In this document: positions 1 to 64,000 of the stretch, piece by piece
Position numbering within the stretch: the first letter of the stretch is position 1
Layout: every line of letters starts with the position of its first letter
Sequence record: NC_070958.1
Strand: one strand, 5' to 3'
DNA: 64,000 nt
Made by a program: the position numbers and the translations under genes
The notes under the pieces: model-generated
Told to the model about the DNA's origin: nothing
Database searches by the model: none
Seen by the model: the letters and a program-made list of their open reading frames with translations, nothing else

Positions 1-5
1 CAAAC

Positions 6-35
6 TAGAGGAAGGACCGAAAGGTCCTTCCTCTA
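6..35 (+). terminator. Stem-loop (13-bp stem, GAAA loop), probable intrinsic terminator upstream of terminase
   Basis: tagaggaaggacc-gaaa-ggtccttcctcta followed by A/T-rich tract. Confidence 0.7.
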
Positions 36-99
36 TATTTATGTCCTGTTCTGCCTGACTAGCTGAATCCTATGTATCCACTATAACAGGTATAACTTT

Positions 100-3000
100 A
101 TGTCTGATGAAAAGTTGGGTATCGCTAAACAGGTAATGTCTCATTTGGGAATAGAACCCGAGCAACTTCCCGAGTATATGTTCGACGATAAAACCAAGCG
201 AACCCCATTAACTAATTTGGACGAACGTGTTCTGTCTCATTATGACGAAGAGTCACTGTGGACAATGAAGACAGTTCGTTTCCTTAAAGACTTCTCTAGG
301 TTTAACGCAGGTGTTCACCTCGAGACGAATAACGCCACGTTCTTGCGTACCGCTGAGCTATTCAGGAACATGGGCATCAAGAACTATTACTTCCTTCTTC
401 AAATCAACAACCCTTTGTTGAAGGACGTTAACCCGTGGGATCCTGATCTCACAGACGAACAGAAACTGATGGTTCTTCAAGAAGCCCAGGAGAACGTTTG
501 GTATATCGTTCGTGAGCTGATCAAGATCGACGGTCGTCGTTTCCGTGCTAACCGTGCAGTCATCTCCTTTATATGGAGTTGTCTCAACCACCTTCCGACA
601 CTTATCTTGATGCCTCGTCAGAGTGGTAAGGATCAGGATGGTGAAACGGAAGTTCTCCGTCCAGATGGTAAATGGACAAAGATCAAAGATCTTAAAGTCG
701 GTGATGAGGTGTTGGCTCGTGACGGTACAATTGCCAACATAACAGGCTTCTACCCCCAGGGTGAGCAAGTCAGTTATGAGATCGAATTCATCGATGGTCG
801 TAAAACAAAAGCTGGCAGTGAACATCTCTGGACGATGTGGGATCCAAAGAAGAAGGGTTGGGTCGTCAGGGATACCGAGCACATTAAGGAACGTTTGGAT
901 AAGAATGAAGAAGGACTTTCCATTCCTCTCCCTCTTGAAGATCGCGTCACCAAGAACAAGGACTACGTTCTTCATCCTTATATCCAAGGTGTTTTGTTTA
1001 CGGCCGGTGATAAGTCTGGGCTAACATTCAAAACTGAAAAGAATGATGTCGTAGCCAGGGTTAAGAAACTCCTTACTCGTGGCTGGATCGTTACCAGTAA
1101 TGGTGATCAACACACCATTTCCATGAGAACTGATTACGACCCTACAGTTCATCGTAATGTCAAACAAGCGATGCGTGATTTCGGTATCGCGGATGTTTCC
1201 CCTAAAGACAGAGCAGTTCCGAAAGAGATCATGGAAGGTTCCCACCATGATCGCAAAATGTTCATTCGTGGCATCATGGATGTTGATGGCCATATCGAGC
1301 GTGGCGGCAGTGTCTATTACGCTAGTGCTGGTGAGAAACCATCTGAAACTGTACAACGGTTGTTCTGGTCTATTGGTGCCATTTGTAAGGTCACCAAACG
1401 CGGATACAAGGTTAACGGGGATGAACCTGGTGAACGTATCACTCGATACTCATATCGTCTCAGAGTGCGTTACACGGAGCCTGGTGAGTTGTTCCTTGTT
1501 GATGACCGGAGTTTGCTTGTATCGACGAGGGCTGTGCAATACAACAGCAAACTTTCCTTTAAATCTATCACCAAGGAAAAGAAGCTTAAACAAAGTTATT
1601 GTATCGAACTCGACCATCCTGAAAACTTATACATAACCGACAACTGGATTGTGACACACAACACAGTTGGGATGCAGGTAATGGCATTCATCATGCAGTA
1701 CCTCATCGGTCGTGGATTCAAGGCAGGTCTGATCACCCTTGCTGCATCAAACCGTATGCAGTTTGTTAACGCCATGAAGAAGATCCGTGCTGGTCTTCCT
1801 GAGTACTTGGTGAACGTCACCTATAAGGATAATGACGCCGGTAACATTTTGACCTATCAGGCGTACGGTGCTGAGAATAAGAATACATTCGAAGTCCGTG
1901 TACCTTCTGGTGGTGAAGATGGTGCTGAGAACGTGTCTCGTGGTAGTACGTTTGAAATGCTGCTCTATGACGAGCCGGCGTGGATGAAGTACATCGAAAA
2001 TATCATGAACGGTGCCGGTCCTTCTACGTTGACCGCTCAAAAGAACGCTAGAGAAAAGGGCATCCCTTACTTCACTGCCAAGGCTACAACGCCAAACAGT
2101 ATCCTGAAGGAAGAAGGGAAGTACATGTATGGTGAAATGAAGAAAGCGACAGAGTGGCGTGAAAACTTCTTTGACAGCTATTCTGAATCTCACTTGCTGC
2201 AACGTGTTACCAAGGCTTCACCCGTCAGTACGACCCAACCACATATCTGTATGCAGTTTAACCACCTTCAACTTGGTTTTGGTAAAGACTGGGTTAAGGA
2301 GACTATGGATAAGCTTTCGCTTTCCTGGTCTAAGGCAAAGATTGACTTGTTGATGATGTGGACCGAGGAAGGGAAGAACAAGGTATTCGATGATAAAGTT
2401 CGGGAGCAACTCGCAAACGTTAAACAGGAGCCTCTGTGGAACGAAGAAATTGCCAACACTGGTCTATTCATAGACTGGTATTACAGCAATGAGCGACTCA
2501 ATGAATTCTTCACCGATCCTACTGAATTCTTCTTGATGGGGATGGATACGTCCGATGCGGTAGACCGAGATGCGTGTACGTTGATTATACGGCGAATGAA
2601 GACTGGTGAGAACATTGGGATAGGTCGTTATCCCCGTGCGTTCCTGGACGACGTGACGACGGTTCTGAGGGAGATGATAGTGCGGATTGAAAACAGTCTG
2701 CTGATTATCGAACGTAACCGTGCAGTTGACATGATCGATAAGTTGCTTCTTACTCTTCCAGCTCTCGACATTGATCCTTTCAAACGTATCTTCAATGATG
2801 TCTATCAAGATCCCGTGAAGTTCCGTAACGAATGGAAGGATGTTCAGGAGGTTCATTTCAAGTACCGTACTAAAGAGTTCTATCTGAAATACAAGGAACG
2901 TTTTGGTTTCAGGACGGGACCCTCGACACGACGTCAAATGTACGACTTCCTTCATGAAGCGGTTAACTCCACTGGCGCTGGACTGCGTCACCCAATGCTT

Positions 3001-3441
3001 GCTGATGAACTTATCGGACTTGAAACAGATAACGACGGTCGCATTGACCACAGTAAAAAGGGTAACGATGACTTGGTCATCGCCTGGCTACTGACGTTCT
3101 GGTTCATTAAGTTGGGGTATAACAAATCTCTTTATGGAATACCTCCAGGTCAGACGCTTATTCAGCTGACGACATTGGTTAACGATCCCGATAAGGAAGG
3201 GTTTACCAAAGACCAACTTGAGTTGTTCATCAGAATCAAGGACCGTATTGAAGAACTCAGTAAAGAACTTGAAGACACCGATAACGATATTGTTGCCAGA
3301 CGCATAGAACTTGAGATTCGTAAGCTGGGTGAATACATCCCACGCGAACTCAGGAAGACTATCACGATTGATGAGATTCTTTCTAACGCTAGTAAAGAAC
3401 GGAACAAACGTGGTCTGGATAAACGATTCGGACGAGTATAA
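100..3441 (+). CDS. terL: Terminase large subunit (phiKZ gp25-like) containing an intein
   Basis: Walker A PRQSGK|T interrupted by intein; Walker B LLYDE; nuclease motifs GMDTS and HSKKGNDDLVIAW. Confidence 0.93.
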   Translation: MSDEKLGIAKQVMSHLGIEPEQLPEYMFDDKTKRTPLTNLDERVLSHYDEESLWTMKTVRFLKDFSRFNAGVHLETNNATFLRTAELFRNMGIKNYYFLLQINNPLLKDVNPWDPDLTDEQKLMVLQEAQENVWYIVRELIKIDGRRFRANRAVISFIWSCLNHLPTLILMPRQSGKDQDGETEVLRPDGKWTKIKDLKVGDEVLARDGTIANITGFYPQGEQVSYEIEFIDGRKTKAGSEHLWTMWDPKKKGWVVRDTEHIKERLDKNEEGLSIPLPLEDRVTKNKDYVLHPYIQGVLFTAGDKSGLTFKTEKNDVVARVKKLLTRGWIVTSNGDQHTISMRTDYDPTVHRNVKQAMRDFGIADVSPKDRAVPKEIMEGSHHDRKMFIRGIMDVDGHIERGGSVYYASAGEKPSETVQRLFWSIGAICKVTKRGYKVNGDEPGERITRYSYRLRVRYTEPGELFLVDDRSLLVSTRAVQYNSKLSFKSITKEKKLKQSYCIELDHPENLYITDNWIVTHNTVGMQVMAFIMQYLIGRGFKAGLITLAASNRMQFVNAMKKIRAGLPEYLVNVTYKDNDAGNILTYQAYGAENKNTFEVRVPSGGEDGAENVSRGSTFEMLLYDEPAWMKYIENIMNGAGPSTLTAQKNAREKGIPYFTAKATTPNSILKEEGKYMYGEMKKATEWRENFFDSYSESHLLQRVTKASPVSTTQPHICMQFNHLQLGFGKDWVKETMDKLSLSWSKAKIDLLMMWTEEGKNKVFDDKVREQLANVKQEPLWNEEIANTGLFIDWYYSNERLNEFFTDPTEFFLMGMDTSDAVDRDACTLIIRRMKTGENIGIGRYPRAFLDDVTTVLREMIVRIENSLLIIERNRAVDMIDKLLLTLPALDIDPFKRIFNDVYQDPVKFRNEWKDVQEVHFKYRTKEFYLKYKERFGFRTGPSTRRQMYDFLHEAVNSTGAGLRHPMLADELIGLETDNDGRIDHSKKGNDDLVIAWLLTFWFIKLGYNKSLYGIPPGQTLIQLTTLVNDPDKEGFTKDQLELFIRIKDRIEELSKELEDTDNDIVARRIELEIRKLGEYIPRELRKTITIDEILSNASKERNKRGLDKRFGRV
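631..1662 (+). mobile_element. Intein (344 aa) with LAGLIDADG endonuclease region, class-3 signature
   Basis: Begins DQDGETEVLRPDG after GK, ends IVTHN before Thr; block B EHLW, block F YCIEL; RGIMDVDG motif. Confidence 0.92.
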
Positions 3442-3448
3442 ACATAAG

Positions 3449-3481
3449 ACCCCTACCCCATCCTTTCGGAGGGGTAGGGGT
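3449..3481 (+). terminator. GC-rich stem-loop after terL
   Basis: acccctacccc...ggggtaggggt followed by ttt. Confidence 0.75.
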
Positions 3482-3590
3482 TTATGCACTTCATTTATTT
3501 CAAACCGATATTACTTAGTTGATAAGCCATGTCGGTTTATTGTCAGTTGTTACAGCAACTGACATCACCCTTCAACTCTAGGAGTACTAC

Positions 3591-3734
3591 ATGTGCACTA
3601 CGATCAAACTTAAACCTCAAAACGGCGGCCAGAAATCCGCTGAAGAGAGGCGTAACGAGATGAGACAATACGCTCAATCTCAATTTCCAGGAATGGTTGT
3701 AACCAAAGCGTACACACCCAGTCCTTCTGCATAA
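3591..3734 (+). CDS. Small hypothetical protein (47 aa), not in ORF track
   Basis: AGGAG upstream of ATG; MCTTIKLKPQNGGQKSAEERRNEMRQYAQSQFPGMVVTKAYTPSPSA; bracketed by stem-loops. Confidence 0.5.
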   Translation: MCTTIKLKPQNGGQKSAEERRNEMRQYAQSQFPGMVVTKAYTPSPSA

Positions 3735-3755
3735 TATAACTATTATGCGTAAATA

Positions 3756-3784
3756 AATACCCACCTCCAATGGAGGTGGGTATT
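3756..3784. terminator. Bidirectional stem-loop between convergent genes
   Basis: aatacccacctcc-aat-ggaggtgggtatt. Confidence 0.75.
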
Positions 3785-3803
3785 ACAACCAGATCTATTT
3801 TTT

Positions 3804-4496
3804 TTATGCAAAATACATTGCGGCTTTTGCTTGTTTCTGCATGTCGGTCATTTTGTTCCGTTTCTTGGTGATTGCGCATTTGGAACTCTTCTGGAGTTTC
3901 AGAATAGTTTCAACGTTGTGCTGATCTTCGGAAAGGATATGGACGACCGTGTCGGATGTTTCTTCGAGATACTTGAGTGCTTTCTTGTACTTGGTGCGAT
4001 AGCTCTCGAATACGGCTTTATCCAGGAACATGCGGTCCTTGGCATCAACTGGTCGACCACTGGCTTCTACATCGTTGAAACGTTTCACGAACGTCTCGTG
4101 AGTGATATCAACGAAGAAGATAATGTCGGGGTTGATGTTGTACCCGTAGGTTTGCAGCAGGCGACGGTTGTATTCCAATACTTCTACCATACTCACTGCG
4201 TCATCGGATTGATACACCATGGAAGACACCACGTTGCGATCAGAGATGACATCACGGCTATGGGAAAGGTACGGATGGATGACCTGCTTAAAAGCTTCAA
4301 CACGAGCTACTGCGTAACCCTGGATCTCTTCATCCTTGGTCAGCGTGTTGGATACCAGCTTTTCTTTCAGTGCTTTGAAGGACGGAGAACCGGTAAAGGG
4401 TTCCATCACTTGTTTGGCTTTGGTGTGCTTGGCGTGCGCATTTGCCAGTGTGGATTTACCTGCGAAATCCAGACCTTCATAGACTATGTAACTCAC
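3804..4496 (-). CDS. tmk: Thymidylate (dTMP) kinase
   Basis: P-loop EGLDFAGKST, MEPFT, ISDRNVVSSMVYQ, PDIIFFVDI. Confidence 0.92.
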   Translation of the reverse strand: MSYIVYEGLDFAGKSTLANAHAKHTKAKQVMEPFTGSPSFKALKEKLVSNTLTKDEEIQGYAVARVEAFKQVIHPYLSHSRDVISDRNVVSSMVYQSDDAVSMVEVLEYNRRLLQTYGYNINPDIIFFVDITHETFVKRFNDVEASGRPVDAKDRMFLDKAVFESYRTKYKKALKYLEETSDTVVHILSEDQHNVETILKLQKSSKCAITKKRNKMTDMQKQAKAAMYFA

Positions 4497-5989
4497 TTGT
4501 AATACTCCAGGGTTAAAGTTCGAATAACGATGTACAGCATCAGTGCTGTGCGGAGACTAGAGACTGTGTATTGAGTACGAATACCAGTCATAGCACGGAT
4601 GATTTCATCACCATTACGGCGAAGTTTGTGTAACAGGGCATTGGAAGACTTGTTGGATGTATAAGCACCACGCAGCTTATAAACCACGTTCTTCAAATCG
4701 GTGTGACGGATTGAGTTGGAAGAGAGATATTCAAAAAGATGTATGACGCAGTCGTCAACAAATTCTCGATAGTCTTCACCCTTCTTGTGATTGTACTGTG
4801 CGGGGAAATCACGAATGACCATCGTGAGTTTATCCTCGAACTGAGTACTGGTTCTCGAATCATCAACGGCACGTGCTGCGTAACCAACCAGTTCTTGCTT
4901 GTAGAAACTGGTTCCGTCGTTAACAACACCATTGATGTAGTTACGATACTTGTTTACGTGCTTTTGCACATCTTTGATATTGACTTCACCGTCCATCATG
5001 GCGAGTCCATTATCAGTCGCTACCAGGTCAACGTTATCTTTGATTTCATAGAGGACTTTGGTGTAATCGTTGATAACGCCTTTGAGTCGTGACTCCATGT
5101 CATTCACCATGTAAACAATGCGCTTGTCATCGTTCAACTTAGTGAATGTATCAAAGTGAATACCTGTCTTGGGATTGATAACGAATTCCCCACGAGCTTT
5201 GAAGAGTTCGTTCCAACTACCGAACCGCTTGATATCAAACTTCATGGAAAGTTTGTTGTACGCGGTTTGGGCAACACTGGGTTTAACCAGGTAACTGAAG
5301 TAGTGGTTCATGATGGAAGTCATGATCCGATAATGGAACAACATCACCAGGTTGATCAGTGCTTCGTCCTTCATATTCTTGGGAAGGTTAGAAACCCAGA
5401 CCTTGTGCATCAAGTAAACGATGGACAGGTTAAAAGCATCGGATGATACTTTAAAGTCTTTGTTTACCCAGCGAGTCCTGATCAATTCATCACGAAGTCT
5501 GACTTCGTCAACATCAATGATGTCAGAGAAGAAGTTGTTACGATCCGCTGTTTTGAAGACGATTCGGTGCGTCCCCAAATAAGGTGTTCCGAAGAACTCG
5601 GTGTGATCGTTATCTTTGGTGGCGAAACCGTAAACAAAGCGACGGAGTTTACTCACCCAACGCTGATCGATTACCAGGTCTTCCACGAGACCGTCAAAGA
5701 TGTCCTTGACTGCGTTATCTCGGTCATAGACAAAGTTAGGCGAAAGCGCTTCGAACCCTGTCATGTATTCGATGTTGTCGAGGTACGACTCCATACCACC
5801 GTACTGGGTGAGTCTGACTTCTGGACCAAACAAGGTCTCAGGTTCAAACTCTTCCATTCCTGTCAGGATTTGTTCGTCCTGACGCATGGCGCGCATCATC
5901 TGTTCGTAGTCACTCAGTTCCGTACCATCGGCATGCTGAGGACCTATCAGACGGAACTTAACTGCCCCGCCAGTGATACCATTGTACAT
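4493..5989 (-). CDS. Conserved phiKZ-like protein, probably virion head-associated
   Basis: 498-aa ORF; acidic N-terminus with three G-x-E motifs (GMEE, GMES, GFEA) resembling prohead-protease sites. Confidence 0.65.
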   Translation of the reverse strand: MYNGITGGAVKFRLIGPQHADGTELSDYEQMMRAMRQDEQILTGMEEFEPETLFGPEVRLTQYGGMESYLDNIEYMTGFEALSPNFVYDRDNAVKDIFDGLVEDLVIDQRWVSKLRRFVYGFATKDNDHTEFFGTPYLGTHRIVFKTADRNNFFSDIIDVDEVRLRDELIRTRWVNKDFKVSSDAFNLSIVYLMHKVWVSNLPKNMKDEALINLVMLFHYRIMTSIMNHYFSYLVKPSVAQTAYNKLSMKFDIKRFGSWNELFKARGEFVINPKTGIHFDTFTKLNDDKRIVYMVNDMESRLKGVINDYTKVLYEIKDNVDLVATDNGLAMMDGEVNIKDVQKHVNKYRNYINGVVNDGTSFYKQELVGYAARAVDDSRTSTQFEDKLTMVIRDFPAQYNHKKGEDYREFVDDCVIHLFEYLSSNSIRHTDLKNVVYKLRGAYTSNKSSNALLHKLRRNGDEIIRAMTGIRTQYTVSSLRTALMLYIVIRTLTLEYYK

Positions 5990-6006
5990 ATTCCTACCTA
6001 CTTTTA

Positions 6007-6855
6007 TTAGCGCTTACGAGGAACAAGCATACGGATCTGATCAGCCACCCCTTTGGGATCTGCATAAGCCAGATACTTCTTGATCTCATCCTCGAAGAAC
6101 ATACGGAATTCATTATGGGCGTCTGCGTAACCCTGGATGTCATCCTGGAGTTCGTTAACGCTCACACCAAACTTGGCAACAGCCTCTTGCATCCCTCGCC
6201 GACAGTTGCGGTAGATGTACGCCTTTGTGGCCAGTACACACAGGTATGCAAACTGATCGTACATTTTTGGTGGGATGATTGAGAAGTGCTCGTCGTAGCT
6301 AAGGATTACTTTAGCCAGCATGTTGAACAGTGCCGAACCTGCGTCACGGATAAGGAACGAGTTGTTACCCACCATGGTAAATGACGTGAATGTCCGCTGA
6401 ACGTTACTATCGTCCAAAGCAGAGATCATACGGTTTACCGCAGAGCCCATCGATCCGCCACCACCGCACTGAGGACCTGCAACCAGGTTATAACCGTTGC
6501 TTATCATGGAATTCAAATTACCAGGATAAACCTCGATCACTGAGAGGATGCGTCGACCACCAGTAAGGAAGTCAGGAACGTTGACGTGAACGATACCGCC
6601 TTCCAGGTTCTGTACTTGTGCAGAGCTCAGATCAATGGTGCTAGTTTCACCACCTGCAACGTTAAGAAGTGGAGCGACCATTTTCAGTATCACCTTTTCC
6701 CGGATACCTTGTTCAATAGAGAACTCGGTGTTGATCGGACCCCAGGAATGTCCGTACCCTTTATTAGGGTTGTCAAAGGCGATTTCCAACAAGTAAGGCG
6801 AAATGTCGTTAACGCCGTTTACCACGTTGTCGATCGCAAAATCGACCATATTCAT
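6007..6855 (-). CDS. Conserved phiKZ-like hypothetical/virion protein
   Basis: Start moved to ATG 6855 (GAGGG upstream); same strand and run as the previous gene. Confidence 0.7.
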   Translation of the reverse strand: MNMVDFAIDNVVNGVNDISPYLLEIAFDNPNKGYGHSWGPINTEFSIEQGIREKVILKMVAPLLNVAGGETSTIDLSSAQVQNLEGGIVHVNVPDFLTGGRRILSVIEVYPGNLNSMISNGYNLVAGPQCGGGGSMGSAVNRMISALDDSNVQRTFTSFTMVGNNSFLIRDAGSALFNMLAKVILSYDEHFSIIPPKMYDQFAYLCVLATKAYIYRNCRRGMQEAVAKFGVSVNELQDDIQGYADAHNEFRMFFEDEIKKYLAYADPKGVADQIRMLVPRKR

Positions 6856-6905
6856 GTTAAACCCTCTTGTCATTAGCTGAATACAAAAGATCGTTAAACG
6901 GCATA

Positions 6906-6938
6906 AACCCACTACCCCAACTAAGGAGGTAGTGAGTT
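6906..6938 (-). terminator. Stem-loop between membrane protein gene and next gene
   Basis: aacccactacc...ggtagtgagtt. Confidence 0.6.
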
Positions 6939-6958
6939 CATAATATTTGACCTTACGA

Positions 6959-7417
6959 TTACGAGAAGTCTCGGATTTCTTCCCATGCTTTACCGTACTT
7001 ATTCAGTACGTAGTTGATGTAGAAAACACCGAAGAGGAAAGTGAGTATGGGGTTCACCTTGACCTCACCTTCGCCACCTGTTTTACCCAGGTTCAGTATA
7101 GCCCGGCGGGCACTGAATGCAAAGATAATCATGGCGATGCAGTACATCAGGGATACGATCATCCCAAGGACCATCATGATCCTGGAGAACTCATCAGCTT
7201 CGCCGAGACCGGTCATCCAGGTAGAGATCCCATAGAACGCTGCTGCGGTGTACAGGAACGCGCCTGAGAGCACTCGTTCATTACTCTGTTCACTTACGTG
7301 AGACTGGAGCTTGTACGCCCACATGAGGTTGTACGCACCCAGAGAGACGACAGAGAGAAAGACCATCAACCAGGTGCTGATCTTCATACGGGTTTGGATC
7401 ATAGAAATCATGAACAT
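6959..7417 (-). CDS. Integral membrane protein (3-4 TM helices)
   Basis: Hydrophobic segments; C-terminal VNPILTFLFGVFYINYVLNK; AAGGA upstream. Confidence 0.8.
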   Translation of the reverse strand: MFMISMIQTRMKISTWLMVFLSVVSLGAYNLMWAYKLQSHVSEQSNERVLSGAFLYTAAAFYGISTWMTGLGEADEFSRIMMVLGMIVSLMYCIAMIIFAFSARRAILNLGKTGGEGEVKVNPILTFLFGVFYINYVLNKYGKAWEEIRDFS

Positions 7418-7488
7418 TTCATTTCCTTAAAAGTTAGTAAGTTGCAATATATTAACCTTTGGGTAATTTTTAATAGGACATAATAAAA

Positions 7489-7520
7489 GCCTCTACTCTC
7501 CGGTTAGGGAGAGTAGAGGC
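7489..7520 (-). terminator. Intrinsic terminator closing the RNA island
   Basis: Minus strand GCCUCUACUCUC-loop-GAGAGUAGAGGC then UUUUAUU. Confidence 0.85.
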
Positions 7521-8385
7521 GATTACTGACGTGTACTACCTTCCCATTACTCACTCACTTCCCGATTATAGATCCGGCCAAAGACCTTATCGGGATCAAG
7601 AGAGTAATAGGCTGATAGCAAGTACGTGAGGGGTTCCAAACGGAAACCGTCACTTCTACCAACTTCCATGCAGAGCAAGCATGGCGGACCGTTCGACTTC
7701 GTTATTAAGGTGCTCTCTGAAGTATAGTCCCCTCAGCTACCCGCCGCGGCCTCAGCCGGGGGTTTTTGCTAAGGGCATCAGCCTTATATAACGTCGTCAC
7801 TGTACTGGCACTAACGAATAGAACCATCGGCGCACGGTTAGGGTACCTACGTGACTCGCGTCCGTTGGGACGGGAGATGGAACTTCCTTATAAAGGAAGA
7901 AAGGGTTTTGAACCCAGGATGCCCTGATCCATTGTAATAGACCATCGCTTCACTCCTTTCATTAGAACCTAGCATGCCTTTTCGGCCAAAATGGTTCATC
8001 AGAGTTACTGTATATGGGAACTGTTCCGTGGGTTCAAAAAGGTATCCCGGACAATGACTAAGTAACCACACTCCACCCCATCAGCGCAAGCTAATGTAAG
8101 GTACGTCACTATCCAGGGAATAGGGCCGAGAACACGCTGTCTTTTAGAAGGATCGCTTTTGAGTGGTAAGTTCACTCATCTACTGCCAACCGACTTCCCC
8201 GTAGGGCTTCGTCTTAACTAACGTGTCTCGGTGATTCGTACTAGTATCTATCTGGTATGTTTGACACCTTGGGTATCATGGCAAACAGCCTAGGATTAAC
8301 CTATGTACAAATATAGTTGAGAGTGTAAGTAAGAAACACGGTAACAGGAGGCGGAGAAACCGTATGAATACACTTACACCCTCAA
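7521..8385 (-). ncRNA. Candidate large structured ncRNA (~850 nt), family not identified
   Basis: No credible ORF; many helices including a 10-bp perfect long-range pair (7906-7915/8030-8039) and a UACG tetraloop; downstream of tRNAs, ends at terminator. Confidence 0.65.
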
Positions 8386-8387
8386 AG

Positions 8388-8465
8388 GGTGAGAACTCCT
8401 GGAATCGAACCAGGGCAATCCCGCGATGGGTTGTGCGGGCGACTTTCCTTTCGTCTTCAGTTCTC
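8388..8465 (-). ncRNA. tRNA-like element with aberrant anticodon arm (pseudo-tRNA)
   Basis: Acceptor GAGAACU/AGUUCUC, T-arm CCUGG-UUCGAUU-CCAGG, D-arm GAC-GAAAGGAAA-GUC, stem CCCGC/GCGGG with 10-nt loop ACAACCCAUC; ends ACC(C). Confidence 0.7.
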
Positions 8466-8467
8466 GT

Positions 8468-8731
8468 TTACAGTTCGATGTCGAAAGACATCACTTCTTG
8501 TTCTTCAGTCAACCTGGCGTTGAGATCGTCAAAGCCACCAACGTGTTCATCGTCCAGGAAGATCTGGGGAACTGTTGTGACTTGTCGACCACACAATTGA
8601 CTGAGTTGTGTTGTGTCGATTCCGGAAGACTTGATATCGACATATTCGAACGCGATACCTTTATCTTCGAGAAGCTCTTTTGCCTTTACACAGTAAGGGC
8701 AATTATCCTTTCCATAAACTTTGGCTTTCAT
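8468..8731 (-). CDS. grx: Glutaredoxin
   Basis: CPYC active site, TVPQIF, HVGGFDDL. Confidence 0.95.
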   Translation of the reverse strand: MKAKVYGKDNCPYCVKAKELLEDKGIAFEYVDIKSSGIDTTQLSQLCGRQVTTVPQIFLDDEHVGGFDDLNARLTEEQEVMSFDIEL

Positions 8732-8754
8732 GGTGTTTCTCTACGGACTTAAAA

Positions 8755-8830
8755 TGGCAGGCAAGCAAGGATTCGAACCTTGGACATCTGGTTTTGGAGA
8801 CCAGCGCTCTACCAACTGAGCTACTCACCT
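8755..8830 (-). tRNA. trnW: tRNA-Trp(CCA)
   Basis: AGGTGAGTAGCTCAGTTGGTAGAGCGCTGGTCTCCAAAACCAG...GTTCGAATC...GCCA; full cloverleaf with encoded CCA. Confidence 0.97.
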
Positions 8831-8850
8831 GTAATACGAATTCACATTAC

Positions 8851-8991
8851 TACACACTCGCCGTTCTTCCTAGTTTCCGTTCCGAACGTTCCACGGTTCA
8901 CCGTCACCATATACTTTATCCATTCGGACGCCATCTGTGGCTATCAAGTACTTAGGTCCATATTGGTTATGTCTGTTGACACCCGTGTGTA
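8851..8991 (-). ncRNA. Candidate structured RNA in the tRNA-Asp/tRNA-Trp spacer
   Basis: Closing helix UACACAC/GUGUGUA enclosing hairpins UGUC/GACA, GCCA/UGGC, ACGG/CCGU, CGUU/AACG. Confidence 0.45.
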
Positions 8992-9017
8992 AACCAGATT
9001 AATCTGGGGTGAAAATA

Positions 9018-9094
9018 TGGCAGGGATAACGGGGCTCGAACCCGCGACCTCCGGCGTGACAGGCCGGCACTCTAACCATCTGAGCTACATCCCT
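9018..9094 (-). tRNA. trnD: tRNA-Asp(GTC)
   Basis: AGGGATGTAGCTCAGATGGTTAGAGTGCCGGCCTGTCACGCCGG...GTTCGAGCC...GCCA. Confidence 0.97.
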
Positions 9095-9098
9095 AAAT

Positions 9099-9174
9099 TG
9101 GCGGTTCCTGCTGGACTTGAACCAGCGACATATGCATTAACAGTGCACCGTTCTACCTACTGAACTAAGGAACC
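9099..9174 (-). tRNA. trnN: tRNA-Asn(GTT)
   Basis: GGTTCCTTAGTTCAGTAGGTAGAACGGTGCACTGTTAATGCAT...GTTCAAGTC...GCCA. Confidence 0.97.
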
Positions 9175-9234
9175 TGAATATGGAGCCGACTAACGGAATC
9201 GAACCGATGACCTACTGATTACAAGTCAGTTGCT

Positions 9235-9333
9235 GGTGCCGGTCCTTCTACGTTGACCGCTCAAAAGAACGCTAGAGAAAAGGGCATCCCTTACTTCACT
9301 GCCAAGGCTACAACGCCAAACAGTATCCTGAAG
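9235..9333 (+). repeat. Exact 99-bp copy of terL 2011-2109
   Basis: ggtgccggtcc...cagtatcctgaag identical at both loci. Confidence 0.97.
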
Positions 9334-9441
9334 CCGCCAGTTTGCCGCCATGAAGGCGAGAATGATCTGAACGATAATACGTTCGATAAAAGCACGAGCC
9401 AAAGTCATAACTCTGTTTCCTTATGATGATAGAGGTAATCA
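9334..9441 (-). repeat. Exact 108-bp inverted copy of 10893-11000
   Basis: Reverse complement reads tgattacctctatcatcataaggaaacagagttatgactttgg...aaactggcgg. Confidence 0.97.
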
Positions 9442-9475
<34 letters not shown>

Positions 9476-9508
9476 GATGTCGTACCAAGGGTACGACGTA
9501 CTGGACTT

Positions 9509-9709
9509 TCAACCAGCATTAAAAGAACCTAAGATCAAACCACGGACATTACCTATGGTTCGACCAATCAAAGTGACTTCGATGCGATCAATAGGCAAAT
9601 AACCATTCGCCAGATCAATCGCTTCCGATAAGTCGACAGCCGCGATAACCACTGCGTCGTACTCGTCATAGTCCCAATCATCGGTTCTTTCAACTTTATA
9701 GATGTTCAT
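9509..9709 (-). CDS. Small phage protein (66 aa), paralog of 34849-35112
   Basis: GGAG upstream of ATG 9709; MNIYKVERTDDWDYDEYDAVVIAA...GLILGSFNAG. Confidence 0.8.
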   Translation of the reverse strand: MNIYKVERTDDWDYDEYDAVVIAAVDLSEAIDLANGYLPIDRIEVTLIGRTIGNVRGLILGSFNAG

Positions 9710-9779
9710 ATCGACAGTCTCCGTTGTTAGCGATTTGGCTTTCCAACGTACTACCAGCAATATCGAACATCTTGCATAA

Positions 9780-9924
9780 CAATGAGTTTCCCAGAGTTTG
9801 ACATTTTCTATCCATCATGGTCCCCGAGACCGGATTTCGGGACGCGCCGGTGCTACTTCGATTCTAGACCGAAGTGTAATGGTGTTTTTTACGATTCGGG
9901 GGTTTCTGTCAAACCACTTCATTG
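9780..9924 (-). ncRNA. Structured RNA motif, copy B of a tandem pair
   Basis: CAAUGAAGUGG...CUCUGGGAAACUCAUUG; same helices and loops as copy A with compensatory changes. Confidence 0.8.
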
Positions 9925-9933
9925 TTTATTTAT

Positions 9934-10072
9934 CAATGAGTTTCCCAGGGTGTAGAGTATTTTATCCGCTGCGGGCAGGCCAGGTGGGTCTTCGGGACGC
10001 ACCCACAGTTGGCTCAAGAGAGCTGCCTTGTGTTTTGGCGACTGGCCTTTATTTCTCTACACTACTTCATTG
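9934..10072 (-). ncRNA. Structured RNA motif, copy A of a tandem pair
   Basis: CAAUGAAGUAG...CCCUGGGAAACUCAUUG; conserved loops AAAACAC and GCGUCCCGAA. Confidence 0.8.
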
Positions 10073-10074
10073 AA

Positions 10075-10350
10075 AGGTGTTAGCTGTTTCTCTCTTGGAC
10101 CCCAGCATCGTCACCAGGATAAAACCTTTGTGTGACAACACTCAATTAACACCTATATCATTGTGACACCTTCTCGGTGTGATACATAGTCGATCACCGC
10201 ATTGGTTAGATCCCTGATGGACGACTGGACGCTGCGTATAGCAGTGTTTGTCTCCTAGGTGGGTATCGCCAGCACCGTGTCGGCTATAGGATGTGATCAC
10301 ACGAGGAAACCAGAGGGATGTCCAACCCTTTTCAGTTACATGTGATCACG
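10075..10350 (-). ncRNA. Candidate structured RNA region immediately 5' of the tandem motif
   Basis: AGGUGUUA/UAACACCU, GUCAC/GUGAC, ACACC-GAGAA-GGUGU, CUGC/GCAG; two GUGAUCAC palindromes; no credible ORF. Confidence 0.5.
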
Positions 10351-10809
10351 AAAGCTGTTGTTAACAAAGTATAATAACTTGTTGTTACTAAATACTTTTC
10401 AATTGGCTCTCTTTGAAAGCTAATAGAAAAGAGGTCTTCACAAACCGTATGGAAGACCTTTGAAAAATGTAAAGGATTAACAATGAAAAATAAACCAACC
10501 ATACACGAAAGCCAACACCAATGACCTTCTATATAAACTCTCTTTGAAGAGCATATATAGAAAGGGGGTAGGAAGACTACCCCGCGGGTAAAAGCAATAA
10601 CCCAAGAACGTGCAGATATTGAAAGCGGGAGCTTTCTTGATAATGACTCTTGGGTGAATCAGTATTAAGAAAGCAAGGGATAAAGCTGCGCACAAAATCC
10701 CTTTGCTTGTATTACGTAGGAGTTTATTCAATGGCTTCGTTTTGACCACTGTCGCGTTCAGTAATCAAAAGGAAGCATTTTTGTACATATAATAACAGAC
10801 ACCCATAAC

Positions 10810-10837
10810 TTTTCAGGTAGATATTATCTACATGAGA
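10810..10837 (+). promoter_or_regulatory. Phage promoter motif
   Basis: TTTTCA-ggtag-ATATTAT-ctac-ATGAGA upstream of 10926. Confidence 0.6.
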
Positions 10838-10925
10838 AACCCGTTGGTATCTTAATTGTATGGTACAACTGTGTGGGATTTCCTACACTATATGATTACC
10901 TCTATCATCATAAGGAAACAGAGTT

Positions 10926-11633
10926 ATGACTTTGGCTCGTGCTTTTATCGAACGTATTATCGTTCAGATCATTCTCGCCTTCATGGCGGCAAACTGGCGG
11001 AAGATGAACGAACACATCGTCATCGCCCGCGCTTCTGGTATTTCCCAAGGGATCAAAACCAAGTACCTGGGCGACTGGGGTCCGATCAGTGTCTGGCTGT
11101 CTCTCGATGGCCGGGCGTGGTCCATTTGCATCGGTACCGCGACCAACTTTATTACTTCCCGACTCACCAACGGTAACTGGGCGTTCAACCGCTCGGTAGT
11201 GGAGAACCTCTACAACCAATTTGAAGAGCGGCGTACCGAACCTCAGTTCGCTGACCTCGATACACTCCGACTCTCTATCGATTCGTTGCTTCTGGAACTT
11301 CCGATCGTTGCCAAGCTGGGTGATCGTATCATGGGTAATACAATCCGGGTTCTTCCCCAGCTCAACATGTCTGGTGAGTACGCCAGGGAATTGTCGAAGT
11401 TGATCTCTGTGGTATTCAATGGTAAAGTCGGTCTCCGCGGCAAACCCTCTGGGGCAATGAGCCTGGGTATCAGCCGTCTCGAACTGGGTGACGGCGTAGT
11501 CACCGGCTCGATGGTCCACCACTTCCGTGACTACTCCATGCCCTGGGAAGGGAATGCAGTGAACCGTGCTGAGGCACGTGACGCTCTGGTCGAGGCGTTT
11601 GTATACGCTATGACCAAACCTGAACTGAAGTAA
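10926..11633 (+). CDS. Hypothetical protein
   Basis: 235-aa ORF, AAGGA upstream, terminator downstream. Confidence 0.8.
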   Translation: MTLARAFIERIIVQIILAFMAANWRKMNEHIVIARASGISQGIKTKYLGDWGPISVWLSLDGRAWSICIGTATNFITSRLTNGNWAFNRSVVENLYNQFEERRTEPQFADLDTLRLSIDSLLLELPIVAKLGDRIMGNTIRVLPQLNMSGEYARELSKLISVVFNGKVGLRGKPSGAMSLGISRLELGDGVVTGSMVHHFRDYSMPWEGNAVNRAEARDALVEAFVYAMTKPELK

Positions 11634-11637
11634 TCGT

Positions 11638-11667
11638 AACGGGGAGATCCTTCGGGGTCTCTCCGTT
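11638..11667 (+). terminator. Stem-loop with TTCG loop
   Basis: aacggggagatcc-ttcg-gggtctctccgtt. Confidence 0.8.
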
Positions 11668-11690
11668 TATGTTTGTTAAGGGGAATATTG

Positions 11691-12401
11691 ATGACTAAAA
11701 ACTATACTGAAGAACAGAAGCTCAGAACTTTGGAACTCGCCGAATTACTCAATTTTGTCCAGCTTGATAATGGCGAGCTTTTCAAAGCGATGTTCGATAA
11801 CATAGTGAATGGAGGGACTAAAGAGTCGCTCATCATTAATGGTTTCGTGATCAAGATGACTCGTGATAAAGGGATCTGGTTCACCTTGATTAATACTGGT
11901 ACACGTCTGGGTGACCGGTGTATTGGTAAAACCGAAACTCTTTTTCATGTGGAGTTCAAGGATGGTAACTTGATTCCTGATTATCTCAGACGTGTCAGGA
12001 AGATACTCAGGGCGACATATTCCTATGTCTATCGTGAGGCTTACAGCGATGCAATGGAAGAGATTCGGAAAATGAAATCTCGTCCTACCATCGGTCAACG
12101 CTTCAGACTGGCTTGGTTGAAAGCAGCACCTATTGATGTAATCTACGCCAAAGGTTATCTCAAAAAGTTGCTGAAGTTTTACGTCTGTTACTCAATGGTC
12201 GAAAACATGGGTAAGCGTTCTATCCCCGCGATAACTGTGTCGAAGCCACGTCCAGAACACTGGGACGAAAACATTTTCGGTATTGCGGGTTTTAATCAAC
12301 CCGGTAATGTACTGACGGATAAGGGTGATCCTAATAAGGGCACCAAACCGTCACCTTTAACTTTGATGGTGAGGTTGTTCGATTCTCACTACGGATTTTA
12401 A
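11691..12401 (+). CDS. Hypothetical protein
   Basis: Long ORF; start placed at ATG 11691 after AAGGGG. Confidence 0.75.
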   Translation: MTKNYTEEQKLRTLELAELLNFVQLDNGELFKAMFDNIVNGGTKESLIINGFVIKMTRDKGIWFTLINTGTRLGDRCIGKTETLFHVEFKDGNLIPDYLRRVRKILRATYSYVYREAYSDAMEEIRKMKSRPTIGQRFRLAWLKAAPIDVIYAKGYLKKLLKFYVCYSMVENMGKRSIPAITVSKPRPEHWDENIFGIAGFNQPGNVLTDKGDPNKGTKPSPLTLMVRLFDSHYGF

Positions 12402-12418
12402 CGCAAGAGGAAATAACA

Positions 12419-13204
12419 ATGGAAACTCTGAACCATAAAGCACTCATTTGGGAACCCAATTTCAATACCTACTGTTTGGGGAGCGTCGATGCTTCTCATA
12501 CTTACTACGAAGATGTGCTCATTGCGGCATTTGTTCGTCATGTACGTAAAGACATCCAGGGTTACAACAAACACATCACCGATCTTCTCAAGTCGCTCAA
12601 TCAACCTAAGGGTGGGTTGGGGATCACCATCTTTGGTGACGATCGGAACTATTTCTCGATCCATCGGGATCGGGTTAATCGTTTCACGCTGGTCTTCAAG
12701 GATAGCTACTTCGAGGAAACTGTCTGGAGACTGGGTAGTAAGGCAGAGCTCTTCAATGAAGAGATCCTGGATACCATTCTCGCTGACAGGGAGATCAATC
12801 TCTTTGAACTTCTGGCGTCGACTAAGGCGTTGTTGACAGCTCGGAACTTCTCTGAAGGTTTCGATCAACTCAAACGCCCTAAGTGGTACAAACGTCTCAA
12901 AGGTGATGTGATCACTCATGAGCTTGAGGGGGCTTCTTGTGGCGGACTCTTCAAGGTAGTGGTGCGTCAGGTCCATCCATTGCTGGATGATACCCAGAAC
13001 GTTATCGAAGTTCACATGAAGCATGATGTCTTCACAGCTTCGACCGATCTCATCAAGGGAGGTAATGCTCGTTACACCTCCTCTCCTATTCTCGGTGAAC
13101 TCACTGAAGAGATCCTCAACCAGACCATAGCTAGGATTCAAGCACCGATGTTGGTGGGAACTCCTTTCTTGTCAGGTCTGGCTGCTGACTTTTATTACGA
13201 TTAA
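12419..13204 (+). CDS. Hypothetical protein
   Basis: 261-aa ORF, GAGG upstream. Confidence 0.8.
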   Translation: METLNHKALIWEPNFNTYCLGSVDASHTYYEDVLIAAFVRHVRKDIQGYNKHITDLLKSLNQPKGGLGITIFGDDRNYFSIHRDRVNRFTLVFKDSYFEETVWRLGSKAELFNEEILDTILADREINLFELLASTKALLTARNFSEGFDQLKRPKWYKRLKGDVITHELEGASCGGLFKVVVRQVHPLLDDTQNVIEVHMKHDVFTASTDLIKGGNARYTSSPILGELTEEILNQTIARIQAPMLVGTPFLSGLAADFYYD

Positions 13205-13211
13205 TTTAAGG

Positions 13212-13227
13212 GGGTCTTCGGACCCCT
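13212..13227 (+). terminator. Stem-loop with TTCG loop and T-tract
   Basis: ggggtc-ttcg-gacccc...ttttttattt. Confidence 0.7.
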
Positions 13228-13431
13228 AATCTTTTTTATTTAACTGGTCATGTTTTTATATGTATAAGAACGAAATTCCATTCTTAGCAGATCCTTAGGG
13301 AATGGGGTAGGGGGCTTTACTCAGTTGACCGGTTAGGTCCAGTTGAAACAATTACTATAAACAGCGTTATGAACGGAGTGAATAACAGCTACTAATCTTT
13401 AATCAGTAGTCTTTATCTTTAAGGAGGGATT

Positions 13432-13782
13432 ATGAGTGAAAAGTATATCACTCCTAAGCAATTAGAAATTATAGAAAAATCTAGATTTCATAAACTCAAT
13501 CAAGAAGACTTGATCAAGTTAGGTTGTAATTACGAAGGGGAATTAGATCTACGAGACATTTCAGTAAGAATGATGGAATGGCGTAAAGAACATAACAATG
13601 AGATACCACCAGGTCATCTCTGGTTAGTTTTTGAAGCTTCCCAAGAAGCACATGTGCAGATTTATTATTCATGCGGTGGGATCAATCCCGATAAACGTAA
13701 ACCGAAAACAACCGCTCCATGGGCGTTGATCATTATGATGGTGCTCTGGTCGATTGGTATGATTATAGGTGGTATGAAATAA
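13432..13782 (+). CDS. Hypothetical protein with C-terminal TM helix
   Basis: AAGGAG upstream; C-terminus WALIIMMVLWSIGMIIGG. Confidence 0.75.
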   Translation: MSEKYITPKQLEIIEKSRFHKLNQEDLIKLGCNYEGELDLRDISVRMMEWRKEHNNEIPPGHLWLVFEASQEAHVQIYYSCGGINPDKRKPKTTAPWALIIMMVLWSIGMIIGGMK

Positions 13783-13792
13783 GGAGAAGGGT

Positions 13793-13900
13793 ATGAAACC
13801 TGAAGAAACTAAAGCTGAAGAATGTCGTGTATTGCTGTGGGCCGGTATCCTGGGTGTTGTCGGTTGTGCAGTGTTTACCTATTTCCGTTGGTTCTATTAG
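13793..13900 (+). CDS. Small membrane peptide (35 aa), not in ORF track
   Basis: AAGGAG upstream; MKPEETKAEECRVLLWAGILGVVGCAVFTYFRWFY fills the gap between genes. Confidence 0.65.
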   Translation: MKPEETKAEECRVLLWAGILGVVGCAVFTYFRWFY

Positions 13901-13908
13901 GAGTTGTT

Positions 13909-14403
13909 ATGAGAATTATTGACACTGCAATATCGCTTCACCTGGCCGCAAAACAATTCGCCAATACCAGGGTTTCTGTTGGTATGTGTGAACTGGATCT
14001 CCGGATGGAATTTCCGGTGAACGAGAATTGCAAAGTTAAGGTCCACTTCTTTAAGGGAAGTGTGGAACGGACAGTTCACGTAGGTATCTACAATGGTGAT
14101 GGCGTGTTGGAAGAAGGTTACAACGAAACAGTGACAATCCTCACTGAACGTGATCTCAAAGCAGTCATCGAAACGGCAATCTGTTCCTGGATGGTTTATA
14201 AGCTCGACTGCATGATCGAGAAAGGGATCCTGAAGAAGAACACGCTCAAACCGTTCGACATTTGTAAGGACCCGATCTACGAAACCATGAAGCGTTGCTA
14301 TGCAGGTCCTGATGACCTGGAAGATCGGATTAATGAATGGAACAAATTGGGGTTGAACAAAACCCTGATGGAGATTCTGGAACTGACACACGACGATGTG
14401 TAA
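13909..14403 (+). CDS. Hypothetical protein
   Basis: Start at ATG 13909 after AGGAG. Confidence 0.75.
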   Translation: MRIIDTAISLHLAAKQFANTRVSVGMCELDLRMEFPVNENCKVKVHFFKGSVERTVHVGIYNGDGVLEEGYNETVTILTERDLKAVIETAICSWMVYKLDCMIEKGILKKNTLKPFDICKDPIYETMKRCYAGPDDLEDRINEWNKLGLNKTLMEILELTHDDV

Positions 14404-14414
14404 GGAGATGTGGT

Positions 14415-14684
14415 TTGCGGACATTAAGAAAAGAAACATCTGATCATATTAAAGCTGGTTTGGATAAGGCCGATCACGGTCACGATTATCACTTCCAGAT
14501 CATGGGACACCAGTGGCGCTTGAAGAAGTGGTTTGGTGAGATCAGACTTTGTAAAGTAGCAACCAACCCATCTGGGATGGAGATCACTTCATTCGCTTGT
14601 TACTCTGGTAAGGGGTACAAGCAGTATCGGGAAAATGTTATTTCCGGTTTCACTAACCATGTAGCACGAATTCAAGGATTCTAA
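14415..14684 (+). CDS. Hypothetical protein
   Basis: In-frame TTG 7 nt after AAGGAG. Confidence 0.6.
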   Translation: MRTLRKETSDHIKAGLDKADHGHDYHFQIMGHQWRLKKWFGEIRLCKVATNPSGMEITSFACYSGKGYKQYRENVISGFTNHVARIQGF

Positions 14685-14685
14685 C

Positions 14686-15225
14686 ATGATGAAAGATATG
14701 AACACTGGGTGGGTCCACGGACTCACCGAATTCGCTGATGCGGTTAAACGCATTCACAGTCGCGTCCACTACTATCCGATTCAGAAGTTTCACGAGTGTG
14801 TAACTGACTTCGGTAGTAAAGTTGTTTTCGACACTTTGATCGGGATCGATCTGATTTTCAAGTACGAGAATCGTAACGATCAGTACTACATCGATGTAAG
14901 CTATCGCTGTGGTCGATCCAAAACTGAGCTCTTCCTCTGTACTGTTCATTGGAAACCGATGTACACCAAGAAGATGATCATGTCGTCCGTAATCAAGGCC
15001 ATGGCAAAGGTCATGTGGGATCGGATGTACGCCCAGAGAACACTCTCGCTCAAAGAGGGTGCTATCGACGTCAGGACGTTGCTTGAAACCCCTGATCTGG
15101 ATAAAGACATCAAGCAAGTGGTGATCATTGAATCCCAAAAGAGATTCACTGATTACTCAATGATGGCACTTCGCTATCACACCGACTTCACCCCACTTTC
15201 CAGTCTGCCGGTGTTTATCGGTTAA
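14686..15225 (+). CDS. Hypothetical protein
   Basis: 179-aa ORF abutting the previous stop. Confidence 0.75.
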   Translation: MMKDMNTGWVHGLTEFADAVKRIHSRVHYYPIQKFHECVTDFGSKVVFDTLIGIDLIFKYENRNDQYYIDVSYRCGRSKTELFLCTVHWKPMYTKKMIMSSVIKAMAKVMWDRMYAQRTLSLKEGAIDVRTLLETPDLDKDIKQVVIIESQKRFTDYSMMALRYHTDFTPLSSLPVFIG

Positions 15226-15231
15226 GGAGAA

Positions 15232-15597
15232 ATGATGGTTAAACGTTTCTTTCAAGTTATCTTTGGGCTTTGTATGCTTTCCATTGGACTGATGTCAGGT
15301 ACCAAGCTGTGGTTCATTTACAAAGATGCGACTGTACCAACCACTTATACCGTTGTCGAGTGTTACTACGATAGCGACTATAAGTGTGACTATCGTAAAC
15401 CGAATGGCCGGTACATGACTGAGACCTATGGTCGTCAAGTCTGGAAAGATGCTAAAGTCCTGGAAGGTAAACAAGTCACGATGACAACTCCAGTTAATGG
15501 CACTGACATTGTCTTGGGAGGTGCCATGGCTATCTTCTTCACGGTGTTAGGTTGCTATTGTATCTATGCCGCTTTCAAGAGAGAAGGTGAATCTTAA
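15232..15597 (+). CDS. Membrane protein (TM - small Cys-pair domain - TM)
   Basis: AAGGAG upstream; hydrophobic N- and C-terminal helices. Confidence 0.75.
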   Translation: MMVKRFFQVIFGLCMLSIGLMSGTKLWFIYKDATVPTTYTVVECYYDSDYKCDYRKPNGRYMTETYGRQVWKDAKVLEGKQVTMTTPVNGTDIVLGGAMAIFFTVLGCYCIYAAFKREGES

Positions 15598-15702
15598 ACT
15601 AGAAATATATATTATGTCTCAAGTTTTCATCTTCTCTTCATTTTCTTCTTAATCTCTTATCTACTGAATCATACTTTTGATTTGGTTTATGGGGGATAAA
15701 GG

Positions 15703-15733
15703 GGGCAATGAAGGTCGAAGGGCAATGAAGGTC
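15703..15733 (+). repeat. Tandem 14-bp direct repeat GGGCAATGAAGGTC, 17-bp period
   Basis: Copies at 15703-15716 and 15720-15733 in a 340-bp non-coding region. Confidence 0.85.
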
Positions 15734-15960
15734 AAGGGATCAAAGACCAAAGAAGAAGGCCGGGCGAAGCCCTATTTATCTTAATTAATAGTGAAACTAG
15801 AAATAGAGATAAAGATAAGGATACTAGAGAGAACTGTTTATAGTGATCGACAGTATGCTTGGAAGGGGGTCCGGGGGAAACCAATTTGAAAACTAATTAC
15901 TAACTCACCTGGGTATATCCTGGGTGGGTTAGGGTTATGTCTGTTGATAAGGAGTATACC

Positions 15961-16287
15961 ATGAGGTATGAAAACTTTAAGGAAATATTAGAAACGTTTC
16001 CTCACTGTTATTACAACAACGATTGTTCGTTGATCATCACGAAGGTTCCGAGAGATATTCCCGGTTACTTCAAACTCGACTTAACCAACAACCAAGAATT
16101 CCGTCACGATATCAGTGGTAGTCACTACATCACTTATTCGTATATCACCGACATGAACGGTGATAAGACCATAGAAGTCTTCTTTGGCGATAATGCTGAT
16201 GAAGATGCGTATTTGACCAAACATAAACATCTGTGCGGTCACCCACAAGAAATCCTGCAATCACTGGAAGAACGGAGAATACCATGA
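15961..16287 (+). CDS. Hypothetical protein
   Basis: AAGGAG upstream of ATG 15961. Confidence 0.7.
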   Translation: MRYENFKEILETFPHCYYNNDCSLIITKVPRDIPGYFKLDLTNNQEFRHDISGSHYITYSYITDMNGDKTIEVFFGDNADEDAYLTKHKHLCGHPQEILQSLEERRIP

Positions 16288-16949
16288 ATGTTAAAAATGC
16301 ATTGATTCAACTGCGTGAGTATACCTATCAGACTCGTCACGCGAATCGTCAACTCCAAGGAGAGGTCGCCGAGTTCTCCATGGATGATCTCCAGCAAGCA
16401 CTTGACAATATCAAAGAAGAACGTGATAACACACTGTTTGGTGTGGCGTGTGGTACGACGACACTCTGGTGGGAAGGTCCACTTTATCTACAGTTGGTGG
16501 CACTTCGAGCTGCTTGGGATAATAACACCATTGGAGTAGATGAACTCTTTAAGGGTGTTAAACTGGTAGCCGACCATCCACTCTTCAAGGAGATGTTGGA
16601 ATGCAAGGTCCCCTTTAATAACAAGAAGATCTTCAATGCAGCTATGTCACGAGACGAAGCCGCAGAGATCATTCTCCATTTGTTCAAGAACGGAAACACT
16701 GATCCCGAACACCACATTCCGTATTTCGATGTACTCCAACAAGACATCCCCGACATGTGCAGACGACTGGGTCTGGGGAAGATGGATTACGAGGAACTGT
16801 GGTCCGAACTCACTTTCCCCACCAGCATGTGCCGGGGAGATTACTACGTTAACTGCGCACTGCCCGTATTGGAATTCATGAAGCGTAAACAACTTCGTGA
16901 AGTCATCGCTGCATCCAAAGGTCAAACTTTCACTCAAGAGGAACTGTAA
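16284..16949 (+). CDS. Hypothetical protein
   Basis: GGAG upstream; ATGA overlap with the previous gene. Confidence 0.75.
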   Translation: MNVKNALIQLREYTYQTRHANRQLQGEVAEFSMDDLQQALDNIKEERDNTLFGVACGTTTLWWEGPLYLQLVALRAAWDNNTIGVDELFKGVKLVADHPLFKEMLECKVPFNNKKIFNAAMSRDEAAEIILHLFKNGNTDPEHHIPYFDVLQQDIPDMCRRLGLGKMDYEELWSELTFPTSMCRGDYYVNCALPVLEFMKRKQLREVIAASKGQTFTQEEL

Positions 16950-17686
16950 TGAACACTATGAAACCTGGCGTATTCACTGCCCAACGTGATGACATGATCA
17001 ACTTCGTTCGCCGCGTACTGTCCGATCTGGGTCGGATGGGTCCTTGCGATCGTGTTAGCAAGTACATGCCACTTCCAAACAACTTTGTTCTTCGTTGTGT
17101 TGTGGAATTGGAAGAAGATACGTCCGGTAACATCTGGTTGGATGCATTCGGTCCGACACAGCACGTAGGGATGATAACTCCCGAAGGTGTTCGTGATATC
17201 GGTCTGAATGAGCAGAATCTCAATGAGTTCGCAGATGCCGCTGTGGATGCGTTCATATGGCAGACCATCAAAGATTTATTCAACGCCAACCTCAGCCTGG
17301 AAACTGATGGTACTGAGCTCGGAAATCTACAGATGGTCGAAGAGATCAACAGGCTCTATCCAGACCTGGGGATCGAATTTACCAATAACGGTTACAACTA
17401 CTATCTCCGTGACACCTTGGGCACCACTATCAAGGCCATCACCAAGATGGACAAGACACCCAAAACCGAAGTGTTGTTTGGGATTTACTGCCCGACCGAC
17501 AATGATGATGCCATCAATACCCTGTCAGGTAACGATGACAACCAACCTAGTGCTCAAAGTGATGAGTACAACTCATGGTCCTTCGAAGTCCAGAACATGG
17601 CTGTCGTCGATCTCGCCTGGATCTATATGAAAGGTTGGATGGATATCCCCGATCATATCGTACTGAAAGAAGAGGAAGAAGAGTAA
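16949..17686 (+). CDS. Hypothetical protein, paralog of 19484-20197
   Basis: Shared RDDMINF/RDELIDF and NNGYNY/HNGFNY motifs. Confidence 0.8.
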   Translation: MNTMKPGVFTAQRDDMINFVRRVLSDLGRMGPCDRVSKYMPLPNNFVLRCVVELEEDTSGNIWLDAFGPTQHVGMITPEGVRDIGLNEQNLNEFADAAVDAFIWQTIKDLFNANLSLETDGTELGNLQMVEEINRLYPDLGIEFTNNGYNYYLRDTLGTTIKAITKMDKTPKTEVLFGIYCPTDNDDAINTLSGNDDNQPSAQSDEYNSWSFEVQNMAVVDLAWIYMKGWMDIPDHIVLKEEEEE

Positions 17687-18054
17687 TGCAAAAGAAAACG
17701 CTTCTCTCCATCATCGGGTTGTTACTGACATTCTCCATGTTCTTCACCAACAAGTACACTGGTGACCAGGAGATCAAAACAACACTGATCGGATGTGAAC
17801 AAACCGAAGATCCGTTGTCTGGTCAACCTGCAAACTTCTGCGAGTGGAAAGGACATGGTTACTTCACTCGGGTTGAAGTCAGTGACCTTGAATACCAATA
17901 CAACATCAAACGTGTTGGTAGTCAAGATATCGCTGTGATCGAAAACCCGAAAGCCTGGGTGTTCTATATCAACGTCATGATGGTAATCATCATGGGGATC
18001 TATCTCATGGGTCGTCAACAGGAGGAAGAAGATGTATCACATTACCCGGATTGA
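17686..18054 (+). CDS. Membrane protein (TM - Cys-pair domain - TM)
   Basis: TAATG overlap; architecture like 15232-15597. Confidence 0.7.
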   Translation: MQKKTLLSIIGLLLTFSMFFTNKYTGDQEIKTTLIGCEQTEDPLSGQPANFCEWKGHGYFTRVEVSDLEYQYNIKRVGSQDIAVIENPKAWVFYINVMMVIIMGIYLMGRQQEEEDVSHYPD

Positions 18055-18418
18055 TGTTTGTGATCTTACTTACAAGCTCATAAAGCACCTGACCTCCGAT
18101 ACGTACATCATGGGTGATGGTCTTGTCATAGGTGAACTGACAGGAGTGATTTTGAATCCAGGAGCTGATCTGGGTTTCTATCCTCCCCAGGGTACCAAGA
18201 TGGAACTCAAACTGACCGTGAAGGATGACAACCAGGATCCGGAGATCCGTGGATGGTCCGGTTGGTTTGCTTTCCAACGGCAAGACGCCCCCGATCCTAC
18301 AGCCCTGGTAGTGATCGCTGGTGTTATCGACAAACAGGATAACGAACTTATCCGAACTGTCCAACAACGTGATGATCACAACCAGTTCTTCTTTGCTAAG
18401 AAAAAGAACTTCCATTAA
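18032..18418 (+). CDS. Hypothetical protein
   Basis: 128-aa ORF, GGAGG upstream. Confidence 0.7.
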   Translation: MYHITRIDVCDLTYKLIKHLTSDTYIMGDGLVIGELTGVILNPGADLGFYPPQGTKMELKLTVKDDNQDPEIRGWSGWFAFQRQDAPDPTALVVIAGVIDKQDNELIRTVQQRDDHNQFFFAKKKNFH

Positions 18419-18428
18419 GGAGAGATGA

Positions 18429-18782
18429 GTGTCTGTGAGTGTTAACCTCCGATCAGATGCTATTACTCCCAAGTTGGCTAAGGAAATGAACGGATCTATC
18501 TTTATTCGTTCTAACACGTTCTCTGTCCGGCAACGGGCAGGGAACATTACCCTCGGCCTCCATGGGATAAGTTATCTGAAATTACCCAAAATGAATACCA
18601 ACGCCAAGTTCAGTTACCTGGAAGAACCCAGTGATGATGGCGAAGGTGTTTATTGGACTTGTTCCCTGGCGTTCTACGCAAAACCCTCCCATAAACAGCT
18701 GACCACCTTGGTCATTAAAACAGGTTTCTATCATGTCGTTAAACGTGACGGTATCGTGGAGCCGGGTGCCGGTTACAGTTAA
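18429..18782 (+). CDS. Hypothetical protein
   Basis: GTG start after AAGGAG. Confidence 0.7.
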   Translation: MSVSVNLRSDAITPKLAKEMNGSIFIRSNTFSVRQRAGNITLGLHGISYLKLPKMNTNAKFSYLEEPSDDGEGVYWTCSLAFYAKPSHKQLTTLVIKTGFYHVVKRDGIVEPGAGYS

Positions 18783-18786
18783 ACTG

Positions 18787-19113
18787 ATGCCCAAAGAGTT
18801 CGAACCCAAAATGTTTTATCTTCCGCATGTTCAAGGGTTAAGAACTCACCACTGGCTATATCCCAACAAACCCAGAGAGTTGCGTTATGTTAATCATAAA
18901 GGTGATCAGTACATCGGTCGCTTTAACTTCAAGTGGTTCAATGGAGCATTGCGGTTAACACCGGTTAAAGGTGAAATCCCAAAGATGATTGAACGTAACC
19001 GCCAAACTCCCATGACCTGGAAACCAGTTCAAGATGGCTGGCCTGACTACTATCTGTTCGGACTTGTCATGGTTGAACGGTTCTATATACTCAGGTTCAA
19101 AGACACACTTTAG
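18787..19113 (+). CDS. Hypothetical protein, paralog of 19122-19487
   Basis: YIGRFNFKWFNGALRLTPV vs KIGHFNVIYDREFLTFIPV. Confidence 0.7.
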   Translation: MPKEFEPKMFYLPHVQGLRTHHWLYPNKPRELRYVNHKGDQYIGRFNFKWFNGALRLTPVKGEIPKMIERNRQTPMTWKPVQDGWPDYYLFGLVMVERFYILRFKDTL

Positions 19114-19121
19114 GAGGTGTC

Positions 19122-19487
19122 ATGCTCTTTAAGTTACAAAAGAAAGGACTGGAGGTTTACCGATTCGTTCAGCACGACATCGACCTCGTTGTAAACAAAG
19201 GTCCTTTCAAGGGTACCAAGCATGTTATCATGCGATTTGAGAATGAAGCTCGGCAACTCAAGATCGGACACTTCAACGTGATCTATGATCGGGAGTTCCT
19301 GACCTTTATTCCGGTATGGAACGAACCTGTTCTTGATTGCATTCGAAATAAGAAGAAATGCCGTCAGAACAACCCACTGAAAATGGGATTCCCCATTATC
19401 CCCAAATACAAGTACTATTTCTGGAAACTCATCAGTTTCGAAGTAGGGTACGTCCATCTCAAAGTCATGTTAAGGAATTCCAAATGA
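19122..19487 (+). CDS. Hypothetical protein
   Basis: AGGAGG upstream. Confidence 0.75.
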   Translation: MLFKLQKKGLEVYRFVQHDIDLVVNKGPFKGTKHVIMRFENEARQLKIGHFNVIYDREFLTFIPVWNEPVLDCIRNKKKCRQNNPLKMGFPIIPKYKYYFWKLISFEVGYVHLKVMLRNSK

Positions 19488-20197
19488 AAAAGGTATCTGT
19501 ACAACAAGTACTTGCAGCACGCGACGAGTTGATCGATTTTGCTTTTCAAGCTATCCTCAATGTTCGGGCCGCCCACCATCATTTCGAAACTGACCTCAAA
19601 GTAAAAGAAATCTATGGCTTTTGGGCTAAACTTCTCATTGCCAAGAAAGATGGTAACTATCGACTGCGTATGCACGCTCTTGGTTATTCCATCATCTTCT
19701 ATGAAATGCACGAGAGTGTGCTCGGACTACCGTATACCGCTGAAGGTGTACGAGAAGAAGCAACTGCAACTGTTGATGCTTGGTTGTCCAAGATCATCTT
19801 GGTTTCTCTCCGGAAACAACCTGAACTCCAAGTCGAGAACAGCGAAGAGAGTATCAGGAACGTCGCCGATGTCATCAAAGACATCTATCCCCACACACTG
19901 ATCACGGTCACCCATAACGGGTTTAACTATCACTCCATGACACCCACCGGTGAGTTGTTGAGTTCAGTAGCTCACACTCAAGGTCCTCAACGTAAAGGTC
20001 CAGGTGGGCGATTGGCCGCTGCTCGATTGGAAACTTGTACACTTCATGCGACAGCTGAAGTGCATGATGATCCACTGCTCGACAACTACTCGGGTATCGG
20101 ACGTAATCTGGAAAACCTGATCTGTACCGACCTCACTGATTTGATCATGTTGGGTCATGTCAACTACGATCTTGTCTTCGAATTCGAAGATCATTAA
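19484..20197 (+). CDS. Hypothetical protein, paralog of 16949-17686
   Basis: AAGGA upstream; ATGA overlap. Confidence 0.8.
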   Translation: MKKVSVQQVLAARDELIDFAFQAILNVRAAHHHFETDLKVKEIYGFWAKLLIAKKDGNYRLRMHALGYSIIFYEMHESVLGLPYTAEGVREEATATVDAWLSKIILVSLRKQPELQVENSEESIRNVADVIKDIYPHTLITVTHNGFNYHSMTPTGELLSSVAHTQGPQRKGPGGRLAAARLETCTLHATAEVHDDPLLDNYSGIGRNLENLICTDLTDLIMLGHVNYDLVFEFEDH

Positions 20198-20256
20198 TCG
20201 TAACTACTTTCACTATTAGTTGCAGTAATCCCATTAATCAACATTTAGGTATAGCA

Positions 20257-20652
20257 ATGTCCGAACAACTCCCAGCGTCCAAAACCTACACATTGGAGCA
20301 GGTTCAAAAAGTATTGCGGGAAATCGTAGACCAAGTTCGCAAGAACAAGATCGAACGTGTCACCCGTGTCGCTCTGAACTTCCGTGGTACTTCTCCCGAG
20401 GTATCCATCCATGCAGGGTACAAACTCCTGGGTCGTCATCAACCGCATGTTTGGTCCGATCGACCTTACTCCGAAAAGAGTAACAAGATACTGGCGACTT
20501 TCAAACTGCGTGTCAACGGTTGTCCGATTCATCAGTTCAACGTCACCACTGGTGTCATTCTCCCGGAATTCCATGGAGAGGATCACCTCAACGAACTGTC
20601 GGATCGACTCCAACAAGTAGTTGGGGAACATTTGTTCTCCAAACGCAACTAA
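20257..20652 (+). CDS. Hypothetical protein
   Basis: 131-aa ORF followed by a stem-loop. Confidence 0.75.
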   Translation: MSEQLPASKTYTLEQVQKVLREIVDQVRKNKIERVTRVALNFRGTSPEVSIHAGYKLLGRHQPHVWSDRPYSEKSNKILATFKLRVNGCPIHQFNVTTGVILPEFHGEDHLNELSDRLQQVVGEHLFSKRN

Positions 20653-20655
20653 CAT

Positions 20656-20685
20656 AAGTAGGGCTCCCCGCAAGGAGCCCTACTT
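20656..20685 (+). terminator. Stem-loop
   Basis: aagtagggctcc-ccgcaa-ggagccctactt. Confidence 0.7.
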
Positions 20686-20701
20686 AGTGTATGAGGTTTA
20701 C

Positions 20702-21169
20702 ATGAGCGATATCCGTTGGTACCAAGAAAATGATCGAATGGTCATTGTTGACAATGAAACCCAAGGAACCCTTCACATCCGTTTCAACCCGATGAATCGA
20801 AAGACTGGTTCTGATTTGATGTGGGGTCATGTCAACGATATATCAGCTTCCATAGAGAATGGTGATCTTCAGTTGAGCCTGAAGGGACATTCCATGATCG
20901 ATGTCAGAAGCGATATTGAACTCAGAGGTAGTGTGACTCTGAAAACAGCTTTCCTACACGACCCTGTGATTGAAAATAGTCACATTGATTTCGTTAGTAT
21001 TACCGCGAAGACAGTTTTCAAAGATGCACATGTCCACGCAGTAGGAATACAGCGATTCGGGTTAGTGAAGTTCATCAACAGTAAATATGATGGATTTATG
21101 AATGGAGCGCTTCCGAAAGCACGGGAGCTCCAAGTAGTCGACAACCACGTTAAGGTGATAGTACAATGA
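20702..21169 (+). CDS. Hypothetical protein (beta-rich)
   Basis: GAGG upstream of ATG 20702. Confidence 0.7.
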   Translation: MSDIRWYQENDRMVIVDNETQGTLHIRFNPMNRKTGSDLMWGHVNDISASIENGDLQLSLKGHSMIDVRSDIELRGSVTLKTAFLHDPVIENSHIDFVSITAKTVFKDAHVHAVGIQRFGLVKFINSKYDGFMNGALPKARELQVVDNHVKVIVQ

Positions 21170-21549
21170 GTGAAGTTAAGAAAGTTAAGAAAGCTCACCC
21201 CATGGATTCCTTTATCCAGGACATGATCAACTTCATGAATCCTGAAGGCTCCACCAAGGATGGTGATAAACTCTTCCTTAAAACAAAGGAAGGGACATCT
21301 GATCTGACGGAGATCCTCTTGGAACGAAATGATGGTGTCATCACCGGTTATCTCGTCCACGAAGATAAGATCATCAAGATTAACGTAGGGTTCTCGCAAA
21401 CCTGGAAACCCACACTGGAAATCCGGTTTGGGGAAATGTTTGTAACGTCCATGGCTGTTGATAACAAGAAAGGCTTGGATATGTATCTCAAACGTCTCTA
21501 TGACAAGAAACCACCAAAGAGCAAGAAGAACGACTGCACTGAAGATTAA
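21166..21549 (+). CDS. Hypothetical protein
   Basis: ATGA overlap with the previous gene. Confidence 0.7.
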   Translation: MSEVKKVKKAHPMDSFIQDMINFMNPEGSTKDGDKLFLKTKEGTSDLTEILLERNDGVITGYLVHEDKIIKINVGFSQTWKPTLEIRFGEMFVTSMAVDNKKGLDMYLKRLYDKKPPKSKKNDCTED

Positions 21550-21569
21550 GTCCATAATAACTTGGACAT

Positions 21570-21586
21570 ATATAATCAAAGTGTAA
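21570..21586 (+). promoter_or_regulatory. Phage promoter motif (partial)
   Basis: ATATAAT-caaa-GTGTAA upstream of 21615. Confidence 0.55.
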
Positions 21587-21614
21587 TCCACCACGATTAA
21601 TTTAGGAGTTCAAT

Positions 21615-21914
21615 ATGATCATCAAACGTAAACACCTCGGTATGAAACGCAAGTTCAAACTGGTTGGGTTGGATGACACCACTCAACGTGGCGATATCTT
21701 CTACCGCATCAACGAGATCAATAACACCCACGCCACCAAACTGGACCTCAATGATCTCACCCACGAAGAACATGAACGTCTCATGGAACTTCGCCAAGAA
21801 GCGATTGAACAGATCTCCGAAGGACCGAACTGGTTCAACGCCTACATGGTAGAGCATGGTGGCGATAAGACCAGTGCCAATGTAAACCGTGTCTACTTCC
21901 GTATCACTTTCTAA
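21615..21914 (+). CDS. Hypothetical protein
   Basis: AGGAG upstream. Confidence 0.75.
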   Translation: MIIKRKHLGMKRKFKLVGLDDTTQRGDIFYRINEINNTHATKLDLNDLTHEEHERLMELRQEAIEQISEGPNWFNAYMVEHGGDKTSANVNRVYFRITF

Positions 21915-21926
21915 AAGGTAACCAAC

Positions 21927-24329
21927 ATGAACCAACAAGTACGTGACATCCTGATCCAAATGGTAGCCAACAAATATCACGCAACAATGAAAGAGTATCG
22001 TTTCTTCCAGATGGGTGATATGACCAACACCCTGGCCGCCATGGTCGACGGACTCCAGTTCCCTCAAACAGCTTACCTGAAAGAGCTGAAAGACATTCAT
22101 GGCAAGATCAATCGTGAACTGTCCAAGGTCAACGCCGTCCATCCCCAGTACGTTCCTGATTACTCCAGGATCTACGACCTCCTCTGCGAACTGGTAAACG
22201 CCGAAGACTGGGACGGTGTGGGGCGAATCCATCGTGGGTTCGTTGGACACAAAGACAAGATCACTGTTCTCCATCACATCTACGAGAACAGCAACATCTA
22301 TACCGATCCCCAACACTTCGCCCCGATCAACATCTGCGCCTCCTTTAACAAGGGCGAACAGAAAAAGATCCTCATCCAAACCGGCATGGACGAAAGCGGT
22401 GTTGAATCGGTAGCCACGATGCATCCGACCAGTGCGGCCCGCCTGATCAAAAAGCACTTCGAACTCTGGTGGGCTAACAAAGAGAAGGCGGCCCAGGAAG
22501 CATCCAACAAGAAGGAAGAAGAAATACACTATCCGCCCTTTGACACCAAAACTGTCGGTGACTACACCATCGCAAATGGCATCGATCCGGTGATCACTCA
22601 GATGTCCCTCCAGGAACTGGAAACCCATCTGAACAACATCAACGAAGCTGGTTTCACCAGGGCGCAAATCGACACCCTGGTGAAGAACATCAACATGCCG
22701 ATCTCCGGTTCCGTAGATGAGCGTTTTGTTGATTGGCTCGATGACGATTACGAAGCCATTCGCTCCATGATCGCTATGTTCGCATGCAAGAACGTTTGGA
22801 TAGCTCCGGAGGTAGCCTACGTGAAGTCTGGCGTCCACCGTCAAGCCGCTCGTTCACTCTTCATCGAGAAAGCGATGAGTGAACTGATCAGACGTTCGGT
22901 AATCACTGGAAGTTCCAGGGACATCACTCTGGATAAACTGGAGTCATTCATCGAAAACCATCCGGTGGAACGCTGCTATGACAATGCAGTATACCCCACC
23001 AAAACCGGTGCCGTGACCATCTTCAATGAAGCAGGTTGGGACCTCGATACACTTTCCCTGGTGGTTTCCGAGATCAACCTTTCTCCCGGCATGGATATGA
23101 ATCCCGCCTTCGGTGAAATGCTGGTCCCCAATAAAGCCGCCATGATCGCTGCGATCAGTTTGTTCGCTGACTTCAAGCATTGGGGTCACGTGACTACCGA
23201 CAGTGTGGTCGAAGGTACCGAAGAAATTTACCAGTTCCTTCTCAAGCGCCATTCCGGCGTGACCGAAGAGGAACCTCAATCGAACAAGGAAGAAACCATG
23301 AAGGAAACTACATCTATTGCCGAACTGGTCTCCAAAGTCATCCTGGGATTCACTGATCTCGTGATGATCGCCGATACCGAAAAGGTAATCGAAGAGATCA
23401 ATCGTCAAGCGACCCCGACCCTGGCCGGTGTCATGAAGAATATTCTTCAGAGTGTCAAACCGACAGCACCGTCGCAACCTCGTGGCCAAACCGAATCCTT
23501 CCAGCACCTGGACTGCCCTGGGTACACTCCTCGTTCCACTATCCGTGGCGAGTATGCCGAGGTGATCAAGTTCATCAACATGGGAGACGTTGATTCAGCA
23601 GCAACTGCGATCAAGGGGATCCTCAACAAGTACAGCGTGATGGAGCTTCACGGGATGCTGATCGGGAACACACCCCGTTCACTCAATCCCAATGAAATGG
23701 CCAACGAGATTATCGAAGTGATACGTGCAGCAGCGATGAAACGTAAAGTCGACCTCGCTGAAATTGCACGTCAATCACCGGTGACTCGACTCATCAAGCA
23801 AAACCTCTTCGCCAAAGCTATCCAAAGTTCCCTGGAAGAAACCTACGCAATGTTTGACAGCTATGTCAAACAAGTTAGCATCATCCAGGTATACGTCGCG
23901 CTCTTTGGCACCACCGATGTGACCGGGAAGTCCTTCAGTCAAATGGATGCCGAAATCCGCAATAGCCTGACAACGACTAACGAGTCCAGTAACGGAACCG
24001 GTCTGAGTAACTTTGTTGAAAGAATCCGTGGGGCAGTTCAGGCCATGGATCTCGACAAAGCAATGAGCTTGCTCGATGAAGGGTTCTCCATGTTTGGTAC
24101 GGTGCTGGTATCTACAACACTCCTGGGTGATAAAAATGTTATCGGTAACCGGACCAGTCGTGAACTGGTCTTCATGTGCCGTGACGCTATTACCACCTGG
24201 ATCAACACCAACAAGTCAATGGCCCGCCACGGTACTTTCTCCAACCCTGAATCTCGGGTCTCGGAGGAGGATCAGTGGATCAAAGATCTGAACAAACTGG
24301 GTTTCAAGTGCGTTATCCTTCACAAGTAA
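21927..24329 (+). CDS. Large hypothetical protein (800 aa) with internally duplicated helical modules
   Basis: Two related middle modules and three ~60-aa C-terminal modules. Confidence 0.85.
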   Translation: MNQQVRDILIQMVANKYHATMKEYRFFQMGDMTNTLAAMVDGLQFPQTAYLKELKDIHGKINRELSKVNAVHPQYVPDYSRIYDLLCELVNAEDWDGVGRIHRGFVGHKDKITVLHHIYENSNIYTDPQHFAPINICASFNKGEQKKILIQTGMDESGVESVATMHPTSAARLIKKHFELWWANKEKAAQEASNKKEEEIHYPPFDTKTVGDYTIANGIDPVITQMSLQELETHLNNINEAGFTRAQIDTLVKNINMPISGSVDERFVDWLDDDYEAIRSMIAMFACKNVWIAPEVAYVKSGVHRQAARSLFIEKAMSELIRRSVITGSSRDITLDKLESFIENHPVERCYDNAVYPTKTGAVTIFNEAGWDLDTLSLVVSEINLSPGMDMNPAFGEMLVPNKAAMIAAISLFADFKHWGHVTTDSVVEGTEEIYQFLLKRHSGVTEEEPQSNKEETMKETTSIAELVSKVILGFTDLVMIADTEKVIEEINRQATPTLAGVMKNILQSVKPTAPSQPRGQTESFQHLDCPGYTPRSTIRGEYAEVIKFINMGDVDSAATAIKGILNKYSVMELHGMLIGNTPRSLNPNEMANEIIEVIRAAAMKRKVDLAEIARQSPVTRLIKQNLFAKAIQSSLEETYAMFDSYVKQVSIIQVYVALFGTTDVTGKSFSQMDAEIRNSLTTTNESSNGTGLSNFVERIRGAVQAMDLDKAMSLLDEGFSMFGTVLVSTTLLGDKNVIGNRTSRELVFMCRDAITTWINTNKSMARHGTFSNPESRVSEEDQWIKDLNKLGFKCVILHK

Positions 24330-24340
24330 GATGATTGAAA

Positions 24341-24360
24341 GGGAACCCTTCGGGGTTCCC
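24341..24360 (+). terminator. Stem-loop with TTCG loop
   Basis: gggaaccc-ttcg-gggttccc followed by T-rich tract. Confidence 0.8.
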
Positions 24361-24398
24361 TCTCTTCTTTATACATTTTATTTTTGTGCCCTTATACT

Positions 24399-24426
24399 TT
24401 TTGAAACAGATATTATCACTGTGTAA
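24399..24426 (+). promoter_or_regulatory. Phage promoter motif
   Basis: TTTTGA-aacag-ATATTAT-cact-GTGTAA upstream of 24445. Confidence 0.65.
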
Positions 24427-24444
24427 AGAAGGGAGAAAATTCTA

Positions 24445-24897
24445 ATGGCAAACAAAAGCACAGAAAAGATTTATTTCGATTACCTGAATAAACTCCTCCT
24501 GGGTACACTCGGAGGGTTCATGCACTCAATAGCTGATAGCAATGCGATTCCGAAGCCGAATCAATTTGAGGGAAAGAAGAGTGCCGGTGGTTCAGTTATG
24601 GTTGCGTGGATGGACACGATACCTCTGATAGACTACTACTCTAAAATGTTAAATGACGAAATCCTTGCATCAGCGATGATTGGTTACCGAGACAAAGACA
24701 ATCCCATAATGGTGGATGTGTTCACAGTCTGTATGACCATCGAGAGTATTTATCTCATAGATGGCGATGTGAAATATCTATTAGTGAAGGACACTCAATC
24801 TGTCATGGACAACAACGAAATCCAAAATGCAATTAAGGATATCGTTGCGAAGAAATACATGGCCGGGTTAATAACAATACCTAGGGCTAAGTCATGA
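24445..24897 (+). CDS. Hypothetical protein
   Basis: 150-aa ORF, GGGAG upstream. Confidence 0.75.
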   Translation: MANKSTEKIYFDYLNKLLLGTLGGFMHSIADSNAIPKPNQFEGKKSAGGSVMVAWMDTIPLIDYYSKMLNDEILASAMIGYRDKDNPIMVDVFTVCMTIESIYLIDGDVKYLLVKDTQSVMDNNEIQNAIKDIVAKKYMAGLITIPRAKS

Positions 24898-25289
24898 AAA
24901 CCGAACTGATAAAAGACATCTTTCTCGATGCGTATTTAGGGAAAGAGAACAAAGAGCGGGATTACAAGTATTGGGTTAAACCACTTAATCCCGATGATGG
25001 TATTAAGTTCTTCTGTGTATTCAGAATCAGACTGAAAGGCAAAGCAGCCATACTGGTGAGAATCCAGGTTGACCTGGAAGCTGAATTAGCCAACACAGAA
25101 ACATCCCTCATCTATATTGATCAGGGATTTAAACCCAACACCAGGTTCCGTACAGATTTCACCAAAACGTTCTATAAGAAACGTGAACGACTCACTGGTC
25201 TCGGCATTGATGAGATCATTAAACGAGTCGCTCCGGGTCTTGCAGAGAAACTACATAAAGCAGAGGAATTAGCCAATGTCGACCAATAA
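24894..25289 (+). CDS. Hypothetical protein
   Basis: ATGA overlap. Confidence 0.7.
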   Translation: MKTELIKDIFLDAYLGKENKERDYKYWVKPLNPDDGIKFFCVFRIRLKGKAAILVRIQVDLEAELANTETSLIYIDQGFKPNTRFRTDFTKTFYKKRERLTGLGIDEIIKRVAPGLAEKLHKAEELANVDQ

Positions 25290-25665
25290 CGTAATCGCTA
25301 CTGATATCTATAACCGGATGGAAGCATTCTTCGAACGTCTTGAAGGTAAGGACTTCCCGTCCATCTATCAAGACAGCGACAGCATGATGTATTCCTTCCA
25401 AGTCGAATCCATGGGTAACTTGTTCCAGACGTCGGTTCAAGCAACCCAGGTAGAAGGTCAGGGTATACTGGTTTCACTCAGTTACTCTTTCATGGTAGAA
25501 CCCAAGAAGGTAGGGGACATCATCGTAATGGGTGTACCTATTCGCGGCGTGTATACCGTGAACGATGTTATTGCGGAAGTTAAGGACGAACAAGACCTGT
25601 TCTCCAAAACCTACGTACTGGCATTGGACCATGTTAAAGAGGCGGTCCACACCATCCTCGAATAA
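25276..25665 (+). CDS. Hypothetical protein
   Basis: GAGG upstream. Confidence 0.75.
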   Translation: MSTNNVIATDIYNRMEAFFERLEGKDFPSIYQDSDSMMYSFQVESMGNLFQTSVQATQVEGQGILVSLSYSFMVEPKKVGDIIVMGVPIRGVYTVNDVIAEVKDEQDLFSKTYVLALDHVKEAVHTILE

Positions 25666-25778
25666 ACCACCCAGAATCGTTTCTAAGCGATTTCTTTATT
25701 AAAGACGTACAGTTCAATACTTTAGCCTGAAGAAGTCGTTATAGATCGATTCAGGAATTATTAACCAAGGAGAAATCA

Positions 25779-26735
25779 ATGACCAACGCTGTTTTCAACA
25801 TCTACCTGTGTGGTGGTGTCGGTATCAAAGTAGGTAACCTGTTCAGCGCGGTAAGCCGCCAATCCCGCCACGTCGATCAGATCGTTGCCCTGGATTCGTC
25901 CAACGCCAACAAAGCAGTTGATGACTGCTTCCCGATCGAACGTCTGGAAGGTGCCGAAGGTTCTGGCTCCGACAAACGTGCCAACATGCACCTGTACAAA
26001 CCTTTCGTCAAGCAAGTGCTGTCCAAGTACCCGCCCAACAAGTTGAACATCGTCGTGTTCACTGGTTCCGGCGGTACTGGTTCCGGTATCGGTCCGCACG
26101 TCATGCGTGAATTCCTGGAAGCGGGGATTCCGGCGCTGGCAATGGTGATTGGTGACGACAGTTCCATGAAAGAACTGGACAACACTGTCTCCACTCTGCG
26201 TTCCCTGGCAGCACAGACCAAGCTGGGTGTTCCGGTTTGTTTCACCTACCACCTGAACCGCCCTGAACTCACCCACTCCGCTGTGAACCAACAAGTAGTC
26301 CAGAGCATCGACTCTGCCCTGCTGGCACTGAACCTGGATAACGTCAGTATCGACTACGCTGACATCTCCAACCTGTTCTTCTTCAGCCGGGTGGTCAACG
26401 CCGACCCCATCCTGACCCAGATGACCTTCCTGACGGATACCGACCTGGACAAGTACGATCGTCAACCGATCGCCGCTATTTCTGTCTTCGCCAAAGAAGA
26501 TGACATGCGTGCACCGTTCCCTGGTCTGATGTACCGCAAAGCAGGTACCTTCAGTGAAGCCAATGCCGGCTTTGAAGAATCCTGTCACGTAGTACTGGAT
26601 CACGGCAGTACCCTGGCTGAACTGGAAACCATGATGGAGTCCCACAAGAAACGCACCGATGGTATCGGGTCTCGTTTCAAAGTTCAGAAGTCCGCCATTA
26701 TGGACGGTGCCGACGACGACGGGATGTTCTGTTAA
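25779..26735 (+). CDS. phuZ: PhuZ tubulin-like spindle protein
   Basis: YLCGGVGI, LDSS, tubulin signature GSGGTGSG, IDYADI, acidic C-terminal tail ADDDGMFC. Confidence 0.93.
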   Translation: MTNAVFNIYLCGGVGIKVGNLFSAVSRQSRHVDQIVALDSSNANKAVDDCFPIERLEGAEGSGSDKRANMHLYKPFVKQVLSKYPPNKLNIVVFTGSGGTGSGIGPHVMREFLEAGIPALAMVIGDDSSMKELDNTVSTLRSLAAQTKLGVPVCFTYHLNRPELTHSAVNQQVVQSIDSALLALNLDNVSIDYADISNLFFFSRVVNADPILTQMTFLTDTDLDKYDRQPIAAISVFAKEDDMRAPFPGLMYRKAGTFSEANAGFEESCHVVLDHGSTLAELETMMESHKKRTDGIGSRFKVQKSAIMDGADDDGMFC

Positions 26736-26738
26736 TAG

Positions 26739-26766
26739 GAGAGGGGAGAAGAAATTCTCCCCTTCT
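26739..26766 (+). terminator. Stem-loop after phuZ
   Basis: gagaggggagaa-gaaa-ttctccccttct then tttta. Confidence 0.75.
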
Positions 26767-26771
26767 TTTAT

Positions 26772-27047
26772 ATGAGAATAATTTTTAATCTTTCCAGGTA
26801 TACCGAGGAACTACGGACCACAAACCGTTCACCTGAAGGGTTTGCATTTGGAGCTTTACAACAAGCTATACGTGATATGGGGATACCTCTTCCACCAGCT
26901 TCGTTTGTTATCGCTTCCGATGACCAACATCTCTTTTATAACGAGATTTGTGGTATTGTTGAACGTGAACTAATTAGTCTGCCGACACCACGACACGCTA
27001 ATCTGGTCATGATCTCTCCAATGTTCTTTCAACTGGAATTACTATAA
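26772..27047 (+). CDS. Hypothetical protein
   Basis: 91-aa ORF in a continuous + strand run. Confidence 0.6.
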   Translation: MRIIFNLSRYTEELRTTNRSPEGFAFGALQQAIRDMGIPLPPASFVIASDDQHLFYNEICGIVERELISLPTPRHANLVMISPMFFQLELL

Positions 27048-27057
27048 AGGAAACGCA

Positions 27058-27546
27058 ATGTACGTCGTCAACTTACTTGATCTGAAACAACGGATCAACT
27101 TCACTCTCATGTACTGTCTCCACGACATGACAAGAGAAGATGAAGAAGAGCTGATGGTTAGTCTGACCGAGGTGGCACTCGATTTGACACTCAGTATGGT
27201 AAACGACAAAACCGGCGAACACCCCGACGACATGTTTGATCGTTACATCAAGATGAAATATCCTGATGTCCAACATGTATTCGGGATCGGTGAAATAGTG
27301 ACCAGCCTGGTCATTGAGATTCGGAAACGTTTCTTTACCGAGTTCGGACACGATAAGCGACTCATGTACAAACTGGTGCGTACCAAACGCGGTCGTACCC
27401 CGATCTACTACTTCGCAATGGACCTGGAATTCACCTTCGAATGTGGTGGGTTCTTCCAGCCATCTCAAGAAGACCTCACCCAAGAGGTCGACGACAACCC
27501 GAGTCTGGAGACCATGAATGAGTTGTTCACCCGCGCCCATTATTGA
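27058..27546 (+). CDS. Hypothetical protein
   Basis: AAGGA upstream. Confidence 0.75.
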   Translation: MYVVNLLDLKQRINFTLMYCLHDMTREDEEELMVSLTEVALDLTLSMVNDKTGEHPDDMFDRYIKMKYPDVQHVFGIGEIVTSLVIEIRKRFFTEFGHDKRLMYKLVRTKRGRTPIYYFAMDLEFTFECGGFFQPSQEDLTQEVDDNPSLETMNELFTRAHY

Positions 27547-27976
27547 TTTCACTGCCTTCTATCCTGAGATAGAGAAAGCGATCGATAAGAACAGTGTGTA
27601 CGCTAAGGGGTTGGTAAAGGAAGAGCATAAACTGTTCCTTGTCCCTGAGCTTGTCACCTGGCTGCTCGGAAGAACTTCCAGTTTCATCGTCAAGGGATAT
27701 TTTCCTGACCCTCGGCTCAGAAACTTCTTCGACCACGATGTACTGATCGAAGAGTTCGACGATCTATTTCTAGAATTTAGGGACTACCTCAGACTGACCT
27801 ATGGTTTGGTAGAAGGAACGCCCATCACTTTCTTGAGATACGATAACGTTCACACATTTATACCGTTGAAGGGTGTCAAAGATGATGCGCTTAATTACGA
27901 CCAATGTGACACATTTGGTCAAAGCAGTTTCTCAATGGTACCTCAATACGGAAACGTACAACCCCCTAGCTATTAA
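27518..27976 (+). CDS. Hypothetical protein
   Basis: 152-aa ORF; start uncertain. Confidence 0.65.
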   Translation: MSCSPAPIIDFTAFYPEIEKAIDKNSVYAKGLVKEEHKLFLVPELVTWLLGRTSSFIVKGYFPDPRLRNFFDHDVLIEEFDDLFLEFRDYLRLTYGLVEGTPITFLRYDNVHTFIPLKGVKDDALNYDQCDTFGQSSFSMVPQYGNVQPPSY

Positions 27977-28178
27977 GTATATTCGTGACAGGGATGTCAA
28001 AGCGTATAGCGAAGGGTTGTATGAGTTGTGTGGTAGCGATACCCCATTCGTACTTCAGGACACCATTGTTCACTTAGACCTCTTGATAGATGAAGTTGAC
28101 AGATCAAAAGACCTGGCCAATTTCTACTTCGAGGGGAACATCTTCATTATTGTGGAGGATCCGTATGGAACAGTTTAG
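27882..28178 (+). CDS. Hypothetical protein
   Basis: ORF overlapping the previous gene; start uncertain. Confidence 0.55.
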   Translation: MMRLITTNVTHLVKAVSQWYLNTETYNPLAIKYIRDRDVKAYSEGLYELCGSDTPFVLQDTIVHLDLLIDEVDRSKDLANFYFEGNIFIIVEDPYGTV

Positions 28179-28482
28179 GGGGTTACAACCCCAAGGGATA
28201 TTCTCCCATAACTGTGCATTCCCGGGTGTCCCTACCGAGGTGGCTGCAAACCTCATTGGGATGTCTTTCAACATCTACGGGGTTAACCACCAAATCCCGT
28301 TCAATCCCAACTTGGGTAACGAAGGTCTGGAGAGCGAAGACAAGAACATTGAAACTCGCAACCTGGACACGTATTACCAGCTGAAGAGTCTTCTGGGTAA
28401 CTTCTCCAGGGAGTACACCAAAGTCGATGCCGAAGTTCGGTGTAGCAATGGTCTGTTCATGATTACCTTTAAATGCTGGTAA
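28165..28482 (+). CDS. Hypothetical protein
   Basis: GGAGG upstream of ATG 28165. Confidence 0.7.
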   Translation: MEQFRGLQPQGIFSHNCAFPGVPTEVAANLIGMSFNIYGVNHQIPFNPNLGNEGLESEDKNIETRNLDTYYQLKSLLGNFSREYTKVDAEVRCSNGLFMITFKCW

Positions 28483-28491
28483 GGAAATCAA

Positions 28492-28842
28492 ATGCAGATC
28501 ATGTTGAACCACTTCGACTATGACACTCTGATCCCAGTGATACAAAGTGTTGCAGGAGATGACGTCCCGTTAACCTTGGAAACGATCACTCAAGTTTTGG
28601 TACAGATGTCTGAAAGAGTCTGTGATACAACCTTAACGAGATGTGATTTGACAGAGGCTGAATTGGAATTTACTGACGCAATGTGTCTTCCATTAGTGAA
28701 GAATGAAATGTTGACTGCTGTCAGGATATTCCCTGAGCGTCATCAAGTGGTAAGATATGGTAATAATTTGATTACCTTCCCCACCATCATTGCTGAGGTT
28801 TATAATGACACTCGACCAGATCTCCGATGGGGATATTGTTAA
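28492..28842 (+). CDS. Hypothetical protein
   Basis: AAGGA upstream. Confidence 0.7.
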   Translation: MQIMLNHFDYDTLIPVIQSVAGDDVPLTLETITQVLVQMSERVCDTTLTRCDLTEAELEFTDAMCLPLVKNEMLTAVRIFPERHQVVRYGNNLITFPTIIAEVYNDTRPDLRWGYC

Positions 28843-29227
28843 CTTCGATATGGTCTTTCCTGGGATTCTTCAATCCCAGTATAAAGGCGTGGTAGTAACA
28901 GGGGTTTTCGATTACATTGTTGCTCGTGCTCTCGATCCGGAACTCCAGGTCAAGCATGATGCACTCTATCCTTACTTCAAGGATAGCGTCAACGATGTGA
29001 ACGATCCCAGTGTCTACCGTTATTTCGGTATTCGTCCTGATCCGACGAGTTCTGAAATTGTTGTTATCGGTTATCCCTGGATTCGACCGGACAGCCTCCA
29101 AGTCACACAAGGACGCGAAGCAGTTCTGATCATCTCCCCCTGGCAGCAAAGTTATGAAGCTCCTCTCAAGGACTTCCTTCGTAACCTGAACGCCGGGTTT
29201 GTTATTCGGATCGACGATAAGAAATAA
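28805..29227 (+). CDS. Conserved hypothetical protein
   Basis: GAGG upstream of ATG 28805; terminator downstream. Confidence 0.7.
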   Translation: MTLDQISDGDIVNFDMVFPGILQSQYKGVVVTGVFDYIVARALDPELQVKHDALYPYFKDSVNDVNDPSVYRYFGIRPDPTSSEIVVIGYPWIRPDSLQVTQGREAVLIISPWQQSYEAPLKDFLRNLNAGFVIRIDDKK

Positions 29228-29234
29228 GTTAAAG

Positions 29235-29268
29235 GTTACTGTCGCTACCATCTGGTAGCGACAGTAAC
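29235..29268 (+). terminator. 15-bp perfect stem-loop
   Basis: gttactgtcgctacc-atct-ggtagcgacagtaac. Confidence 0.8.
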
Positions 29269-29301
29269 TATTCTTTGTTTATTTTCTTATCTGGAGAGAT
29301 C

Positions 29302-31365
29302 ATGTCCAACGATAATCCATTTCTCTCTGAGAAATACAGTTCCGACAGGAACATTATTAAACACAACCTCGATCAGCAGGCGTTGGTTATTTCGAGGATG
29401 CGAAACGAGCCTTATCAAGAGGTCCGTAACAATTTAGTCAAGTTCTATAAAGCGCACAAAGATGAATTCAAGTCCAAGAAAGCTAAGGTCTTGGTAAAGA
29501 ACAAACATGGTGACCGAGAGCTCCAGATACGTTCCATCTTCAGCGTGTTTAAAGAAGTACAAGCGAACAACTATCACTTTAGCCCGTCAATGATTGGTTA
29601 TACAAACTCTGATGAAGAAGAGTGTGTTAACTCAATCGGTACCCGTCAGTTCATTGACAACCGTAAGTTCTATAAGGACAAACGGCAAGAGGTACCAAAA
29701 GGCGGTGATATGTGGACGAAGTACAACGAACTTCAGAACGCATTCAAAATCTTTAACAACGCCCAATCAGGTGCGATGTCCTCCGAAGGTACACCGATCA
29801 ACAACAAGACCGGTCACACTTCATTGACGTCAAGCACTCGTTGTTTAACGTCGACAGCAAACCTGATTAACGAACAGTTCATAGCTGGTAACCGTTTCTA
29901 TAACACTCCAGAAAACACAATGCAGGCGATCATTGCTCGTCTGACAGTGAGTAATCTGAATGATATCGAAATGGTAATCAACAAGTTTGGGTTGAAAATA
30001 CCAACTGTTGAAGATGTGATGAAAATCGTGGAACGATGCTCTAGACGGTATTGGTCGTCAGCACTCGTTATGCGGTACATCAAGGTATTCCTGGACACGC
30101 TAAGTGGTCTTGAGTTAGCTGCCATAGCGTACACACTTGACTTGGTAACACTGTACGAGTTGAACGTTCCGGTTATTACGAAACTGTTTGACGACTACGT
30201 GCACATCCCTGATTACGTTGAAGGTAAAGAGGGGATTAAACCGAACACTGGTGACCGTTATGTGTTGTGTATTTCCAAGCTTCCTCCTAAATCAGAGAAA
30301 GCCTGGGTTCCGCAGCTCAACGAATACCACATGTCAGTTGAACAGAAGTATGCCGATCTGTTCCGTGTGTTCTTCAAATCCAAAATACCACCATCTGGTC
30401 TGTTCGATGTAACCAGCGCTATCCGTGACGTGGTACTCACTTCCGATACTGACTCGTCCATCTATACAGTGGACGATATGATCGCGAACTACACCACCGA
30501 GCACGAAACCGTGGTACGACTGAATGGCGTACTCACGTATTTCATTCGGATGATCTCTGTGGACCAACACGCTCAGCTTTCAGCCAACATGAACGTGTCA
30601 CAGAAGAACATCAACCTGCTCACCATGAAGAACGAATACTTCTTCGGTGCTTATGTCACCACATCCATGTCTAAACACTATTACGCGACTCAGCGTATGG
30701 TTGAAGGTGTGACCAACCCTGAACCCGATATCGAGATCAAGGGTGTTCACCTGAAGTCTTCTAAGATCTCTCCGAAGATTAAAGAAGTAGCTGTGAAGAT
30801 GATGGAAGAAGCGTTGTTCGCTCTGGAAGAATCCAGAACACTTGACGCAGCTCAGACATTGGCAGATATCGCCAACCTGGAGCGTGAAGTTATCGGTGAA
30901 CTCCAGAAGGGTGAGTATAGCTGGTTGTCAAAAGAAACCATCAAAGTTAAGGCGGTGTACGGTAACCCTGATAGTCAGATCTATCTTTACCACGATATGT
31001 GGGAATCGGTGTTCTCCGATAAGTATGGTCCTGCTCCAGAACTTCCATATACTGTTGTTAAAATGTCCGTAGATCTTGGAAACAAAACCAAGCTCGAAAG
31101 CTACCTTAACAGCATCAAAGATTCCGAAATCCGTGAGCGTCTCAGATCTTTCCTTGAGAGCAAAGGAAAGAAAGACATGTCCAACATGTACGCTCCTCTA
31201 GAGCGTCTTCAGAACCTCCAGGATATTCCTGAGGAGATGAAACAGGCTATGGATATGCGGACTGTGATAAAGCAAAACTTCAAATGTATTTACGAGGTAT
31301 TGCACTCCACAGGGATCTATGTGATGAACGATAGTATCTCTCGACTCATCTCAGATGAACATTAA
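29302..31365 (+). CDS. Family-B DNA polymerase, polymerase-domain subunit (phiKZ gp50-like)
   Basis: QNAFKIFNNAQSG (motif B), TSDTDS (motif C), SKHYY, IEIKGV. Confidence 0.9.
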   Translation: MSNDNPFLSEKYSSDRNIIKHNLDQQALVISRMRNEPYQEVRNNLVKFYKAHKDEFKSKKAKVLVKNKHGDRELQIRSIFSVFKEVQANNYHFSPSMIGYTNSDEEECVNSIGTRQFIDNRKFYKDKRQEVPKGGDMWTKYNELQNAFKIFNNAQSGAMSSEGTPINNKTGHTSLTSSTRCLTSTANLINEQFIAGNRFYNTPENTMQAIIARLTVSNLNDIEMVINKFGLKIPTVEDVMKIVERCSRRYWSSALVMRYIKVFLDTLSGLELAAIAYTLDLVTLYELNVPVITKLFDDYVHIPDYVEGKEGIKPNTGDRYVLCISKLPPKSEKAWVPQLNEYHMSVEQKYADLFRVFFKSKIPPSGLFDVTSAIRDVVLTSDTDSSIYTVDDMIANYTTEHETVVRLNGVLTYFIRMISVDQHAQLSANMNVSQKNINLLTMKNEYFFGAYVTTSMSKHYYATQRMVEGVTNPEPDIEIKGVHLKSSKISPKIKEVAVKMMEEALFALEESRTLDAAQTLADIANLEREVIGELQKGEYSWLSKETIKVKAVYGNPDSQIYLYHDMWESVFSDKYGPAPELPYTVVKMSVDLGNKTKLESYLNSIKDSEIRERLRSFLESKGKKDMSNMYAPLERLQNLQDIPEEMKQAMDMRTVIKQNFKCIYEVLHSTGIYVMNDSISRLISDEH

Positions 31366-31381
31366 TATTATGTAGAAAACC

Positions 31382-31411
31382 AACCCTCTCCCGCATCGCC
31401 GGGAGAGGGTT
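31382..31411. terminator. Stem-loop of the ACCCTCTCCC/GGGAGAGGGT family
   Basis: Lies between convergent genes. Confidence 0.8.
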
Positions 31412-31419
31412 AATCTATG

Positions 31420-32520
31420 TTACATTTTTTCTTTCACATCTTTGTAAGTGTCAATGAAGAACTTCTTCCACTTGGGGTCTTTGACGTTCTCAAAGAGGAA
31501 TCCAGGAGGAGTCTTAAAGAAAGTCTTGAGGTCAGAAGAGACCTTAGGATCTTCAAACCCTACGAACTCACCCAGATCCAGAAACCCTTGAACGTTATAA
31601 AGGTTAGCAAGTGTCCAGACCCAACTCAACTGTATATAGTAGAGTGACTTACCTGGGTTAGTGAAAACGTATGGTTTCAACGTCCCCCTGTCAAACAAAG
31701 AGACTTGGTATCCCATGTACTGACTGAATGACTTCATTGGTGTCGCCATCATTGTACGACGTTTCCAGGCGTTCAATTCACCAACCGCTGGAATGTAGTT
31801 TTCCATTGCAAAGGGTGATTTATCAGCGTCCGGAACTTGACCATGTTCCCACATATCGAGGACAACCAAATCGTTGTAATCCATCCACATGTCCATGATG
31901 ACTTGGAAGACATAGTGGTGTGGAGAAAGGCCAAGTGAAACATTACGAGCAATACGATCCTTCAGATACCAGTAGTATCCTGCGACAAATGCCGGGAGAT
32001 CCAACTCGAGTATTGTGAAGACATCGCTACTGTGATTCTTCTTATTCGTGTCTATCAACTTCTGACAATCCCAATAGTGCTTACCACCGTTGGTCATTAT
32101 CGGAAAGAGTGATTTGATGCGATTTGAATTTTCACTGGCGATATTTATATTGTGTAACGAACTGGACGCATAGTCCATAGAAGTTACTACAAGTGTGTTG
32201 TGATTCATTTCCGGAAAGAACTTTCCAGGGAAGTTGATCCCATCACGATAGAGAGTGACAAGGTTAACATCGTTGGCTGCGCGTCTTGCTTTTCCGTTGA
32301 TAACAGAGAGCAATGTACTTGGAGACCATGACGGGTCAACCGACACTTCTAGCAATAAGGTTACTAACGGATGATCGTTTTCAACCACCCTGTTCCCAGC
32401 TAAACTGAACTCAAAGAACCTTGAACGATTTCTCGCCATGATCCTGTTCAGGTTATCTCGAGGTCCGTAGTTAGGAATCGGATAGTTGATTCCATTATCA
32501 CGGAGAATGAAAGTTGACAT
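31420..32520 (-). CDS. Conserved phiKZ-like hypothetical protein divergent from chimallin
   Basis: 366-aa ORF, GAGG upstream. Confidence 0.8.
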   Translation of the reverse strand: MSTFILRDNGINYPIPNYGPRDNLNRIMARNRSRFFEFSLAGNRVVENDHPLVTLLLEVSVDPSWSPSTLLSVINGKARRAANDVNLVTLYRDGINFPGKFFPEMNHNTLVVTSMDYASSSLHNINIASENSNRIKSLFPIMTNGGKHYWDCQKLIDTNKKNHSSDVFTILELDLPAFVAGYYWYLKDRIARNVSLGLSPHHYVFQVIMDMWMDYNDLVVLDMWEHGQVPDADKSPFAMENYIPAVGELNAWKRRTMMATPMKSFSQYMGYQVSLFDRGTLKPYVFTNPGKSLYYIQLSWVWTLANLYNVQGFLDLGEFVGFEDPKVSSDLKTFFKTPPGFLFENVKDPKWKKFFIDTYKDVKEKM

Positions 32521-32665
32521 GTAAACCTCGTTGATTTAATTCTTCAAAATAGTTTCCTATTATATGTAAACAAATGTCAAGGAGTAATCCTTGGCTTTGC
32601 GCGGGAGACGTCCGTCTTGTAATAAATCTGGTACAAAAGATCGTTAAAAATTGACGTTCTATAAA

Positions 32666-32693
32666 TTTTCAGATATATATTATTAGAGTGTAA
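32666..32693 (+). promoter_or_regulatory. Phage promoter motif upstream of chimallin
   Basis: TTTTCA-gatat-ATATTAT-taga-GTGTAA. Confidence 0.7.
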
Positions 32694-32758
32694 TAGTAGA
32701 ACAGATTGTTCGAAATTCAAGACGTCCTGAGTTTTAAAGCAATAAAGGATAACATGTA

Positions 32759-34747
32759 ATGTCCGATAAACCTTCCAACAAAGGTTTCAGTCTCCCTGGA
32801 CAAGACAGTCCTAGTGAAACTGGTGCCCAACACCAACCTGCCGTATCTGAAGTTCAAACCAAACCCGTAACCACCCTCAAAGAAGGAAAAGTGAATATGT
32901 CTATCAACTCCCTGGCCTCCCTGATCGGTATGTCCTCCCTGGTTTCCCAAGCTGGCACCATCCCGGAAGTGAAAGCAATCGCCAAAGGTATCGACGACGC
33001 CGTGGCTGATCTGAAGCGTCAGATCGCTACCCCTGAGCAAATGGCAACCCTGCCGGCCGACGTGACCCACCTGACCTCCGACATCACCCAGCACCTGCCG
33101 GGTATCGTACTGCCGCTGCGCCTGGGCCAGACCGTGTACGTGATGCCGATCCTGTTCTGGAAAGCCGGTGTGACCGACGCTACCGACACCATCATGGTGA
33201 ACCAAGGTGAAGCACCGCGTGGTTTCGCCAAGACCGCGTCCAGCTTCATGCACATCGACATGATCAACAAGATCCGCGACAGCTTCGCCTTCTACGGCGA
33301 GAAGAAAGCCGACGAAGTCATGGCCACCAGCCCCTGCGTGATCAACCTGGAGCACTGGATCAAGGAAGGCAAGAACACCGAAGAAATGGTGCGCGAAGTC
33401 GTCAACGTGATCCTGACCGAATGGCACGCTGGTCTGATGACCCTGGGCGTGATGCTGACCACCAAGGCCGGCGGCGCAATCCCCAGCCCGTTCAAGAACA
33501 GCAAGCTGTTCGGTGATCAGGACACTGCCATCGCTCGTGTAGAAGCTGCCTACAACCCGGTCATCCGTGGCGTCACCACCGGTTACAACCTGGCTGTCAA
33601 CATCTCTACCGCGCCGAAGAACGCCCACATGGTCCACACCAACAACATGAACGCCAAGTCGGTCTGCAAGACCTTCCTGAACGTCCAGTTGGACACCATG
33701 CAGCCGCAGCAGTACGGTCATCTCCGTCAGCGTGCCGGTATGGGTCAGAACGTTGGTCCGATCGTTCCGGTCATCTCCATCGGTCAGACCATCCCGGGTG
33801 AAACCCTGAACCACAACCAGTCCATCCTGTCGGCCGCCCTGGGTCTGTTCGCAGCCCTGACCGCCAACAACCTGCGTTTCTACTCCGAAGCAATCCGTGC
33901 CAAGGAAGTGGGTCACCGCGGTAACCTGGCTGTGTTCAACAACTACCTGTCCGCCATCACCCAGGGTCAGTACACCTCCGATCAGCTGCTGTCCGCCAAG
34001 AACATCAGCAACGTCGCCGTGGTGAACGACTGGATCCAACGCTTCGTGAACAGCCGCGCTGTCTACGTTGTCGACGTACCGACCTTCGGTCCGGATTCCA
34101 GCATCTCTGACTTCTGGATGGGCATGGCCAAGTTCGGTCCGGGCTCCCTGTACCAGAACACTCTGATCGCCATCTTCGATGCACTGACCAACAAGAAGTT
34201 CAGCGAGAAGGCAGAAGAGAACGCCAAGATGGCTCAGCGTGATCCGTCCAAGCACTGGACCAAGGCCGACAAGGTTCTGTCCCTGACCCAGATGATCGTC
34301 CCGCGCGGCCGTGCTCAGGGCAAGGATGGCAAGTGGTTCTGCCTGAGCGAAATCGATGGCATGTTCCTGCGTCAGACCGAGTACCTGGGTACCAACGAAG
34401 TCGAGATCGCCGAGTACCAAGCTCTGGTACAAGGTTCCGTTCCGGGCGTTGATCGTCGCACCCGCGAGTTCAACCTGATCAACAAGCTCCAGCACATGTT
34501 CCAGGGCAACGTGATCATCGATGGTTTCGATGCTCGCCTGATCTGGTCCTCTGCGCTGTTCAACACCCTGGCCGAAGCAATGGTTTCCACCGGTACTCTG
34601 ACCGTGAACTCCAGCGCTCACCAGTCCAACTGGACCATGGAATACTCCAACGAGCTGTTCGACCACTTCATGACTGCCGGTATCGTTCCGCAAGTCGGTG
34701 GTGGCGCGAGCGCTGCTCAGTTCGGCATGTACTCCAACCTGGTCTAA
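32759..34747 (+). CDS. chmA: Chimallin, major phage nucleus shell protein
   Basis: 662 aa; strongly biased high-expression codons; located between DNA polymerase and nvRNAP beta-prime N as in phiKZ gp54; disordered termini. Confidence 0.85.
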   Translation: MSDKPSNKGFSLPGQDSPSETGAQHQPAVSEVQTKPVTTLKEGKVNMSINSLASLIGMSSLVSQAGTIPEVKAIAKGIDDAVADLKRQIATPEQMATLPADVTHLTSDITQHLPGIVLPLRLGQTVYVMPILFWKAGVTDATDTIMVNQGEAPRGFAKTASSFMHIDMINKIRDSFAFYGEKKADEVMATSPCVINLEHWIKEGKNTEEMVREVVNVILTEWHAGLMTLGVMLTTKAGGAIPSPFKNSKLFGDQDTAIARVEAAYNPVIRGVTTGYNLAVNISTAPKNAHMVHTNNMNAKSVCKTFLNVQLDTMQPQQYGHLRQRAGMGQNVGPIVPVISIGQTIPGETLNHNQSILSAALGLFAALTANNLRFYSEAIRAKEVGHRGNLAVFNNYLSAITQGQYTSDQLLSAKNISNVAVVNDWIQRFVNSRAVYVVDVPTFGPDSSISDFWMGMAKFGPGSLYQNTLIAIFDALTNKKFSEKAEENAKMAQRDPSKHWTKADKVLSLTQMIVPRGRAQGKDGKWFCLSEIDGMFLRQTEYLGTNEVEIAEYQALVQGSVPGVDRRTREFNLINKLQHMFQGNVIIDGFDARLIWSSALFNTLAEAMVSTGTLTVNSSAHQSNWTMEYSNELFDHFMTAGIVPQVGGGASAAQFGMYSNLV

Positions 34748-34775
34748 GTAGACCTGAAGTAACTTAGTGCCAATT

Positions 34776-34805
34776 CACAGGAGGGGGAGAAATCCTCCTC
34801 CTGTG
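34776..34805 (+). terminator. Stem-loop after chmA
   Basis: cacaggaggggga-gaaa-tcctcctcctgtg then T-tract. Confidence 0.8.
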
Positions 34806-34848
34806 TTTTTCCTTTGTTCTTTTTATTTTTGTCTCTAAGGAGTTAGAA

Positions 34849-35112
34849 ATGTTTCTCTTCTTGGTAAGTCGTGAAGACCACGTTCATTACGAGGAGTACT
34901 TCTCTTTTGTCTGTGCCGCTGAAACTCAGGCAGATGCTATTGCGATGCATCCCGAACAGGACTCTCCCGACAATCCAGATGGACACGGTAAAGAGCCCCA
35001 CGAGTTCTCTGGTTGGACCAAAGACAAAAGCGCTATCAACGTCATGATTCTCGGTGAAGCTGCTCCGAATATCAGAGCCGGGGTATTGCATAGCAGTAAT
35101 AAAGGCAGTTGA
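34849..35112 (+). CDS. Small phage protein, paralog of 9509-9709
   Basis: LFLVSRED..YEEYFSFVCAA...VMILGEA...GVLHSSNKG. Confidence 0.75.
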   Translation: MFLFLVSREDHVHYEEYFSFVCAAETQADAIAMHPEQDSPDNPDGHGKEPHEFSGWTKDKSAINVMILGEAAPNIRAGVLHSSNKGS

Positions 35113-35210
35113 TTTCCAACGGCTATAAATAAAGAAATAGATATCATTGAAATGATACACCAGAGACAGTTCTTTGAGAACGGTCAATAATAAATGTAAA
35201 GGAGAAGTGC

Positions 35211-36812
35211 GTGAGTACCATTATCCGAGTTCTTAAGGATTACTCCGAAGAACAATTACTTCCTCAAAATCTCTTCAACCAGATTCTCGAGGGCACGGGG
35301 TATATTCCGGAAATGGATGATGAGCGGTTCTATACTGCAATCTATCCCCATTTCGAAAACTACGACCAACGACACGACAACTGCACAACACTCCCGATCT
35401 ACCTGAATGACCACGACTTCCGAATCGAAGAAGATCGTGAACGTATCGTGCAAGCCCTTCGTACCGAGTATGAAGGTAACACATTCGATACGGTTGCAGT
35501 TTGTTCACCCAGCTGCGGTAAGTATCGCGGTAACATGTATCTCAACTCTGGGATTGTCTGTGACGTTTGTGGCGAGACACCAAGTCGTCCACTGAGCGAA
35601 CAGATCGAGACCAAGGTTTGGTTGAGAACTCCACCCAGGGTTTCTGGTTTCCTGTCACCGGCTATATATGAGGTATTCCTCAGTAAGCTCAAAACCAAAA
35701 CACCGAAAATCAATTTCGTTCAGTATTGGATGGATGAAGGTTATCGGAGAGACAAACGGTTCCGTGATCCAGTAGGTGAAACACCGGCGTACAAAATGGC
35801 TCAGAAGCTCAATGCTTTTAGTAGTGCCATTGGTATCGACTTCGGGTACAATAATTTTATCGATAACATCGATACGATTATCAATGCAGCAGTCACACAA
35901 GACTTTATGGGGATCCTCGATCTCAATGAAGTACAACGTGACCATTGCACCCGGTTCTGGGCCAAGTATAAGGAGTTTGCAGTTAGCAACTTCCTTCCGC
36001 TTCCGAACAAGATTGCCACGGTGATCGAATCTGACCAACGTGACCGTTACGTCAACAAGGAAAAGACTGATCTGGAAAAGATCTTCTTTACCATAGCAGA
36101 TATGTATCACGAAATGGACCATCGTTCTGTTCAGAACGAAGTTCTGTTCGGTAAGAACTATTTCGAGATGCAGGCAGTGATGCTCAAAGTGATGAAAGAG
36201 ATTCTCTTTAAGAAGAAGGGGATGTTCCGATATCACGCTGGGGCTGGTAAACTGCCATTTACTGGGCGTTCCATCATTACCGGTGAATCAGGCGTTTGTC
36301 GTTCTGATACCGTGGTGGTTCCCTGGCTTTATGGCATCACCTGTTTGAACCATCATCTGACCAACTGGTTGTACCGTCGCGGTTATACACCCAAAGCGGT
36401 TAAGCGGATCATCCGTGAATCTGCCAACTTCCGTCACCCGGTGATAGAAGAGTTCTTTGACTGGGTGGAGAACAACCGTTATGCTGTAGCAACAGTAGGT
36501 CGTAACCCATCGATCCAGTTCTTGTCATCAAGAACTTTCTTCATCAAGTTCAACCGGGATATCGAGGATAAGTCCATTCGTATCCCAATCACCTGCGTGA
36601 AAGAATTTGGTGCTGACTTCGATGGAGACCAGATGTACGTATGGTTCATTCCGGACCTGTTCGGTAAAGTTGCTGGTTACGCCAACTTCGGTCATCAGCA
36701 AATGCTCGACCCGAACAAACCGTTCCGTACCAGTCGGTTCGCAACTCGCGCCAAGAACGTTCTTCTCAACCTCAACTCGCAATTATTGGACGAGCCAATA
36801 GCGGAGGATTAA
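35211..36812 (+). CDS. Non-virion RNAP beta-prime N-terminal subunit (phiKZ gp55-like)
   Basis: Zn-finger CSPSC/CDVC, GRNPS, catalytic ADFDGD. Confidence 0.93.
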   Translation: MSTIIRVLKDYSEEQLLPQNLFNQILEGTGYIPEMDDERFYTAIYPHFENYDQRHDNCTTLPIYLNDHDFRIEEDRERIVQALRTEYEGNTFDTVAVCSPSCGKYRGNMYLNSGIVCDVCGETPSRPLSEQIETKVWLRTPPRVSGFLSPAIYEVFLSKLKTKTPKINFVQYWMDEGYRRDKRFRDPVGETPAYKMAQKLNAFSSAIGIDFGYNNFIDNIDTIINAAVTQDFMGILDLNEVQRDHCTRFWAKYKEFAVSNFLPLPNKIATVIESDQRDRYVNKEKTDLEKIFFTIADMYHEMDHRSVQNEVLFGKNYFEMQAVMLKVMKEILFKKKGMFRYHAGAGKLPFTGRSIITGESGVCRSDTVVVPWLYGITCLNHHLTNWLYRRGYTPKAVKRIIRESANFRHPVIEEFFDWVENNRYAVATVGRNPSIQFLSSRTFFIKFNRDIEDKSIRIPITCVKEFGADFDGDQMYVWFIPDLFGKVAGYANFGHQQMLDPNKPFRTSRFATRAKNVLLNLNSQLLDEPIAED

Positions 36813-36817
36813 TAATA

Positions 36818-37483
36818 GTGATCAATGTAACAAGCGCGTTCTCAATGGGTATCGGTGGTAGCATGTCGAAAGCCGCTGCCGATGTTTATAACCAAACTCT
36901 GACTTCGATATATGACGGGATGTCGAGCCTGGGTGGTTGGTTGGGTGGCGCTGTCCAATCGGTTGTCCAAAGCCATGAAAACTTCATGAACTCTAACATG
37001 TGGGAGTTCAGTAAGCGGATTGGTAAAGACGGTCACTATGTTGGACGTTTCGATGTAGGTTACCTGTCGGAAGTGGGTTATCAACAACAAGCTGTCGGGT
37101 TGATGCGGAACTACATCATGGCTAACCCCAAGATGATGGAACTGTACGAAGCCGATCGCATATCTGGTTATGATGGTGAAATCTCTGATCTCTGTAGTGG
37201 GATCGGTCGTGACAACTATTTCTATAACCGCGCTGTTGATGGCCTGATGCGTATCGAAGATGATGAAGCGGTGCGTACTCACTACGCCACATCTCTCGAC
37301 AAGTATACTCACTTGTCAGCGATGGAACGTGTGGACATCAAACGTACCTGGGCAGCTAGCAATATCCATATTGCTAAGAACCTCTTTGACCCAAGTAGTA
37401 TTTCTGGCGGGAAGATTCTTTCTGTAGAGGAAGTTGAAGCTATCCAGAAACAAATGGAAGAAGAAGCGGGCGACGCCCAGTAA
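36818..37483 (+). CDS. Conserved phiKZ-like hypothetical protein
   Basis: GGAGG upstream of GTG; 221 aa. Confidence 0.8.
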   Translation: MINVTSAFSMGIGGSMSKAAADVYNQTLTSIYDGMSSLGGWLGGAVQSVVQSHENFMNSNMWEFSKRIGKDGHYVGRFDVGYLSEVGYQQQAVGLMRNYIMANPKMMELYEADRISGYDGEISDLCSGIGRDNYFYNRAVDGLMRIEDDEAVRTHYATSLDKYTHLSAMERVDIKRTWAASNIHIAKNLFDPSSISGGKILSVEEVEAIQKQMEEEAGDAQ

Positions 37484-37488
37484 TAGGT

Positions 37489-37518
37489 GGGAGCTAACCG
37501 GTTTCCCGGTTAGCTCTT
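37489..37518 (+). terminator. Stem-loop
   Basis: gggagctaaccgg-tttc-ccggttagctctt. Confidence 0.75.
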
Positions 37519-37552
37519 CCTTTATATAGTTATTTTTTTTTAGGAGTGTTAT

Positions 37553-37885
37553 ATGACCCCCGAAATTATCCATGAAGACAGTGTTGTTACCGCATTCAAA
37601 GTGAATGACCATCTCTACGGCGTTCACCCCAAGAACCTTGAAGTGGGGACTTATCAAGGTATAGTCAAGTTCCAAAAAGGAGACCCGGCAATAGAAGAGA
37701 ATGGTTTGACCTTGGAAGCACTGCTCGCGATTTGTATCAGTCGGCTGGATAGTTGTAACCAAGGTAACTTCAAATGTCTCCATAACGATCTCGCAATCGA
37801 ACATATGAAAGCTGCCAAGGTAGCTCTCGAAGAAAGACAGTCCGATCGCAAGAACCGTTTTGTACTTGCTACCGATAAGGTGTAA
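37553..37885 (+). CDS. tad1: Tad1-like immune-signal sponge protein
   Basis: KFQKG...NG..LL.I...RL....GNF....N..A..H...A...L..R..DR..R.VL.T.K pattern matches the Tad1 family as I recall it. Confidence 0.75.
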   Translation: MTPEIIHEDSVVTAFKVNDHLYGVHPKNLEVGTYQGIVKFQKGDPAIEENGLTLEALLAICISRLDSCNQGNFKCLHNDLAIEHMKAAKVALEERQSDRKNRFVLATDKV

Positions 37886-37886
37886 T

Positions 37887-38372
37887 ATGAAATTTGGTTA
37901 TTCAAAGTTGATGCTGGATCTTGGATCAGCATCCAGAATCCGCAAAGCGGCCATGAAGGTCATCGAAGGAACCGAGAAAGAAAAGGACCAAGCAGTTCTC
38001 GACGTAATCAACATCCCTGCAACCGAACTCCACGCCACACTGATGTATGACAAACGTAATCCGGATATCATTCCGGATACCAACCGTGCATCATATAAGG
38101 CAAAGGTAACCGGTGTTGAACGTCTGGGTACGCCAGGTGGTAACTACTACGCCCTGGTACTGCTTTGCGAGTCAGAAGGGATTACAAAACGTCACGAAGA
38201 ACTTCTCGAACAAGGTTTCAAACATAGCTGGCCTGACCTGAAGATTCACGTTTCACTCAACTATGGTGACCAGGTTACCGTTGCGTACCCTATTATCAAG
38301 GAAGCCTTCGAGAAGGGTTATCTCCCTACCGAAGTGACCTTGGGTGCCGAGTGCTGGAACGAGTGTCGTTAA
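37887..38372 (+). CDS. acb1: Acb1-like 2H phosphoesterase (anti-CBASS nuclease family)
   Basis: Two HxT/S motifs LHATLMY and IHVSLNY; ALVLLCES..I..RH...GFKHSW segment resembles T4 Acb1 (gp57B). Confidence 0.8.
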   Translation: MKFGYSKLMLDLGSASRIRKAAMKVIEGTEKEKDQAVLDVINIPATELHATLMYDKRNPDIIPDTNRASYKAKVTGVERLGTPGGNYYALVLLCESEGITKRHEELLEQGFKHSWPDLKIHVSLNYGDQVTVAYPIIKEAFEKGYLPTEVTLGAECWNECR

Positions 38373-38382
38373 GATGGAAGAA

Positions 38383-38410
38383 GTTTCAGGCATATATTAC
38401 CTAAGTGATA
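38383..38410 (+). promoter_or_regulatory. Phage promoter motif
   Basis: GTTTCA-ggcat-ATATTAC-ctaa-GTGATA; contains TATATTAC. Confidence 0.65.
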
Positions 38411-38444
38411 ACATAACCATGTTTAACAATTCGAGGTAACTACC

Positions 38445-38594
38445 ATGTTTGAAGCAATGTCCAACTCCCAAGCTTTCGGTTTCGCTTTCTTCGGTGCTAT
38501 CGGCGTAATCGCTGTTATCGCTATCGGTACCAATGAATACTTCAAAGCCAAGAAAGCTCTGAAGCGTCCAATGGCTACTCGCAACAAGCGTTGA
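38445..38594 (+). CDS. Small single-pass membrane protein (49 aa), not in ORF track
   Basis: GAGGT upstream; MFEAMSNSQAFGFAFFGAIGVIAVIAIGTNEYFKAKKALKRPMATRNKR; own promoter motif and terminator. Confidence 0.75.
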   Translation: MFEAMSNSQAFGFAFFGAIGVIAVIAIGTNEYFKAKKALKRPMATRNKR

Positions 38595-38599
38595 TATCA

Positions 38600-38622
38600 A
38601 CCCTCTCCCATTGGGAGAGGGT
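38600..38622 (+). terminator. Stem-loop of the ACCCTCTCCC/GGGAGAGGGT family
   Basis: accctctccc-att-gggagagggt. Confidence 0.75.
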
Positions 38623-38660
38623 AGTTTCAATTACATTTATTTTTTTTTGTCGAGGTTCAT

Positions 38661-39074
38661 ATGGCAAATGGTTGCTGTGCAACAATGTCCACTGTGGGTT
38701 ATCTCTACGAACCGTTGGCTCAAATCGACAGGTTAATCGCTTGGTGGTTTGCTAATCGGATCGATCAGTCAGTGATACTCACTGATATTCAATCTTACCA
38801 ATACGTTGTCGCAAGTCATCAGAACGATTTCCGTATTGATGAGTTCCTGCAAGATGTTCAACGTAATCTTCAATCCTACCTCATGGAATGCTTCGAGGGT
38901 GCTGAAGTTAAAGCAACCGCCCCTAATTATGAGGAAGGTGGAAAGATGTTCCATCTCCACATCAGTGGGGTAGTAGAACGTAACGGAGTTCGCTATGATG
39001 TAGCAAGTGCAGTTGCACTTAGCGGTAAAACCTTCGAACTTGTTGAAAACGGGAGAAAGAGAATTGCAAGATAA
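38661..39074 (+). CDS. Conserved phiKZ-like hypothetical protein
   Basis: GAGG upstream; 137 aa. Confidence 0.8.
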   Translation: MANGCCATMSTVGYLYEPLAQIDRLIAWWFANRIDQSVILTDIQSYQYVVASHQNDFRIDEFLQDVQRNLQSYLMECFEGAEVKATAPNYEEGGKMFHLHISGVVERNGVRYDVASAVALSGKTFELVENGRKRIAR

Positions 39075-39864
39075 ATATGACGTAAAGGGAGAACTGGAAG
39101 GTATCCAGGATAAACTCTCCCATGGTAAACTTCTCGACATTGGTGAAGGGTCATTTAAGATCGCTGAAATCAATGGTCGTGATTTCATTCAAACTCCGGA
39201 TGGCGAGTTCCTGGAACACGTTGTGATGGAAGAGAAGTATTTCGTTGAAAACTGGCTGGCTCAGTTCGCTCTGGGTTGGGTTGGTGACAAGTGCTACTTC
39301 GATTTCAATGCCTGGGGAAAGATGACTATCGGGCATACTCGCGGTGTCATCATCGTTGACGAGGATGGTCAATACGTTCTCGACATCCCCAAGTTCTCCC
39401 AAGCAATGCTTCCCGCTGAAGCTAAAGCTGTTCTGGATCAGTGTGCTACCAACGCCGGGGTGGCGAACCTCATTCCCGACGAATCCGAAAAGACTCGTTT
39501 GATCAACACTTTGGCTGAACAAGCCAAGATGATCTCCGAGATCGCTGAAGGTCAGGACCCTCTGGACATCACCAAGATCATTCCTACCGAGTACTTTGCT
39601 CGTCATGGTCTGAACAACCTGGTGATGTACGACACCATCCTGATTCGTGATCGCTACGGCGTGAAGAACGATGACGACGTGGCGCGGATCGAAAAGATCT
39701 TGACTCAATGGACCACTGAGCGCAAAGCCAGTAAAGAAGATAAAGCGTTCATCGTCGAGATCACCAAGGGTGATTTTATTTTCGACACCGAGGAGGATAT
39801 GGTAGAACAAGTATCTTCCAATATTGTTGAAGATGACACCGATTTCGATCCACTCGCAAGTTAA
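39064..39864 (+). CDS. Conserved hypothetical protein
   Basis: In-frame TTG 39064, 7 nt after GGGAGA. Confidence 0.75.
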   Translation: MQDKYDVKGELEGIQDKLSHGKLLDIGEGSFKIAEINGRDFIQTPDGEFLEHVVMEEKYFVENWLAQFALGWVGDKCYFDFNAWGKMTIGHTRGVIIVDEDGQYVLDIPKFSQAMLPAEAKAVLDQCATNAGVANLIPDESEKTRLINTLAEQAKMISEIAEGQDPLDITKIIPTEYFARHGLNNLVMYDTILIRDRYGVKNDDDVARIEKILTQWTTERKASKEDKAFIVEITKGDFIFDTEEDMVEQVSSNIVEDDTDFDPLAS

Positions 39865-39876
39865 CAATAATAGCGG

Positions 39877-41040
39877 GTGATCTCTAGGAGATTAATAGTG
39901 AATCCGTCACCAATTTATAAGGCGCTGTGGTGTTCAGACCAGCACACCTTACACCCGCATACCCACACCAGACATATCTTAGATAACTTGAGTGTCTTTT
40001 ACTATAAAGACAGCAACTTAGATGAGATATCTCACATCGTCTGGGGTGGGGACTTCTTCCATGACCTGTGCGAGTCCAACGATCCCAACATGATCCTGGT
40101 CCAGCGATGGGTCAAAAACTTTTTGGCAATCTGTCATGAGAAACGTATTCATGTCCGTATTCTGGAGGGGACTTCTTCTCACGACTGGGGAATGCCGGAA
40201 ACCCTAGATATATTGAAACCGAAAGACTCCCCGTATATAAAGTACGTCAAGGAGCTTTCTATCGAGTTCATTCCTGAACTTGGTATCAACGTTCTTTACG
40301 TCCCGGATAACTTCGGGAAGATAGCATCTGAGACTATCTACGACAGAACAATCGAGTTGATGGCTAACAAGGGTTTAACCCAAGTTGACTTTATCTACCT
40401 CCACGGTGGTTTCAAGTTCCAACTTCCGCCTATCGCCGATAAACACGGAACATTGTACGATGAGGACAAATGGAGTAAGTTGGCTAGTAAAGCAATCTTC
40501 TCCGGCCACATCCACAAACCAGGTAGAAAACACAACATCTACTGTTCCGGTTCTTTCGATCGTATCGCATTTGGTGAAATGCACCCGAAAGGTGCGTACC
40601 GTTTCGAGTTCGGTAAAGATCACTTCAAAGCCGAGTTCTATGAAAACACCAGGGCTCAGATCTATGACAAAATCATGATCACTCCGGAGATGGAATCACT
40701 CGAGCTTTCCATGAAACTCGAGAAATACATTGACGAAAACAATCCGCCAGCCAGGACTCATATCCGAGTGTGTGGTGGTGATTCCAGTGTAGTGATTCCA
40801 GTGGTAGCCAGTTTCAGGGAAAAGTTTCCAAAGTACATTTTCGATTACGAGAATGCTAAGGAAGATAATGTCGAGATCGATGACACTCTGTACACTCCCG
40901 AGGCATATAAGGCTATCACCTTAACAGCAGACAACCTGGAAGATAACCTTCTTAACTTCATGGCACCAACACTCCATGAGAATGATTGGGTTGACCAGGA
41001 ACTGTTGAAAGAACTTCTACGAGAGGTGATCAATGAATAA
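39877..41040 (+). CDS. SbcD/Mre11-like metallophosphoesterase nuclease
   Basis: SDQH, GGDFF, LEGTSSHD, YLHG, SGHIH motifs. Confidence 0.88.
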   Translation: MISRRLIVNPSPIYKALWCSDQHTLHPHTHTRHILDNLSVFYYKDSNLDEISHIVWGGDFFHDLCESNDPNMILVQRWVKNFLAICHEKRIHVRILEGTSSHDWGMPETLDILKPKDSPYIKYVKELSIEFIPELGINVLYVPDNFGKIASETIYDRTIELMANKGLTQVDFIYLHGGFKFQLPPIADKHGTLYDEDKWSKLASKAIFSGHIHKPGRKHNIYCSGSFDRIAFGEMHPKGAYRFEFGKDHFKAEFYENTRAQIYDKIMITPEMESLELSMKLEKYIDENNPPARTHIRVCGGDSSVVIPVVASFREKFPKYIFDYENAKEDNVEIDDTLYTPEAYKAITLTADNLEDNLLNFMAPTLHENDWVDQELLKELLREVINE

Positions 41041-41839
41041 CAGAACGTTGGGAACACTTCCGATAAGTGTCGGAACTTCCATTGCAATAGAGGGGCTTGC
41101 AAACGCCCCTATGCATCGTTATCAGTCTTTCCTGATCAACATACGGACTATTGTTCGGAACGCTCGTGAGGCGTTTGATGAGCTACCTAACGAAGATGAT
41201 CTCTTCGAGGCGGCAAAGGAAGACATGATCCAAATAGCGACAGCTATAGCCGGGATGAAACTGAAAACCATTTTGGATATGAAGTTCTACTACCCGACCT
41301 ATAATTCGTTACCACGACTTTTCCCAATGGCAAAACTCAAACCAACTGATCCTAGCAAGATGCTGCTCCCTCGTGAACAGAACTTGAAGATCAGGACGAT
41401 CCTGGACAATAAGGTATATCGTAAACTTCTCAGTGAGTTTAACAAGCTTATTGTGCAGATAGATTCGTATCTCCCACAATTTGGTGGGGATGGTTTGATC
41501 ATCACTCATCACCCTGTTGATCTGGTATTGACAGAAAGTTACCACCGTCTCCATCTGTTAGAAAGTCACACCGGTACCATCAAGAACTACACGATGTTGA
41601 CCACCAAGCTGACTGGCGGTGATACCATGCCTAACATGCCGTTGAACAAACTGACCATTCAGATCTTCGGCGATAAAGCAGTCAATTTTCTGTCACAGAA
41701 CCAAGGTGTTAAGAAAGAGATCAAGGAATTAGCCAACAGCGTTCCCTGGAGTTCTGCCTCAACCCATAGTTTCGTTGCAATGTCTATTCGGAAGTTGAAA
41801 GCCTCCCCCGAAAAAGACATCCTCATCAAAATGATTTAA
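41033..41839 (+). CDS. Conserved phiKZ-like protein (possible nuclease-like fold)
   Basis: 268-aa ORF; ITHHPVDL, LLESHTG, IFGD motifs. Confidence 0.75.
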   Translation: MNNRTLGTLPISVGTSIAIEGLANAPMHRYQSFLINIRTIVRNAREAFDELPNEDDLFEAAKEDMIQIATAIAGMKLKTILDMKFYYPTYNSLPRLFPMAKLKPTDPSKMLLPREQNLKIRTILDNKVYRKLLSEFNKLIVQIDSYLPQFGGDGLIITHHPVDLVLTESYHRLHLLESHTGTIKNYTMLTTKLTGGDTMPNMPLNKLTIQIFGDKAVNFLSQNQGVKKEIKELANSVPWSSASTHSFVAMSIRKLKASPEKDILIKMI

Positions 41840-41853
41840 TTAGGAGAAATAAC

Positions 41854-42612
41854 ATGTCCCAACAACAAGGTCAATTCCAGCGTCGTCCCGACACCATGTT
41901 CAACGACTTCCGCTACCCGATGCCTCAGACCCGTGAGCCGGTAGACGGTGCCAAGTTCCCTGCCCGTTGGGTTTGGGATTTCGGTCTGGACGGCAAGGTC
42001 AAGTTCAAGGTCAACGACGGTATCTTCGGTCAACAGGACAAGAACAGCAAACTCAAAGAAGTTGAGCTGGGTGCGATGGACCGGAACTCCATCCTCAACC
42101 TGATCATGAACGCCATCGAAGACCCCAACTTCACCAAGGCTCAGTACCATGTGAAGAAGAAGGTATTCGGTCAAGGCGGTCGTATGAACGATCAACCGTC
42201 TACCCTGGGTACTTTCACCATCATCCGTACCAGCGAAGGCAAGATCGCCGTTGGTTATACCAAGGGTACCTACAAGGTCATGTTCGAGTTCAACGGTCCC
42301 AACGACTCCATCGTTGTGTTGAGCAAAGACGGTCAAAGCTACGAAGACCACGGTCTGATGTCTCGCGTTTACGCCAAGGCGTTTGTCGAGTTCAGTCGCA
42401 AGTTCCTGGACCAGTTCGAGTGGGACAACTTCAAGCCCCGTGAGCGCAAAGAGAACAATGGCGGTGGTAACCGCGGTGGTGGCAACAACAACTGGGGCAA
42501 CCGTAACGGTGGCAACGGTGGTGGCGGTAATAACAACTACAACGGTGGTGGCAACGGTGGCGGTGGCAACCGTCAAGCACCTGCCGACTTCGATGATGAC
42601 ATCGACTTCTAA
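41854..42612 (+). CDS. Putative ssDNA-binding protein with Gly/Asn linker and SSB-like acidic tail
   Basis: G/N-rich linker ending PADFDDDIDF; high-expression codons. Confidence 0.6.
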   Translation: MSQQQGQFQRRPDTMFNDFRYPMPQTREPVDGAKFPARWVWDFGLDGKVKFKVNDGIFGQQDKNSKLKEVELGAMDRNSILNLIMNAIEDPNFTKAQYHVKKKVFGQGGRMNDQPSTLGTFTIIRTSEGKIAVGYTKGTYKVMFEFNGPNDSIVVLSKDGQSYEDHGLMSRVYAKAFVEFSRKFLDQFEWDNFKPRERKENNGGGNRGGGNNNWGNRNGGNGGGGNNNYNGGGNGGGGNRQAPADFDDDIDF

Positions 42613-42624
42613 CACGTTTAATAA

Positions 42625-42650
42625 AGAGCGAGAACTTCGGTTCTCGCTCT
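42625..42650 (+). terminator. Stem-loop with TTCG loop
   Basis: agagcgagaac-ttcg-gttctcgctct. Confidence 0.8.
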
Positions 42651-42683
42651 AAACTTTTTGCTGCTCTATAAATTAATAGACAG

Positions 42684-42700
42684 ATATTATTAGCGTGTAA
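42684..42700 (+). promoter_or_regulatory. Phage promoter motif (partial)
   Basis: ATATTAT-tagc-GTGTAA upstream of 42716. Confidence 0.65.
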
Positions 42701-42715
42701 TCCGTAGGAGGTATT

Positions 42716-44317
42716 ATGCTTTACTCAATCAAGATGAGTGGTAAAAGGAAGATAGAAGGAATCGTTGTTAGTCATAATGGCGAAGAAATCGAATTCCGTG
42801 GAACCCAAAACGTTAACGGTGGTGACGCGAACCAACCGTTGTACGAATTCCTCAATAGCTTCTTCGAGAGTGTCCATGCGCACAAACTGGACCAACTCTG
42901 GGGTTGCCTGAAAGCAGCAAAACGTATCCTGGAACCAGGGTATTTCGAAGGAGAAGAAGAAACTCGTGAACTCGAAGAGTTGCGAGCGAACACTGACAAC
43001 TATGAATTCCTGGTATCCAAGTTGTCCGGGATCTTCAAGCAGATCTACTCCATCATTCCACCAGGTGATATCGCCTACGCCGCAAGTGTAGAGAAACGCG
43101 ATGAACCGCCACGCGACCTGATGCAGGTTGCTTCGACAGGACGGTATCCTGAAGAGACCACCATCACTCCCGACAAATATCGTGAGTTGGTGCGACTCTC
43201 CTTTGCCATCCAACTCAGCTTCCCGATCATGAACCAGTTCCTGGACAACATCGTGAAGAAGACTGGTAAGGAATATCAGTACGCACCAGCGGGCGACATC
43301 ATCACCAGTTTCCCAGCTGTGATCGATATGCCCGGTTGGCGAGTTCTGGAAACCTATATCAGGGCATCCTGTCAACGTCAAGAAAGCAAACGTAACTCAA
43401 TGGAAGTAGTTTCCAATGATCGTTATGTTACCAACATCATTTTCCGTGGTGTCTTTGGTAAGCTGGCGCTGTCTTTCATCCCGAGCCTGGACAGGGATAA
43501 GAACCTGTCTAAGCAACTCAACAGTCTGGTAGAAGGCGAAGTGCGCAAAGAACAATCCACGCGCTTCACTAGCTATACCGACAACAAACCTGGTTCCGAT
43601 GATCAGTCCATCCCGGAAAGTTATCGGATTTGCCAGAACGTTAACGGAACCGAGGAATTAGCTCAGGCCGAGTTCTTCAGTTTCGGGATGTTCGACGAAG
43701 AGGAGAATCCGCGGTACACCAACTTCTTCTACTATCAGTGTCAGGCTCTGGGGATCAAGAACCAGGAACTTGCTGAACGGGTATTCAACTGTATCCCGAC
43801 AGTGACCAATCTCCATCTGACCAAGATTCAGTTGAAGTTGTTGCAACTGGTATATAAAGAAGACATCGGAATGTATCTGGTTCCGGCGTTGGATTATCGC
43901 CAGTACACTGCGGCAATCGCCCTGGCACAAGTTCGTTTGTACGAAATGGGTTATGAGTATCTTGCGCAACTGTGCGGGATCATGCGTAATCCAGAATTGC
44001 CGATCACCTACATGAACGACGAATTCAAGCTCAACACCAAGGAGCGAGATCAGTTGGTAGCGTTGTGTGATCTTTACGACGGTCAATCGGATGCGTCCAC
44101 TGATAACCTCATGGTTATCGCTGCCCAGGAGATGCTGGATGAACTGGGTAATTCTGGTTGGGAAAGTAATATCGAACCTGGGTTGTTTAGCAACCAAGAG
44201 TTCATTGACCACATGTCTGCTGGTGATACTTATGAAGTCTCACTGGTTCCGCAAATCAAGACTGAACTGTTGGAATTCATCGTACTGATGAACACCGCAG
44301 AAACCACCGAACAATAA
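42716..44317 (+). CDS. nvRNAP promoter-specificity subunit (phiKZ gp68-like)
   Basis: 533 aa; synteny in the nucleus-forming core block; assignment is inference. Confidence 0.7.
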   Translation: MLYSIKMSGKRKIEGIVVSHNGEEIEFRGTQNVNGGDANQPLYEFLNSFFESVHAHKLDQLWGCLKAAKRILEPGYFEGEEETRELEELRANTDNYEFLVSKLSGIFKQIYSIIPPGDIAYAASVEKRDEPPRDLMQVASTGRYPEETTITPDKYRELVRLSFAIQLSFPIMNQFLDNIVKKTGKEYQYAPAGDIITSFPAVIDMPGWRVLETYIRASCQRQESKRNSMEVVSNDRYVTNIIFRGVFGKLALSFIPSLDRDKNLSKQLNSLVEGEVRKEQSTRFTSYTDNKPGSDDQSIPESYRICQNVNGTEELAQAEFFSFGMFDEEENPRYTNFFYYQCQALGIKNQELAERVFNCIPTVTNLHLTKIQLKLLQLVYKEDIGMYLVPALDYRQYTAAIALAQVRLYEMGYEYLAQLCGIMRNPELPITYMNDEFKLNTKERDQLVALCDLYDGQSDASTDNLMVIAAQEMLDELGNSGWESNIEPGLFSNQEFIDHMSAGDTYEVSLVPQIKTELLEFIVLMNTAETTEQ

Positions 44318-44340
44318 ACAAGTAAATAGAGGAAATAACA

Positions 44341-45864
44341 ATGCTGCAACTGATCGAAGTTAAATGTGGTCTGACCAACTTCTACCCGGACCAGGTAATC
44401 CGCAACAACGAGATGAATCTCAATAATGAGATCATCAACGACATGGTTCGTGAAAACCTGTCTGGTGGTGTCACCCCGTCCACTCTGCTTCATGGTGCTG
44501 CACTTTGTGGTGGGCTCAGTGCGCAAGCGACTGACTGGGGTCAGATCTATGGTGGCTGGAATGACTCCAAGGGCTTGATGCTCATGAAGTTCGTCCAGGA
44601 AGGTAACAACCCGGTGATGGTAGAATATGTCCACGTGATGGGCTATATCCACAGCAACAACAGTCAAGGTCTGGATCGTAACGCGATCTTCGTACCTCAG
44701 TACAGTTGGCGCACCACCGAGCGTGTGACCGCTGGTGCCACTTTCGACATGGCAACCAACATCAAACGCACCCTCTCTCACCGTACCGACTACCTGATCA
44801 ACGACACCTATCGCCAAGAAGAAATCGTGACCCTCCGTCCTACCGACGTCCTGGATGGTGCTTCCAACCTGATGTGTCGTGAAGACACCATGCGTCTGAT
44901 GGAACAAGAAGGACTCGAATCCTTCGACCCGCAGACCATCGTGGCCGGTTCCTCTGTGAAACGGGTTGGTGTAGTACCTTCCACTCGTTCCAACCTGAAC
45001 CCGTCAGCTTACGCCACCGAATGTCTTGGTGGTGCACTGACCATCCAGAACAACACTCGGAACTACCAACCTGGTTGGAATGGTACCGAGATGTCCGGTA
45101 ACTGGAACACCGTGGCGGAAATTGGCGCAGAGATGCGTGGTCGTGAACCGCTGTTGACCCAGGACGAGTTCTTCCGTGATGTACGGACTCACTCCGGTGC
45201 TGTGGTGGATAACGGGTTCGGCGGTTTCAGCATTGGTGATCTGGAAGTCACCTACCCCAACTTCGAAGACGTGTTGGACTTGACACTGTATGACGCAGAA
45301 ATGTATCAGCAGTTCAACTACACCGAAACTTCCGAAGCGATGGGTACCAGTCAGCTCGGCGAGTTCGTCTCCCAGGAAATCATGATGAACATCATGGACC
45401 TGATGGCGAAGAACGACCTGGCAGCGATCAAGCTCCGTGGTTCCAACTGCGACTACCAAAACGGTGACGGTCATCTGTCCAATGTGAACATCATTCCTTA
45501 CGACGGTGTTTCCCTGAAAGACGACGACTTCAACCTGGGTTACAACATGAAGCAACTGGTGGCCAGCCTGACCACACAGATCTTCGTAAAACTCAACGGT
45601 GTCAATCCCAGTAACCTGGTTCCGCTCCGCTTCTCCATCGAAGCAGAACTGATGGGTACTTGTAACGTAAGTGTCCAGATCGTGGATATGAACAACGCAT
45701 CCCAACACTTCGATATGGCCGAGAGTGGTAACATCGTTGGTATGGTGAACCGTTCCTTCCCGACCTTCGCAATCAACAACTACAGCTCCATCATCGGGAC
45801 CTCCGATACAGCTCTCCAAGGAAGCCAAAACTTCCTGAACAACGTCTCCAGCTATTTCAATTAA
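44341..45864 (+). CDS. picA: PicA/Imp1-like nuclear-import protein (phiKZ gp69-like)
   Basis: 507 aa; directly follows the gp68-like gene; assignment is from synteny. Confidence 0.6.
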   Translation: MLQLIEVKCGLTNFYPDQVIRNNEMNLNNEIINDMVRENLSGGVTPSTLLHGAALCGGLSAQATDWGQIYGGWNDSKGLMLMKFVQEGNNPVMVEYVHVMGYIHSNNSQGLDRNAIFVPQYSWRTTERVTAGATFDMATNIKRTLSHRTDYLINDTYRQEEIVTLRPTDVLDGASNLMCREDTMRLMEQEGLESFDPQTIVAGSSVKRVGVVPSTRSNLNPSAYATECLGGALTIQNNTRNYQPGWNGTEMSGNWNTVAEIGAEMRGREPLLTQDEFFRDVRTHSGAVVDNGFGGFSIGDLEVTYPNFEDVLDLTLYDAEMYQQFNYTETSEAMGTSQLGEFVSQEIMMNIMDLMAKNDLAAIKLRGSNCDYQNGDGHLSNVNIIPYDGVSLKDDDFNLGYNMKQLVASLTTQIFVKLNGVNPSNLVPLRFSIEAELMGTCNVSVQIVDMNNASQHFDMAESGNIVGMVNRSFPTFAINNYSSIIGTSDTALQGSQNFLNNVSSYFN

Positions 45865-45868
45865 GGAA

Positions 45869-47383
45869 ATGACAATGAACCAACTGAACAAAATCTACGT
45901 AGCGGTCAACAAATCCCTCAACGTGGAGTTTGACGAGAACTATGCCATGTTCCTGAACATGGGTGGTGCCAAGCATCCGGTAAAGGTTGACGACAAACAA
46001 GTCTACCTGGGTGAAAGCGAGGTGCTGAACGGCGTTACCATCGGTAAGGTGATCTTCCACCCGGCCTGCGAATCCATCATGTCGAAGGAAACCGAGATCT
46101 TCAAGGTTATCCGGAAACTGACTGCCGCTCGTCTCTATCAAGTCGTGCAGCCGGTTGCGCAAGTCATCTTCGCCGTGGCCGGTAAGAAGTCCGGTAAGAC
46201 TCTGAACGGTAAACTGGTGGAGTTCCTGGCTCCTTTCAAGGCTGCCAGTAAGGAAGTGAAGGATGATGTACTGGCGTTGATCCAGGATATCGGTATCACT
46301 CTGGATGGTGCTGGTATCGATAACCGGATGATCACCTTCAACATGGTGAAGGGTGGTAAGGATGCCGATGGCAACCACATCTATTACACCACCACTCCGA
46401 GCTATCCGTACTACAACGAAGTCGTCAAGTTCATGTCGCAGAACGCCGGCAAGAAACCTGGTGACAAGGTTGTGTTCAACAAGACCAAGGTTGACTACGC
46501 AGCACTGCTGTTGGTTGTCGCCATGTTCGAGTTGGTCTTCCCGTCGGTAACTGATCCGTCCTGCCATGCTGCCAGTGTCACCACTGCCGACTGTGCTCGA
46601 CTGATCTCCTTCTTCCAGTCCTACGCACTGGTCGCATCCGAAGTGAACGCTTTCATCGGTAAGTTCCGTAAGGAATTCGATGCTATCGGGATCTACGGTA
46701 TCGATCTGAGCTGGCTGGGTGATCTGGAAACCATCGGTGAACTGAAAGACCTGATCCCGTCCATGCCGTACAACAACTACAACACCAGTTCTCCGGCCAA
46801 GGAAGCTGCTGCTGATCCGTACGCAGCACTGCTGAACACCAACCGTCAAGTGATCGCACCGACTGTGGCCAACACCACCACCCAGACTCAACAGTCAGCA
46901 ACTGGCCAACCGCCGGCCCCTGCCTGTAAGCCTGGTGAAGCACTGATGAGCTGCGAGTTGATCCCGAGCAACGGTCTGTACGAGTTCAAGTACAGTACCG
47001 CCACCGGTATGATTCGTATCGTCACCACTGCTGAAGATGGTCGGATCCAAACCGAGTCCTACACTTCTCCGCAAGCTCTGGCTGCCAAAGCTCAGATGCA
47101 AGCAATGAAGGAAGCCGCTCTGGGAATGGGTCTGATGATGCCCGGCATGATGCAACCGGTACCCCAGTTCGATGCGTGGGGTAATCCGATTCGCCGTCCT
47201 ACCGGTATCTTCGGTCAAGTACCTCCTGGTTACTTCCGTGACTCTATGACCGGCCAACTGGTACCTGTCCAACAGGGTCACCAGCAACAAGGTGGTCTGG
47301 GTACTCAGGATGCCTGGGGAACTGGTCAACAGCAAGTTCCTTACCAGGATAACTTCTACGGTGGTTACACCAACTTCCAGTAA
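45869..47383 (+). CDS. Conserved phiKZ gp70-like protein with Q/G/P-rich C-terminus
   Basis: 504 aa; synteny. Confidence 0.75.
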   Translation: MTMNQLNKIYVAVNKSLNVEFDENYAMFLNMGGAKHPVKVDDKQVYLGESEVLNGVTIGKVIFHPACESIMSKETEIFKVIRKLTAARLYQVVQPVAQVIFAVAGKKSGKTLNGKLVEFLAPFKAASKEVKDDVLALIQDIGITLDGAGIDNRMITFNMVKGGKDADGNHIYYTTTPSYPYYNEVVKFMSQNAGKKPGDKVVFNKTKVDYAALLLVVAMFELVFPSVTDPSCHAASVTTADCARLISFFQSYALVASEVNAFIGKFRKEFDAIGIYGIDLSWLGDLETIGELKDLIPSMPYNNYNTSSPAKEAAADPYAALLNTNRQVIAPTVANTTTQTQQSATGQPPAPACKPGEALMSCELIPSNGLYEFKYSTATGMIRIVTTAEDGRIQTESYTSPQALAAKAQMQAMKEAALGMGLMMPGMMQPVPQFDAWGNPIRRPTGIFGQVPPGYFRDSMTGQLVPVQQGHQQQGGLGTQDAWGTGQQQVPYQDNFYGGYTNFQ

Positions 47384-47392
47384 GACAATAAA

Positions 47393-47423
47393 AGCCAGGG
47401 AACCCGTGAGGGCTCCCTGGCTC
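47393..47423. terminator. Stem-loop between convergent genes
   Basis: agccagggaaccc-gtga-gggctccctggct. Confidence 0.75.
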
Positions 47424-47443
47424 TTTATATACTTATTTTTTTT

Positions 47444-47785
47444 TTATTCCCGTTGTACGCGGTTAGTCTGCGTGATCATCAGCAAGTCTTCACGAGTAAT
47501 CATCTTGATTTCAGAGAGATGACTGAAGTCTGCTGTTGGATCGTCGATATCGTTGATGAACCCAATAACCCACATCATGTCTTCGGCGACTCGTTCGGTT
47601 ATTGTTCCTGCACCATACTCCCTAAGGAACTTATAGAAGTTATGACGATAGGCAAACTTCTTACCTATGTCAACAATGGGAACACTACTAGCTCTCGCTT
47701 GTAATATTTCTTTACAAGACCTGACTATTACTTTGAATTCCTCAGTGTAGAAGTAATCATTCCCACTGGCGATACGTAAAGGCAT
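47444..47785 (-). CDS. Conserved small protein, possibly virion/baseplate-related
   Basis: AGGAG upstream; MWVIGFINDIDDP resembles LysM-like tail proteins. Confidence 0.65.
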   Translation of the reverse strand: MPLRIASGNDYFYTEEFKVIVRSCKEILQARASSVPIVDIGKKFAYRHNFYKFLREYGAGTITERVAEDMMWVIGFINDIDDPTADFSHLSEIKMITREDLLMITQTNRVQRE

Positions 47786-47816
47786 AACGACTCCTTTAAA
47801 ATAATTCCCCTATATC

Positions 47817-47844
47817 TTTTCAACCAGATATTATCTAGTTGTTA
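47817..47844 (+). promoter_or_regulatory. Phage promoter motif
   Basis: TTTTCA-accag-ATATTAT-ctag-TTGTTA upstream of 47868. Confidence 0.6.
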
Positions 47845-47867
47845 CACACAAGAAGGGTAATCAGAAA

Positions 47868-49958
47868 ATGTCCAAGAAAATAAACCAAGTAACACCAGAT
47901 ACCGCAGGTGTTGCGGTAGGTCTCAACGCAAACCGGATGTGTACTTCTCCATCCCGTCTGTACATGCTCTGTAAGAACCAAGGCAAAGCCGCGGTAATCA
48001 AGCACAGCACTGGCCGTTTGATGGCTACTGCTGACGAACAAGAGTATGCACGGACTGCTCGCAAAGTAGAGACCGATGGTAACGTGGTTGTTGAAGAGGT
48101 GTTCTTCGTCAAGGATCCCAACAACACCAATCAGCCGATGATGTGGGGTACTCAATATGTCATCGTGAGAAATGAGGATACTCACGTATATGACTTGATC
48201 GAAATGTCCAAGTTCAATACCCAAAACATGGAACTGGGTTTTGAATACAAGTACAACAAGGACCTTCTCCGGACGGTTCAGAAGGGAGCCAGGTACAAGA
48301 AGGGTACGGTGTTTGCCAGTTCTGCTCGGATCACCGAATCTGGCGAGTGGTGTCCTGGGGTAGAAACTCGTGTGGCAGCAATGTCTCATGTGGATACCGA
48401 AGAAGACGCGGTTGTCATCTACCGCAGTTACGCCCAAAAGGTTGGTGTCGTGTTCTCCAGGGAACATCGTTATCAGTGGGACGAAGAAGACTACGTCATG
48501 CTGAACCTTTACGGTGAACTTGATCGTCATCAGGGATTCCCCTTCTCCGGTGAACGTGTTCGTCATGATGGGATCGTGATGGGCTTTCGTAAGAAAGATA
48601 AAACGGTAGCTCTGAACGCACTGTCCAAGCAGGCACTGATGGAACCGGATCCGATGTACGACGTGCTGTTCTATTCCAGCCCTGACTGTATCGTGGCCGA
48701 TATCCAAGTAGAAACCGAACGGTACAAAAACCAGTCCAACAACCGGAAAGCTGAAAAGCGCACGCTTCCGCACACTGCTGAACTGGAACGTATCGAGGAA
48801 ATGTACAACGAGTTCTATAACCGTGTTATTCGCTGGTACAACAGCGTAAAACGCAACCATAGCGACCAGGTACCTCTTTCTCCGGCACTCTGGAACTTCA
48901 TCATCACCTGCCAGGCAAACATCACCAGGGACTTCTCCACGCCCCATGCAACCGGTAAGTTCCACAAAGTCAAACGGAAGATGAGTAACATCAATCTGAA
49001 AGACTGGCGGATCACCATCAAGCTGCGGGAAGACGTTGAAGGTAAAGTACGTTTCAAGAACACCGGGATGGACGGTAACAAGTCGGTTATCATGAAAGTA
49101 CTTCCAGACGAGGAAGCGCCGATCGATGACCACGGTAACCGTTGCGACATGATCGTAGGTAACACACCTGCATTCCGTCGACAAATCCTGGGTACACTGA
49201 TCGAACTGGATGTGAACTTCATCAACATCCATACCTATCCCAAGATCGTTGCCGCGTATGATGCCGGTGATATGGAGACAGCTTGGAACCTTGCATCGAC
49301 CTTCTACAAAACAGTGAACCCGTCGTTTGGTGAACTGGTAGAGTCTTTGAACGGTGAAGAGCGACTCAAACACCTGGCCTGGATCCGGCAGAAAGATACT
49401 GAGTTCTCGGTACAAGCGCCGTCAGCAGATGGTGAAGTGGGGATCAGTATCATCGAGAGATTGAAAGAGCAGTATCCCGACATTCAACCGACCCCGGTCA
49501 CCTACATTAACCAGTATGGCGATACCATCAGAACTCGTCACCCGATCGTAATCAGTTCGCTGTATTACATCATGCTGGATAAGTTTGGTGATGACATGTC
49601 CTGTCAGTCAACTCCCAAGTTCAACATCTTTGGTCTTCCTACCTCTCTGAGTAAGGATGAACGTGCCCGGGAATTCCACCGTAGTGTGGGTAACCGAAAC
49701 GTGGGTGAAACTGAAGGTCGTCTCTTCATCAACCAGAAAGGTGGTGTTGCCGCTGTAAGGACGTTGGCCTTGGGTAACTCTCCGGCATTGCTGGAACAAT
49801 CCGTGCGTCGCATCATCCGTGCAGACAACCCGATGACAATCAAGTATCTGGTTAAGCCGGGTGAGGAACGTCAAAACCACGCACTCCAGGTGATGGATAA
49901 CATGTTGTCTGACTTCGGGTCGAAGCTGCGCCGTGAACGCCCGGAAGACATCGTTTAA
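47868..49958 (+). CDS. nvRNAP beta C-terminal subunit (phiKZ gp71-73-like), uninterrupted
   Basis: KNTGMDGNKSVI, CDMIVGN..AFRRQILG, RNVGETE. Confidence 0.9.
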   Translation: MSKKINQVTPDTAGVAVGLNANRMCTSPSRLYMLCKNQGKAAVIKHSTGRLMATADEQEYARTARKVETDGNVVVEEVFFVKDPNNTNQPMMWGTQYVIVRNEDTHVYDLIEMSKFNTQNMELGFEYKYNKDLLRTVQKGARYKKGTVFASSARITESGEWCPGVETRVAAMSHVDTEEDAVVIYRSYAQKVGVVFSREHRYQWDEEDYVMLNLYGELDRHQGFPFSGERVRHDGIVMGFRKKDKTVALNALSKQALMEPDPMYDVLFYSSPDCIVADIQVETERYKNQSNNRKAEKRTLPHTAELERIEEMYNEFYNRVIRWYNSVKRNHSDQVPLSPALWNFIITCQANITRDFSTPHATGKFHKVKRKMSNINLKDWRITIKLREDVEGKVRFKNTGMDGNKSVIMKVLPDEEAPIDDHGNRCDMIVGNTPAFRRQILGTLIELDVNFINIHTYPKIVAAYDAGDMETAWNLASTFYKTVNPSFGELVESLNGEERLKHLAWIRQKDTEFSVQAPSADGEVGISIIERLKEQYPDIQPTPVTYINQYGDTIRTRHPIVISSLYYIMLDKFGDDMSCQSTPKFNIFGLPTSLSKDERAREFHRSVGNRNVGETEGRLFINQKGGVAAVRTLALGNSPALLEQSVRRIIRADNPMTIKYLVKPGEERQNHALQVMDNMLSDFGSKLRRERPEDIV

Positions 49959-49980
49959 TAATAGCAAAGTAGGAGTTAAG

Positions 49981-51993
49981 ATGAAAAAGGTAACACTTCG
50001 TGAATGGGCCAACCTTTCGATGGAGGCGATGTTGTTGGAAACGCAACGTCGTTTCCGTATGGAGGTGGTCGATGATAAAGACGATGTGGTGATTACTGAC
50101 TCCTGGATGATGGCGATGACCTGGTTCAGTCTCGGGGTCCATCGTCACTTCAAAGATGAACCGTACCATATCGACGAATGTTGTCTTCTGGTTTCCAATG
50201 GTGGTCGTCAAGCCTTCGTGGATGATGACACACTACAGAAACCGATCGATAACTTCCTCGGTCGTGTCATGCCCAAGTACGATGATCCGGTCATTTACGA
50301 TCTGATCAAACAACTTGTGTTTGTTTGGCATAACCAGATACACAACTACCTCTGTCTCAAAACAGAGGACGCTGCTGTGTCTGCACGGTCAACCGAAATA
50401 CTGGACATCCGTAATCATCCCAGGGTTGCCGATCTGAAGCGCCGGGTGATGAGTAAAGAAGTTCATATGGCTGATGCGGCTAAAGAGTTCGAAGAGATCA
50501 TGATGGGTGAGCCTGACTTCGATCGGTCAGTGTTCGCTCTTCTTTATCGAACCCGTGGTGTTTCATCCGTTCAGTCATTCCAGTTGCTGATCTCTCGTGG
50601 TGACGTAACCGACTTGAACCAGACCATCATGCCCAACACCGTACTCGACAGTTATGCTGACGGGATTACTGATCTGGCCGACTCTCTGGCGGACTCTAAG
50701 TCCGCCGGTATCTCCCTGATCTCTAACAACGGTGCCTTGCAAGACTCCGAATGGTTCCACAAGAAGATTCACAACCACGCTCAAGTTGTTCGTGGGGTCA
50801 AGTATCAACAAGACTGTGGGTCGACGACAGGAACCATCCTGAAGATCATCTCCAAGGACTTCAGGGACTCCCTGTCCGGTAAGTATCGGATCATGCCTGA
50901 TGGTAGTTCCGTACTGCTGCACAAAGACACCTTGAAGGAAATCAAGACTGGTGATATTGTTATCATCCGTTCTGTAGCCTGGTGTCACCACGGGGCTGAT
51001 AAACCATGTGCTCGTTGTTTCGGCGCGATGGTCTCAGCTCTTCCCTATAACCCATATACCAAACGCAGTGCAGTGCCTGGCCTGTTCTATGGTTCAACCT
51101 TTGCAGAGCCCATCGGTCAGTCTATCTTGAAGACGAAACACCGTATCGGGTCGGCAAGTACCAAGGGATATGTCGTATCTTCCCAAGACAAGGATTATAT
51201 CACCACTGATGAAGCTGGTGATTATCTCTACTTCAACGAGAAGATCCTCAATGAAGAGAGTGAACCTTTCTTGATCCTGGATAAGGAAACTCACCAAGAC
51301 CTTTCTGACTATCGTGTCATTGAAAGTATGGGTGACATTCCGCAAGCCAGTCTTCGTAGCTATCAGTCTATCCGTCTGAAGATCAGTATGGAAAACCCGA
51401 TGGTTCCGGATGAACGAGCTTATCAATTCCCGATCATTGTCACAACAGTGGCAAGTCGTGATGCCAGGATGACCAAACCCTTCGTAGAGTACCTGATGAC
51501 TCAGGACATCGTCGAAGAAGGTCGTGGGTACAAGATCTCACTGAAAGACTTCGATCCCAAAGAGCCGGCGTTCATCCTTCCTCAAGTCAACGAGGATTTG
51601 GATGCGTATCGGAAACGGGTTGAGGATTTCCTGACAGTGACTCTTCGTGGACGCCATGACCGGGAAGTAACACCGGAGATGCACGGTGAGCTCATGGTGG
51701 CGTTGTGGAAGGTTGTTGACGAGAAGTATAAGGGTGCGAATATCATCATGCATGATATCTTCCTCTTTGCCGCAATGGCAAGGGATCCGCAGAACCTGAA
51801 CTACTCGTTGCCAAACTGTAACGATCGCCGTGTGTTTATTGCGATGCACGAGGGTGTAATGAACCGGGGTATTGGTAACGCGATGCTCTATGGTTATCAG
51901 AACGAATCACTGCTGAGTAACCCAGCGTGTTATCTGGTGACCAACCGTCAAATGGGTGCGCTCGAGGCATTCATGCAACCGATGTGTGTATAA
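49981..51993 (+). CDS. nvRNAP beta-prime C-terminal subunit (phiKZ gp74-like)
   Basis: QDCGS, RSVAWC...CARCFG, AEPIGQSILKTKH; AGGAG upstream of ATG 49981. Confidence 0.9.
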   Translation: MKKVTLREWANLSMEAMLLETQRRFRMEVVDDKDDVVITDSWMMAMTWFSLGVHRHFKDEPYHIDECCLLVSNGGRQAFVDDDTLQKPIDNFLGRVMPKYDDPVIYDLIKQLVFVWHNQIHNYLCLKTEDAAVSARSTEILDIRNHPRVADLKRRVMSKEVHMADAAKEFEEIMMGEPDFDRSVFALLYRTRGVSSVQSFQLLISRGDVTDLNQTIMPNTVLDSYADGITDLADSLADSKSAGISLISNNGALQDSEWFHKKIHNHAQVVRGVKYQQDCGSTTGTILKIISKDFRDSLSGKYRIMPDGSSVLLHKDTLKEIKTGDIVIIRSVAWCHHGADKPCARCFGAMVSALPYNPYTKRSAVPGLFYGSTFAEPIGQSILKTKHRIGSASTKGYVVSSQDKDYITTDEAGDYLYFNEKILNEESEPFLILDKETHQDLSDYRVIESMGDIPQASLRSYQSIRLKISMENPMVPDERAYQFPIIVTTVASRDARMTKPFVEYLMTQDIVEEGRGYKISLKDFDPKEPAFILPQVNEDLDAYRKRVEDFLTVTLRGRHDREVTPEMHGELMVALWKVVDEKYKGANIIMHDIFLFAAMARDPQNLNYSLPNCNDRRVFIAMHEGVMNRGIGNAMLYGYQNESLLSNPACYLVTNRQMGALEAFMQPMCV

Positions 51994-52003
51994 GGAGAAC
52001 GTA

Positions 52004-52186
52004 ATGCGTTTCACTATTAATGAGCTGAAAGAGTTTGTAACCGGTACCGGAACCCGTCAAGCTGACGGGTCTCTCAAACCCGTTCGTCCCCACCAGCTCG
52101 GTGGGCTGATTGGTTTGAAACGTCGCTTCAAAGACGCGGCACTGGTTCTCTGCAAGAAAGCTGATGTGGTGACTTGGGATGACTGA
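52004..52186 (+). CDS. Small phage protein (60 aa)
   Basis: AAGGAG upstream; RP....GL..RFKDAALVL..KADVVTW. Confidence 0.7.
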   Translation: MRFTINELKEFVTGTGTRQADGSLKPVRPHQLGGLIGLKRRFKDAALVLCKKADVVTWDD

Positions 52187-52358
52187 GTACAGTAAGCTGG
52201 ACACAGAGAAACTGATCGCGGAACTCAAAAGCCGTGGTTACGTACTCGTAGCAAGTCCTGGTAAAGGAGAACGTCCTCCCGCACCTAAACCTATCGACCG
52301 TGGGTGCAGTTGCCACTGTGGTCGTTGTCGCCGTTACCAAACCGGCGCAACTCGTTAA
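52179..52358 (+). CDS. Small Cys-rich protein (59 aa), not in ORF track
   Basis: MTEYSKLDTEKLIAELKSRGY...CSCHCGRCRRY; terminator follows. Confidence 0.7.
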   Translation: MTEYSKLDTEKLIAELKSRGYVLVASPGKGERPPAPKPIDRGCSCHCGRCRRYQTGATR

Positions 52359-52363
52359 CTGTA

Positions 52364-52390
52364 GGGGAGGGGTCCTTCGGGACCTCTTCC
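52364..52390 (+). terminator. Stem-loop with TTCG loop
   Basis: ggggaggggtcc-ttcg-ggacctcttcc. Confidence 0.75.
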
Positions 52391-52408
52391 TTATATAGGA
52401 GCATTATA

Positions 52409-52714
52409 ATGTCCAAAGAAGGTTCAGTCCCCACGAAGAACTTAAAAGAAGTCGACAGTCAGTCACTGATTGACGAACTCAAGTCACGTGGCTATGAAAT
52501 CACCAAGAAAGCAAAGAGAACTACCTGGGAACAGATTCAGGAACATCTCCATCGTGAGCCCCCTGAATTTCCCAAGACAACTGGTGCGTCAGGTCTTCGA
52601 CCAAAGGTGACCATTTGCCGTTGTAACCACATTCTCTGTGATCGTTGTTTCCCTAGGAACACACCCACTAAGTGTCGTTGCAAACACGCACTATGTCCTT
52701 TGTGCAATCCATAA
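52409..52714 (+). CDS. Small Cys-rich protein (101 aa) with two CxCxxxxCxxC motifs
   Basis: AGGAG upstream; LIDELKSRGY, CRCNHILCDRC, CRCKHALCPLC. Confidence 0.75.
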   Translation: MSKEGSVPTKNLKEVDSQSLIDELKSRGYEITKKAKRTTWEQIQEHLHREPPEFPKTTGASGLRPKVTICRCNHILCDRCFPRNTPTKCRCKHALCPLCNP

Positions 52715-52857
52715 TCGCGACAGGGAGATTACTCCCTGTTTACAAAACTGTATTCTTACTGTGATCAGAATGTGTTAGAGAGCAATGTTTTGTAACCCAA
52801 TATTATTAGGGTAAAACACTTTAACCATATTTGTGTCCAAGTAGAGGTTTACGACAG

Positions 52858-55443
52858 ATGAGAAAAACGCTTGTTATATACAAGGCGCATGCTTATGCTC
52901 GTCTGACCGGCTTTAAACCTGAACTCGTCAAAGAAGTATTAATACCGTTCTGTAAACAAAACTTCTATCGGTTTCAGAAAGTACCTGGTGAGACCTTCGG
53001 GACTACCAAGTGGGAAGTCAGTCATGTCTTCGCTAGATTCAACAGCGATAAGACAGAGTTGCGCTTTAATGCATCAATGATAGAGAACTTGGTCAACTAC
53101 ATGACTGCACGTGGCTATAACAAATCACGTATCGTTATTGAAGAAGAACCAGAAATCGTTCCGGTCAAGAAGAATCATGAACTACTACAAGCTGGGATAG
53201 GTCCTCGCAACGAACTCCAAGAAGAGTTTGTGAAGTTCATGGTTGAATCGCTTGGATTGGTCACCAACAACATGGGAACAGGGCAGGGTAAGCTCGCCAG
53301 CCTATCTGGGAAGGTTAAAATCCCTGGTGGTTGGACCACGATGGGTGAAATTAAGAAAGGAGATATTGTTACTGCGTGGGATGGAACGCCAACCGAAGTA
53401 CTCGAGATTTATCCCCAAGGTGTGAAGGATATTTATGAGTTTACTTTTAGTGATGGCCGGAAAGCCGAAGCGGGTCTCGAACATTTATGGAAAGTCTTTG
53501 ACTGTAGTAAACGTCCTCATCTCCGCGATGAAGTCATTACCACAGAAGAGATAATCCGTAGGTTAGGGAAAGCGCAGCCCAGGTTGTATATCCCCCTGCT
53601 TAAGCCTGAAGTGACACCTGACGTAGAACTACCTTTAGACCCCTGGGTTTACGGTGCGATGCTGGGCGATGGTTGCATGGTCCAAAATCGCTGTACGTTT
53701 ACAAATGACGATCCGTTCGTTGTTAATAAACTCAGAGAAAGAGTGGGTGATACTCATAAGGTGATGCCGCTTCCTAATAAGAAACGATACGAATTTTTCC
53801 TGACGCCCAAGTTTCACGATGGTATCAGTTTCGGGAAGCTGTTGTCTTTGTCGATGATTGACAGAGCGACAGCGTGTGATAAGAAAATCGATGAGCGATA
53901 CATGAATGCTTCACAAGAGCAGAAGTGGGAGCTTATCCGTGGCTTAATGGATACTGATGGATCCGCTGAAGTCGCACGCAAAGGTGATTCAGGTTGTCCC
54001 ACCTTCAATACCAGTTCAGAAACCCTGGCTAAACAAATGCAGGAACTGATTTGGTCTTTGGGTGGTTGGTGCAAGATCACTTCCAGGATTCCAACCTACA
54101 CTTATAAGGGTGAGAAAAAAGAAGGTCAAAGAGCGTATCGTTGTTACATTCGCATCAATGACCCGAAACGTTGCTTCTCCCTCCCCCGCAAGAAGGATTT
54201 GGTTCCGGAAGAGTCCCAGTACTCCGAAAACCTGAAGCTCAGAATCATGGATGTCAAGCTAGTGCGTAAAGAAGAGGCGCAGTGCATCTCTATTGCTCAC
54301 CCTGACAGACTGTACGTGTGTGATGACTACGTGGTTACACACAACACCTTCTGTGCTCTTTATAGCTCGTTCCTCATAGGAGAACGGATACTCATCACGG
54401 CACTTCCAAGGTATGTAGATATCTGGGTCAAGGCATTCGGTGAGTTTTACAAGATAGCTGCTAACGAAATAATGTTGGCGGATACCTGTAACGTTCAAGA
54501 CGTTCACCAAGCAATACTGAAAGGTGCGGATCCGAAGATCATTATTATCCCGTTAACCAAAATCGATATATACTTGAAGAAAATGAAGGAAGAACCTGAA
54601 ACAACGGTTAACCTTGATCAAGTGTTCAACGATCTTGGATGTGGAGTTCGTATCATCGACGAAGCACACGAGTCCATTTACTCTGTGTACCAATCGTTGT
54701 TGTACGGCAACCATAAGAAGACCATGATACTTTCCGCTACCCTGAAAGGTGACGATGAATTTATCAACGGGATTTATAACCAGATCTTCCCGCAGAAGAG
54801 TTATCTGAGGGCGACTGAGTACACCCAGTATATCAATGTCATTTCCTATCATTTCCGTATGGACATGTGGAAATACAAGATAAACACAAAGGGCTTTGGT
54901 GGATATTCCCATGTGAAATTTGAGCAAGGGATACTGAAGAAACCTTATGTGATGGAAGAGTACTTCAAGATGTTGATGGGTGCGTACCGAGAGTACTTCA
55001 CTGATCACTATCGAGAAGGAATGAAATCGATGTGGTTCTTCGCCACAACAGAAATGTGTGAGAAGTTCAACGAGTATTTCATCTCTCAGAATCCTGGGGC
55101 CGACTCTATCGTCTTTACAGCGGCTATAAGTAAGAAACAACCCACCGCATACCGGGAGCACGACAACGTTGTGACAACACCAGGTAGTTGCGGTACAGGT
55201 AAGGATATTCCGTACCTGTTCACTGTGTTTAGTCCGGTGTCTGTTTCATCCTCGCAACGGAATGACCAAATGGTTGGTCGAACACGTCCGGTTGATAAAT
55301 GGTGGAGTGACCTCTTCCCATACTTCGTGTATTTCACATGTCGTGATGAACCGAAGCAACTTGACTACGACAAAAAGCGTCGAGGTCTCTTTGGTCGTAA
55401 GGCCAAAAAGATAGACGTGATAGATAGTGGTTTCCGTATATAA
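52858..55443 (+). CDS. SF2 (DEAD/DEAH-like) helicase, phiKZ gp75-like, containing an intein
   Basis: Walker A MGTGQGK|T, IIDEAH, LSAT, TGKDI, QMVGRTR. Confidence 0.92.
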   Translation: MRKTLVIYKAHAYARLTGFKPELVKEVLIPFCKQNFYRFQKVPGETFGTTKWEVSHVFARFNSDKTELRFNASMIENLVNYMTARGYNKSRIVIEEEPEIVPVKKNHELLQAGIGPRNELQEEFVKFMVESLGLVTNNMGTGQGKLASLSGKVKIPGGWTTMGEIKKGDIVTAWDGTPTEVLEIYPQGVKDIYEFTFSDGRKAEAGLEHLWKVFDCSKRPHLRDEVITTEEIIRRLGKAQPRLYIPLLKPEVTPDVELPLDPWVYGAMLGDGCMVQNRCTFTNDDPFVVNKLRERVGDTHKVMPLPNKKRYEFFLTPKFHDGISFGKLLSLSMIDRATACDKKIDERYMNASQEQKWELIRGLMDTDGSAEVARKGDSGCPTFNTSSETLAKQMQELIWSLGGWCKITSRIPTYTYKGEKKEGQRAYRCYIRINDPKRCFSLPRKKDLVPEESQYSENLKLRIMDVKLVRKEEAQCISIAHPDRLYVCDDYVVTHNTFCALYSSFLIGERILITALPRYVDIWVKAFGEFYKIAANEIMLADTCNVQDVHQAILKGADPKIIIIPLTKIDIYLKKMKEEPETTVNLDQVFNDLGCGVRIIDEAHESIYSVYQSLLYGNHKKTMILSATLKGDDEFINGIYNQIFPQKSYLRATEYTQYINVISYHFRMDMWKYKINTKGFGGYSHVKFEQGILKKPYVMEEYFKMLMGAYREYFTDHYREGMKSMWFFATTEMCEKFNEYFISQNPGADSIVFTAAISKKQPTAYREHDNVVTTPGSCGTGKDIPYLFTVFSPVSVSSSQRNDQMVGRTRPVDKWWSDLFPYFVYFTCRDEPKQLDYDKKRRGLFGRKAKKIDVIDSGFRI
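53293..54345 (+). mobile_element. Intein (351 aa) with LAGLIDADG homing endonuclease, class-3 signature
   Basis: Begins LASLSGKVKIPGGW, ends VVTHN before Thr; EHLW, QCISI; LDPWVYGAMLGDG and RGLMDTDG. Confidence 0.93.
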
Positions 55444-55449
55444 AAGAAC

Positions 55450-55482
55450 TAGACTCTCAGGACTATGGGTCCTGAGAGTCTA
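55450..55482 (+). terminator. 14-bp stem-loop
   Basis: tagactctcaggac-tatgg-gtcctgagagtcta. Confidence 0.75.
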
Positions 55483-55498
55483 TCTATTTGGAGTTGGC

Positions 55499-56041
55499 AT
55501 GATTCTGCAAAATTCCGGTAAGGGGAATTACTTTACCTTTTCATTTATCTTAACTGGTCGTTATGAACATCCCGTATCAAATGCGATAGGGTATGGACTG
55601 ACAACAATGATCAGTATGTACACAATGGACGAGACAGGCGAAGAAGTCACCTTGTCAAATCCATTCAACCGTGACGCAGCCAGATACATCATGGAAGATT
55701 ATCTTCTCAACTATTACACTGCCAACAGTACGCTATCGGCTGCTCTTGATAGCGCCTGTAGCGAGTTGTTAGCGATAGTTGAAAGCCCCCAAGGTGATGA
55801 ACTGGAAAACTTCTTGTGTCACTCATATGGAGTTACAGAGTGTTTTACCAGAGGTGAGGAACGGATCGTCAAACTGTTTATTAAGGAAGGTGGTATAGCA
55901 TCTTCACTTGATGAGCTGGAATCTATCCAGGACAGCATGTTCCGGTATGATGAGTACGCTTCTGTCGTAGGTGGAGTAAGTTCTCCCTATTACTTCCTGG
56001 ATAAAGGCCCTCCTGTTAATCTTGATGATATACCATTTTAA
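55499..56041 (+). CDS. Hypothetical protein ending in DDIPF
   Basis: GGAG upstream; start uncertain. Confidence 0.7.
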   Translation: MILQNSGKGNYFTFSFILTGRYEHPVSNAIGYGLTTMISMYTMDETGEEVTLSNPFNRDAARYIMEDYLLNYYTANSTLSAALDSACSELLAIVESPQGDELENFLCHSYGVTECFTRGEERIVKLFIKEGGIASSLDELESIQDSMFRYDEYASVVGGVSSPYYFLDKGPPVNLDDIPF

Positions 56042-56061
56042 ACAAAACTAAATAAGGAGTC

Positions 56062-56571
56062 GTGATGACTTTAGCTCAAGCATTCGCTGAGTTCAACCAG
56101 GTAGTTAATCCTATCCAGTTGTCACTCAACGTTCGTATACCGGATCTCCCCGAATATGTAGAGGGGATGAACTATCAGCAGATACTGATAGCGCTGGAAG
56201 GTGCATTTAACACTGTAGTGTCAGCAGCAGTTAATAATCAAGCTATTAACCCTGATTACGAAATGTTTGAAGAAGAGATCAGAGCCAACACGCTTGAACA
56301 ATTGATGTCGAACGTGGACGCTGATACTGTTGATGTAGGACTGGGGTACGAATCCCAGTACGACTCACTAGTCAATAAACTGGCTATGGACATTACCGAT
56401 GATTACGATAATCCGGATGTTCAGGTAATGTACAACGAGATGTACAATGCAAGTTGGATGAGGATCAATCTGTACCACTACATGGACCGTGTCCAAGAAC
56501 TCAGGTTGGTTGTGTCGTTCCATTACGATCAAGGACCTGGAACATTGAACGGTGTACCAGAAGTAGCATAA
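56062..56571 (+). CDS. Conserved hypothetical protein
   Basis: AAGGAG upstream. Confidence 0.8.
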   Translation: MMTLAQAFAEFNQVVNPIQLSLNVRIPDLPEYVEGMNYQQILIALEGAFNTVVSAAVNNQAINPDYEMFEEEIRANTLEQLMSNVDADTVDVGLGYESQYDSLVNKLAMDITDDYDNPDVQVMYNEMYNASWMRINLYHYMDRVQELRLVVSFHYDQGPGTLNGVPEVA

Positions 56572-56574
56572 TGT

Positions 56575-56608
56575 AATTCACCCTCTCCCACCAGGGAGAG
56601 GGTGAATT
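56575..56608. terminator. Stem-loop of the ACCCTCTCCC/GGGAGAGGGT family
   Basis: aattcaccctctccc-acca-gggagagggtgaatt between convergent genes. Confidence 0.8.
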
Positions 56609-56626
56609 GTTCTTATTTTTTTTTTG

Positions 56627-57940
56627 TTACAAACTGATTGTGTCGAGGTCCAGTGTAATAGTCTTCAACGTGGATACGTGCATCCCTTTCATGCGCGTCA
56701 GCATGAACTGGGTGAAGATGTAGACAACTTCAGCTGAAACACGAGTCTCTATAGACCCCAACTTCTCACCACAACAGGTCCGGCAGAGGTTATCATCGGG
56801 CTGGACACAGAACTGCGGAACGCGCATCTTGATGGGTTTACCGATGAGTGCCTTGTCACCACTCTCGATGAGGACAGGTTTCCCATCAACCATGTGATAA
56901 CCGCCAACCCAGCCCTTGAATGTGTCCTTGGAAATCACCACATCCTCAGTACGAGTGGTACCGCAATCTACAGAACCTACAGAGATACGGTTAGTAAGGA
57001 GGATTGCTACCTTAACTTCCGCACCACCTTCACCAGTGGCGTTACCCCGGTCGAACGACGCAGAGATAGCAGTGTTGATGTACTTGGGGAAGTGATCATG
57101 ATCCCAACCTTCATTCAGGGATTTCCGTAGCAGGGTATATTTACCGGTATTGAAATCAGGAACCATGTCAAAGATGAGGAACATCTTCTTACGGGCGTTA
57201 TCGATAAACTTGCCATTGATAAAGAAGTCTTTGGAAGGACCACTATACTGGATCTTGGCATCCATAGCGACTACTTCATCGATCATCTTAGCAACGGCGA
57301 CCGGGTCGCCCAGTTTACCTTCCTTTTCCAACTCAGCAAGCAACTTATCCCGATGCGCAATAACATCAGGATGCACTGTGAGTACGTCGATGGAAGAAGC
57401 CTTAACGAATACATCGTTCATCCCTTCCAGGAAGTCGAGATTCTTGGTGATGTCCAGGCATTGGTTTACAGAAGCTTTACCAGCAGGAACCGTTCCCTCG
57501 GGACCAGGGTTGTCAACCATGATGGAGTCAATCAGACCCTTGATAGTTCCACCACCTATCTTGCCGTTGATGTAAGAACCAGCATCACCCACGGCTTCTT
57601 TGATCACAACCATGTTGACCAAGAAGATCCCTACCGTGGTTTCGTACTTTTGATTCAACCAACCATTGGTAGTTTGATCTACTGTAAACTTCTCGTTCTT
57701 ATGGAAGAGAGGTGCTTCGAAAGGAGTGTGCTCAATAAACACTTTCTCTCCATCCGGACGGAAGAAATAGATCTTCTTCTCTTCCTCATCCCGGTAGACG
57801 GAATACGGAGCTGTCTTCAGTTTGGCCACGTTGTTTGGTGTGGACTTAACCAAAGAAAAGATAGAGAGCAGAAAGGTCTTTCGGGTATACGCCCTGGCAT
57901 TGAACGCTTCTACCAGGAATTCGAATTTGTTCATTGACAC
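56627..57940 (-). CDS. Virion RNAP beta-prime C-terminal fragment (phiKZ gp80-like)
   Basis: VDCGT, MRVPQFC...CRTCCG, TQFMLTRMKGMH. Confidence 0.85.
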   Translation of the reverse strand: MSMNKFEFLVEAFNARAYTRKTFLLSIFSLVKSTPNNVAKLKTAPYSVYRDEEEKKIYFFRPDGEKVFIEHTPFEAPLFHKNEKFTVDQTTNGWLNQKYETTVGIFLVNMVVIKEAVGDAGSYINGKIGGGTIKGLIDSIMVDNPGPEGTVPAGKASVNQCLDITKNLDFLEGMNDVFVKASSIDVLTVHPDVIAHRDKLLAELEKEGKLGDPVAVAKMIDEVVAMDAKIQYSGPSKDFFINGKFIDNARKKMFLIFDMVPDFNTGKYTLLRKSLNEGWDHDHFPKYINTAISASFDRGNATGEGGAEVKVAILLTNRISVGSVDCGTTRTEDVVISKDTFKGWVGGYHMVDGKPVLIESGDKALIGKPIKMRVPQFCVQPDDNLCRTCCGEKLGSIETRVSAEVVYIFTQFMLTRMKGMHVSTLKTITLDLDTISL

Positions 57941-58827
57941 AAGTTCACCTCTTTCAATACTGCTTGGGCGCGGTACATGATTTCCGTAGTTTCAGAAACG
58001 TCATTAATGAGGGACATCACTGCTCCTTCAATCTCCGCACTGGTCATCGGGGTCAGCAACATAATGCTGATCATGTTCTTGATGTATTCCACCGGATTGT
58101 TCAACATCATCTCGCCTACTTCAGCAGCAAACAAGTTCATGTAGATATCCAGTTGTTGTTGGACGCCACCGCCATCAACTATATGACGTTCACCAACGGT
58201 TCCTTTAAGAAACGCTTTGTTGGCTACCAGACGTTTCTTAAAGAAGGGTTCCATGTACTGGTCATCATCCGTACCCAGAATGTTCAAACCAATCAACATA
58301 CCTTTGGTAACATCGACAGAAACATCCTTAATAACGTACGGGAGTTTTTCTTGGTCCATCAAGGGATCAACCAAAGCCATAACTTGGATGAAACGCTCCT
58401 TCGGATCGATACCCTCGTCTTCCAGCACATCTGACAAACCCAGGATGTCTTCTATACCGTCGACGGTATAGATGGTATCGAGGATCTTTGTCAGGATAAC
58501 CAACTCGTCAGGACCAATGTAGTCCATGTCGATCATGATCCCCATTGCTTGGAGGCAATCTACCAAAGCGTAAATGAGTATCTTACGTACTGCCTGAATG
58601 GTATCAGGAGTATCGTATCCTTCATCGATCAAAACGGTCGTGATGTTAGTGTCCAGGAAACCATTATTTCCACCCGGAACACATTCCAGGGATAGCGTAA
58701 TTAAGTTGTACGCATCCTGTAATTGTATAGCCGCTTCAGGTGTACACCTGACCGCGAAGTCATCCCACATTTCGCCAAGATTATCACTGGCAAGGTTAGC
58801 GTTAGTGAGATCAATCATATCTGACAT
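57931..58827 (-). CDS. Conserved phiKZ-like hypothetical protein
   Basis: 298-aa ORF, AAGGA upstream. Confidence 0.8.
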   Translation of the reverse strand: MSDMIDLTNANLASDNLGEMWDDFAVRCTPEAAIQLQDAYNLITLSLECVPGGNNGFLDTNITTVLIDEGYDTPDTIQAVRKILIYALVDCLQAMGIMIDMDYIGPDELVILTKILDTIYTVDGIEDILGLSDVLEDEGIDPKERFIQVMALVDPLMDQEKLPYVIKDVSVDVTKGMLIGLNILGTDDDQYMEPFFKKRLVANKAFLKGTVGERHIVDGGGVQQQLDIYMNLFAAEVGEMMLNNPVEYIKNMISIMLLTPMTSAEIEGAVMSLINDVSETTEIMYRAQAVLKEVNLCQ

Positions 58828-58869
58828 AATCTTGTCCTTTCAACTGTAAGTTCATAATGGAGTCATAAC

Positions 58870-59538
58870 ATGTCTAATAAGGTTCAACTTAAAGCAGCAC
58901 GGAAGCGTGCCGAACGTAAAGTAGCCTCCAGCCGTAAAAACGGTCGTCGTCGTCTCGCTATCCATCAGAGTGTTCCTCAACTCATGGAAGCCGCCAAGAG
59001 CCAGATCGAACTCGCCCTGGAACGTCACCAGCTGGAGAGTCCTTTCGACATCGCCCGTCGAAGCGATGGTAGTGAAGTCCCTGCCATGGATAAGGCTGCT
59101 ATGATCCAAGGTTGCCGCAAGTCCACCACCGAAGTTTTCCGGATGTTCAGCTACCTGGCCGCAGCCAAGTCCCTGGTCGATCAGGGTCGTATCGAATTCG
59201 AATTCAAACTGGACCTGGATCAGTGCGCTGCTGATATCGCTGCTCTGGATCGTCGCGTTATCCGTCTGAACGTTCTGGTAGAAGGTGAAGATGACGTCTT
59301 CGGTTACGAACTCATGGATATCGGTTCTACTCTGGAGAACCTGGGTTCTGTCATCTATGATGAAGTCTCTCGTCTTGAGCCGCAAGCTCTGGTCCTCGAC
59401 AGCTACATCAATCATGCCGCCCAACAAGTCGTCGCTGATCCTGAAAATGAGATCGCTGACCTCAAGCAGGCCAACCAAACCGTACTCCAATCTCTGGCGT
59501 ACACTCTGATCAAACCCCACATGGTAAATAAAGCTTAA
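58870..59538 (+). CDS. Conserved protein, probably virion-associated
   Basis: Basic N-terminus; GGAG upstream; high-expression codons. Confidence 0.75.
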   Translation: MSNKVQLKAARKRAERKVASSRKNGRRRLAIHQSVPQLMEAAKSQIELALERHQLESPFDIARRSDGSEVPAMDKAAMIQGCRKSTTEVFRMFSYLAAAKSLVDQGRIEFEFKLDLDQCAADIAALDRRVIRLNVLVEGEDDVFGYELMDIGSTLENLGSVIYDEVSRLEPQALVLDSYINHAAQQVVADPENEIADLKQANQTVLQSLAYTLIKPHMVNKA

Positions 59539-59549
59539 GGAGCTTTTGA

Positions 59550-61145
59550 ATGTCTGATCAAGAAAAACCCATCGACGTACTGCGCGCGGCAGTTCTTCTC
59601 GGTAAGCCGGACACTGTTGGGTTCGGCATCCCCATCTTTACTGGTGGGCTCAAAGAGCAGCACCGTGTAATCCTGGAAGCAGCTCAGCTCTTCTATGCCA
59701 TCCGTGAGCTCGAAAGCGAGATGGAAAAGAACGGTCGCACCGACCAGACCACACTGAACTCTCTCCGTGTTCGTTACACGGAACACACTGAGGAACACTT
59801 CCAGGGTGTAAGTGAGAAACAACTGGCAGAAATGCTGGTGAACTATTTCACTTTCTACCGACGGACCCTCGACCGCATCCAGATGCGTGATGATGTCACC
59901 GCCGAGCGCCAACACAAGCCCAATGCCAACGTGGTGACTACTCAACGCGGTCCCATCGGGATCATTAACAGTATCAAGCCCGGTAAGCTCGGGAATCTGT
60001 CCATGAAGGATAGGATGCGGAAGAACTTCGCCAAATCCTCCGGTAGTGTGGACGGTTTCTCGATCATGCTGATGAACAGCCGGGTCTTCCTGAAGATCAA
60101 GCTCCCCACTCCCATGGACCTTCTGTTGTTGATGAACAAGATCGCCAACAAACTCTCTGGGTTTGGTAAGCGTGTTCGTGCATCATCCCTGGAGCTGGAA
60201 CGTGCACTGATCGTCCGTGAGGTTGTCGAGTTCGTTATCGAGATGGCGACCTACTGGAGTGTCTCTGACATCCTGGATGCTCGCGAACTGCTCAACGTGA
60301 TCAAGGAAAGCGACGCCAACCACCTGGCTGTGGCAATCCTTGCAGCTTCTGCACCCAAAGGTCTGAACTACCGCATGAGCTGCCTGGCTCACAAGTGTAA
60401 CTTCAGCGATGACGTTCTGATCGACGCGGCCAACATGGTTCACTTCGACAACGAACGTTACCCGGCGAAGTACATGGAACAGGTCCAGATGATCTTGAAC
60501 ACCGGTCACAAGTTCTCTATCCAGGAACTGCACGATTCCGATGTTCCCTTCATCGATACTGACGGGACTGAGATCGAGACACGGTTCACCATGAACGATG
60601 GATCCGTGAGCATCGAGCTCAAAGAACCGTACCTCGCAGATTACTTCGAGTGTTTCGATAACGCCGCCGCTCGTATCAACCCTCAACTCCGTCAACTGGC
60701 TGTCCAGTTCTCTGAACCTGAGCGCTACAAGCGCGAGTACCAGAGCTACATGGGTAGTATCCGGACCAACAACTACACGCAGTGGGTAGATAAGATCATC
60801 TTCCACGTAGCTGCCGGTGAAGAAGGTGAAGACGAAGTAATGTCCCGCGGGGATAACCCGAAAGAGTTCGACGAAGGTCTGATCGACTGCCTGGGTAGCC
60901 AAGAAGAACTCGCCGGTATCTTGCTGGAGCGTGTCATCAAGGTCATCCCCCGCCTGTCCTACACCAGTGTAGGGATTCTGTCAACAGAGTGTCCTCAGTG
61001 CAAACAAACCACTGATGAAGAAGTTACCAAGGTTCATGGTGGTTATACCCCCATCGATCCGTTCCTGACTTTTTTCGACCACACCCAAATGTTGATAGAA
61101 CTGCGGAGGGAGCTGGCGATTACACAAGAGGAGCTTCTTTCCTAG
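59550..61145 (+). CDS. Conserved phiKZ-like protein, probably tail/baseplate assembly
   Basis: 531 aa; CxxxxC and CPQC motifs; slippery heptamer near the 3' end. Confidence 0.8.
   Translation: MSDQEKPIDVLRAAVLLGKPDTVGFGIPIFTGGLKEQHRVILEAAQLFYAIRELESEMEKNGRTDQTTLNSLRVRYTEHTEEHFQGVSEKQLAEMLVNYFTFYRRTLDRIQMRDDVTAERQHKPNANVVTTQRGPIGIINSIKPGKLGNLSMKDRMRKNFAKSSGSVDGFSIMLMNSRVFLKIKLPTPMDLLLLMNKIANKLSGFGKRVRASSLELERALIVREVVEFVIEMATYWSVSDILDARELLNVIKESDANHLAVAILAASAPKGLNYRMSCLAHKCNFSDDVLIDAANMVHFDNERYPAKYMEQVQMILNTGHKFSIQELHDSDVPFIDTDGTEIETRFTMNDGSVSIELKEPYLADYFECFDNAAARINPQLRQLAVQFSEPERYKREYQSYMGSIRTNNYTQWVDKIIFHVAAGEEGEDEVMSRGDNPKEFDEGLIDCLGSQEELAGILLERVIKVIPRLSYTSVGILSTECPQCKQTTDEEVTKVHGGYTPIDPFLTFFDHTQMLIELRRELAITQEELLS
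61070..61076 (+). promoter_or_regulatory. Candidate -1 ribosomal frameshift site T TTT TTC
   Basis: Correct X XXY YYZ phase in the 59550 frame; the -1 frame is stop-free from 61019 to 61591. Confidence 0.55.
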
Positions 61146-61270
61146 AACTGCCGGGTTCGCTCTCTCAATTCCAGAAGGCAGAAGAAGTAGCCATCCGTGA
61201 GTTCATAGCACTACAAGAATTAGAGGGGCTCGAAACAAGAGCCCTTTATAAGAAAGAGTTAAAGATATTC

Positions 61271-61591
61271 ATGAAATCCAGAGGTTGGATAAGTGAACGC
61301 GATTCTTTCTCCATTCTGTTGTGCTATAACCGTTCTCTAAGAGAGTACACACACAGATGGTCACCCGGCTCTTTTGGTGAAATGTTTGGGTATCGTGAGT
61401 ACTCTGAGATCATACCGCTTAAAGAGTTTCTTACAACCCCAATGGCGGTGGTCGAGGATATTTTGGAAGGTGTCGGTAAAGGCCGCACCGATATTAAGAA
61501 GGCGAAGGACGCAGCACGGTCTGCCGACGAAAAACGTAAGGAAGATCCTGCAAGCATTCTTCAACGAGAACTTAATAAACTCAAGGGGTAA
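61271..61591 (+). CDS. Hypothetical protein, possibly expressed as a -1 frameshift extension of 59550-61145
   Basis: Frame is open about 250 nt upstream of this ATG, with protein-like sequence but no ATG/GTG/TTG. Confidence 0.7.
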   Translation: MKSRGWISERDSFSILLCYNRSLREYTHRWSPGSFGEMFGYREYSEIIPLKEFLTTPMAVVEDILEGVGKGRTDIKKAKDAARSADEKRKEDPASILQRELNKLKG

Positions 61592-61596
61592 TTTAA

Positions 61597-62142
61597 ATGG
61601 GTAAGTATATTCCGCCTGTTACCGAGCAACGCGACTCCGCTGTTGTTCTCCAGGGCGAGAAAGAAAAGAACATGGACACCTCCGTTGGTGTTCCTACCGA
61701 AGTTCGTCCGACTACACCGGTCGAAATCTACAAAGATAAGATCGACGAATTTGTCGGTTTCCTCAAACACGAGAACAACGCCGGTCAGCCCGAAATCCGT
61801 GCTAAGTATCAGGTTGGTGTTATCACCATGTTCGATCTGATCCTGGGAATGGATTACAACGAGATGGAAGAAGTGATCGACCACCTGGTCATTACTATTG
61901 GTAAGCACCCGCACGTCTTCACCAACAGTAACACCCTGGCACCGCTCTACGCAGTCGAGAACCGCAAGTTGCTCGTAGCAGCGTCCATCCAACGCTACAA
62001 GTGGTTCATGACCTTCTTCATCGGTCTGTCGAACAACATTCGTCAGCGTGCGCAGTATGTCGAAGGTTACGACATTACTCGGTTCATCTCCATGTTCCCT
62101 GTTAAGGCCCGTGAGAACCTCCACAACTACATCTATCGTTAA
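61597..62142 (+). CDS. Conserved phiKZ-like protein, probably virion-associated
   Basis: 181-aa ORF followed by a terminator. Confidence 0.8.
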   Translation: MGKYIPPVTEQRDSAVVLQGEKEKNMDTSVGVPTEVRPTTPVEIYKDKIDEFVGFLKHENNAGQPEIRAKYQVGVITMFDLILGMDYNEMEEVIDHLVITIGKHPHVFTNSNTLAPLYAVENRKLLVAASIQRYKWFMTFFIGLSNNIRQRAQYVEGYDITRFISMFPVKARENLHNYIYR

Positions 62143-62156
62143 TTCGATGTAAAGAT

Positions 62157-62185
62157 CCCTCTCCCTCCGAAAGGATGGGAGAGGG
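62157..62185 (+). terminator. Stem-loop of the CCCTCTCCC/GGGAGAGGG family
   Basis: ccctctccc-tcc-gaaa-gga-t-gggagaggg. Confidence 0.75.
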
Positions 62186-62203
62186 GTTTATATTGTCTAT
62201 AAC

Positions 62204-62231
62204 TTTTCAAACCTACATTATTAAGGTGATG
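62204..62231 (+). promoter_or_regulatory. Phage promoter motif
   Basis: TTTTCA-aacct-ACATTAT-taag-GTGATG upstream of 62287. Confidence 0.6.
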
Positions 62232-62286
62232 GAAACATCAACGTTATCAATGGTGATAACGCACTAACGCTGCTAAGGAGCACACA

Positions 62287-63120
62287 ATGTTTAAATCAAC
62301 TTTGATCAACACCACCCCGGTAGTCTCTGTTATTTCCGAGCAAGAAAACGAATTCAACTTTCTACTCGTTTACGGACGGACATCAGGTGGAAGAGATATT
62401 CCATTGGTGATAATGGATACTGAAGCGAAAGACATCAGGACCCAAGCCGAAGTGTTCCTGAGAATGATGGACGACAAGTCCATTGACAATCACAATGCGT
62501 CCCACTTTATATGGCGGGGTCCATATCTGATTCTCCGTACTTTCGGCCACCGTTCTTTTGAAGCAACCATCAGCGATTCCAGAACTGAAAAGTTCGGGTC
62601 GAGAGAAGGGCACAAGAACGTACTGAAACGTTTGATCGGAGTGATCACCGAGTTCCTTGCCGGACAACACGATTACTCCAAGTACAGCGTCGAGACTGAT
62701 ACGATCAAACACGTCTTCTACAATGAGAGCGTGATTGTTGACGGGACCGCCAGTATCTCTCGGGTCCAATCTTTCAATGCTGTTTGTAAAACACTGGAAG
62801 AGCCCAACAAGAAGATGTTGACGTTGACGAGTATTAAGGGCGCTATCAACATCGTGGTCACCGAAGAAATGGATCTCTCTGGTCTGCTCAAATCCATTGA
62901 GCGTGGCGTGGGTGGTGAGAGTTTTGTCTCCACGGAAACCGGTGCGAATAATTTCGGACACTCCAGTTTGATTTACCACGTTATGGAACCTAACAAAGGT
63001 TGTAACGAACCACACATCCGGATTATCCATAGTACCAAATCCAAAGGAGCGTCGTTGGCCTTTATAGCGACCCCCTTGTTTATTGAACGGATAACAGAAG
63101 TTGTAATGTCTGCACGGTAA
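62287..63120 (+). CDS. Hypothetical protein
   Basis: 277-aa ORF, AAGGAG upstream. Confidence 0.8.
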   Translation: MFKSTLINTTPVVSVISEQENEFNFLLVYGRTSGGRDIPLVIMDTEAKDIRTQAEVFLRMMDDKSIDNHNASHFIWRGPYLILRTFGHRSFEATISDSRTEKFGSREGHKNVLKRLIGVITEFLAGQHDYSKYSVETDTIKHVFYNESVIVDGTASISRVQSFNAVCKTLEEPNKKMLTLTSIKGAINIVVTEEMDLSGLLKSIERGVGGESFVSTETGANNFGHSSLIYHVMEPNKGCNEPHIRIIHSTKSKGASLAFIATPLFIERITEVVMSAR

Positions 63121-63125
63121 CGATA

Positions 63126-63158
63126 AACCCTCCTCAACCATAATGGTTGAGGAGGGTT
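63126..63158 (+). terminator. 15-bp stem-loop
   Basis: aaccctcctcaacca-taa-tggttgaggagggtt. Confidence 0.8.
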
Positions 63159-63210
63159 ACCTTTCTTATATTTCTTTTTGATTATATGCCATCTATAGAA
63201 GGAATATAAC

Positions 63211-64000
63211 GTGAACGTAGACATTAATGACATCGACCATGTACTCAGTTGCATGAGTGGTTTTGAAGCATTTTCTAATCAACAGGATAATAGCGACGCA
63301 GAGTACGCCAAGTCCTGTCTCAAGCTCAACGGGGTGAACCTGGTTGCCATCGCCGGTAATGAAAGTTTCTTTGAAGCTATCAAGCAGGGCGGAAAGAAGA
63401 TGTACGAGATGATCGTCAATCTTCTCAGGGGAATCAAGAACTTCTTCTTTGGTTCTGGTGGAACCGGGAAAGATAAAGCAGTCTCCCAAGCGAAGACCGA
63501 AGTGAACAATGCCAAGAAAAGCATTGTCATTACGGTGAAGACTTTGGAGAAAGGAGATCTCCCTAGTGGGTCACCCGGTGTTTCCAACACCAACCTGAAC
63601 CGCGCCAAAGAAATACTGGAAGAAGGTAAAGCCGCCGCTGAACAGATCAACAAACTGATGAGCGGTGAGAACTTCGCACAAGGTGCCGAAAAATGGACCA
63701 AGTTCGTAGAGAACTATACCAGTGTCATGTGGACTGCCGAAAGCCGTGCTCACTTTGTACGCAACATTCCCCAGGTTAAGGTGAGTGACCTTGCCGCCCA
63801 AACCACCAAGCTCGAAAAGGGTCTGCGGGAAGTTGTAGCCGCCATTAAGGACGGTAACAAATACAACCACAACAATGCTCAGTATATCGTCACTACGGTG
63901 GAAGGCGGTAGCAAAGTTATCGATGCGATGGACAAGGCACGGAGCGCGGCCAAAGAAATGCTCGCAAAAGTCACCATCGATCTGGAGCACAACAACAAAG
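63211..64000 (+). CDS. Internal head protein (processed-propeptide type), truncated by window end; not in ORF track
   Basis: GTG after AAGGA; frame open to 64000; SGFE and AGNES motifs followed by a basic FFEAIKQGGKK segment. Confidence 0.7.
   Translation, partial: MNVDINDIDHVLSCMSGFEAFSNQQDNSDAEYAKSCLKLNGVNLVAIAGNESFFEAIKQGGKKMYEMIVNLLRGIKNFFFGSGGTGKDKAVSQAKTEVNNAKKSIVITVKTLEKGDLPSGSPGVSNTNLNRAKEILEEGKAAAEQINKLMSGENFAQGAEKWTKFVENYTSVMWTAESRAHFVRNIPQVKVSDLAAQTTKLEKGLREVVAAIKDGNKYNHNNAQYIVTTVEGGSKVIDAMDKARSAAKEMLAKVTIDLEHNNK

Follow-up and report, generated by a model that had tools for sequence, protein, structure and literature searches.

We report a non-coding RNA locus in the Aeromonas phage D6 which is strand-specific, conserved, and modular, its sequence folding into several distinct domains. 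It constitutes a new family, of a general kind already known. This status rests on two observations which a preliminary description of the region had itself named as the grounds for a new family: the lack of any match in Rfam 15, and abundant compensatory changes, here seen against five diverged homologues. Searches of the literature on jumbo-phage non-coding RNAs, hammerheads, OBP, Ludhianavirus and GOLLD/ROOL turned up no account of the RNA in the library covered.

Position and extent of the RNA

The window, a stretch of 64 kb, is the beginning of the genome of D6, a jumbo phage (260 kb; Ludhianavirus). All genes neighbouring the RNA in D6 are carried by the minus strand, and some 1 kb without a credible gene separates a thioredoxin-like gene from a DUF4234 gene. 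The interval holding the RNA is identical in phages D3 and D9 and 98.7% identical in LAh10. In the order of transcription, the RNA comprises a tRNA-like cloverleaf, a long hairpin, two domains termed RNA-1 (~530 nt) and RNA-2 (~330 nt), and an intrinsic terminator:

9174-8755, minus strand: genes for tRNA-Asn, tRNA-Asp and tRNA-Trp, upstream of the RNA
8731-8468, minus strand: thioredoxin-like gene, between the tRNAs and the RNA
8466-7489, minus strand: the whole RNA, ~980 nt, at the distal end of the tRNA operon
8466-8389, minus strand: tRNA-like cloverleaf, immediately 3' of the stop codon of the thioredoxin gene
8385-8317, minus strand: long hairpin, 3' of the cloverleaf
8388-7856, minus strand: RNA-1
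7855-7521, minus strand: RNA-2, a widely conserved 3' module
7520-7489, minus strand: intrinsic terminator
7417-6959, minus strand: DUF4234 gene, downstream of the terminator
6892-6882: conserved motif GATCTTTTGTA, separated from the terminator in D6 by the DUF4234 gene
Beyond the DUF4234 gene, minus strand: gene for a DUF7484 virion protein, then thymidylate kinase

The preliminary description had proposed a folded RNA of ~800 nt at 7521-8316, ending at an intrinsic terminator. The folded body is borne out, as is the terminator. The 5' limit of 8316 is not: it falls about 150 nt short, and both the long hairpin and the cloverleaf are also part of the RNA. A scan of the minus strand from the tRNAs to 7520 detected no intervening terminator, and it is thus plausible from the sequence that the tRNAs and the RNA form a single transcription unit.

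Absence of coding signal

No credible ORF had been seen in the interval, and closer analysis agrees. Stops interrupt all six frames (13-23 per frame), leaving a longest open stretch of 77 codons, and comparison with the five homologues revealed no 3-base periodicity of substitutions, 80-87% of indels having lengths which are not multiples of three. A Pfam search returned nothing above threshold. A 40-aa 'hypothetical protein', gp006, is annotated by RefSeq at 7547-7669; situated within covarying helices, it is probably a false gene call. It is unannotated in LAh10 and uncalled in the homologous contigs, in which gene callers proposed no gene over this region other than a single 42-aa call on the opposite strand of L046.

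Folding, homologues and covariation

The dense folding previously claimed for the region exceeds that of dinucleotide-shuffled controls. The minimum free energy (MFE) of the minus strand (8390-7485) is -333.6 kcal/mol, against -270.4 +/- 8.5 for the shuffles (z = -7.44), while the plus strand of the interval reaches only z = -2.80 by the same measure. The individual helices proposed earlier are likewise all present. The pairing 7906-7915/8030-8039 is a perfect 10-bp complement, and 7560-7566/7589-7595, 7666-7671/7679-7684 and 8161-8165/8173-8177 are also perfect; 7545-7552/7602-7609 forms seven Watson-Crick pairs and one G.U pair on the RNA-sense strand, and 7640-7650, 7883-7899 and 8197-8206 are hairpins.

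BLAST and nhmmer searches with the D6 RNA (a phage collection and the first 27 loci) matched terminators, the tRNA-like element and almost identical genomes of Ludhianavirus, and nothing else. Diverged homologues were instead reached by way of the flanking DUF7484 protein in Logan and ENA assemblies, at 71-85% protein identity. D6-type homologues of the RNA were found in five uncultured phage contigs: L042, L041 and L040 (nhmmer E-values of 1e-71 to 5e-38), L044 (6e-37) and L046 (3e-22). The RNA of L042 is ~62% identical to that of D6 over 1 kb.

Seven sequences, six of them distinct and of the D6 type, were aligned for RNAalifold; this alignment is not structure-aware and defines helices in variable regions poorly. 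The consensus contains 125 pairs, 55 of which show compensatory double changes, and has an energy of -96.9 as compared to -29.8 +/- 4.7 for column-shuffled alignments (z = -14.3). Strand preference is evident at the level of the alignment as well (-96.9 in the RNA sense, -76.9 in the opposite one), and G.U pairs account for 14% of paired cells. Each domain is significant when taken alone: the tRNA-like element (z = -11.9) has 7 of 16 pairs covarying where controls with slid partners have 0-2, RNA-1 (z = -6.5) has 24 of 44 against 4-8, and RNA-2 (z = -4.4), judged on D6-type sequences alone, has 16 of 36 against 3-5. At closer range, D6 and LAh10 differ at 11 positions, eight of which are unpaired, two preserve a pair, and one breaks a pair.

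Several of the helices noted before any alignment was available are among the best supported, namely 8038-8029/7916-7907, 8178-8173/8165-8160 and 7684-7679/7671-7666. Two long-range helices suggested by RNAalifold, 8241-8231/7545-7533 and 8069-8060/7556-7547, were rejected, since they show few or no double compensations and clash with P_c, a hairpin of RNA-2 which covaries in every lineage.

The tRNA-like cloverleaf and the long hairpin

The MFE structure of the first domain is a cloverleaf (-27.1 kcal/mol) with a 7-bp acceptor, a 3-bp D stem, and anticodon and T stems of 5 bp each. Its T loop, UUCGAUU, is of a kind found in tRNAs, but the anticodon loop counts 10 nt rather than 7. A CCA is not encoded, and neither ARAGORN nor the Rfam tRNA model (RF00005) calls a tRNA at 8389-8466. 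The element is kept, with covarying arms, in Chaoshanvirus phages, in AhC3_1 and in the D6-type contigs. In L044 the loop is 7 nt long, and this copy is the sole homologue called by ARAGORN, as tRNA-Ile(GAU); true tRNAs stand at the position of the cloverleaf in N1M2, Yubaba and CF8 as well as in L044. A scan of IMG/VR for the D-arm motif of the tRNA-like element produced nine chance matches, none of which was accompanied by a T arm or a tRNA call.

The long hairpin which follows is present in both the MFE and the centroid structure of D6. Its sequence varies among relatives, and it is absent from L040 and L041; hairpins occupy the equivalent position in L042, L044, L046, ZPAH34, CF8 and AhC3_1.

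RNA-1

The greater part of RNA-1 consists of two regions:

8241-8127, minus strand: H1, a three-way module with outer helix 8230-8220/8138-8127 and conserved flanks on both sides
8126-7856, minus strand: the rest of RNA-1, including the H4 domain (8038-7907)

H1 encloses two hairpins, 8204-8180 and 8178-8160, the latter bearing the loop GAACUUACC. Covariation in the RNAalifold consensus affects 4 of the 11 pairs of the outer helix and 5 of the 6 pairs of 8178-8173/8165-8160. A covariance model built on H1 (R2) recovered copies in Chaoshanvirus phages at E-values of about 1e-3, and a module akin to H1, again bearing the GAACUUACC loop, is found in phages of the PS1 type. In both of these groups H1 sits between tRNA genes and not beside RNA-2. 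H1 is common to three lineages of Aeromonas phages, which place it differently among their tRNA genes.

H4 is closed by the 10-bp helix mentioned above, 7 pairs of which covary. The inner hairpins of RNA-1 contribute a further 4 of 6 covarying pairs (7943-7938/7931-7926) and 2 of 6 (7901-7896/7889-7884). A CUGAUGA at ~7990 in D6, considered as a hammerhead-like candidate, was dismissed, being unconserved in the homologues.

RNA-2 and the terminator

RNA-2 is organized around three hairpins, P_a, P_b and P_c, with one insertion:

About 7850-7826, minus strand: P_a, a hairpin with the loop CCCUAACCGUG
7684-7679/7671-7666, minus strand: P_b, a hairpin with four covarying pairs
7653-7626, minus strand: insert hairpin of the D6 lineage, before P_c
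7611-7602/7552-7543, minus strand: P_c, a long hairpin with inner helix 7595-7589/7566-7560

Part of the P_a loop (7838-7834, ACCGU) is complementary to a segment just upstream of P_b (7692-7688, ACGGU), and the two may form a pseudoknot. A pattern search found the middle position of this candidate to be C-G, U-A or A-U across lineages (19 loci), the D6 variant, judged by eye, being C-G. A competing extension of P_b also tolerates the ACNGU variants, which leaves this segment with two mutually exclusive covarying partners. On such comparative grounds it may pair with the P_a loop, with the strand after P_b, or with both.

RNA-2 is common to a clade of OBP-like jumbo phages. A profile of the D6 type matches the 3' modules of AhC3_1 (E = 9e-10) and CF8 (1e-7), and a covariance model (R1) built from the 3' module of group-A phages (the Kc263/N1M2/OBP lineage) matches phages of the PS1 type and AhC3_1 (E-values between 1e-5 and 1e-3), in each case immediately before the terminator. 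In D6, R1 finds only P_b (7660-7691, E = 0.26), because a 45-nt insert hairpin precedes P_c. The link between D6 and the other lineages is accordingly drawn through the profile matches to AhC3_1 and CF8 together with shared motifs. One of these is the frame of P_c, CAGCCUA ... UGGGAAG, common to D6, AhC3_1 and CF8, within which the helix sequences differ yet remain complementary. For the core of RNA-2 (P_b and P_c), an alignment of 16 sequences, which was fitted to the model and therefore leans towards structure, has 90% of cells paired as compared to 39-47% with partners slid; 24 of its 35 pairs have changed on both sides, a count reached by none of 500 shuffles. A loose RNA-2 pattern, applied to IMG/VR and GTDB genomes, had many unrelated contigs and taxa among the matches listed, and these were judged to be due to chance.

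The terminator which closes the locus has a 13-bp stem with eight G-C pairs, a 6-nt loop and a U-rich tail. In the D6-type alignment 7 of the 13 pairs covary, and a hairpin of the same type closes the locus in all related phages.

Related lineages and the hammerhead

In relatives of D6, a gap of 0.7-1.3 kb without annotation lies after a tRNA cluster and shortly before the DUF7484 gene. This arrangement was found in PS1, Kc263, Survivor, SXP01, N1M2, OBP, pEt-SU, Yubaba, AH04 and CF8, and also in ZPAH34, AerS_266, AhC3_1 and several metagenomic contigs, with DUF7484 proteins which are 60-73% identical. This clade has its kinship with OBP and, at a greater distance, with EL and the Erwinia RisingSun group. 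In many of these phages the gap comes after a thioredoxin gene, and HNH endonuclease genes have been inserted in the region in several of them. The 5' domains within the gap belong to four or more groups whose sequences are unrelated to one another.

The Kc263/N1M2/OBP lineage has a different, well-conserved RNA-1 of ~600 nt, preceded by tRNA-Met in N1M2 and Yubaba, which ends in a type I hammerhead. The hammerhead separates RNA-1 from RNA-2, and lies directly before the terminator in Survivor, SXP01 and pEt-SU, all three of which lack RNA-2; RNA-2 is thus dispensable in some phages. The invariant core (CUGANGA...GAAA), the GUC cleavage site and covarying stems I-III are found in all 12 hammerhead loci, whose carriers include Kc263, N1M2, OBP, Survivor, SXP01 and pEt-SU, and loop II forms a pseudoknot with stem I. 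The Rfam model (RF00163) nevertheless scores the element at 16.6 bits against a threshold of 34, because stems II and III are long. A pattern search recovered the core in 10 related loci, and did not find it in the D6 locus, L040-L044 or L046.

Comparison with known RNA families

Rfam 15, searched with slices of D6 of 1.5 kb and 0.39 kb under lax filters, yielded only tRNAs and noise, whether the gathering thresholds or E <= 10 were applied. Ten related loci likewise matched neither GOLLD, nor ROOL, nor a ribozyme or riboswitch, nor any other family.

GOLLD RNAs (RF01998) occur near tRNA islands, downstream of tRNA-Met, and combine a conserved 3' region with a variable 5' region (10.1101/2024.12.08.627333). 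The D6 RNA has much in common with them: it is encoded by a phage, exceeds ~0.8 kb, probably contains a pseudoknot, and has three tRNAs and the tRNA-like element upstream on the same strand. Conservation is also bipartite, RNA-2 being shared while the 5' domains vary, although this is a resemblance of architecture only. It differs in that no GOLLD covariance model matches it, in that the D6-type hosts are jumbo phages of Gammaproteobacteria, and in that the two halves are divided by a hammerhead in its relatives. ROOL (RF03087) is similar in being large, ornate and phage-borne; it is often encoded close to tRNA genes, has multiple pseudoknots, and is not known to have a protein partner. Self-assembly into RNA-only homo-oligomeric cages is a further trait of GOLLD and ROOL. 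Here, too, no covariance model matches at E <= 10, and the D6 RNA is longer and clearly modular, its modules shifting relative to tRNA genes between lineages. The likeness to GOLLD and ROOL put forward in the preliminary description therefore survives in size, position beside tRNAs and layout, but not as membership of either family, to judge by the Rfam models, the one objective yardstick at hand; the comparison is supported as an analogy.

Smaller precedents concern processing. The tRNA cluster of T4 yields species 1 and 2 (rnaC/rnaD), stable non-tRNA RNAs which share a transcript with the tRNAs and owe their maturation to tRNA-processing enzymes. Both position and strand in D6 fit such a non-tRNA RNA closing a phage tRNA cluster. 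The T4 RNAs, however, measure only about 120-140 nt, and for D6 similar processing is a proposal. tRNA-like handles for processing are familiar from the mascRNA of MALAT1 and from the tRNA punctuation of mitochondrial transcripts. Like mascRNA, the D6 cloverleaf is non-decoding, borders a long non-coding RNA and could recruit RNase P and RNase Z; the putative handle differs in lying on the 5' side of the long RNA and in belonging to a bacteriophage. The type I hammerhead is confined in this comparison to the related Kc263/N1M2/OBP lineage, and is absent from all D6-type RNAs.

Proposed mechanism and alternative explanations

On balance, we think it probable that the locus specifies stable RNAs which are co-transcribed with tRNAs, freed by tRNA-like or ribozyme punctuation, and active in trans. 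That the locus is transcribed, where the transcript begins and ends and how stable it is, we infer from sequence. The tRNA operon (tRNA-Asn, tRNA-Asp, tRNA-Trp, thioredoxin and the RNA) would give rise to one precursor, perhaps made by a phage enzyme, as OBP/Ludhianavirus-like jumbo phages probably rely on RNA polymerases of their own. The tRNAs and the tRNA-like element would then be sites of cleavage by RNase P and RNase Z of the host; for the D6 cloverleaf, with its enlarged anticodon loop and no CCA, such cutting is plausible. In relatives, the hammerhead would cut itself. Discrete, compact and stable RNAs would be released in this manner, their 3' ends shielded by the terminator hairpin. 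No cleavage element is recognisable between RNA-1 and RNA-2 in D6, and the product may therefore be one RNA or two. The mature RNAs would act in trans during infection, by analogy with GOLLD/ROOL and the stable RNAs of T4, whether by forming RNA scaffolds or by binding a partner related to translation or tRNAs. More specifically, and quite tentatively, they may represent a class of RNAs not described before, large, modular and pseudoknotted, and peculiar to OBP/Ludhianavirus-like jumbo phages (relatives of phiKZ). Such a class would have reached independently a GOLLD-like plan, with a conserved 3' core, a variable 5' domain and linkage to tRNAs, would owe its maturation to punctuation by tRNAs, tRNA-like elements and hammerheads, and would work as an RNA-only assembly or as a machine directed at tRNAs or translation.

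Other explanations deserve consideration. Most relatives have the terminator directly after RNA-2 and the DUF7484/virion operon next in line, all on one strand, as might be expected if RNA-2 and the terminator were a cis-acting attenuator or riboswitch-like leader governing read-through from the tRNA operon into the virion operon, and the two mutually exclusive covarying partners of ACNGU are also what a switch would possess. In D6, however, the DUF4234 gene, with a start of its own, stands between the terminator and the virion operon; three phages keep the operon without RNA-2; and in pAEv1810 an HNH gene lies in between. For these reasons a role in cis for the downstream virion operon is less likely than trans-acting RNAs. 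Nor is any antiterminator pairing with the terminator stem evident, and the terminator hairpin is a generic one which also occurs 3' of other genes, so that we regard a leader as unlikely. That the RNA, or one of its domains, is catalytic, for example as a self-cleaving or tRNA-processing ribozyme, seems quite unlikely. In size, and in having a pseudoknot and multi-way junctions, it resembles typical ribozymes, and what looks like a genuine type I hammerhead does occupy the RNA-1/RNA-2 junction in a related lineage, but D6-type sequences are without the hammerhead core, no Rfam ribozyme family matches at E <= 10, and no invariant core resembling those of known ribozymes was identified.

The remaining two explanations touch on the identity of the RNA itself. 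A diverged GOLLD (or ROOL) beyond the reach of the Rfam covariance models would be phage-encoded, located in a tRNA island with adjacent or embedded tRNAs, over 800 nt long, pseudoknotted, and conserved at its 3' end while variable at its 5' end, all of which describes the D6 locus. Yet the D6 slices and the ten related loci gave no match to these models at gathering thresholds or at E <= 10, and no common sequence motif was recognised; we hold this to be very unlikely. Non-functional debris, whether decayed tRNA genes or relics of introns or homing endonucleases at a recombination hot spot, or else a coding region annotated wrongly, might be suspected from the descent of the tRNA-like element from a tRNA-Ile-like gene, from the HNH insertions in relatives and the turnover of 5' domains between lineages, and from the 40-aa RefSeq ORF. 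This reading is strongly disfavoured, and in our estimation extremely improbable: compensatory changes keep the pairing across sequences which are only about 60% identical, folding is specific to one strand, and the region lacks codon periodicity and has accumulated indels most of which break frame.

Significance

Large ornate non-coding RNAs are rare, and GOLLD, ROOL, OLE and raiA have each opened a line of research of their own. Recent cryo-EM work has revealed RNA-only cages, while the function of the large RNAs borne by phages is still unknown. At the level of annotation, the locus described here corrects the record, in that gp006 is probably no gene, and its relatives add a clean set of new natural hammerheads. 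Three properties of the family are of wider use. It is present in cultivable phages whose hosts are in common laboratory use, namely Aeromonas, Klebsiella, Kosakonia, Serratia and Pseudomonas fluorescens. It comes with natural "knock-outs", in the form of the three phages without RNA-2, and with modules rearranged among the tRNA genes of others. Lastly, the tRNA-like handle and the hammerhead are built-in processing elements which predict the ends of the mature RNAs. Taken together, these properties would make it a testable question why phages keep giant structured RNAs beside their tRNA genes.

Annotated features in and near the D6 RNA

One RefSeq gene call and one tRNA-type element bear on how the D6 region is annotated:
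window 7547-7669, minus strand: gp006, a RefSeq CDS for a hypothetical protein of 40 aa
window 9184-9257, minus strand: fourth tRNA, detected by Rfam (30.3 bits vs a threshold of 29)

The gp006 CDS falls inside the covarying helices P_b and P_c of RNA-2, and no counterpart was found in LAh10 or in the contigs with homologous RNA; it is probably a false gene call. The fourth tRNA is absent from both the ARAGORN output and the RefSeq annotation; it may have degenerated, or may represent another tRNA-like element in addition to the one in the D6 RNA. Elsewhere in the window, the covariance model of the RNA-2 core (R1) gave a full-length but weak match at 38516-38635 (minus strand; 15.2 bits, E 0.18), which is probably due to chance.

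Terminator and motif preceding the virion gene

The type of terminator hairpin that closes the D6 RNA (CCUCUACUCUCC ... GGAGAGUAGAGG) also ends other genes in related phages (L numbers denote their loci or contigs):
L026, 6583-6637
L042, 5860-5907
L009 and L010, about 6450-6500
AhC3_1 record, 211784-211823

This hairpin resembles a terminator consensus used genome-wide more than a structure specific to the RNA. Across all relatives, a second conserved element, with small variants included, directly precedes the DUF7484 virion gene:
window 6882-6892, minus strand: motif GATCTTTTGTA, directly upstream of the DUF7484 gene

The motif lies just 3' of the terminator in L002-L006, L040-L042, L044 and L046; in D6, an inserted DUF4234 gene separates the two. 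Its exact sequence is repeated once more at window 32632-32642 (minus strand). A phage promoter and a 5'-UTR element are both possible roles for the motif.

Equivalent regions in more distant phages

Within the non-coding region equivalent to the D6 RNA, phages of the Kc263/N1M2/OBP lineage carry a predicted ribozyme:
L003, 4563-4645: type I hammerhead, also in L004, L005, L006, L008-L012, L029, L030 and L045

Its Rfam score is sub-threshold (16.6 bits); its CUGANGA/GAAA core is without variation, its stems covary, cleavage is predicted at a GUC site, and loop II takes part in a pseudoknot. A distant relative, L020 on a 252-kb contig (DUF7484 44% identical), likewise has a gap:
L020, 2409-3485: about 1.08 kb free of ORFs, on the upstream side of DUF7484

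L020 is without tRNAs and gave no match to R1 or to the H1 model, R2. Further upstream, a hammerhead-like core lies on the opposite strand (about 1300-1332, minus).

Insertions and module copies among tRNA genes

In several relatives the tRNA/ncRNA region is interrupted, at differing points, by HNH homing-endonuclease genes:
L042, 1298-1774
L046, 1320-1823
L002, 2806-3309
L006, 2290-2877
L022, 2387-3439

In pAEv1810, one HNH gene stands between RNA-2 and the virion gene. Copies of H1, a helical module of RNA-1 in D6, were found between the tRNA genes of Chaoshanvirus and Ferozepurvirus phages:
L025, 2513-2581
L027, 2343-2479
L028, 2272-2427
L002, about 2445-2540

The inter-tRNA spacers enclosing these copies (300-400 nt) are strongly folded as well. 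The occurrence of H1 amid the tRNA genes of other phages indicates that the tRNA cluster is a place where structured RNA modules are shuffled.

Follow-up and report, generated by a model that had tools for sequence, protein, structure and literature searches.

A pair of adjoining, similarly sized blocks in an intergenic region of a phage genome raises the question of whether they form a genuine structured RNA and, if so, what such an RNA could do. The DNA analysed here, referred to as the window, comprises 64,000 nt and corresponds, according to blastn, to bases 1-64000 of Aeromonas phage D6 (MN131137.2, Ludhianavirus, 259,831 bp). The phages D9, D3 and LAh10 share at least 99 % identity with D6 across the region (blastn). 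Both blocks lie in an unannotated 1.2-kb gap between D6_0009 (9509..9709, minus strand) and its divergent neighbour D6_0010 (10926-11633, plus strand). D6_0009 encodes a protein of 66 aa (phrog_5444) and is the first ORF downstream of the blocks. On the minus strand, it is followed by a 60-aa ORF, by tRNA-Asn, tRNA-Asp and tRNA-Trp (8755..9174), which share the strand of the blocks, and by a glutaredoxin-like gene (8468-8731). Next come a non-coding stretch of about 1 kb and a gene for a DUF7484 'virion structural' protein. The tRNAs and the glutaredoxin-like gene constitute the conserved operon context of the RNA family described below.

Two covarying units in phage D6

The original prediction had described two tandem minus-strand units, and their coordinates, strand, boundaries and 9-nt linker could be reproduced from the sequence. 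Unit A covers 9934..10072 (139 nt), the A/U-rich linker AUAAAUAAA 9925..9933 and unit B 9780..9924 (145 nt). Separate MFE folds of the two units resulted in the same helices P1-P7 that had been proposed, except that P1 is slightly longer than originally written, with 8 bp and one bulged A (CAAUGA-A-GU / ACUCAUUG). In unit A, P1 (10072-10064 / 9941-9934) is followed by P2 (10062-10055 / 9957-9950) and P3 (10047-10042 / 9983-9978). P3 closes a four-way junction with the hairpins P4 (10039-10025, loop AAAACACAA), P5 (10023-10012) and P6 (10006-9984), after which the small hairpin P7 (9974-9966) comes next. The corresponding elements of unit B are P1 (9924-9916 / 9787-9780), P2 (9914-9907 / 9803-9796), P3 (9901-9896 / 9827-9822), P4 (9892-9876, loop AAAACACCA), P5 (9875-9855), P6 (9851-9829) and P7 (9820-9812). 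In the MFE folds, P2 has 8 bp and P6 has 5-6 bp. Loop L6 reads GCGUCCCGAA in both units (9991..10000 in A, 9836..9845 in B), and the 8-nt 3' junction J2/1 follows the D6 pattern YCUGGGAA (CCUGGGAA at 9942..9949 in A, UCUGGGAA at 9788..9795 in B). The invariant blocks GCGUCCCGAA and CUGGGAAACUCAUUG each occur exactly twice in the 64-kb window, and only within the units.

The folding z-scores of the two units are modest (-2.5 and -1.2). For this reason, the fold energy alone is insufficient to establish a structured RNA, and it is the comparison of one unit with the other that makes the case. A covariance model with unit A as its only sequence (R1) scored 181.8 bits on unit A and recovered unit B with 64.9 bits (E 6e-14), where this and all further model E-values are rough since the models were calibrated on short sequence. 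When A and B are aligned by structure, 97.4 % of the cells are paired, and both sides changed in a compensatory manner in 16 of the 38 pairs. Sliding the 3' partners by 1-3 columns left only 0-2 compensated pairs, and none of 500 shuffles reached the observed value. The helix-by-helix covariation that had been claimed for a structured RNA domain is therefore present between the two units, and it extends to the eleven sequences of the family presented below. P1 is the sole helix without variation between A and B.

The substitution pattern also bears on an explanation at the DNA level. A direct repeat of about 145 bp within a 1.2-kb divergent intergenic region could be a set of iterons, a site for recombination or packaging, or a functionless duplication in decay. 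The substitutions between A and B, however, overwhelmingly preserve pairing on one strand, including G-U pairs, which is unlike DNA repeats that bind a protein, and unlike neutral decay, and a single copy is conserved across genera at a different locus. Since the substitutions are strand-specific and pair-preserving, a DNA-level or functionless repeat is essentially excluded, and we regard it as highly improbable.

Searches for known RNAs within the units were negative, in line with the original statement that the domain could not be matched to known riboswitch or ribozyme consensus sequences. Scanning the whole window with Rfam 15 (4227 covariance models) at the gathering threshold resulted in only four tRNA matches. 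Even at E<=10, a scan of 9600-10400 returned only two chance matches at other positions or on the other strand, and none to the units. No tRNA was called within 9780-10072 by ARAGORN or the Rfam tRNA model, and the T-loop sequence (GTTCRANYC) is likewise absent there. Both units lack the hammerhead core (CUGANGA ... GAAA) and an Rfam hammerhead match. When the region was compared with 50,697 phage records by blastn, the sole matches were the four near-identical Ludhianavirus genomes, with one place per genome. Six SNPs within the units distinguish these genomes and are uninformative bar two, namely one C>U that preserves a G-U pair and one U>C within GCGUCCCGAA in LAh10.

A family of homologues in related jumbo phages

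A covariance-model search had been suggested originally, and it revealed homologues of the D6 units in eight phage genomes and two IMG/VR contigs. Exact sequence patterns were of little use for this purpose: the IMG/VR pattern GCGTCCCGAA..CTGGGAAAC had one match inside a CDS, which is a chance match, and none of the eight loci matching AAACAC..GTCCCGAA..TGGGAAA was confirmed by the covariance model. A tblastn search with the 66-aa D6_0009 protein found homologues in many phiKZ-like jumbo phages, whose loci share the order of homologue, tRNAs, glutaredoxin, long gap and DUF7484 gene. With filters off, R1 detected one full-length copy each in Kosakonia phage Kc263 (32.7 bits) and Pantoea phage Survivor (30.1 bits). 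Both copies are located in the long gap past the glutaredoxin gene and neither is upstream of the D6_0009 homologue. A blastn search with the Kc263 gap led to the Serratia phages Yubaba and Sureiya, Klebsiella phage N1M2, Edwardsiella phage pEt-SU, Shewanella phage SXP01 and Erwinia phage AH04, in all of which R1 found a full-length copy (21.6-30.5 bits). Pseudomonas phage OBP matches the Kc263 gap in other parts only, and R1 found no copy there. In total, single-copy homologues with R1 scores of 21.6-32.7 bits are present in eight related jumbo phage genomes, representing seven distinct sequences as Yubaba and Sureiya share one.

A second model built from six relatives only (R2) identified unit A with 21.8 bits (E 0.002) and unit B with 20.1 bits (E 0.006) in a 76-kb search. 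The homology is thus reciprocal, since R1 finds the relatives and the relatives-only R2 finds both D6 units. Two further copies, both confirmed by R1, came from loci retrieved with the DUF7484 protein and belong to the uncultivated jumbo-phage contigs L030 and L032 of IMG/VR. Beyond these, 23 of 24 metagenome loci obtained via the DUF7484 protein lacked the domain, and the sole match, L037, is a copy of L030. No further named phages were found by blastn with the L030 and L032 variants. Covariance-model searches of OBP, AhC3_1, Caitlin, Proteus phage 7 and SPLA5c found no domain, and neither did searches of the D6 gap matching the relatives' locus (7670-8467) or of D6 bases 64-114 kb. Rfam returned only tRNAs on the loci L014-L017 and nothing over the domain in the Survivor homologue region at E<=5. 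Scanning 185,579 bacterial and archaeal genomes, one per species, with one sequence pattern yielded 19 loci that were all rejected by the union covariance model (R3), so that no copy is known outside the phage clade. The domain is therefore more general than could be seen from the D6 sequence in the original prediction, forming a family of jumbo phages that is single-copy in the relatives, while duplication into a tandem pair is confined to the D6 lineage.

The family comprises 11 distinct sequences from about ten phage lineages: D6 A and B, the seven sequences of the relatives, L030 and L032. In the model alignment of these sequences, pairing is kept in 95 % of the cells and 28 of 33 pairs have changed at both positions, a count that is inflated by shared ancestry as the family is small and several members are closely related. 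Slid partners gave 3-10 double-change pairs, and the observed value was matched in 0 of 500 shuffles. In a hand-curated alignment checked base by base, 26 of 29 columns are compensated (P1, P2, P3, P4 and P6). Non-canonical cells are rare in it, and 13 cells are G-U, which would be A-C if read from the other strand. This marks the tRNA strand as the one that is transcribed. A coding function is ruled against by stops in every sense frame of all members, with SXP01 and L032 having stops in all six frames, and Pfam had no match on overlapping ORFs. Taken together, it is very likely that this is a real conserved structured RNA.

In the predicted fold, the long stem made up of P1 and P2 leads into a multi-helix junction of P3 and, in some members, P7, and P3 closes a four-way junction bearing P4, P5 and P6. 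P5 is a hairpin of variable length, and P7 was found in D6 A and B, AH04 and L030 and is absent from the Kc263 group. The conserved unpaired nucleotides of the predicted structure are concentrated in L4, L6, J3/2 and J2/1. L6 has the consensus NNNNN-CCCGAA, whose core CCCGAA is invariant in 11 of 11 members, and J2/1 has the consensus YGGG(A/U)A with an invariant GGG. For L4, the family consensus is AAGCUNA and the D6 version is AAAACACMA. J3/2 is an A-rich and nearly invariant unpaired element.

A pseudoknot between the invariant UCCCG and UGGGA had been part of the original prediction, and this complementarity is present in the D6 units, with its CCCG:YGGG part conserved throughout the family. 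The proposed strands are CCCG of L6 (9996-9993 in unit A, 9841-9838 in unit B) and, in unit A, GGG of J2/1 (9946-9944). L6 CCCG can pair with J2/1 YGGG in all 11 members, and three of the pairs are C-G throughout. At the fourth position, ten sequences have G-U, whereas L030 has G-C owing to a one-sided U>C change by which the pairing becomes stronger; the flanking pair is U-A in D6, A-U in AH04 and A.A elsewhere. The comparison of A with B is not able to test this pairing because it rests on invariant bases. Across the 11 sequences the covariation test was not significant, as shuffles scored the same. From the sequences, a pseudoknot between L6 and J2/1 that clamps the fold is likely and appears sterically plausible. 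The same complementarity is also consistent with a contact between molecules or between units.

Genomic context and possible function

All copies are located on the tRNA strand of a syntenic operon that includes the D6_0009 homologue, the tRNAs, the glutaredoxin gene and the DUF7484 gene. In the relatives, the domain lies inside a gap of 0.7-1.2 kb without a credible ORF, directly past tRNA-Met in several phages, and the gap consists of several blocks that are each conserved in different phage subsets. An RNAalifold prediction for nine relatives shows P1 of the domain stacked on an outer helix, GGGY/RCCC, which covaries (U-A to C-G, G-C to A-U) and encloses an extra hairpin. This outer helix is preceded by a strongly conserved hairpin, CCAAGAG...GUGAACGG...GUAAGUAG...CUCUUGG. 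About 285 nt downstream of the domain site, a type-I hammerhead is present in seven phages (Survivor, AH04, pEt-SU, SXP01, Yubaba, N1M2 and OBP). Its core is intact in each of the seven (CUGAYGA, CGAAAC, GUC) and its stem I covaries; the Rfam score is only 15.5 bits due to long insertions. The 5' flank of the hammerhead covaries with loop II, which indicates a pseudoknot in the predicted structure. For the relatives, the simplest reading is a long ncRNA set free by tRNA processing and by hammerhead cleavage, with the domain as one part of it. Among the three functions that had been guessed originally, the repeat module of a larger RNA fits this context best, given that the relatives' domain is situated within a long conserved non-coding stretch. 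Unlike the single copy of the relatives, the D6 tandem is at the other end of the same operon, and D6 has neither a hammerhead nor the outer helix. As the D6 units stand alone without these elements, this argues that the domain folds and works autonomously.

The presence of a hammerhead also affects the possibility that the units are catalytic, for instance self-cleaving, and process the polycistronic transcript of the tRNA operon at their boundaries. Such a role would be compatible with a compact pseudoknotted fold with invariant unpaired nucleotides, with the identity of P1 and the linker at both D6 unit boundaries, and with the hammerhead of the relatives missing from D6. Against it, no known core and no Rfam ribozyme match were found, no conserved cleavage dinucleotide is marked, and the intact-core hammerhead about 285 nt away in seven relatives makes a second cleaver unnecessary there. 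The processing ribozyme considered originally is unsupported. In most relatives, a separate canonical hammerhead nearby would do the cleaving, and we regard a catalytic role as very unlikely. It is weaker than a riboswitch function, which is itself weaker than a structural module.

A pair of tandem riboswitch aptamers had also been suggested to control the tRNA operon. Each unit would then bind a small molecule or an ion in a junction/pseudoknot pocket, and the pair would control read-through into, or translation of, D6_0009 and the tRNA genes behind it. Highly conserved loops and junctions between variable stems fit this function, tandem aptamers are a known arrangement, and the D6_0009 start codon lies 70 nt past unit B on the same strand. 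Near-invariant junction nucleotides in a tandem layout, which are also typical of riboswitch aptamers, and the short distance of only 70 nt between the end of unit B and this start codon likewise speak against a structural module. No terminator-like site was found on the minus strand after unit B, however, and no RBS-sequestering platform before the start codon, so that an expression platform is absent from this interval. The relatives carry a single copy after the tRNAs and the glutaredoxin gene; the next ORF is over 600 nt away, with the hammerhead in between. In AhC3_1, Kc263, Survivor and OBP, homologues of D6_0009 have no domain upstream. Gene association is thus not conserved, and gene-specific cis-regulation is disfavoured for this reason. 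In addition, no Rfam riboswitch family matched and no bacterial copy was found, though metabolite riboswitches normally abound in bacteria. For these reasons a tandem aptamer is not favoured, and we consider it unlikely.

Instead, we favour, with moderate confidence in the statement as a whole, a non-coding, trans-acting structural RNA module that is co-transcribed with phage tRNAs. Units A and B would be diverged paralogues of one autonomously folding domain specific to the phiKZ-like jumbo-phage clade. This domain would be transcribed from the minus strand within the tRNA/glutaredoxin operon, and L4, L6 and J2/1 may form its surface for binding or assembly. The putative partner of this surface could be a protein, an RNA or a small ligand, or the domain may associate with itself; it would presumably act in trans and would not regulate the adjacent gene in cis. 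In the relatives, the domain would belong to a long ncRNA bounded 5' by tRNA-Met processing and 3' by hammerhead self-cleavage, probably a stable processed species. In the D6 lineage, it would have undergone tandem duplication at the 5' end of the same operon. With regard to transcription in D6, a sigma-70 promoter scan at the locus gave nothing convincing, and a search for a phage promoter motif before unit A, by k-mer enrichment in intergenic DNA, yielded nothing but terminator-like GGGAGAGGG stems. Folding of the 300 nt preceding unit A was uninformative (z = -1.5).

A special case of this module would be a decoy or sponge RNA that mimics a host or phage RNA and thereby titrates an RNA-binding protein, with two copies in D6 for dosage. 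The target could be, for example, a nuclease, a defence effector or an enzyme of tRNA processing or modification. The domain is always in the tRNA operon of virulent jumbo phages, a single lineage has the duplication, and phage RNA repeats acting as antitoxin mimics have precedent (PMC3475682). On the other hand, ARAGORN and the Rfam tRNA model gave no indication of tRNA resemblance in the units, no nuclease or toxin gene was found adjoining them, and no host counterpart was detected in the 185,579 species genomes with the one sequence pattern. A decoy is quite unlikely in our view, and it is a sub-case of the structural module rather than a true alternative.

The structural module does not account for one property of the D6 pair. 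P1 and J2/1 are identical in A and B, though 16 base pairs elsewhere differ between the units. This identity could stem from sequence-specific recognition, from gene conversion at the boundaries of the units or from selection for the swapping of P1 strands. In a swapped form, the 3' strand of A and the 5' strand of B would pair as a hairpin over the linker, and the 5' strand of A and the 3' strand of B would enclose both units.

Comparison with known RNAs

Phages of the phiKZ type have been studied intensively because of their nucleus-like compartment and their use in therapy, and to our knowledge almost nothing is known about their non-coding RNAs. Orphan RNAs of such kind have repeatedly proved to be riboswitches, ribozymes or self-assembling architectures. 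The multi-helix fold described here is conserved across phages of Aeromonas, Kosakonia, Pantoea, Serratia, Klebsiella, Edwardsiella, Shewanella and Erwinia, and it represents a previously uncatalogued structured-RNA family of jumbo phages that is absent from Rfam 15. The family is small and its hosts are tractable, so that direct tests are feasible, and the conserved hammerhead that would free the RNA provides a concrete processing model.

Tandem aptamers are known from the glycine riboswitch, and the D6 locus resembles such tandem riboswitches in having two homologous aptamer-like domains in series. The D6 fold also recalls SAM-I, an aptamer with a junction and a loop-junction pseudoknot. The features shared with this type are a four-way junction, a pseudoknot from a hairpin loop to a junction, which is proposed in D6, conserved junction nucleotides and variable stems. 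In contrast to riboswitches, there is no family match and no expression platform, the relatives' single copies are far from ORFs, and no bacterial copies were found.

The RNAs rnaC and rnaD of phage T4 (species 1 and 2; 139 and 119 nt) lie in tandem after tRNA-Arg in the phage tRNA cluster, and thus resemble D6 as two adjoining RNAs of about 120-140 nt on the tRNA strand. Unlike D6 A and B, rnaC and rnaD are not paralogues of each other, and rnaC has a tRNA-like T arm (GGGUUCGAAUCCC) and acceptor-like ends, neither of which is found in the D6 units. Homology was rejected, as R3 with filters off on T4 69.5-74.5 kb had no match on either RNA and its best hit was elsewhere, with 12.1 bits (E 0.51). 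Repeats of ToxI-like type III antitoxins were rejected as well. They are near-identical, about 34-45 nt long and located before an endoribonuclease gene, whereas the D6 units are diverged and 139 and 145 nt long, and the downstream ORFs of 66 and 60 aa have no Pfam domain.

A catalogue of candidate structured RNAs from IMG/VR contains 8,495 'DNAVirus_X' motifs of 29-151 nt that were derived by comparative genomics of phage intergenic regions (PMC10690425). The domain is the same kind of object, and its three family members in IMG/VR equal the minimum of that study. The text of the publication has no mention of a jumbo-phage or tandem motif; this comparison is at the level of the text, and the catalogue may contain the domain. 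In the texts of the publications searched, no description of the domain was found.

A close analogy is offered by GOLLD (RF01998) and ROOL (RF03087), large ncRNAs that form multimers according to cryo-EM (bioRxiv 10.1101/2024.12.08.627333). Differences to these RNAs are that neither the window nor the relatives' loci have an Rfam match to them, that the hosts of the domain are Gammaproteobacteria jumbo phages, and that GOLLD and ROOL are 500-800 nt long, compared to 140 nt for the domain. Like the domain, GOLLD and ROOL are orphan, intricately folded RNAs of phages or prophages that are typically found beside tRNA genes and are not cis-regulatory, and the multi-module stretch of 0.7-1.2 kb in the relatives is similar to them in size. 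A tentative possibility is that phiKZ-like jumbo phages possess a new class of large processed ncRNAs, similar to GOLLD and ROOL, with the domain as its signature module, and that such an RNA acts by binding a specific partner of the cell or the phage or by self-association. In such a class, the identical P1 helices could swap strands and the D6 tandem would constitute a covalently linked dimer of a unit that would dimerise in trans in the other phages. In the relatives, tRNA processing at one end and the dedicated hammerhead at the other would free the RNA.

The larger non-coding RNA around the motif in related phages

In the relatives, the ~140-nt motif belongs to a conserved non-coding RNA of larger size, located at 5030-5420 of the relative locus L015 and in the homologous gaps of Survivor (L016), AH04 (L022), four further loci (L018-L021) and the IMG/VR contigs L030 and L032. 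An extra hairpin lies inside an outer helix, GGGY/RCCC, whose pairs show compensatory changes. A 60-nt hairpin located 5' of the outer helix, with 90% identity between the Kc263 and AH04 copies, contains a loop-E-like internal loop, GAA/AGUA. A 5' block is also present in OBP, a phage without the motif.

Three near-identical metagenome contigs, whose DUF7484 protein has 66-70% identity to the D6 protein, share one weak partial match (12.4 bits, E 0.66; L034 3147-3223, L035 3397-3473 and L038 3540-3616) to the segment of the covariance model that represents the P3-P4-P5-P6 junction. The match is without the CCCGAA loop and may be due to chance or to a degenerate relative.

A hammerhead ribozyme downstream of the motif

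A type-I hammerhead ribozyme is kept in seven related jumbo phages, ~285 nt 3' of the motif and 100-450 nt 5' of the DUF7484 structural gene. It covers 6499-6577 in Survivor (L016), 2030-2065 plus stem III in AH04 (L022) and the equivalent blocks of L017, L018, L019, L020 and L021. Its Rfam score is only 15.5 bits and its annotation is absent from all records; the core is complete (CUGAYGA, CGAAAC and GUC). Stem I covaries (CACC/GGUG, CUAU/AUAG, ACAU/AUGU, CAG/CUG). The 5' flank likewise covaries with loop II (CAUCG/CGAUG, UUCG/CGAA, UGUCG/CGACA, CCCG/CGGG), which points to a pseudoknot between these two segments.

Non-coding DNA of D6 and variation in its tRNA operon

The site of the relatives' motif-containing RNA is occupied in D6 by a second non-coding stretch of ~1 kb (7480-8467, minus strand), for which no similarity to that RNA was detectable. 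It terminates with a strong intrinsic terminator at 7523-7487 (GCCUCUACUCUCC...GGAGAGUAGAGGC UUUUAUUA), and the 40-aa CDS D6_0006 annotated within it is doubtful. Across the window, the 8-mers GGAGAGGG and CCCTCTCC, which extend to GGGAGAGGG and CCCTCTCCC, occur nine times in ~6.7 kb of intergenic-like DNA and not once in long ORFs. These 8-mers are probably stem sequences from a family of phage-specific terminators.

About 220 nt 5' of unit A, the palindrome GTGATCACA is present in two copies (10292-10300 and 10339-10347) at a spacing of 47 bp. As RNA, these copies would form an 11-bp hairpin; as DNA, they resemble paired operator sites.

Among the four 99%-identical Ludhianavirus genomes, replacement or deletion affects the segment 9226-9450, which comprises D6_0008 and the DNA upstream of it. 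In D3 and D9, tRNA-Asn is separated from tRNA-Asp by a 102-nt insertion (position 9098). These differences make this a local mosaic hotspot within the tRNA operon.

tRNA-like elements of the D6 operon

A fourth tRNA was reported by Rfam at 9184-9257 (minus strand), barely over the threshold with 30.3 bits and with no call by ARAGORN. The annotated CDS D6_0008 overlaps it with its 3' end, and near the equivalent position the annotation of D9 contains a 142-nt 'tRNA-OTHER'.

Immediately 3' of the glutaredoxin stop codon, a further tRNA-like element is located at 8387-8465 (minus strand), where the relatives have tRNA-Met. It was called as a tRNA by neither ARAGORN nor Rfam. Its acceptor stem has 7 bp (GAGAACU/AGUUCUC) and its T arm is perfect (CCUGG-UUCGAUU-CCAGG), but its D and anticodon region is aberrant. 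The element recalls the tRNA-like rnaC of T4.

Follow-up and report, generated by a model that had tools for sequence, protein, structure and literature searches.

We found that two adjacent genes of Aeromonas phage D6, D6_0048 (gene A) and D6_0049 (gene B), encoded members of the Tad1 and Acb1 families, respectively. The two genes probably form a co-transcribed counter-defence pair directed against the diffusible nucleotide messengers that host abortive-infection systems use, with the labour divided between the two proteins; we give this reading a probability of roughly 70%. It draws on the family membership, folds, catalytic motifs, synteny and purifying selection observed at the locus. The window, which is the whole 64-kb stretch of DNA analysed, was 100% identical to D6, a phiKZ-like jumbo phage of 260 kb. 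Both genes were annotated as hypothetical proteins in MN131137.2, and the whole D6 genome contained a single Tad1 copy of the gene A type and a single Acb1 copy of the gene B type. Neither Tad2 nor a gp184-type Tad1 copy was found in the D6 genome, and NCBIfam had a model for neither protein. Additionally, D6_0044 shared 55% identity over 158 residues with the C-terminal end of a metagenome-derived protein that has a Pfam Chimallin match; the assignment of D6_0044 as a chimallin runs through that match and not one of its own, and a direct search of D6_0044 with the Pfam Chimallin model gave no match.

The locus contained the following features.

37489 to 37540, plus strand: upstream terminator-like signal, comprising a GC-rich hairpin of 13 pairs (37489-37518), a spacer and the T-run TTATTTTTTTT (37530-37540).
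37553 to 37885, plus strand: gene A (D6_0048), 110 aa, a small free-standing member of the Tad1 family and putative sponge for nucleotide immune signals.
37887 to 38372, plus strand: gene B (D6_0049), 161 aa, a 2H phosphodiesterase of the Acb1 family whose motifs are H49xT51 and H121xS123.
38384 to 38411, plus strand: 28-nt intergenic motif TTTCAG..TATATTAC..AGTGATAA, just 5' of D6_0050.
38445 to 38594, plus strand: D6_0050, a small membrane ORF of 49 aa with one hydrophobic helix and a basic C-terminus ending in RNKR.
38600 to 38647, plus strand: downstream terminator-like signal, comprising a GC-rich hairpin (38600-38622), a spacer and a T-run (38637-38647), which ends a three-gene unit.

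Gene A ended with a TAA stop codon at 37883-37885 and the ATG of gene B lay at 37887; the coordinates and the 1-nt spacing reported in the first-pass annotation were thus exact. The ribosome-binding site of gene A (AGGAG) was located 8 nt upstream, and that of gene B (AAGGTG) fell within the 3' end of gene A. The same annotation had placed the pair between two terminators inside the core block, which was correct in part: hairpins flanked the pair, but the second lay past a third ORF, giving a three-gene unit, and the pair was within the block but in a variable slot and not at a fixed core position. The upstream signal closed the preceding gene, D6_0047. The module of hairpin, spacer and T-run occurred four times in the window compared with 0.07 expected, and it was present at the equivalent place in the relatives L009, L012, L017, OBP and pEt-SU. 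All relatives had D6_0050 conserved directly 3' of Acb1, even pEt-SU, where Tad1 is missing. The 28-nt motif was near-identical in L009, L012, L017 and L018, although the proteins of these relatives share only 40-60% identity with those of D6, and it is possibly the promoter of D6_0050 itself or an RNA signal. The word TATATTAC, which may resemble the phiKZ early promoter, occurred once in the 64 kb and is therefore not a general promoter word in the window; a literature search for it returned nothing useful, and a sigma-70 promoter scan of the window performed no better than on shuffled sequences. Compared with phages LAh10 and D3, gene B showed 19 synonymous and no non-synonymous codon changes, and gene A showed 12 synonymous and four non-synonymous changes; both genes are real and under purifying selection.

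Gene A belongs to the Tad1 family. This assignment had been made in the first-pass annotation, and it was upheld by profile searches and by comparison of an AF2 model using Foldseek, which recovered the Tad1 family and the Tad1 fold, respectively. All of the Tad1 motifs quoted earlier were present in the protein: IVKFQKG at residues 37-43, GNF....N..A..H at 71-84, R..DR..R.VL.T at 95-107 and the NG...LL.I...RL motif at 50-65, the last with a spacing of five residues instead of the schematic two. A phmmer comparison matched residues 36-108 to CbTad1 with an E-value of 3e-4, and an exhaustive HMMER search (phmmer) revealed 621 relatives at E<=1e-3; a word-based protein search returned gene A itself alone, and a single-protein scan of viral contigs gave no matches. 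A profile built from 70 relatives matched CbTad1 (E 9.4e-29) and CmTad1 (1.8e-26) at full length as well as phiKZ gp184 (5.6e-23), with no match outside these three proteins. Gene A itself scored 8.5e-33 against this profile, a circular value, as gene A is the first row of the underlying alignment. The AF2 model (pLDDT 94.1) contained an N-terminal antiparallel sheet with four strands, followed by two long helices at residues 54-68 and 76-101, and it matched Tad1 chains with a Foldseek probability of 1.00 and TMq values of 0.75-0.83. There were 20 matches at E<=1e-3, apparently all to Tad1 chains, which accounted for 13 of 13 among the matches listed; the next match had an E-value of 0.55. The Pfam result counts on the other side: no match of gene A to PF24729 (Acb2/Tad1 hairpin domain) was found at E<=1 and the gathering score was not reached, and 10 of the 70 relatives matched this model at E<=0.01.

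Comparison with the characterised proteins CbTad1, from a Clostridium botulinum prophage (PDB 7UAV/7UAW/8KBE-8KBH), and CmTad1 (8KBB-8KBD) showed a common fold of a sheet and a two-helix hairpin (TM 0.75-0.83) together with shared FQxG, NG, RL, GxF and N..A motifs and two pocket arginines. Some differences were present. In particular, gene A, which is carried by a lytic jumbo phage and not by a prophage, is 110 residues long compared with about 124 in characterised Tad1, its N-terminal sheet has no GPGGA-type loop, and Ala91 takes the place of the Trp at the interface of the CbTad1 hexamer, a trimer of dimers. In CbTad1, the pocket for gcADPR and cyclic dinucleotides consists of F82, N92, R109 and R113, the trinucleotide site consists of R90 and T97, and Tad1 homologues differ in their binding spectra (bioRxiv 10.1101/2023.11.15.567273). 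The alignment equated N92, R109 and R113 with N78, R95 and R99 of gene A, a trio retained in 63 of the 70 relatives and in all seven Acb1-linked homologues (gene A and six relatives). Phe82 was replaced by Cys68, leaving three of the four pocket residues, and the equivalent position across the seven Acb1-linked homologues was C, R, L, V, Q, Q and F. The family-wide invariants Y22, F40, Q41, G43, N50, G51, E55 and R64 were conserved. Both trinucleotide residues were replaced (R90 by Leu76 and T97 by Glu83), and none of the seven Acb1-linked homologues had Arg or Thr at these positions. This loss is not specifically tied to Acb1 linkage, because it is common across the whole sequence neighbourhood: the site was lost in 61 of the 70 relatives, and both residues were retained in nine. 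Given Cys68, the missing loop, Ala91 and the lack of a Pfam match, the ligand range and oligomer of gene A may differ from those of characterised Tad1.

Gene B belongs to the Acb1 family, an assignment likewise first made in that annotation and now borne out by Pfam, a PDB profile search and structure comparison, in which the Acb1 model and Acb1 structures came top. The protein scored 55.3 bits against PF23474 (Acb1; gathering cut-off 27, E 8e-15), which was confirmed on the genome, and this model alone passed its curated cut-off; Pfam 2_5_RNA_ligase2 matched weakly (E 0.006). The family profile of gene B retrieved only Acb1 chains from the PDB at E<=0.01. The AF2 model (pLDDT 89.9) had Acb1 entries as its top five Foldseek matches, and the VIA Z-scores were 14.1 to the Acb1-type phosphodiesterase of Burkholderia phage BCSR5 (PDB 9Q2G/9Q2Y; rmsd 2.9 between 145 aligned residues) and 12.6 to Acb1 of Erwinia phage FBB1 (136 aligned), compared with at most 10.4 for other 2H enzymes (CPDase and LigT, 9.8-10.4). 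The two HxT/S motifs noted earlier were confirmed as H49-A-T51 and H121-V-S123; H49 and T51 were invariant and H121 was present in at least 90% of 13 homologues. These motifs aligned with those of FBB1 Acb1, for which a catalytic role of the HxT/HxS tetrad has been described (PMC9117128).

The Acb1 structures of FBB1 and phage T4 (PDB 7T26/7T27) share with gene B a compact 2H fold, an HxT/HxT-type tetrad and a similar size. Gene B differs from them in being only about 20% identical, in its second motif being HxS and in an extra conserved H113-S114 before that motif. The conserved Y5, W115, E155 and W157 of gene B are candidate base-stacking, adenine-reading or lid residues, although sequence alignments gave no confident equivalence to Acb1 Y12, W74, F107, E141 and W147, and the lid and base-stacking residues of the FBB1 and T4 enzymes were not confidently alignable. 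The BCSR5 enzyme, the best structural match, is also about 20% identical and has in common with gene B the motif G-x-x-H-[SG]-x-P, which precedes the second catalytic His. We found no publication on the substrates of this enzyme, and the match therefore adds no functional information.

Two alternative readings concern the molecules on which these proteins act. Gene A could be a Tad1 fold with a shifted ligand, binding another ADP-ribose-derived or cyclic-nucleotide signal, or dinucleotides only, and not gcADPR; the anti-Thoeris label would then be mistaken, though the sponge mechanism would hold. The variable Cys68 position, the shortened N-terminal loop, the change of both trinucleotide-site residues and the varying spectra of Tad1 homologues point in this direction, as does a close relative, P0012, whose partner is not Acb1 but a NADAR domain, which processes ADP-ribose. 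We nevertheless consider a shifted ligand unlikely, though well worth keeping in view, as Asn78, Arg95, Arg99 and the family invariants were conserved and the model superposed on ligand-bound CbTad1 with a TM of about 0.8. It is improbable that gene B is a general RNA-metabolism 2H enzyme, that is, a 2',3'-cyclic phosphodiesterase or a LigT-like RNA end-healing enzyme, and not an immune-signal nuclease. The 2H fold is shared with such enzymes, the 2_5_RNA_ligase2 match exists, and databases annotate homologues as RNA ligase or phosphodiesterase, with PHROG 755 labelled RNA ligase; against this, only Acb1 passed the curated Pfam cut-off and only Acb1 chains were matched in the PDB, Acb1 structures scored 2-4 Z units above every other 2H enzyme, and gene B is persistently linked to a signal sponge.

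This linkage was evident from the distribution of the pair. Besides D6, 17 sequenced phages carried the two genes side by side, giving a total of 18 from Aeromonas, Serratia, Pseudomonas, Klebsiella and Shewanella; the genes were also adjacent in the metagenomic contigs L009-L012, L016, L017 and L018, with a gap of 0-36 nt between Tad1 and Acb1 in relatives. In several host genera the pair was still together at identities as low as about 36-40%, and the pairwise identities of the two genes co-varied (r 0.83, 21 pairs). The slot lies directly after the homologue of phiKZ gp59 and varies among phages: it was empty in EL and PhiPA3, held Acb1 without Tad1 in pEt-SU, and held genes unrelated to the pair in phiKZ, RisingSun, Aphrodite1, phiKp_32, RAY and Proteus phage 10. 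In Kc263, a decayed Tad1-derived part that has lost the pocket residues was fused in frame to Acb1; Tad1 is thus dispensable in this slot. We considered phiKZ gp60/gp61 as diverged homologues of the pair on account of the same slot and near-equal sizes, yet HMM, BLAST and Pfam comparisons revealed no similarity and they were rejected. Acb1 was found alone in many other phages and Tad1 alone in Bacillus, Agrobacterium and Shewanella phages. When viral and metagenome contigs were scanned with the Acb1 alignment, only five loci came up, none with a Tad1-like neighbour.

The meaning of this adjacency can be read in other ways. The conserved neighbourhood with its minimal gap and the in-frame fusion in Kc263 would suit a physical complex in which the sponge hands its bound signal to the nuclease. 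We regard such a complex as very improbable, however: tight spacing is usual in phage genomes, either gene occurs without the other, known Tad1 and Acb1 proteins each work alone, and the Tad1 part of Kc263 lacks its pocket residues. It is possible, at clearly less than even odds, that the adjacency carries no functional meaning, the slot being an accessory hotspot for unrelated counter-defence genes and the pair simply being inherited together. The varied occupancy of the slot is consistent with a hotspot, and co-varying identities are expected of any two linked genes in related phages; on the other hand, the pair has been kept over large divergence in several host genera. A hotspot is also compatible with both genes being functional and differs from a counter-defence pair with divided labour only on cooperation.

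For that divided pair, we consider the bind-and-destroy reading put forward in the first-pass annotation to be reasonable. As to ligands and oligomeric state, we infer that gene A most likely forms at least dimers, in which Asn78, Arg95 and Arg99, all conserved, would make up an interface pocket that sequesters gcADPR-type Thoeris signals and/or cyclic dinucleotides. Gene B is predicted to be a metal-independent Acb1-type 2H phosphodiesterase that uses the HxT/HxS tetrad and most likely opens 3'-5' bonds, acting on those CBASS cyclic di- and trinucleotides that contain adenosine and on cA3 of type III CRISPR. The enzyme would then remove trinucleotides and 3'3' dinucleotides, and the sponge would take the signals that the enzyme cannot cut; this division is the likeliest because gene A and its six Acb1-linked relatives lack both trinucleotide-binding residues. 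Phage T4 likewise combines an enzyme, Acb1 (57B), with a sponge, Acb2 (Vs.4), where Acb2 cannot bind trinucleotides and Acb1 cuts them, which is the logic proposed for D6. The T4 sponge is Acb2 and that of D6 is Tad1, and the sources consulted describe no linked pair of the two genes in T4.

The nucleus-forming jumbo phage phiKZ also encodes a Tad1 domain, in gp184 (PDB 8Y6V chain I), of which residues 102-227 matched the gene A profile. In this 230-residue protein, the N-terminal part is wedged in the capsid and the Tad1 part is released and injected (PMC12676376). Unlike gp184, gene A is a bare domain at another genome location and is linked to Acb1. According to a 2026 review, the phiKZ Tad1 is the sole anti-defence protein so far described in jumbo phages (PMC13282480). 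The GenBank record of AerS_266 already labels a homologous pair as anti-Thoeris and anti-CBASS; no paper describing such a pair was found, the papers on AerS_266, Vera/Igor and BMBAH1 are silent on these genes, and the core-genome paper mentions no enzyme like gene B. The D6 proteins are new members of known families, and their conserved arrangement is modestly new.

The phage nucleus is no barrier to diffusible second messengers. Signal-based defences do act on nucleus-forming phages (review PMC13282480; NucC in PMC12676376). Because the nucleus passes these messengers and such defences work on these phages, the pair is a testable candidate answer to signal-based abortive infection, and this is where a benefit to a nucleus-forming phage would lie. 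A second, stand-alone Tad1 form and Acb1 make up a conserved linked pair in many chimalliviruses. The natural Tad1 variants without a trinucleotide site provide material for structure-function work, and in Aeromonas phage therapy in aquaculture, the pair bears on host range against CBASS and Thoeris strains. More speculatively, and with the odds against it, a chimallivirus clade may carry, at an accessory hotspot of the core genome, an inherited anti-signalling module of two parts, in which the sponge gave up trinucleotides since the enzyme covers them and the two together blanket the messengers of Thoeris, CBASS and type III CRISPR. Other counter-defence genes may be found in the variable core-block slot; if the module exists as described, the slot elsewhere in chimalliviruses would hold undiscovered ones, with phiKZ gp60/gp61, RisingSun gp31/32 and phiKp_32 0180/0190 as candidates.

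Aeromonas phage D6 (MN131137.2; genus Ludhianavirus, 259,831 bp, host A. hydrophila) showed 100% identity across the 2.3 kb around the gene pair, and the window numbering is that of its record, in which both genes, D6_0048 (gene A) and D6_0049 (gene B), are annotated as 'hypothetical protein'. D6 is a phiKZ-like phage, and D9, D3 and LAh10 were 98-99% identical to it at the locus. The flanks contained a split RNA polymerase beta' gene (D6_0046) on one side and an SbcD-like gene (D6_0053) on the other. The Pfam Chimallin model did not match D6_0044 directly; a metagenomic protein that does match it shares, at its C-terminus, 55% identity with D6_0044 over 158 residues. Just 5' of the locus, several relatives carry an HNH endonuclease gene within or after the beta' gene (metagenomic contigs L011, 1073-2035, and L017, 554-1516; phiKZ gp56, L022, 9202-10206), and none was found at the corresponding place in D6. 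The layout of the locus was as follows.

36818-37483: D6_0047, homologue of phiKZ gp59 (E 2e-15)
37489-37518: upstream hairpin, 13 bp, GC-rich
37553-37885: gene A (ORF A), 110 aa
37887-38372: gene B (ORF B), 161 aa counted from the ATG
38384-38411: 28-nt motif, TTTCAG..TATATTAC..AGTGATAA, between the gene B stop and D6_0050
38445-38594: D6_0050, 49 aa, with a single hydrophobic helix and RNKR at the end of its basic tail
38600-38622: next downstream GC-rich hairpin, beyond D6_0050
37489-37540, 38600-38647, 47395-47445, 56580-56625, plus strand: recurrent module of a GC-rich hairpin, a 4-15 nt spacer and TTATTTTTTTT

The exact coordinates bear out the spacing reported in the first-pass annotation, as a single base separates the gene A stop from the gene B start. 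Gene A is preceded by a Shine-Dalgarno-like AGGAG and gene B by AAGGTG, which lies within the end of gene A. The pair had also been placed between two terminators; hairpins were indeed present on both sides, but D6_0050 precedes the downstream one, and the hairpin-bounded unit therefore consists of three genes. On the 3' side of each flanking hairpin, a short spacer leads to TTATTTTTTTT. The window contained four copies of this hairpin-spacer-T-run module, where 0.07 would be expected by chance, all on the plus strand at gene ends, and the positions of the two copies flanking the unit were kept in related phages; this phage group likely uses the module as its form of terminator, or as a terminator-promoter junction. 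D6_0050 was found directly 3' of Acb1 in all relatives examined, including OBP, Kc263 and pEt-SU, which has no Tad1. The 28-nt motif was nearly invariant in contigs L009, L012, L017 and L018, although the proteins there are only 40-60% identical, and TATATTAC occurs once in the 64-kb window; the motif is probably D6_0050's own promoter or an RNA signal. Compared with LAh10 and D3, the codon differences were 19 synonymous and 0 non-synonymous in gene B and 12 synonymous and 4 non-synonymous in gene A. Both genes are under purifying selection.

Gene A belongs to the Tad1 family, as had been proposed from sequence motifs, all of which were found, together with the HxT/S motifs quoted for gene B. 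It had no match in Pfam or NCBIfam and matched PHROG 2428, where no function is assigned, with an E-value of 5e-17; phmmer against PDB sequences returned Tad1 chains (E 3e-4, residues 36-108). Since a word-based protein search returned only gene A itself, an exhaustive search was used, which revealed 621 representatives at E ≤ 1e-3, mostly of 100-140 aa. The family profile, built from 70 of these, matched CbTad1 (9.4e-29) and CmTad1 (1.8e-26) over their full lengths and the C-terminal half of phiKZ gp184 (5.6e-23), and nothing else in the PDB at E ≤ 0.01. The AlphaFold model (pLDDT 94.1, pTM 0.81) contained four strands and two long helices. Foldseek gave 20 matches at E ≤ 0.001, and all 13 of those listed were Tad1 chains (TMq 0.75-0.83), with the following match only at E 0.55. 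The whole D6 genome contained one Tad1-family gene, and neither a gp184-like long form nor Tad2 was found in it.

To compare gene A with characterised Tad1, the residue roles of CbTad1 described by Li et al. (bioRxiv 10.1101/2023.11.15.567273) were mapped through two concordant alignments. In the gcADPR/dinucleotide pocket (N92, R109, R113 and F82), the first three residues are retained as N78, R95 and R99, whereas F82 is altered to Cys68. The cyclic-trinucleotide pocket residues R90 and T97 are altered to Leu76 and Glu83, and W105 of the hexamer interface to Ala91. Unlike CbTad1, gene A and its nearest relatives do not contain a GPGGA-type loop in the N-terminal sheet. Among the 70 relatives, 63 kept the pocket Asn/Arg/Arg, 50 had an aromatic residue at position 68 and only 9 kept both trinucleotide residues; in the aligned Acb1-linked homologues, these proportions were 7/7 for Asn/Arg/Arg and 0/7 for the trinucleotide residues. 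Because only 6% of the Tad1 set of Li et al. carried substitutions in the trinucleotide site (bioRxiv 10.1101/2023.11.15.567273), the branch of gene A is atypical.

Gene B belongs to the Acb1 family of enzymes, in agreement with its earlier assignment. It reached 55.3 bits with the Pfam Acb1 model (PF23474, cut-off 27), and the generic 2',5' RNA ligase model fell under its own cut-off. The PDB entries matched by a profile of 13 homologues were all Acb1 (FBB1 4.8e-13, BCSR5 5.4e-11). The structural model (pLDDT 89.9) was closest to BCSR5 Acb1 (Z 14.1, rmsd 2.9, 145 aligned residues), followed by FBB1 Acb1 (Z 12.6), with other 2H enzymes at Z 10.4 or lower. H49-x-T51 and H121-x-S123 are conserved and align to the catalytic HxT motifs, whose tetrad performs acid-base catalysis in Acb1, an enzyme that cuts di- and trinucleotides 3' of adenosine (Hobbs et al., PMC9117128). 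D6 contained one Acb1-type gene.

Adjacency of the pair in sequenced phages, read from the coordinates of two tblastn runs, was observed in the Ludhianaviruses D6, D9, D3 and LAh10; Aeromonas phages AerS_266, CF8, AhC3_1, ZPAH34, PS1, PS2, AVP1, ACP1 and pAEv1810; Serratia phages Yubaba and Sureiya; Pseudomonas phage OBP; Klebsiella phage N1M2; and Shewanella phage SXP01. Five look-ups of the nearest metagenomic relatives of gene A also placed Acb1 immediately downstream. The order in metagenomic relatives and known phages was chimallin, RNA polymerase beta', gp59 homologue, Tad1-like gene, Acb1, small ORF, 137-aa gene, 266-aa gene and SbcD. The pairwise identities of genes A and B co-varied (r 0.83), as expected of linked genes anyway.

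Homologues of phiKZ gp59 were present in 160 phage records, and the slot directly after them is variable among chimalliviruses (loci examined: L022, 12670-13456, with phiKZ gp60 and gp61; L024, L025, L026, L027 and L030). It was empty in EL and PhiPA3 and held Acb1 alone in pEt-SU, and in phiKZ (gp60/gp61), RisingSun, Aphrodite1, phiKp_32, RAY and Proteus phage 10 it contained genes without detectable similarity to either family. These small genes are possible further counter-defence candidates; phiKZ gp60 and gp61, at 111 and 154 aa, are near the sizes of the D6 pair, with no similarity to it detectable. In Kosakonia phage Kc263 (L029, MZ348422.1, 3425-4210), the slot holds a single open frame, annotated as one 245-aa 'RNA 2',3'-cyclic phosphodiesterase', in which the Acb1 domain is complete and the N-terminal part fused to it is a decayed Tad1-like one; this part retains its strands and the NGVTEE..LLDRF helix, and FQxG and the Asn/Arg/Arg pocket residues are gone. 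In addition, P0012, a close metagenomic relative of gene A (103 aa), has a 159-aa NADAR-domain protein 6 nt downstream in place of Acb1 (L013, 3001-3798; Logan SRR30862805), a different sponge-plus-enzyme pairing with an ADP-ribose-processing domain.

The observation of an adjacent Tad1-like and Acb1-like pair was thus confirmed, and its interpretation was supported, the bind-and-destroy reading being a reasonable one. We established the two family memberships, the folds, the catalytic residues and part of the pocket residues, the linkage and the selection; the functions we infer. The gene A sponge would sequester gcADPR-type signals, dinucleotides or both in a pocket at the dimer interface, and the gene B enzyme would linearise cyclic di- and trinucleotides containing adenosine. 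Together they may blunt Thoeris, CBASS and cA3-dependent type III CRISPR, defences of a type that uses diffusible messengers and is effective against nucleus-forming phages (PMC13282480; PMC12676376). A sponge without the trinucleotide site fits a division of labour with Acb1, but this fit is only suggestive, because most of the sequence neighbourhood of gene A is without this site anyway. The same logic has been noted in T4, where Acb2 does not bind trinucleotides and Acb1 cuts them. Tad1 can also bind 3'2'-cGAMP, a signal not cleavable by Acb1.

Tad1 was already known from a jumbo phage as phiKZ gp184, a capsid-packaged protein that is injected (PMC13282480; PMC12676376), and annotation pipelines had already reported Acb1 matches in jumbo phages. 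In the GenBank record of AerS_266, the homologous pair carries the labels 'Anti-Thoeris, immune evasion protein' and 'Anti-CBASS, nuclease'; the AerS_266 phage paper does not mention it, and our literature search found no paper describing the linkage of the two genes, how it is conserved or the absence of the trinucleotide site. Genes A and B are new members of known families, and the new point, a modest one, is that the Tad1-Acb1 linkage is conserved at a variable slot within the core block of chimalliviruses.

Follow-up and report, generated by a model that had tools for sequence, protein, structure and literature searches.

The gene of Aeromonas phage D6 that is homologous to phiKZ gp77 (D6_0071, here ORF1) appears to be decoded in two ways: a -1 slip on a T_TTT_TTC heptamer close to its 3' end would fuse the 531-residue protein to a small downstream open reading frame (ORF2) and give a second product of about 680 residues. 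This reading, to which we assign a probability of roughly 0.8, is based on the comparison of sequences. The window, that is, the whole stretch of 64,000 nucleotides that was analysed (record NC_070958.1), comes from phage D6, and its initial annotation had predicted the fusion and set a comparison of orthologs beforehand as the test. Heptamer and open -1 overlap are both retained in the orthologs, many of which have no start codon in the stretch that follows, and this speaks for the predicted frameshift. The features of the locus are collected in Table 1.

Table 1. Features of the ORF1-ORF2 locus of Aeromonas phage D6 (positions in the window)
Feature	Position	Strand	Description
ORF1 (D6_0071)	59550..61145	+	531 aa, zero frame; phiKZ gp77 homolog, member of phrog_4585
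T_TTT_TTC slippery heptamer (predicted)	61070..61076	+	X_XXY_YYZ phase; last base of codon 507 and the codons of Phe508-Phe509
Putative dual-coding overlap	61077..61145	+	zero frame: last 22 residues of the short form; -1 frame: start of the extension
Predicted -1 frame extension	61076..61591	+	171 codons + stop, read after the slip; matches phrog_19747
Stretch annotated as intergenic	61146..61270	+	125 nt; -1 frame open, without ATG/GTG/TTG
ORF2, mechanical listing	61271..61591	+	106 aa

The slippery site and its conservation

Translation of the locus codon by codon agrees with the geometry first described for it. Both reading frames are present, and the heptamer stands in the slippery phase, 75 nt upstream of the ORF1 stop (stop codon 61143-61145). 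The -1 frame shows only its terminal stop between 61019 and 61591, which keeps it open for 147 codons past the zero-frame stop, and the first ATG, GTG or TTG that it contains after 61019 is the ATG at 61271. The expected products are thus of 531 and 680 (509 + 171) residues, as had been calculated. ORF2 is annotated in GenBank as 61382-61591 only (D6_0072). The neighbours in D6 are an RNA polymerase beta subunit (of the virion RNA polymerase), genes similar to those of phiKZ gp79 and gp78, small unknown ORFs and a DNA polymerase; one of the neighbours is a homolog of a head protein. The earlier description of the locus as a virion region is therefore apt for the virion RNA polymerase subunit and the head-protein homolog, but less so for the DNA polymerase or for the helicase that is found close to the gp77 gene in phiKZ. 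No terminator was called at a hairpin that spans 61226-61244.

According to the proposed mechanism, most ribosomes would translate ORF1 in the zero frame up to its stop, producing the protein of 531 residues, the last 22 of which would belong to its C-terminal helix. A minority would slip back one base while the two phenylalanine codons of the heptamer occupy the P and A sites, and these ribosomes would continue in the -1 frame beyond the zero-frame stop, across the 125 nt annotated as intergenic and through the small ORF. The long form would then carry, in place of the terminal helix, a Pro-x-Pro linker, a helical domain of approximately 150 residues and a charged tail. We infer that it is the ribosome that slips and that both isoforms are needed.

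In-phase heptamers of the X_XXW_WWN type occur 28 times in the ORFs of at least 150 aa of the window, and the -1 frame that follows them has a median run of 11 codons. A run of at least 100 codons follows two of the 28, namely the site at 61070-61076 (173 codons) and another in a spurious ORF, nested within the 1113-aa ORF at 100-3441. Runs of six T's are depleted in the window (24 found vs 43.8 expected).

The arrangement is shared by diverse chimalliviruses, the phiKZ-like jumbo phages that form a nucleus. In all 23 that were taken from GenBank, including phiKZ (gp77/gp076.4), EL and OBP, ORF1 is followed by a small ORF in the -1 frame relative to it, and this relation is constant over gaps between the two ORFs that range from -31 to 218 nt. 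Each of the 23 also has a T_TTT_TTN heptamer in phase, 42-81 nt before the ORF1 stop, and a -1 frame that is open from before the heptamer; the variants found among the relatives are T_TTT_TTC, T_TTT_TTT and T_TTT_TTA. The canonical heptamer is present as well in 35 of 36 IMG/VR loci and in one of three further database contigs, and the other three loci, which are distant or odd, retain the open -1 frame together with an in-phase U_UUU tetramer. Loci L057 and L082 have retained the six T's and not the perfect heptamer, while L084 has five T's only, with the phase and the open -1 frame preserved; owing to the phasing of the T run, a U_UUN tetramer occupies the A-site position in every locus. 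Among the four Ludhianavirus genomes (D6, D3, D9 and LAh10) the heptamer is identical. Phe508 and Phe509 are nearly invariant residues, which explains part of the T run, but neither the choice of codons nor the base that precedes them, which is T in 23 of the 23 GenBank relatives even though the codons of which it forms the third base specify different residues. Heptamers of the U_UU.U_UU.Y class are among the most efficient in E. coli (PMC4066793).

Sites of this type often, although not always, have a stimulatory element. The search for one was negative at all levels, in keeping with the first inspection, in which no clear structure had been seen downstream. The consensus fold of the alignment reaches -3.2 kcal/mol and has no compensatory pairs, the single-sequence fold of D6 has a z-score of +0.98, and the folds of 21 phages, compared with windows of their own genes, give a mean z of +0.84. 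Rfam returned no match above threshold, and no Shine-Dalgarno-like stimulator was found upstream. Since no stimulator was found, the efficiency of the slip may be very low.

The predicted -1 extension and the alternative readings

Between the heptamer and the ORF2 stop the -1 frame encodes a conserved number of residues, 153-187 in the 61 loci whose sequence was read as far as that stop, and the extension measures 172-185 aa in 34 of the 35 canonical IMG/VR loci (those that reach its stop). The +1 frame, used as a control, meets a stop after 3-8 codons in 24 of these 35 loci and after 43-57 codons in the others. Annotated ORF2 starts are scattered 14-87 codons after the heptamer, and protein homology reaches upstream of any start codon in several phages; in D6, the stretch annotated as intergenic is homologous, at the protein level, to annotated coding sequence of relatives. 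This stretch has five variable sites in the four Ludhianavirus genomes, distributed 0/0/5 by codon position and all synonymous, and in 38 related pairs the differences in the 120 nt that follow the ORF1 stop are distributed 232/178/462. Judging by these patterns of substitution, the start-codon-free stretch is evolving as coding sequence in the -1 frame. In phiKZ the equivalent stretch measures 218 nt (3533-3750 of locus L020), and the -1 reading from heptamer to ORF2 stop covers 3490-3990.

The overlap itself has no variable sites among the four Ludhianavirus genomes, and a nucleotide block at approximately 61127-61145 is nearly invariant in 14 phages. When distant groups are compared, identity in the overlap is 0.217 in the -1 frame vs 0.121 in the zero frame, with two invariant columns in the -1 frame and an invariant Pro-x-Pro at the start of the extension. 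A helical structure and a charged C-terminal tail are predicted for the extension; its AlphaFold2 model, made from a shallow alignment of 16 sequences, had a pLDDT of 51 and was unusable. The zero-frame tail is also conserved, in sequence and in length (75 or 81 nt up to the stop in most cases), and it is part of a helix (residues 504-530) that AlphaFold2 models confidently. This conservation indicates that the tail is translated, given that it would not persist if it never were.

The main rival to ribosomal frameshifting is transcriptional slippage, in which the phage RNA polymerase would add one U on the run of six or seven T's in some transcripts, so that standard translation would yield the same 680-residue fusion. 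Bacterial polymerases usually slip on A/T runs of 8-9 or more, and a fixed phase is not needed for this. A run of at least six T's is common to nearly all loci, including the two that keep it with an imperfect heptamer. Seven-U runs are prone to slippage and avoided in E. coli genes (PMC4066793), and runs of six T's are depleted in the window. Nevertheless, runs of 5-7 are below the lengths at which bacterial polymerases are known to slip efficiently, the U_UUN phase is fixed at the A-site position in all loci, the locus with five T's still maintains phase and open frame, and the heptamer belongs to a class of proven ribosomal shifters (PMC4066793). The two kinds of slippage are indistinguishable by sequence; on balance, we regard the transcriptional one as unlikely.

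It could also be considered that these are two ordinary genes, that ORF2 is translated alone from the ATG at 61271 or from some non-canonical start located closer to the ORF1 stop, and that the heptamer is a by-product of the nearly invariant pair of phenylalanines. Two separate CDS are annotated in all 23 GenBank records and a joined CDS in none, and an ATG or GTG stands close behind the ORF1 stop in several relatives: AH04, OBP, pTD1, LucasX, Wellington and SXP01 have a start codon soon after it, which makes a free-standing ORF2 product possible in those phages. Against this, 51-87 codons of conserved sequence pass without any start codon in D6, CF8, PS1, pEt-SU, Survivor and phiKZ, and the conserved, coding-like -1 sequence starts at the heptamer, within ORF1 and not past its stop. 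Moreover, the upstream sequences read directly from the window show that neither the ATG at 61271 nor the GenBank start at 61382 is preceded by the GGAG-type motif found upstream of neighbouring genes, and a by-product of two phenylalanines would account neither for the invariant T in front of their codons nor for a frame relation that is constant in every locus examined. For these reasons, this explanation seems improbable, even more so than transcriptional slippage. The least credible of all is that a sequencing error in the homopolymer, or a recent frameshift mutation, has split an ancestral gene. Homopolymer runs are classic sites of sequencing error and one of the records (PQ516283) is visibly fragmented, but the same arrangement is found in about 58 independent genomes and metagenome contigs, and the zero-frame tail has the conserved length, sequence and confidently predicted helix described above.

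The ORF1 protein and its likeness to T4 gp26/gp51

The relatives of ORF1 were gathered by an exhaustive search of representatives, given that a word-index protein search returned few; homologs occur in 128 phage records. Among 81 sequences, C278, C283 and C481 do not vary and C484 reaches a conservation of at least 90%; in a set of 20 sequences all four cysteines are invariant. The AlphaFold2 model of ORF1 is confident; compared with the PDB by Foldseek it gives nothing below an E-value of 0.5, and searches of PDB chains with the sequences of ORF1 and the extension give chance matches only. Pfam, with E-values up to 0.01, assigns no family to ORF1, ORF2, the extension or five neighbours, and the label "ZipA-like cell division protein", which some GenBank records carry, finds no support in the Pfam searches. 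In RefSeq, phiKZ gp77 is not flagged as structural, whereas gp79 and gp80 are. The source data of a co-fractionation proteomics study of infected cells (PMC10449902, supplementary file 6) include PHIKZ077 but contain nothing on its isoforms. Tentatively, the gp77-family protein is probably a zinc-binding factor and not a major component of the virion.

A possible clue to its role comes from phage T4, whose gp26 and gp51 are assembly chaperones of the baseplate hub and belong to Pfam family PF12322, T4_baseplate (PMC3004832, Table 2). Models of T4-like proteins named baseplate hub subunit or hub assembly protein match the ORF1 model in BFVD with Foldseek E-values from 5e-4 to 2e-2, but the target-normalised TM score is only about 0.5. 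Models from jumbo phages outside the chimalliviruses (Special G, phiEaH2, RSF1, RP12 and Eowyn) match the fold as well, and the search of the PDB brought up no solved member of the gp26/gp51 family. Pfam matched 57 families in all to the 81 relatives, 25 of which were shown; PF12322 matches three of the 81 gp77-family members, with a best E-value of 1.2e-5, and not the D6 protein itself, while T4 gp26 and gp51 score 216 and 178 bits. A scan of ten distant relatives with PF12322 included none of the three matching members, and phrog_150, "baseplate hub", matches one member of the family. Both families have four conserved cysteines with a C-P-x-C motif (C7, C85, C88 and C185 in the T4 family). 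T4 gp51 is absent from the finished particle, which can be compared with the lack of a structural flag for phiKZ gp77, and T4 gene 26 also has two products, 26 and 26'; these arise by internal initiation, no frameshift is annotated in genes 26 and 51, and the D6 protein is twice the size of gp26 or gp51. Alignment by hhalign against T4-family alignments of 9, 4 and 46 sequences gives probabilities of 3-61%, with an E-value of 0.45 for the reversed control, and phmmer and a two-sequence HMM gave weak results. Furthermore, the halves align in swapped order, which suggests either a permutation or no true homology. Taken together, the likeness is weak and unproven, and the gp77-family protein may be an enlarged and only distantly related version of the T4 chaperones, in which case its long isoform would link the body of the chaperone to another partner in the manner of lambda GT.

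Implications and comparison with known frameshift systems

Our literature searches found no description of a frameshift in the gp77 family, as the initial annotation had supposed for this gene pair, and the papers that name a "gp77" are about the gp77 of other phages. If the frameshift is real, every chimallivirus genome would be mis-annotated at this locus, including those of the model phages phiKZ, EL, OBP and RisingSun, a protein of approximately 75-78 kDa would be missing from proteome lists, and gene-calling artefacts would explain the small "genes" downstream (phiKZ gp076.4, D6_0072 and others) or, at a minimum, the varying starts given to them. The locus would also offer a clean, stimulator-free U_UUU_UUY site, conserved over deep divergences, for the study of slippage in Pseudomonas, Aeromonas, Vibrio and enterobacterial hosts, and a handle on the function of the conserved gp77-family protein: a pair of isoforms that differ at the C-terminus would point to an adaptor or chaperone, the partners of which could be looked for in interaction data already available. 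A broader proposal, which we consider possible although the odds are against it, is that this unannotated recoding, in a family-wide gene, is required by the Chimalliviridae as a whole and perhaps by allied jumbo myoviruses. The gp77 family would then correspond, in jumbo phages, to the T4 gp26/gp51 hub chaperones, with a long isoform acting like lambda GT, and a second chaperone lineage, structurally unrelated to the first, would have evolved or retained the principle of the frameshifted assembly chaperone without an RNA stimulator.

Among known systems, the insertion sequences of the IS1 and IS3 families (orfA-orfB) and E. coli dnaX share with the D6 locus the canonical X_XXY_YYZ mechanism on bacterial ribosomes, and IS elements use U_UU.U_UU.C among other heptamers (PMC4066793). 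The shift in dnaX shortens the product, whereas that proposed for D6 would lengthen it. IS and dnaX sites usually have a downstream hairpin or pseudoknot, an upstream Shine-Dalgarno-like stimulator, or both, and the D6 site differs from them in that no stimulator was found.

The closest architectural parallel is the frameshift of tail assembly chaperones, G/GT in lambda and E/E+E' in P2, reportedly described by Xu, Hendrix and Duda in 2004 (cited in PMC9024508). In these systems, too, a -1 slip late in the upstream ORF produces a long isoform with an added C-terminal part, which has the whole N-terminal body in common with the short one, and the extension proposed here, of about 150-170 residues, is similar to theirs. 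No strong stimulatory RNA structure is known to be involved in either of them. The D6 gene is not located between the tail-tube and tape-measure genes, unlike that of lambda, its U_UUU_UUN heptamer is of a different type from that of G/GT, and its short form of 531 aa is about four times larger than the 100-150 aa or so of the G/GT type. No tail-chaperone family of Pfam matches the D6 proteins, and none is among the 25 families shown for the 81 relatives. Of the term "G/GT-like", as it was first applied to this locus, the architecture holds and membership of the lambda chaperone family does not: the likeness is one of architecture only, in which, as in lambda and P2, the arrangement and not the sequence is conserved over a large group of phages.

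The slippery site and its setting in phage D6

The segment 59550-61591 is 100% identical, at the same coordinates, to Aeromonas phage D6 (MN131137.2; Ludhianavirus, 259.8 kb) and contains the two ORFs of 531 aa (ORF1, of the phiKZ gp77 family) and 106 aa (ORF2) described in the initial annotation. The other details proposed there for this site are also borne out: the heptamer T_TTT_TTC lies in the X_XXY_YYZ phase (zero-frame codons near 61068: act ttt ttc gac), the -1 frame stays open from 61019 up to the stop codon at 61589-61591, the ATG at 61271 is its first ATG, GTG or TTG, and the predicted products are 531 aa and 509 + 171 = 680 aa. All -1 translations were made in a single frame, and frames were never joined in any built sequence.

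Features of the ORF1/ORF2 region of phage D6
Feature	Coordinates	Strand	Remarks
RNA-polymerase beta-subunit homolog	56627-57934	opposite	upstream neighbour; phrog_2962 match
Gene in phiKZ gp78 position	58870-59538		flanks pair; function not assigned
ORF1, D6_0071	59550-61145	+	GenBank "hypothetical protein"
Heptamer T_TTT_TTC	61070-61076	+	
Near-invariant nucleotide block	~61127-61145		just 5' of zero-frame stop
Linker	61146-61270		between ORF1 stop and ORF2 ATG
Perfect 6-bp GC-rich hairpin, 7-nt loop, then TTTAT	61226-61244		inside linker; unscored by terminator scan
ORF2, 106 aa	61271-61591	+	this version annotated in LAh10
D6_0072	61382-61591	+	GenBank "hypothetical protein", 69 aa, internal ATG start
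181-aa protein	61597-62142		flanks pair; phrog_14374; function not assigned

The D3 and D9 equivalents of D6_0072 likewise begin at an internal ATG (69 aa). Both flanking genes accompany the pair in most relatives examined, and in D6 a DNA polymerase gene lies downstream (GenBank annotation).

The site is exceptional in the window: the 28 in-phase heptamers found in ORFs ≥150 aa long have a median -1 run of 11 codons, and just one other is followed by a long run. This other heptamer, an in-phase T_TTA_AAT at 1558 (ORF 1157-1636), which precedes a 627-codon -1 frame, was dismissed as a false alarm because its 159-aa ORF is spurious, nested in a real 1113-aa ORF (100-3441). T runs of length six or more are scarcer than expected in the whole window (24 TTTTTTH against 43.8), and shuffles reached at least the observed count in 99 of 100 cases.

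Conservation and coding signature of the -1 frame

Homologs of ORF1 were found by tblastn in 128 phage records, all with Gram-negative hosts, among them phiKZ (PHIKZ077), EL, OBP, RisingSun, Miami and pTD1. In a survey of 23 diverse GenBank loci, the small downstream ORF is always in the -1 frame relative to the ORF1 homolog, an in-phase T_TTT_TTC, T_TTT_TTT or T_TTT_TTA always lies 42-81 nt (mostly 75) 5' of the stop, and the -1 frame is always open from 5' of the heptamer to the end of the downstream ORF; heptamer and open overlap, the two elements of the frameshift first suspected in D6, are both kept in 23/23. The annotated gap between the two ORFs varies from -31 to 218 nt, and a joined CDS is annotated in none of these records. 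Pseudomonas phage vB_PQ1 (PQ516283) was left out because its assembly looks to be of low quality; it carries 488 features in 184 kb, and its ORF1 homolog is annotated as several short pieces.

A scan of IMG/VR added 36 loci, four of them duplicates of GenBank phages, and the heptamer is present in 35; the scan looked for a peptide pattern with Phe-Phe at its end, which biases it for residues and leaves it unbiased for codons, preceding base and open frame. The -1 extension measures 172-185 aa in 34 of these 35 loci and reaches the locus edge in the remaining one, while in the +1 control frame a stop comes after 3-8 codons in 24/35 loci and after 43-57 codons in the others. Three contigs of distant representatives and the odd IMG/VR locus hold one canonical site, two one-base-shifted T6 runs and one T5 run; in all four, a U_UUU tetramer stays in phase at the A-site position, and the -1 frame is open.

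The pattern of change in the -1 frame indicates that it is coding from the heptamer onward. In the 61 loci that extend as far as the ORF2 stop, this stop lies 153-187 codons past the heptamer, and the annotated ORF2 starts are scattered 14-87 codons 3' of the heptamer, differing between phages. Sequence 5' of one phage's start aligns to the annotated CDS of another (e.g., N1M2 and SXP01), and the D6 ATG aligns with internal positions in relatives. Over the first 120 nt past the ORF1 stop, -1-frame codon positions 1/2/3 differ 232/178/462 times in 38 related, non-independent pairs, and 2/4/20 times between N1M2 and Yubaba. In the four Ludhianavirus genomes (D6, D3, D9 and LAh10, compared ungapped), the variable sites per codon position are 3/1/59 in ORF1 5' of the heptamer, 0/0/5 in the linker (every one synonymous) and 1/0/4 in ORF2, with none in the 69-nt overlap. 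Between two large groups, overlap identity is greater in the -1 frame (0.217) than in the zero frame (0.121), and the prolines of a -1-frame Pro-x-Pro occupy two overlap columns invariant in 16 phages, while the zero-frame columns are all ≤0.75.

The zero-frame tail of ORF1 is likewise genuine: relatives conserve both its length and its sequence, and it belongs to a helix (504-530) modelled by AlphaFold2 at pLDDT ≥90. Since both frames are conserved, the short and the long products are both under selection. The near-invariant block before the zero-frame stop is best explained by this double coding.

Mechanism of the probable slippage and possible independent initiation of ORF2

A -1 slip late in ORF1 would yield a minor isoform with an additional C-terminal domain. 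In E. coli, U_UU.U_UU.Y falls in the heptamer class of highest efficiency, and among tetramers U_UU.C and U_UU.U rank next behind A_AA.G; IS elements use U_UU.U_UU.C (PMC4066793). The lack of a clear stimulatory structure, noted from the outset, was upheld by every approach: the alignment fold of 14 sequences gave a consensus of -3.2 kcal/mol with 0 compensatory pairs, the D6 fold was no better than shuffles (z +0.98), in 21 phages the 60 nt 3' of the site averaged less structure than windows taken elsewhere in the gene (mean z +0.84), and Rfam returned a sub-threshold chance match only. The site is of the canonical heptamer type; as no stimulator was detected, its efficiency is probably low.

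The identical protein would also result from transcriptional slippage on the T run, and sequence alone does not separate this from a ribosomal slip; the fixed phase of the run, and the T5 locus that keeps this phase, favour the ribosome. Isoform ratio, ribosomal or transcriptional origin and function are what we infer from evidence that is comparative throughout. Independent initiation of ORF2 would instead supply a free-standing product. Neighbouring genes carry a GGAG-type motif 5-6 nt 5' of their starts, and this motif is absent upstream of both ATG 61271 and the GenBank start at 61382; such initiation is unlikely in D6. Some relatives have a start codon close behind the ORF1 stop, so a free-standing product is conceivable there.

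The ORF1 family and known frameshift systems

ORF1 and the extension match phrog_4585 and phrog_19747, respectively (functions not assigned), and Pfam has no family for ORF1. An exhaustive search collected 217 representatives (E ≤0.001). In an 81-sequence alignment, cysteines C278, C283 and C481 never vary and the conservation of C484 is at least 90%, all four are invariant in a 20-sequence set, and Phe508 and Phe509 are nearly invariant. The AlphaFold2 model of ORF1 is confident (pLDDT 90, pTM 0.90); it has no match in the PDB (best E 0.5) and, among predicted viral structures, matches relatives in other jumbo phages. The extension is predicted, with low confidence, to be helical. PHIKZ077 appears among the source-data entries of a paper on co-fractionation proteomics of infected cells (PMC10449902); RefSeq flags phiKZ gp79 and gp80 as structural and leaves PHIKZ077 without that flag. 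The label "putative ZipA-like cell division protein" of the LAh10, ZPAH34, RisingSun and Joad homologs has no Pfam support; the KPN8 homolog is labelled "putative baseplate protein".

The ORF1 model also has weaker matches among predicted viral structures, to T4-like models that are 225-285 aa long and labelled "baseplate hub subunit / hub assembly protein" (E 5e-4 to 2e-2, TM ~0.5 of target). PF12322 (T4_baseplate), to which T4 gp26 and gp51 both belong, matches 3 of 81 relatives (best E 1.2e-5), and phrog_150 "baseplate hub" matches one. Both T4 proteins are catalogued as hub assembly chaperones, and gp51 is not in the particle (PMC3004832); their family, like that of ORF1, has four conserved cysteines, including a C-P-x-C. 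Profile-profile comparison is weak (3-61%) and aligns the two halves in swapped order, the T4 N-terminal half (with C-P-x-C) on ORF1 ~405-505 and the C-terminal half on ~245-340 (alignments A3 and A6 of the ORF1 and T4 families; T4 locus L061, 15803-17229), which could reflect circular permutation or a chance match. Given these scores and the swapped halves, the T4 link is treated as a lead, not as membership. For T4 gene 26 (L061 15803-16429), RefSeq lists an additional product, 26', initiated internally; this possible counterpart also gives two isoforms from one gene, by a different route.

The mechanism is ordinary and its location is new, in a gene common to all chimalliviruses sampled and unannotated as a frameshift in 23/23 inspected records. 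The view that it was undescribed for this gene pair agrees with the full-text literature, where no phiKZ-like frameshift in the ORF1 gene was found, although most subscription journals fall outside that coverage and an earlier mention is possible. The description "G/GT-like" holds for the architecture, but by sequence, size and gene position ORF1/ORF2 lie outside the lambda G/GT and P2 E/E+E' family. As in both of those systems, a -1 slip late in the first ORF would give a C-terminally extended minor isoform, and a large group of phages has conserved the arrangement.
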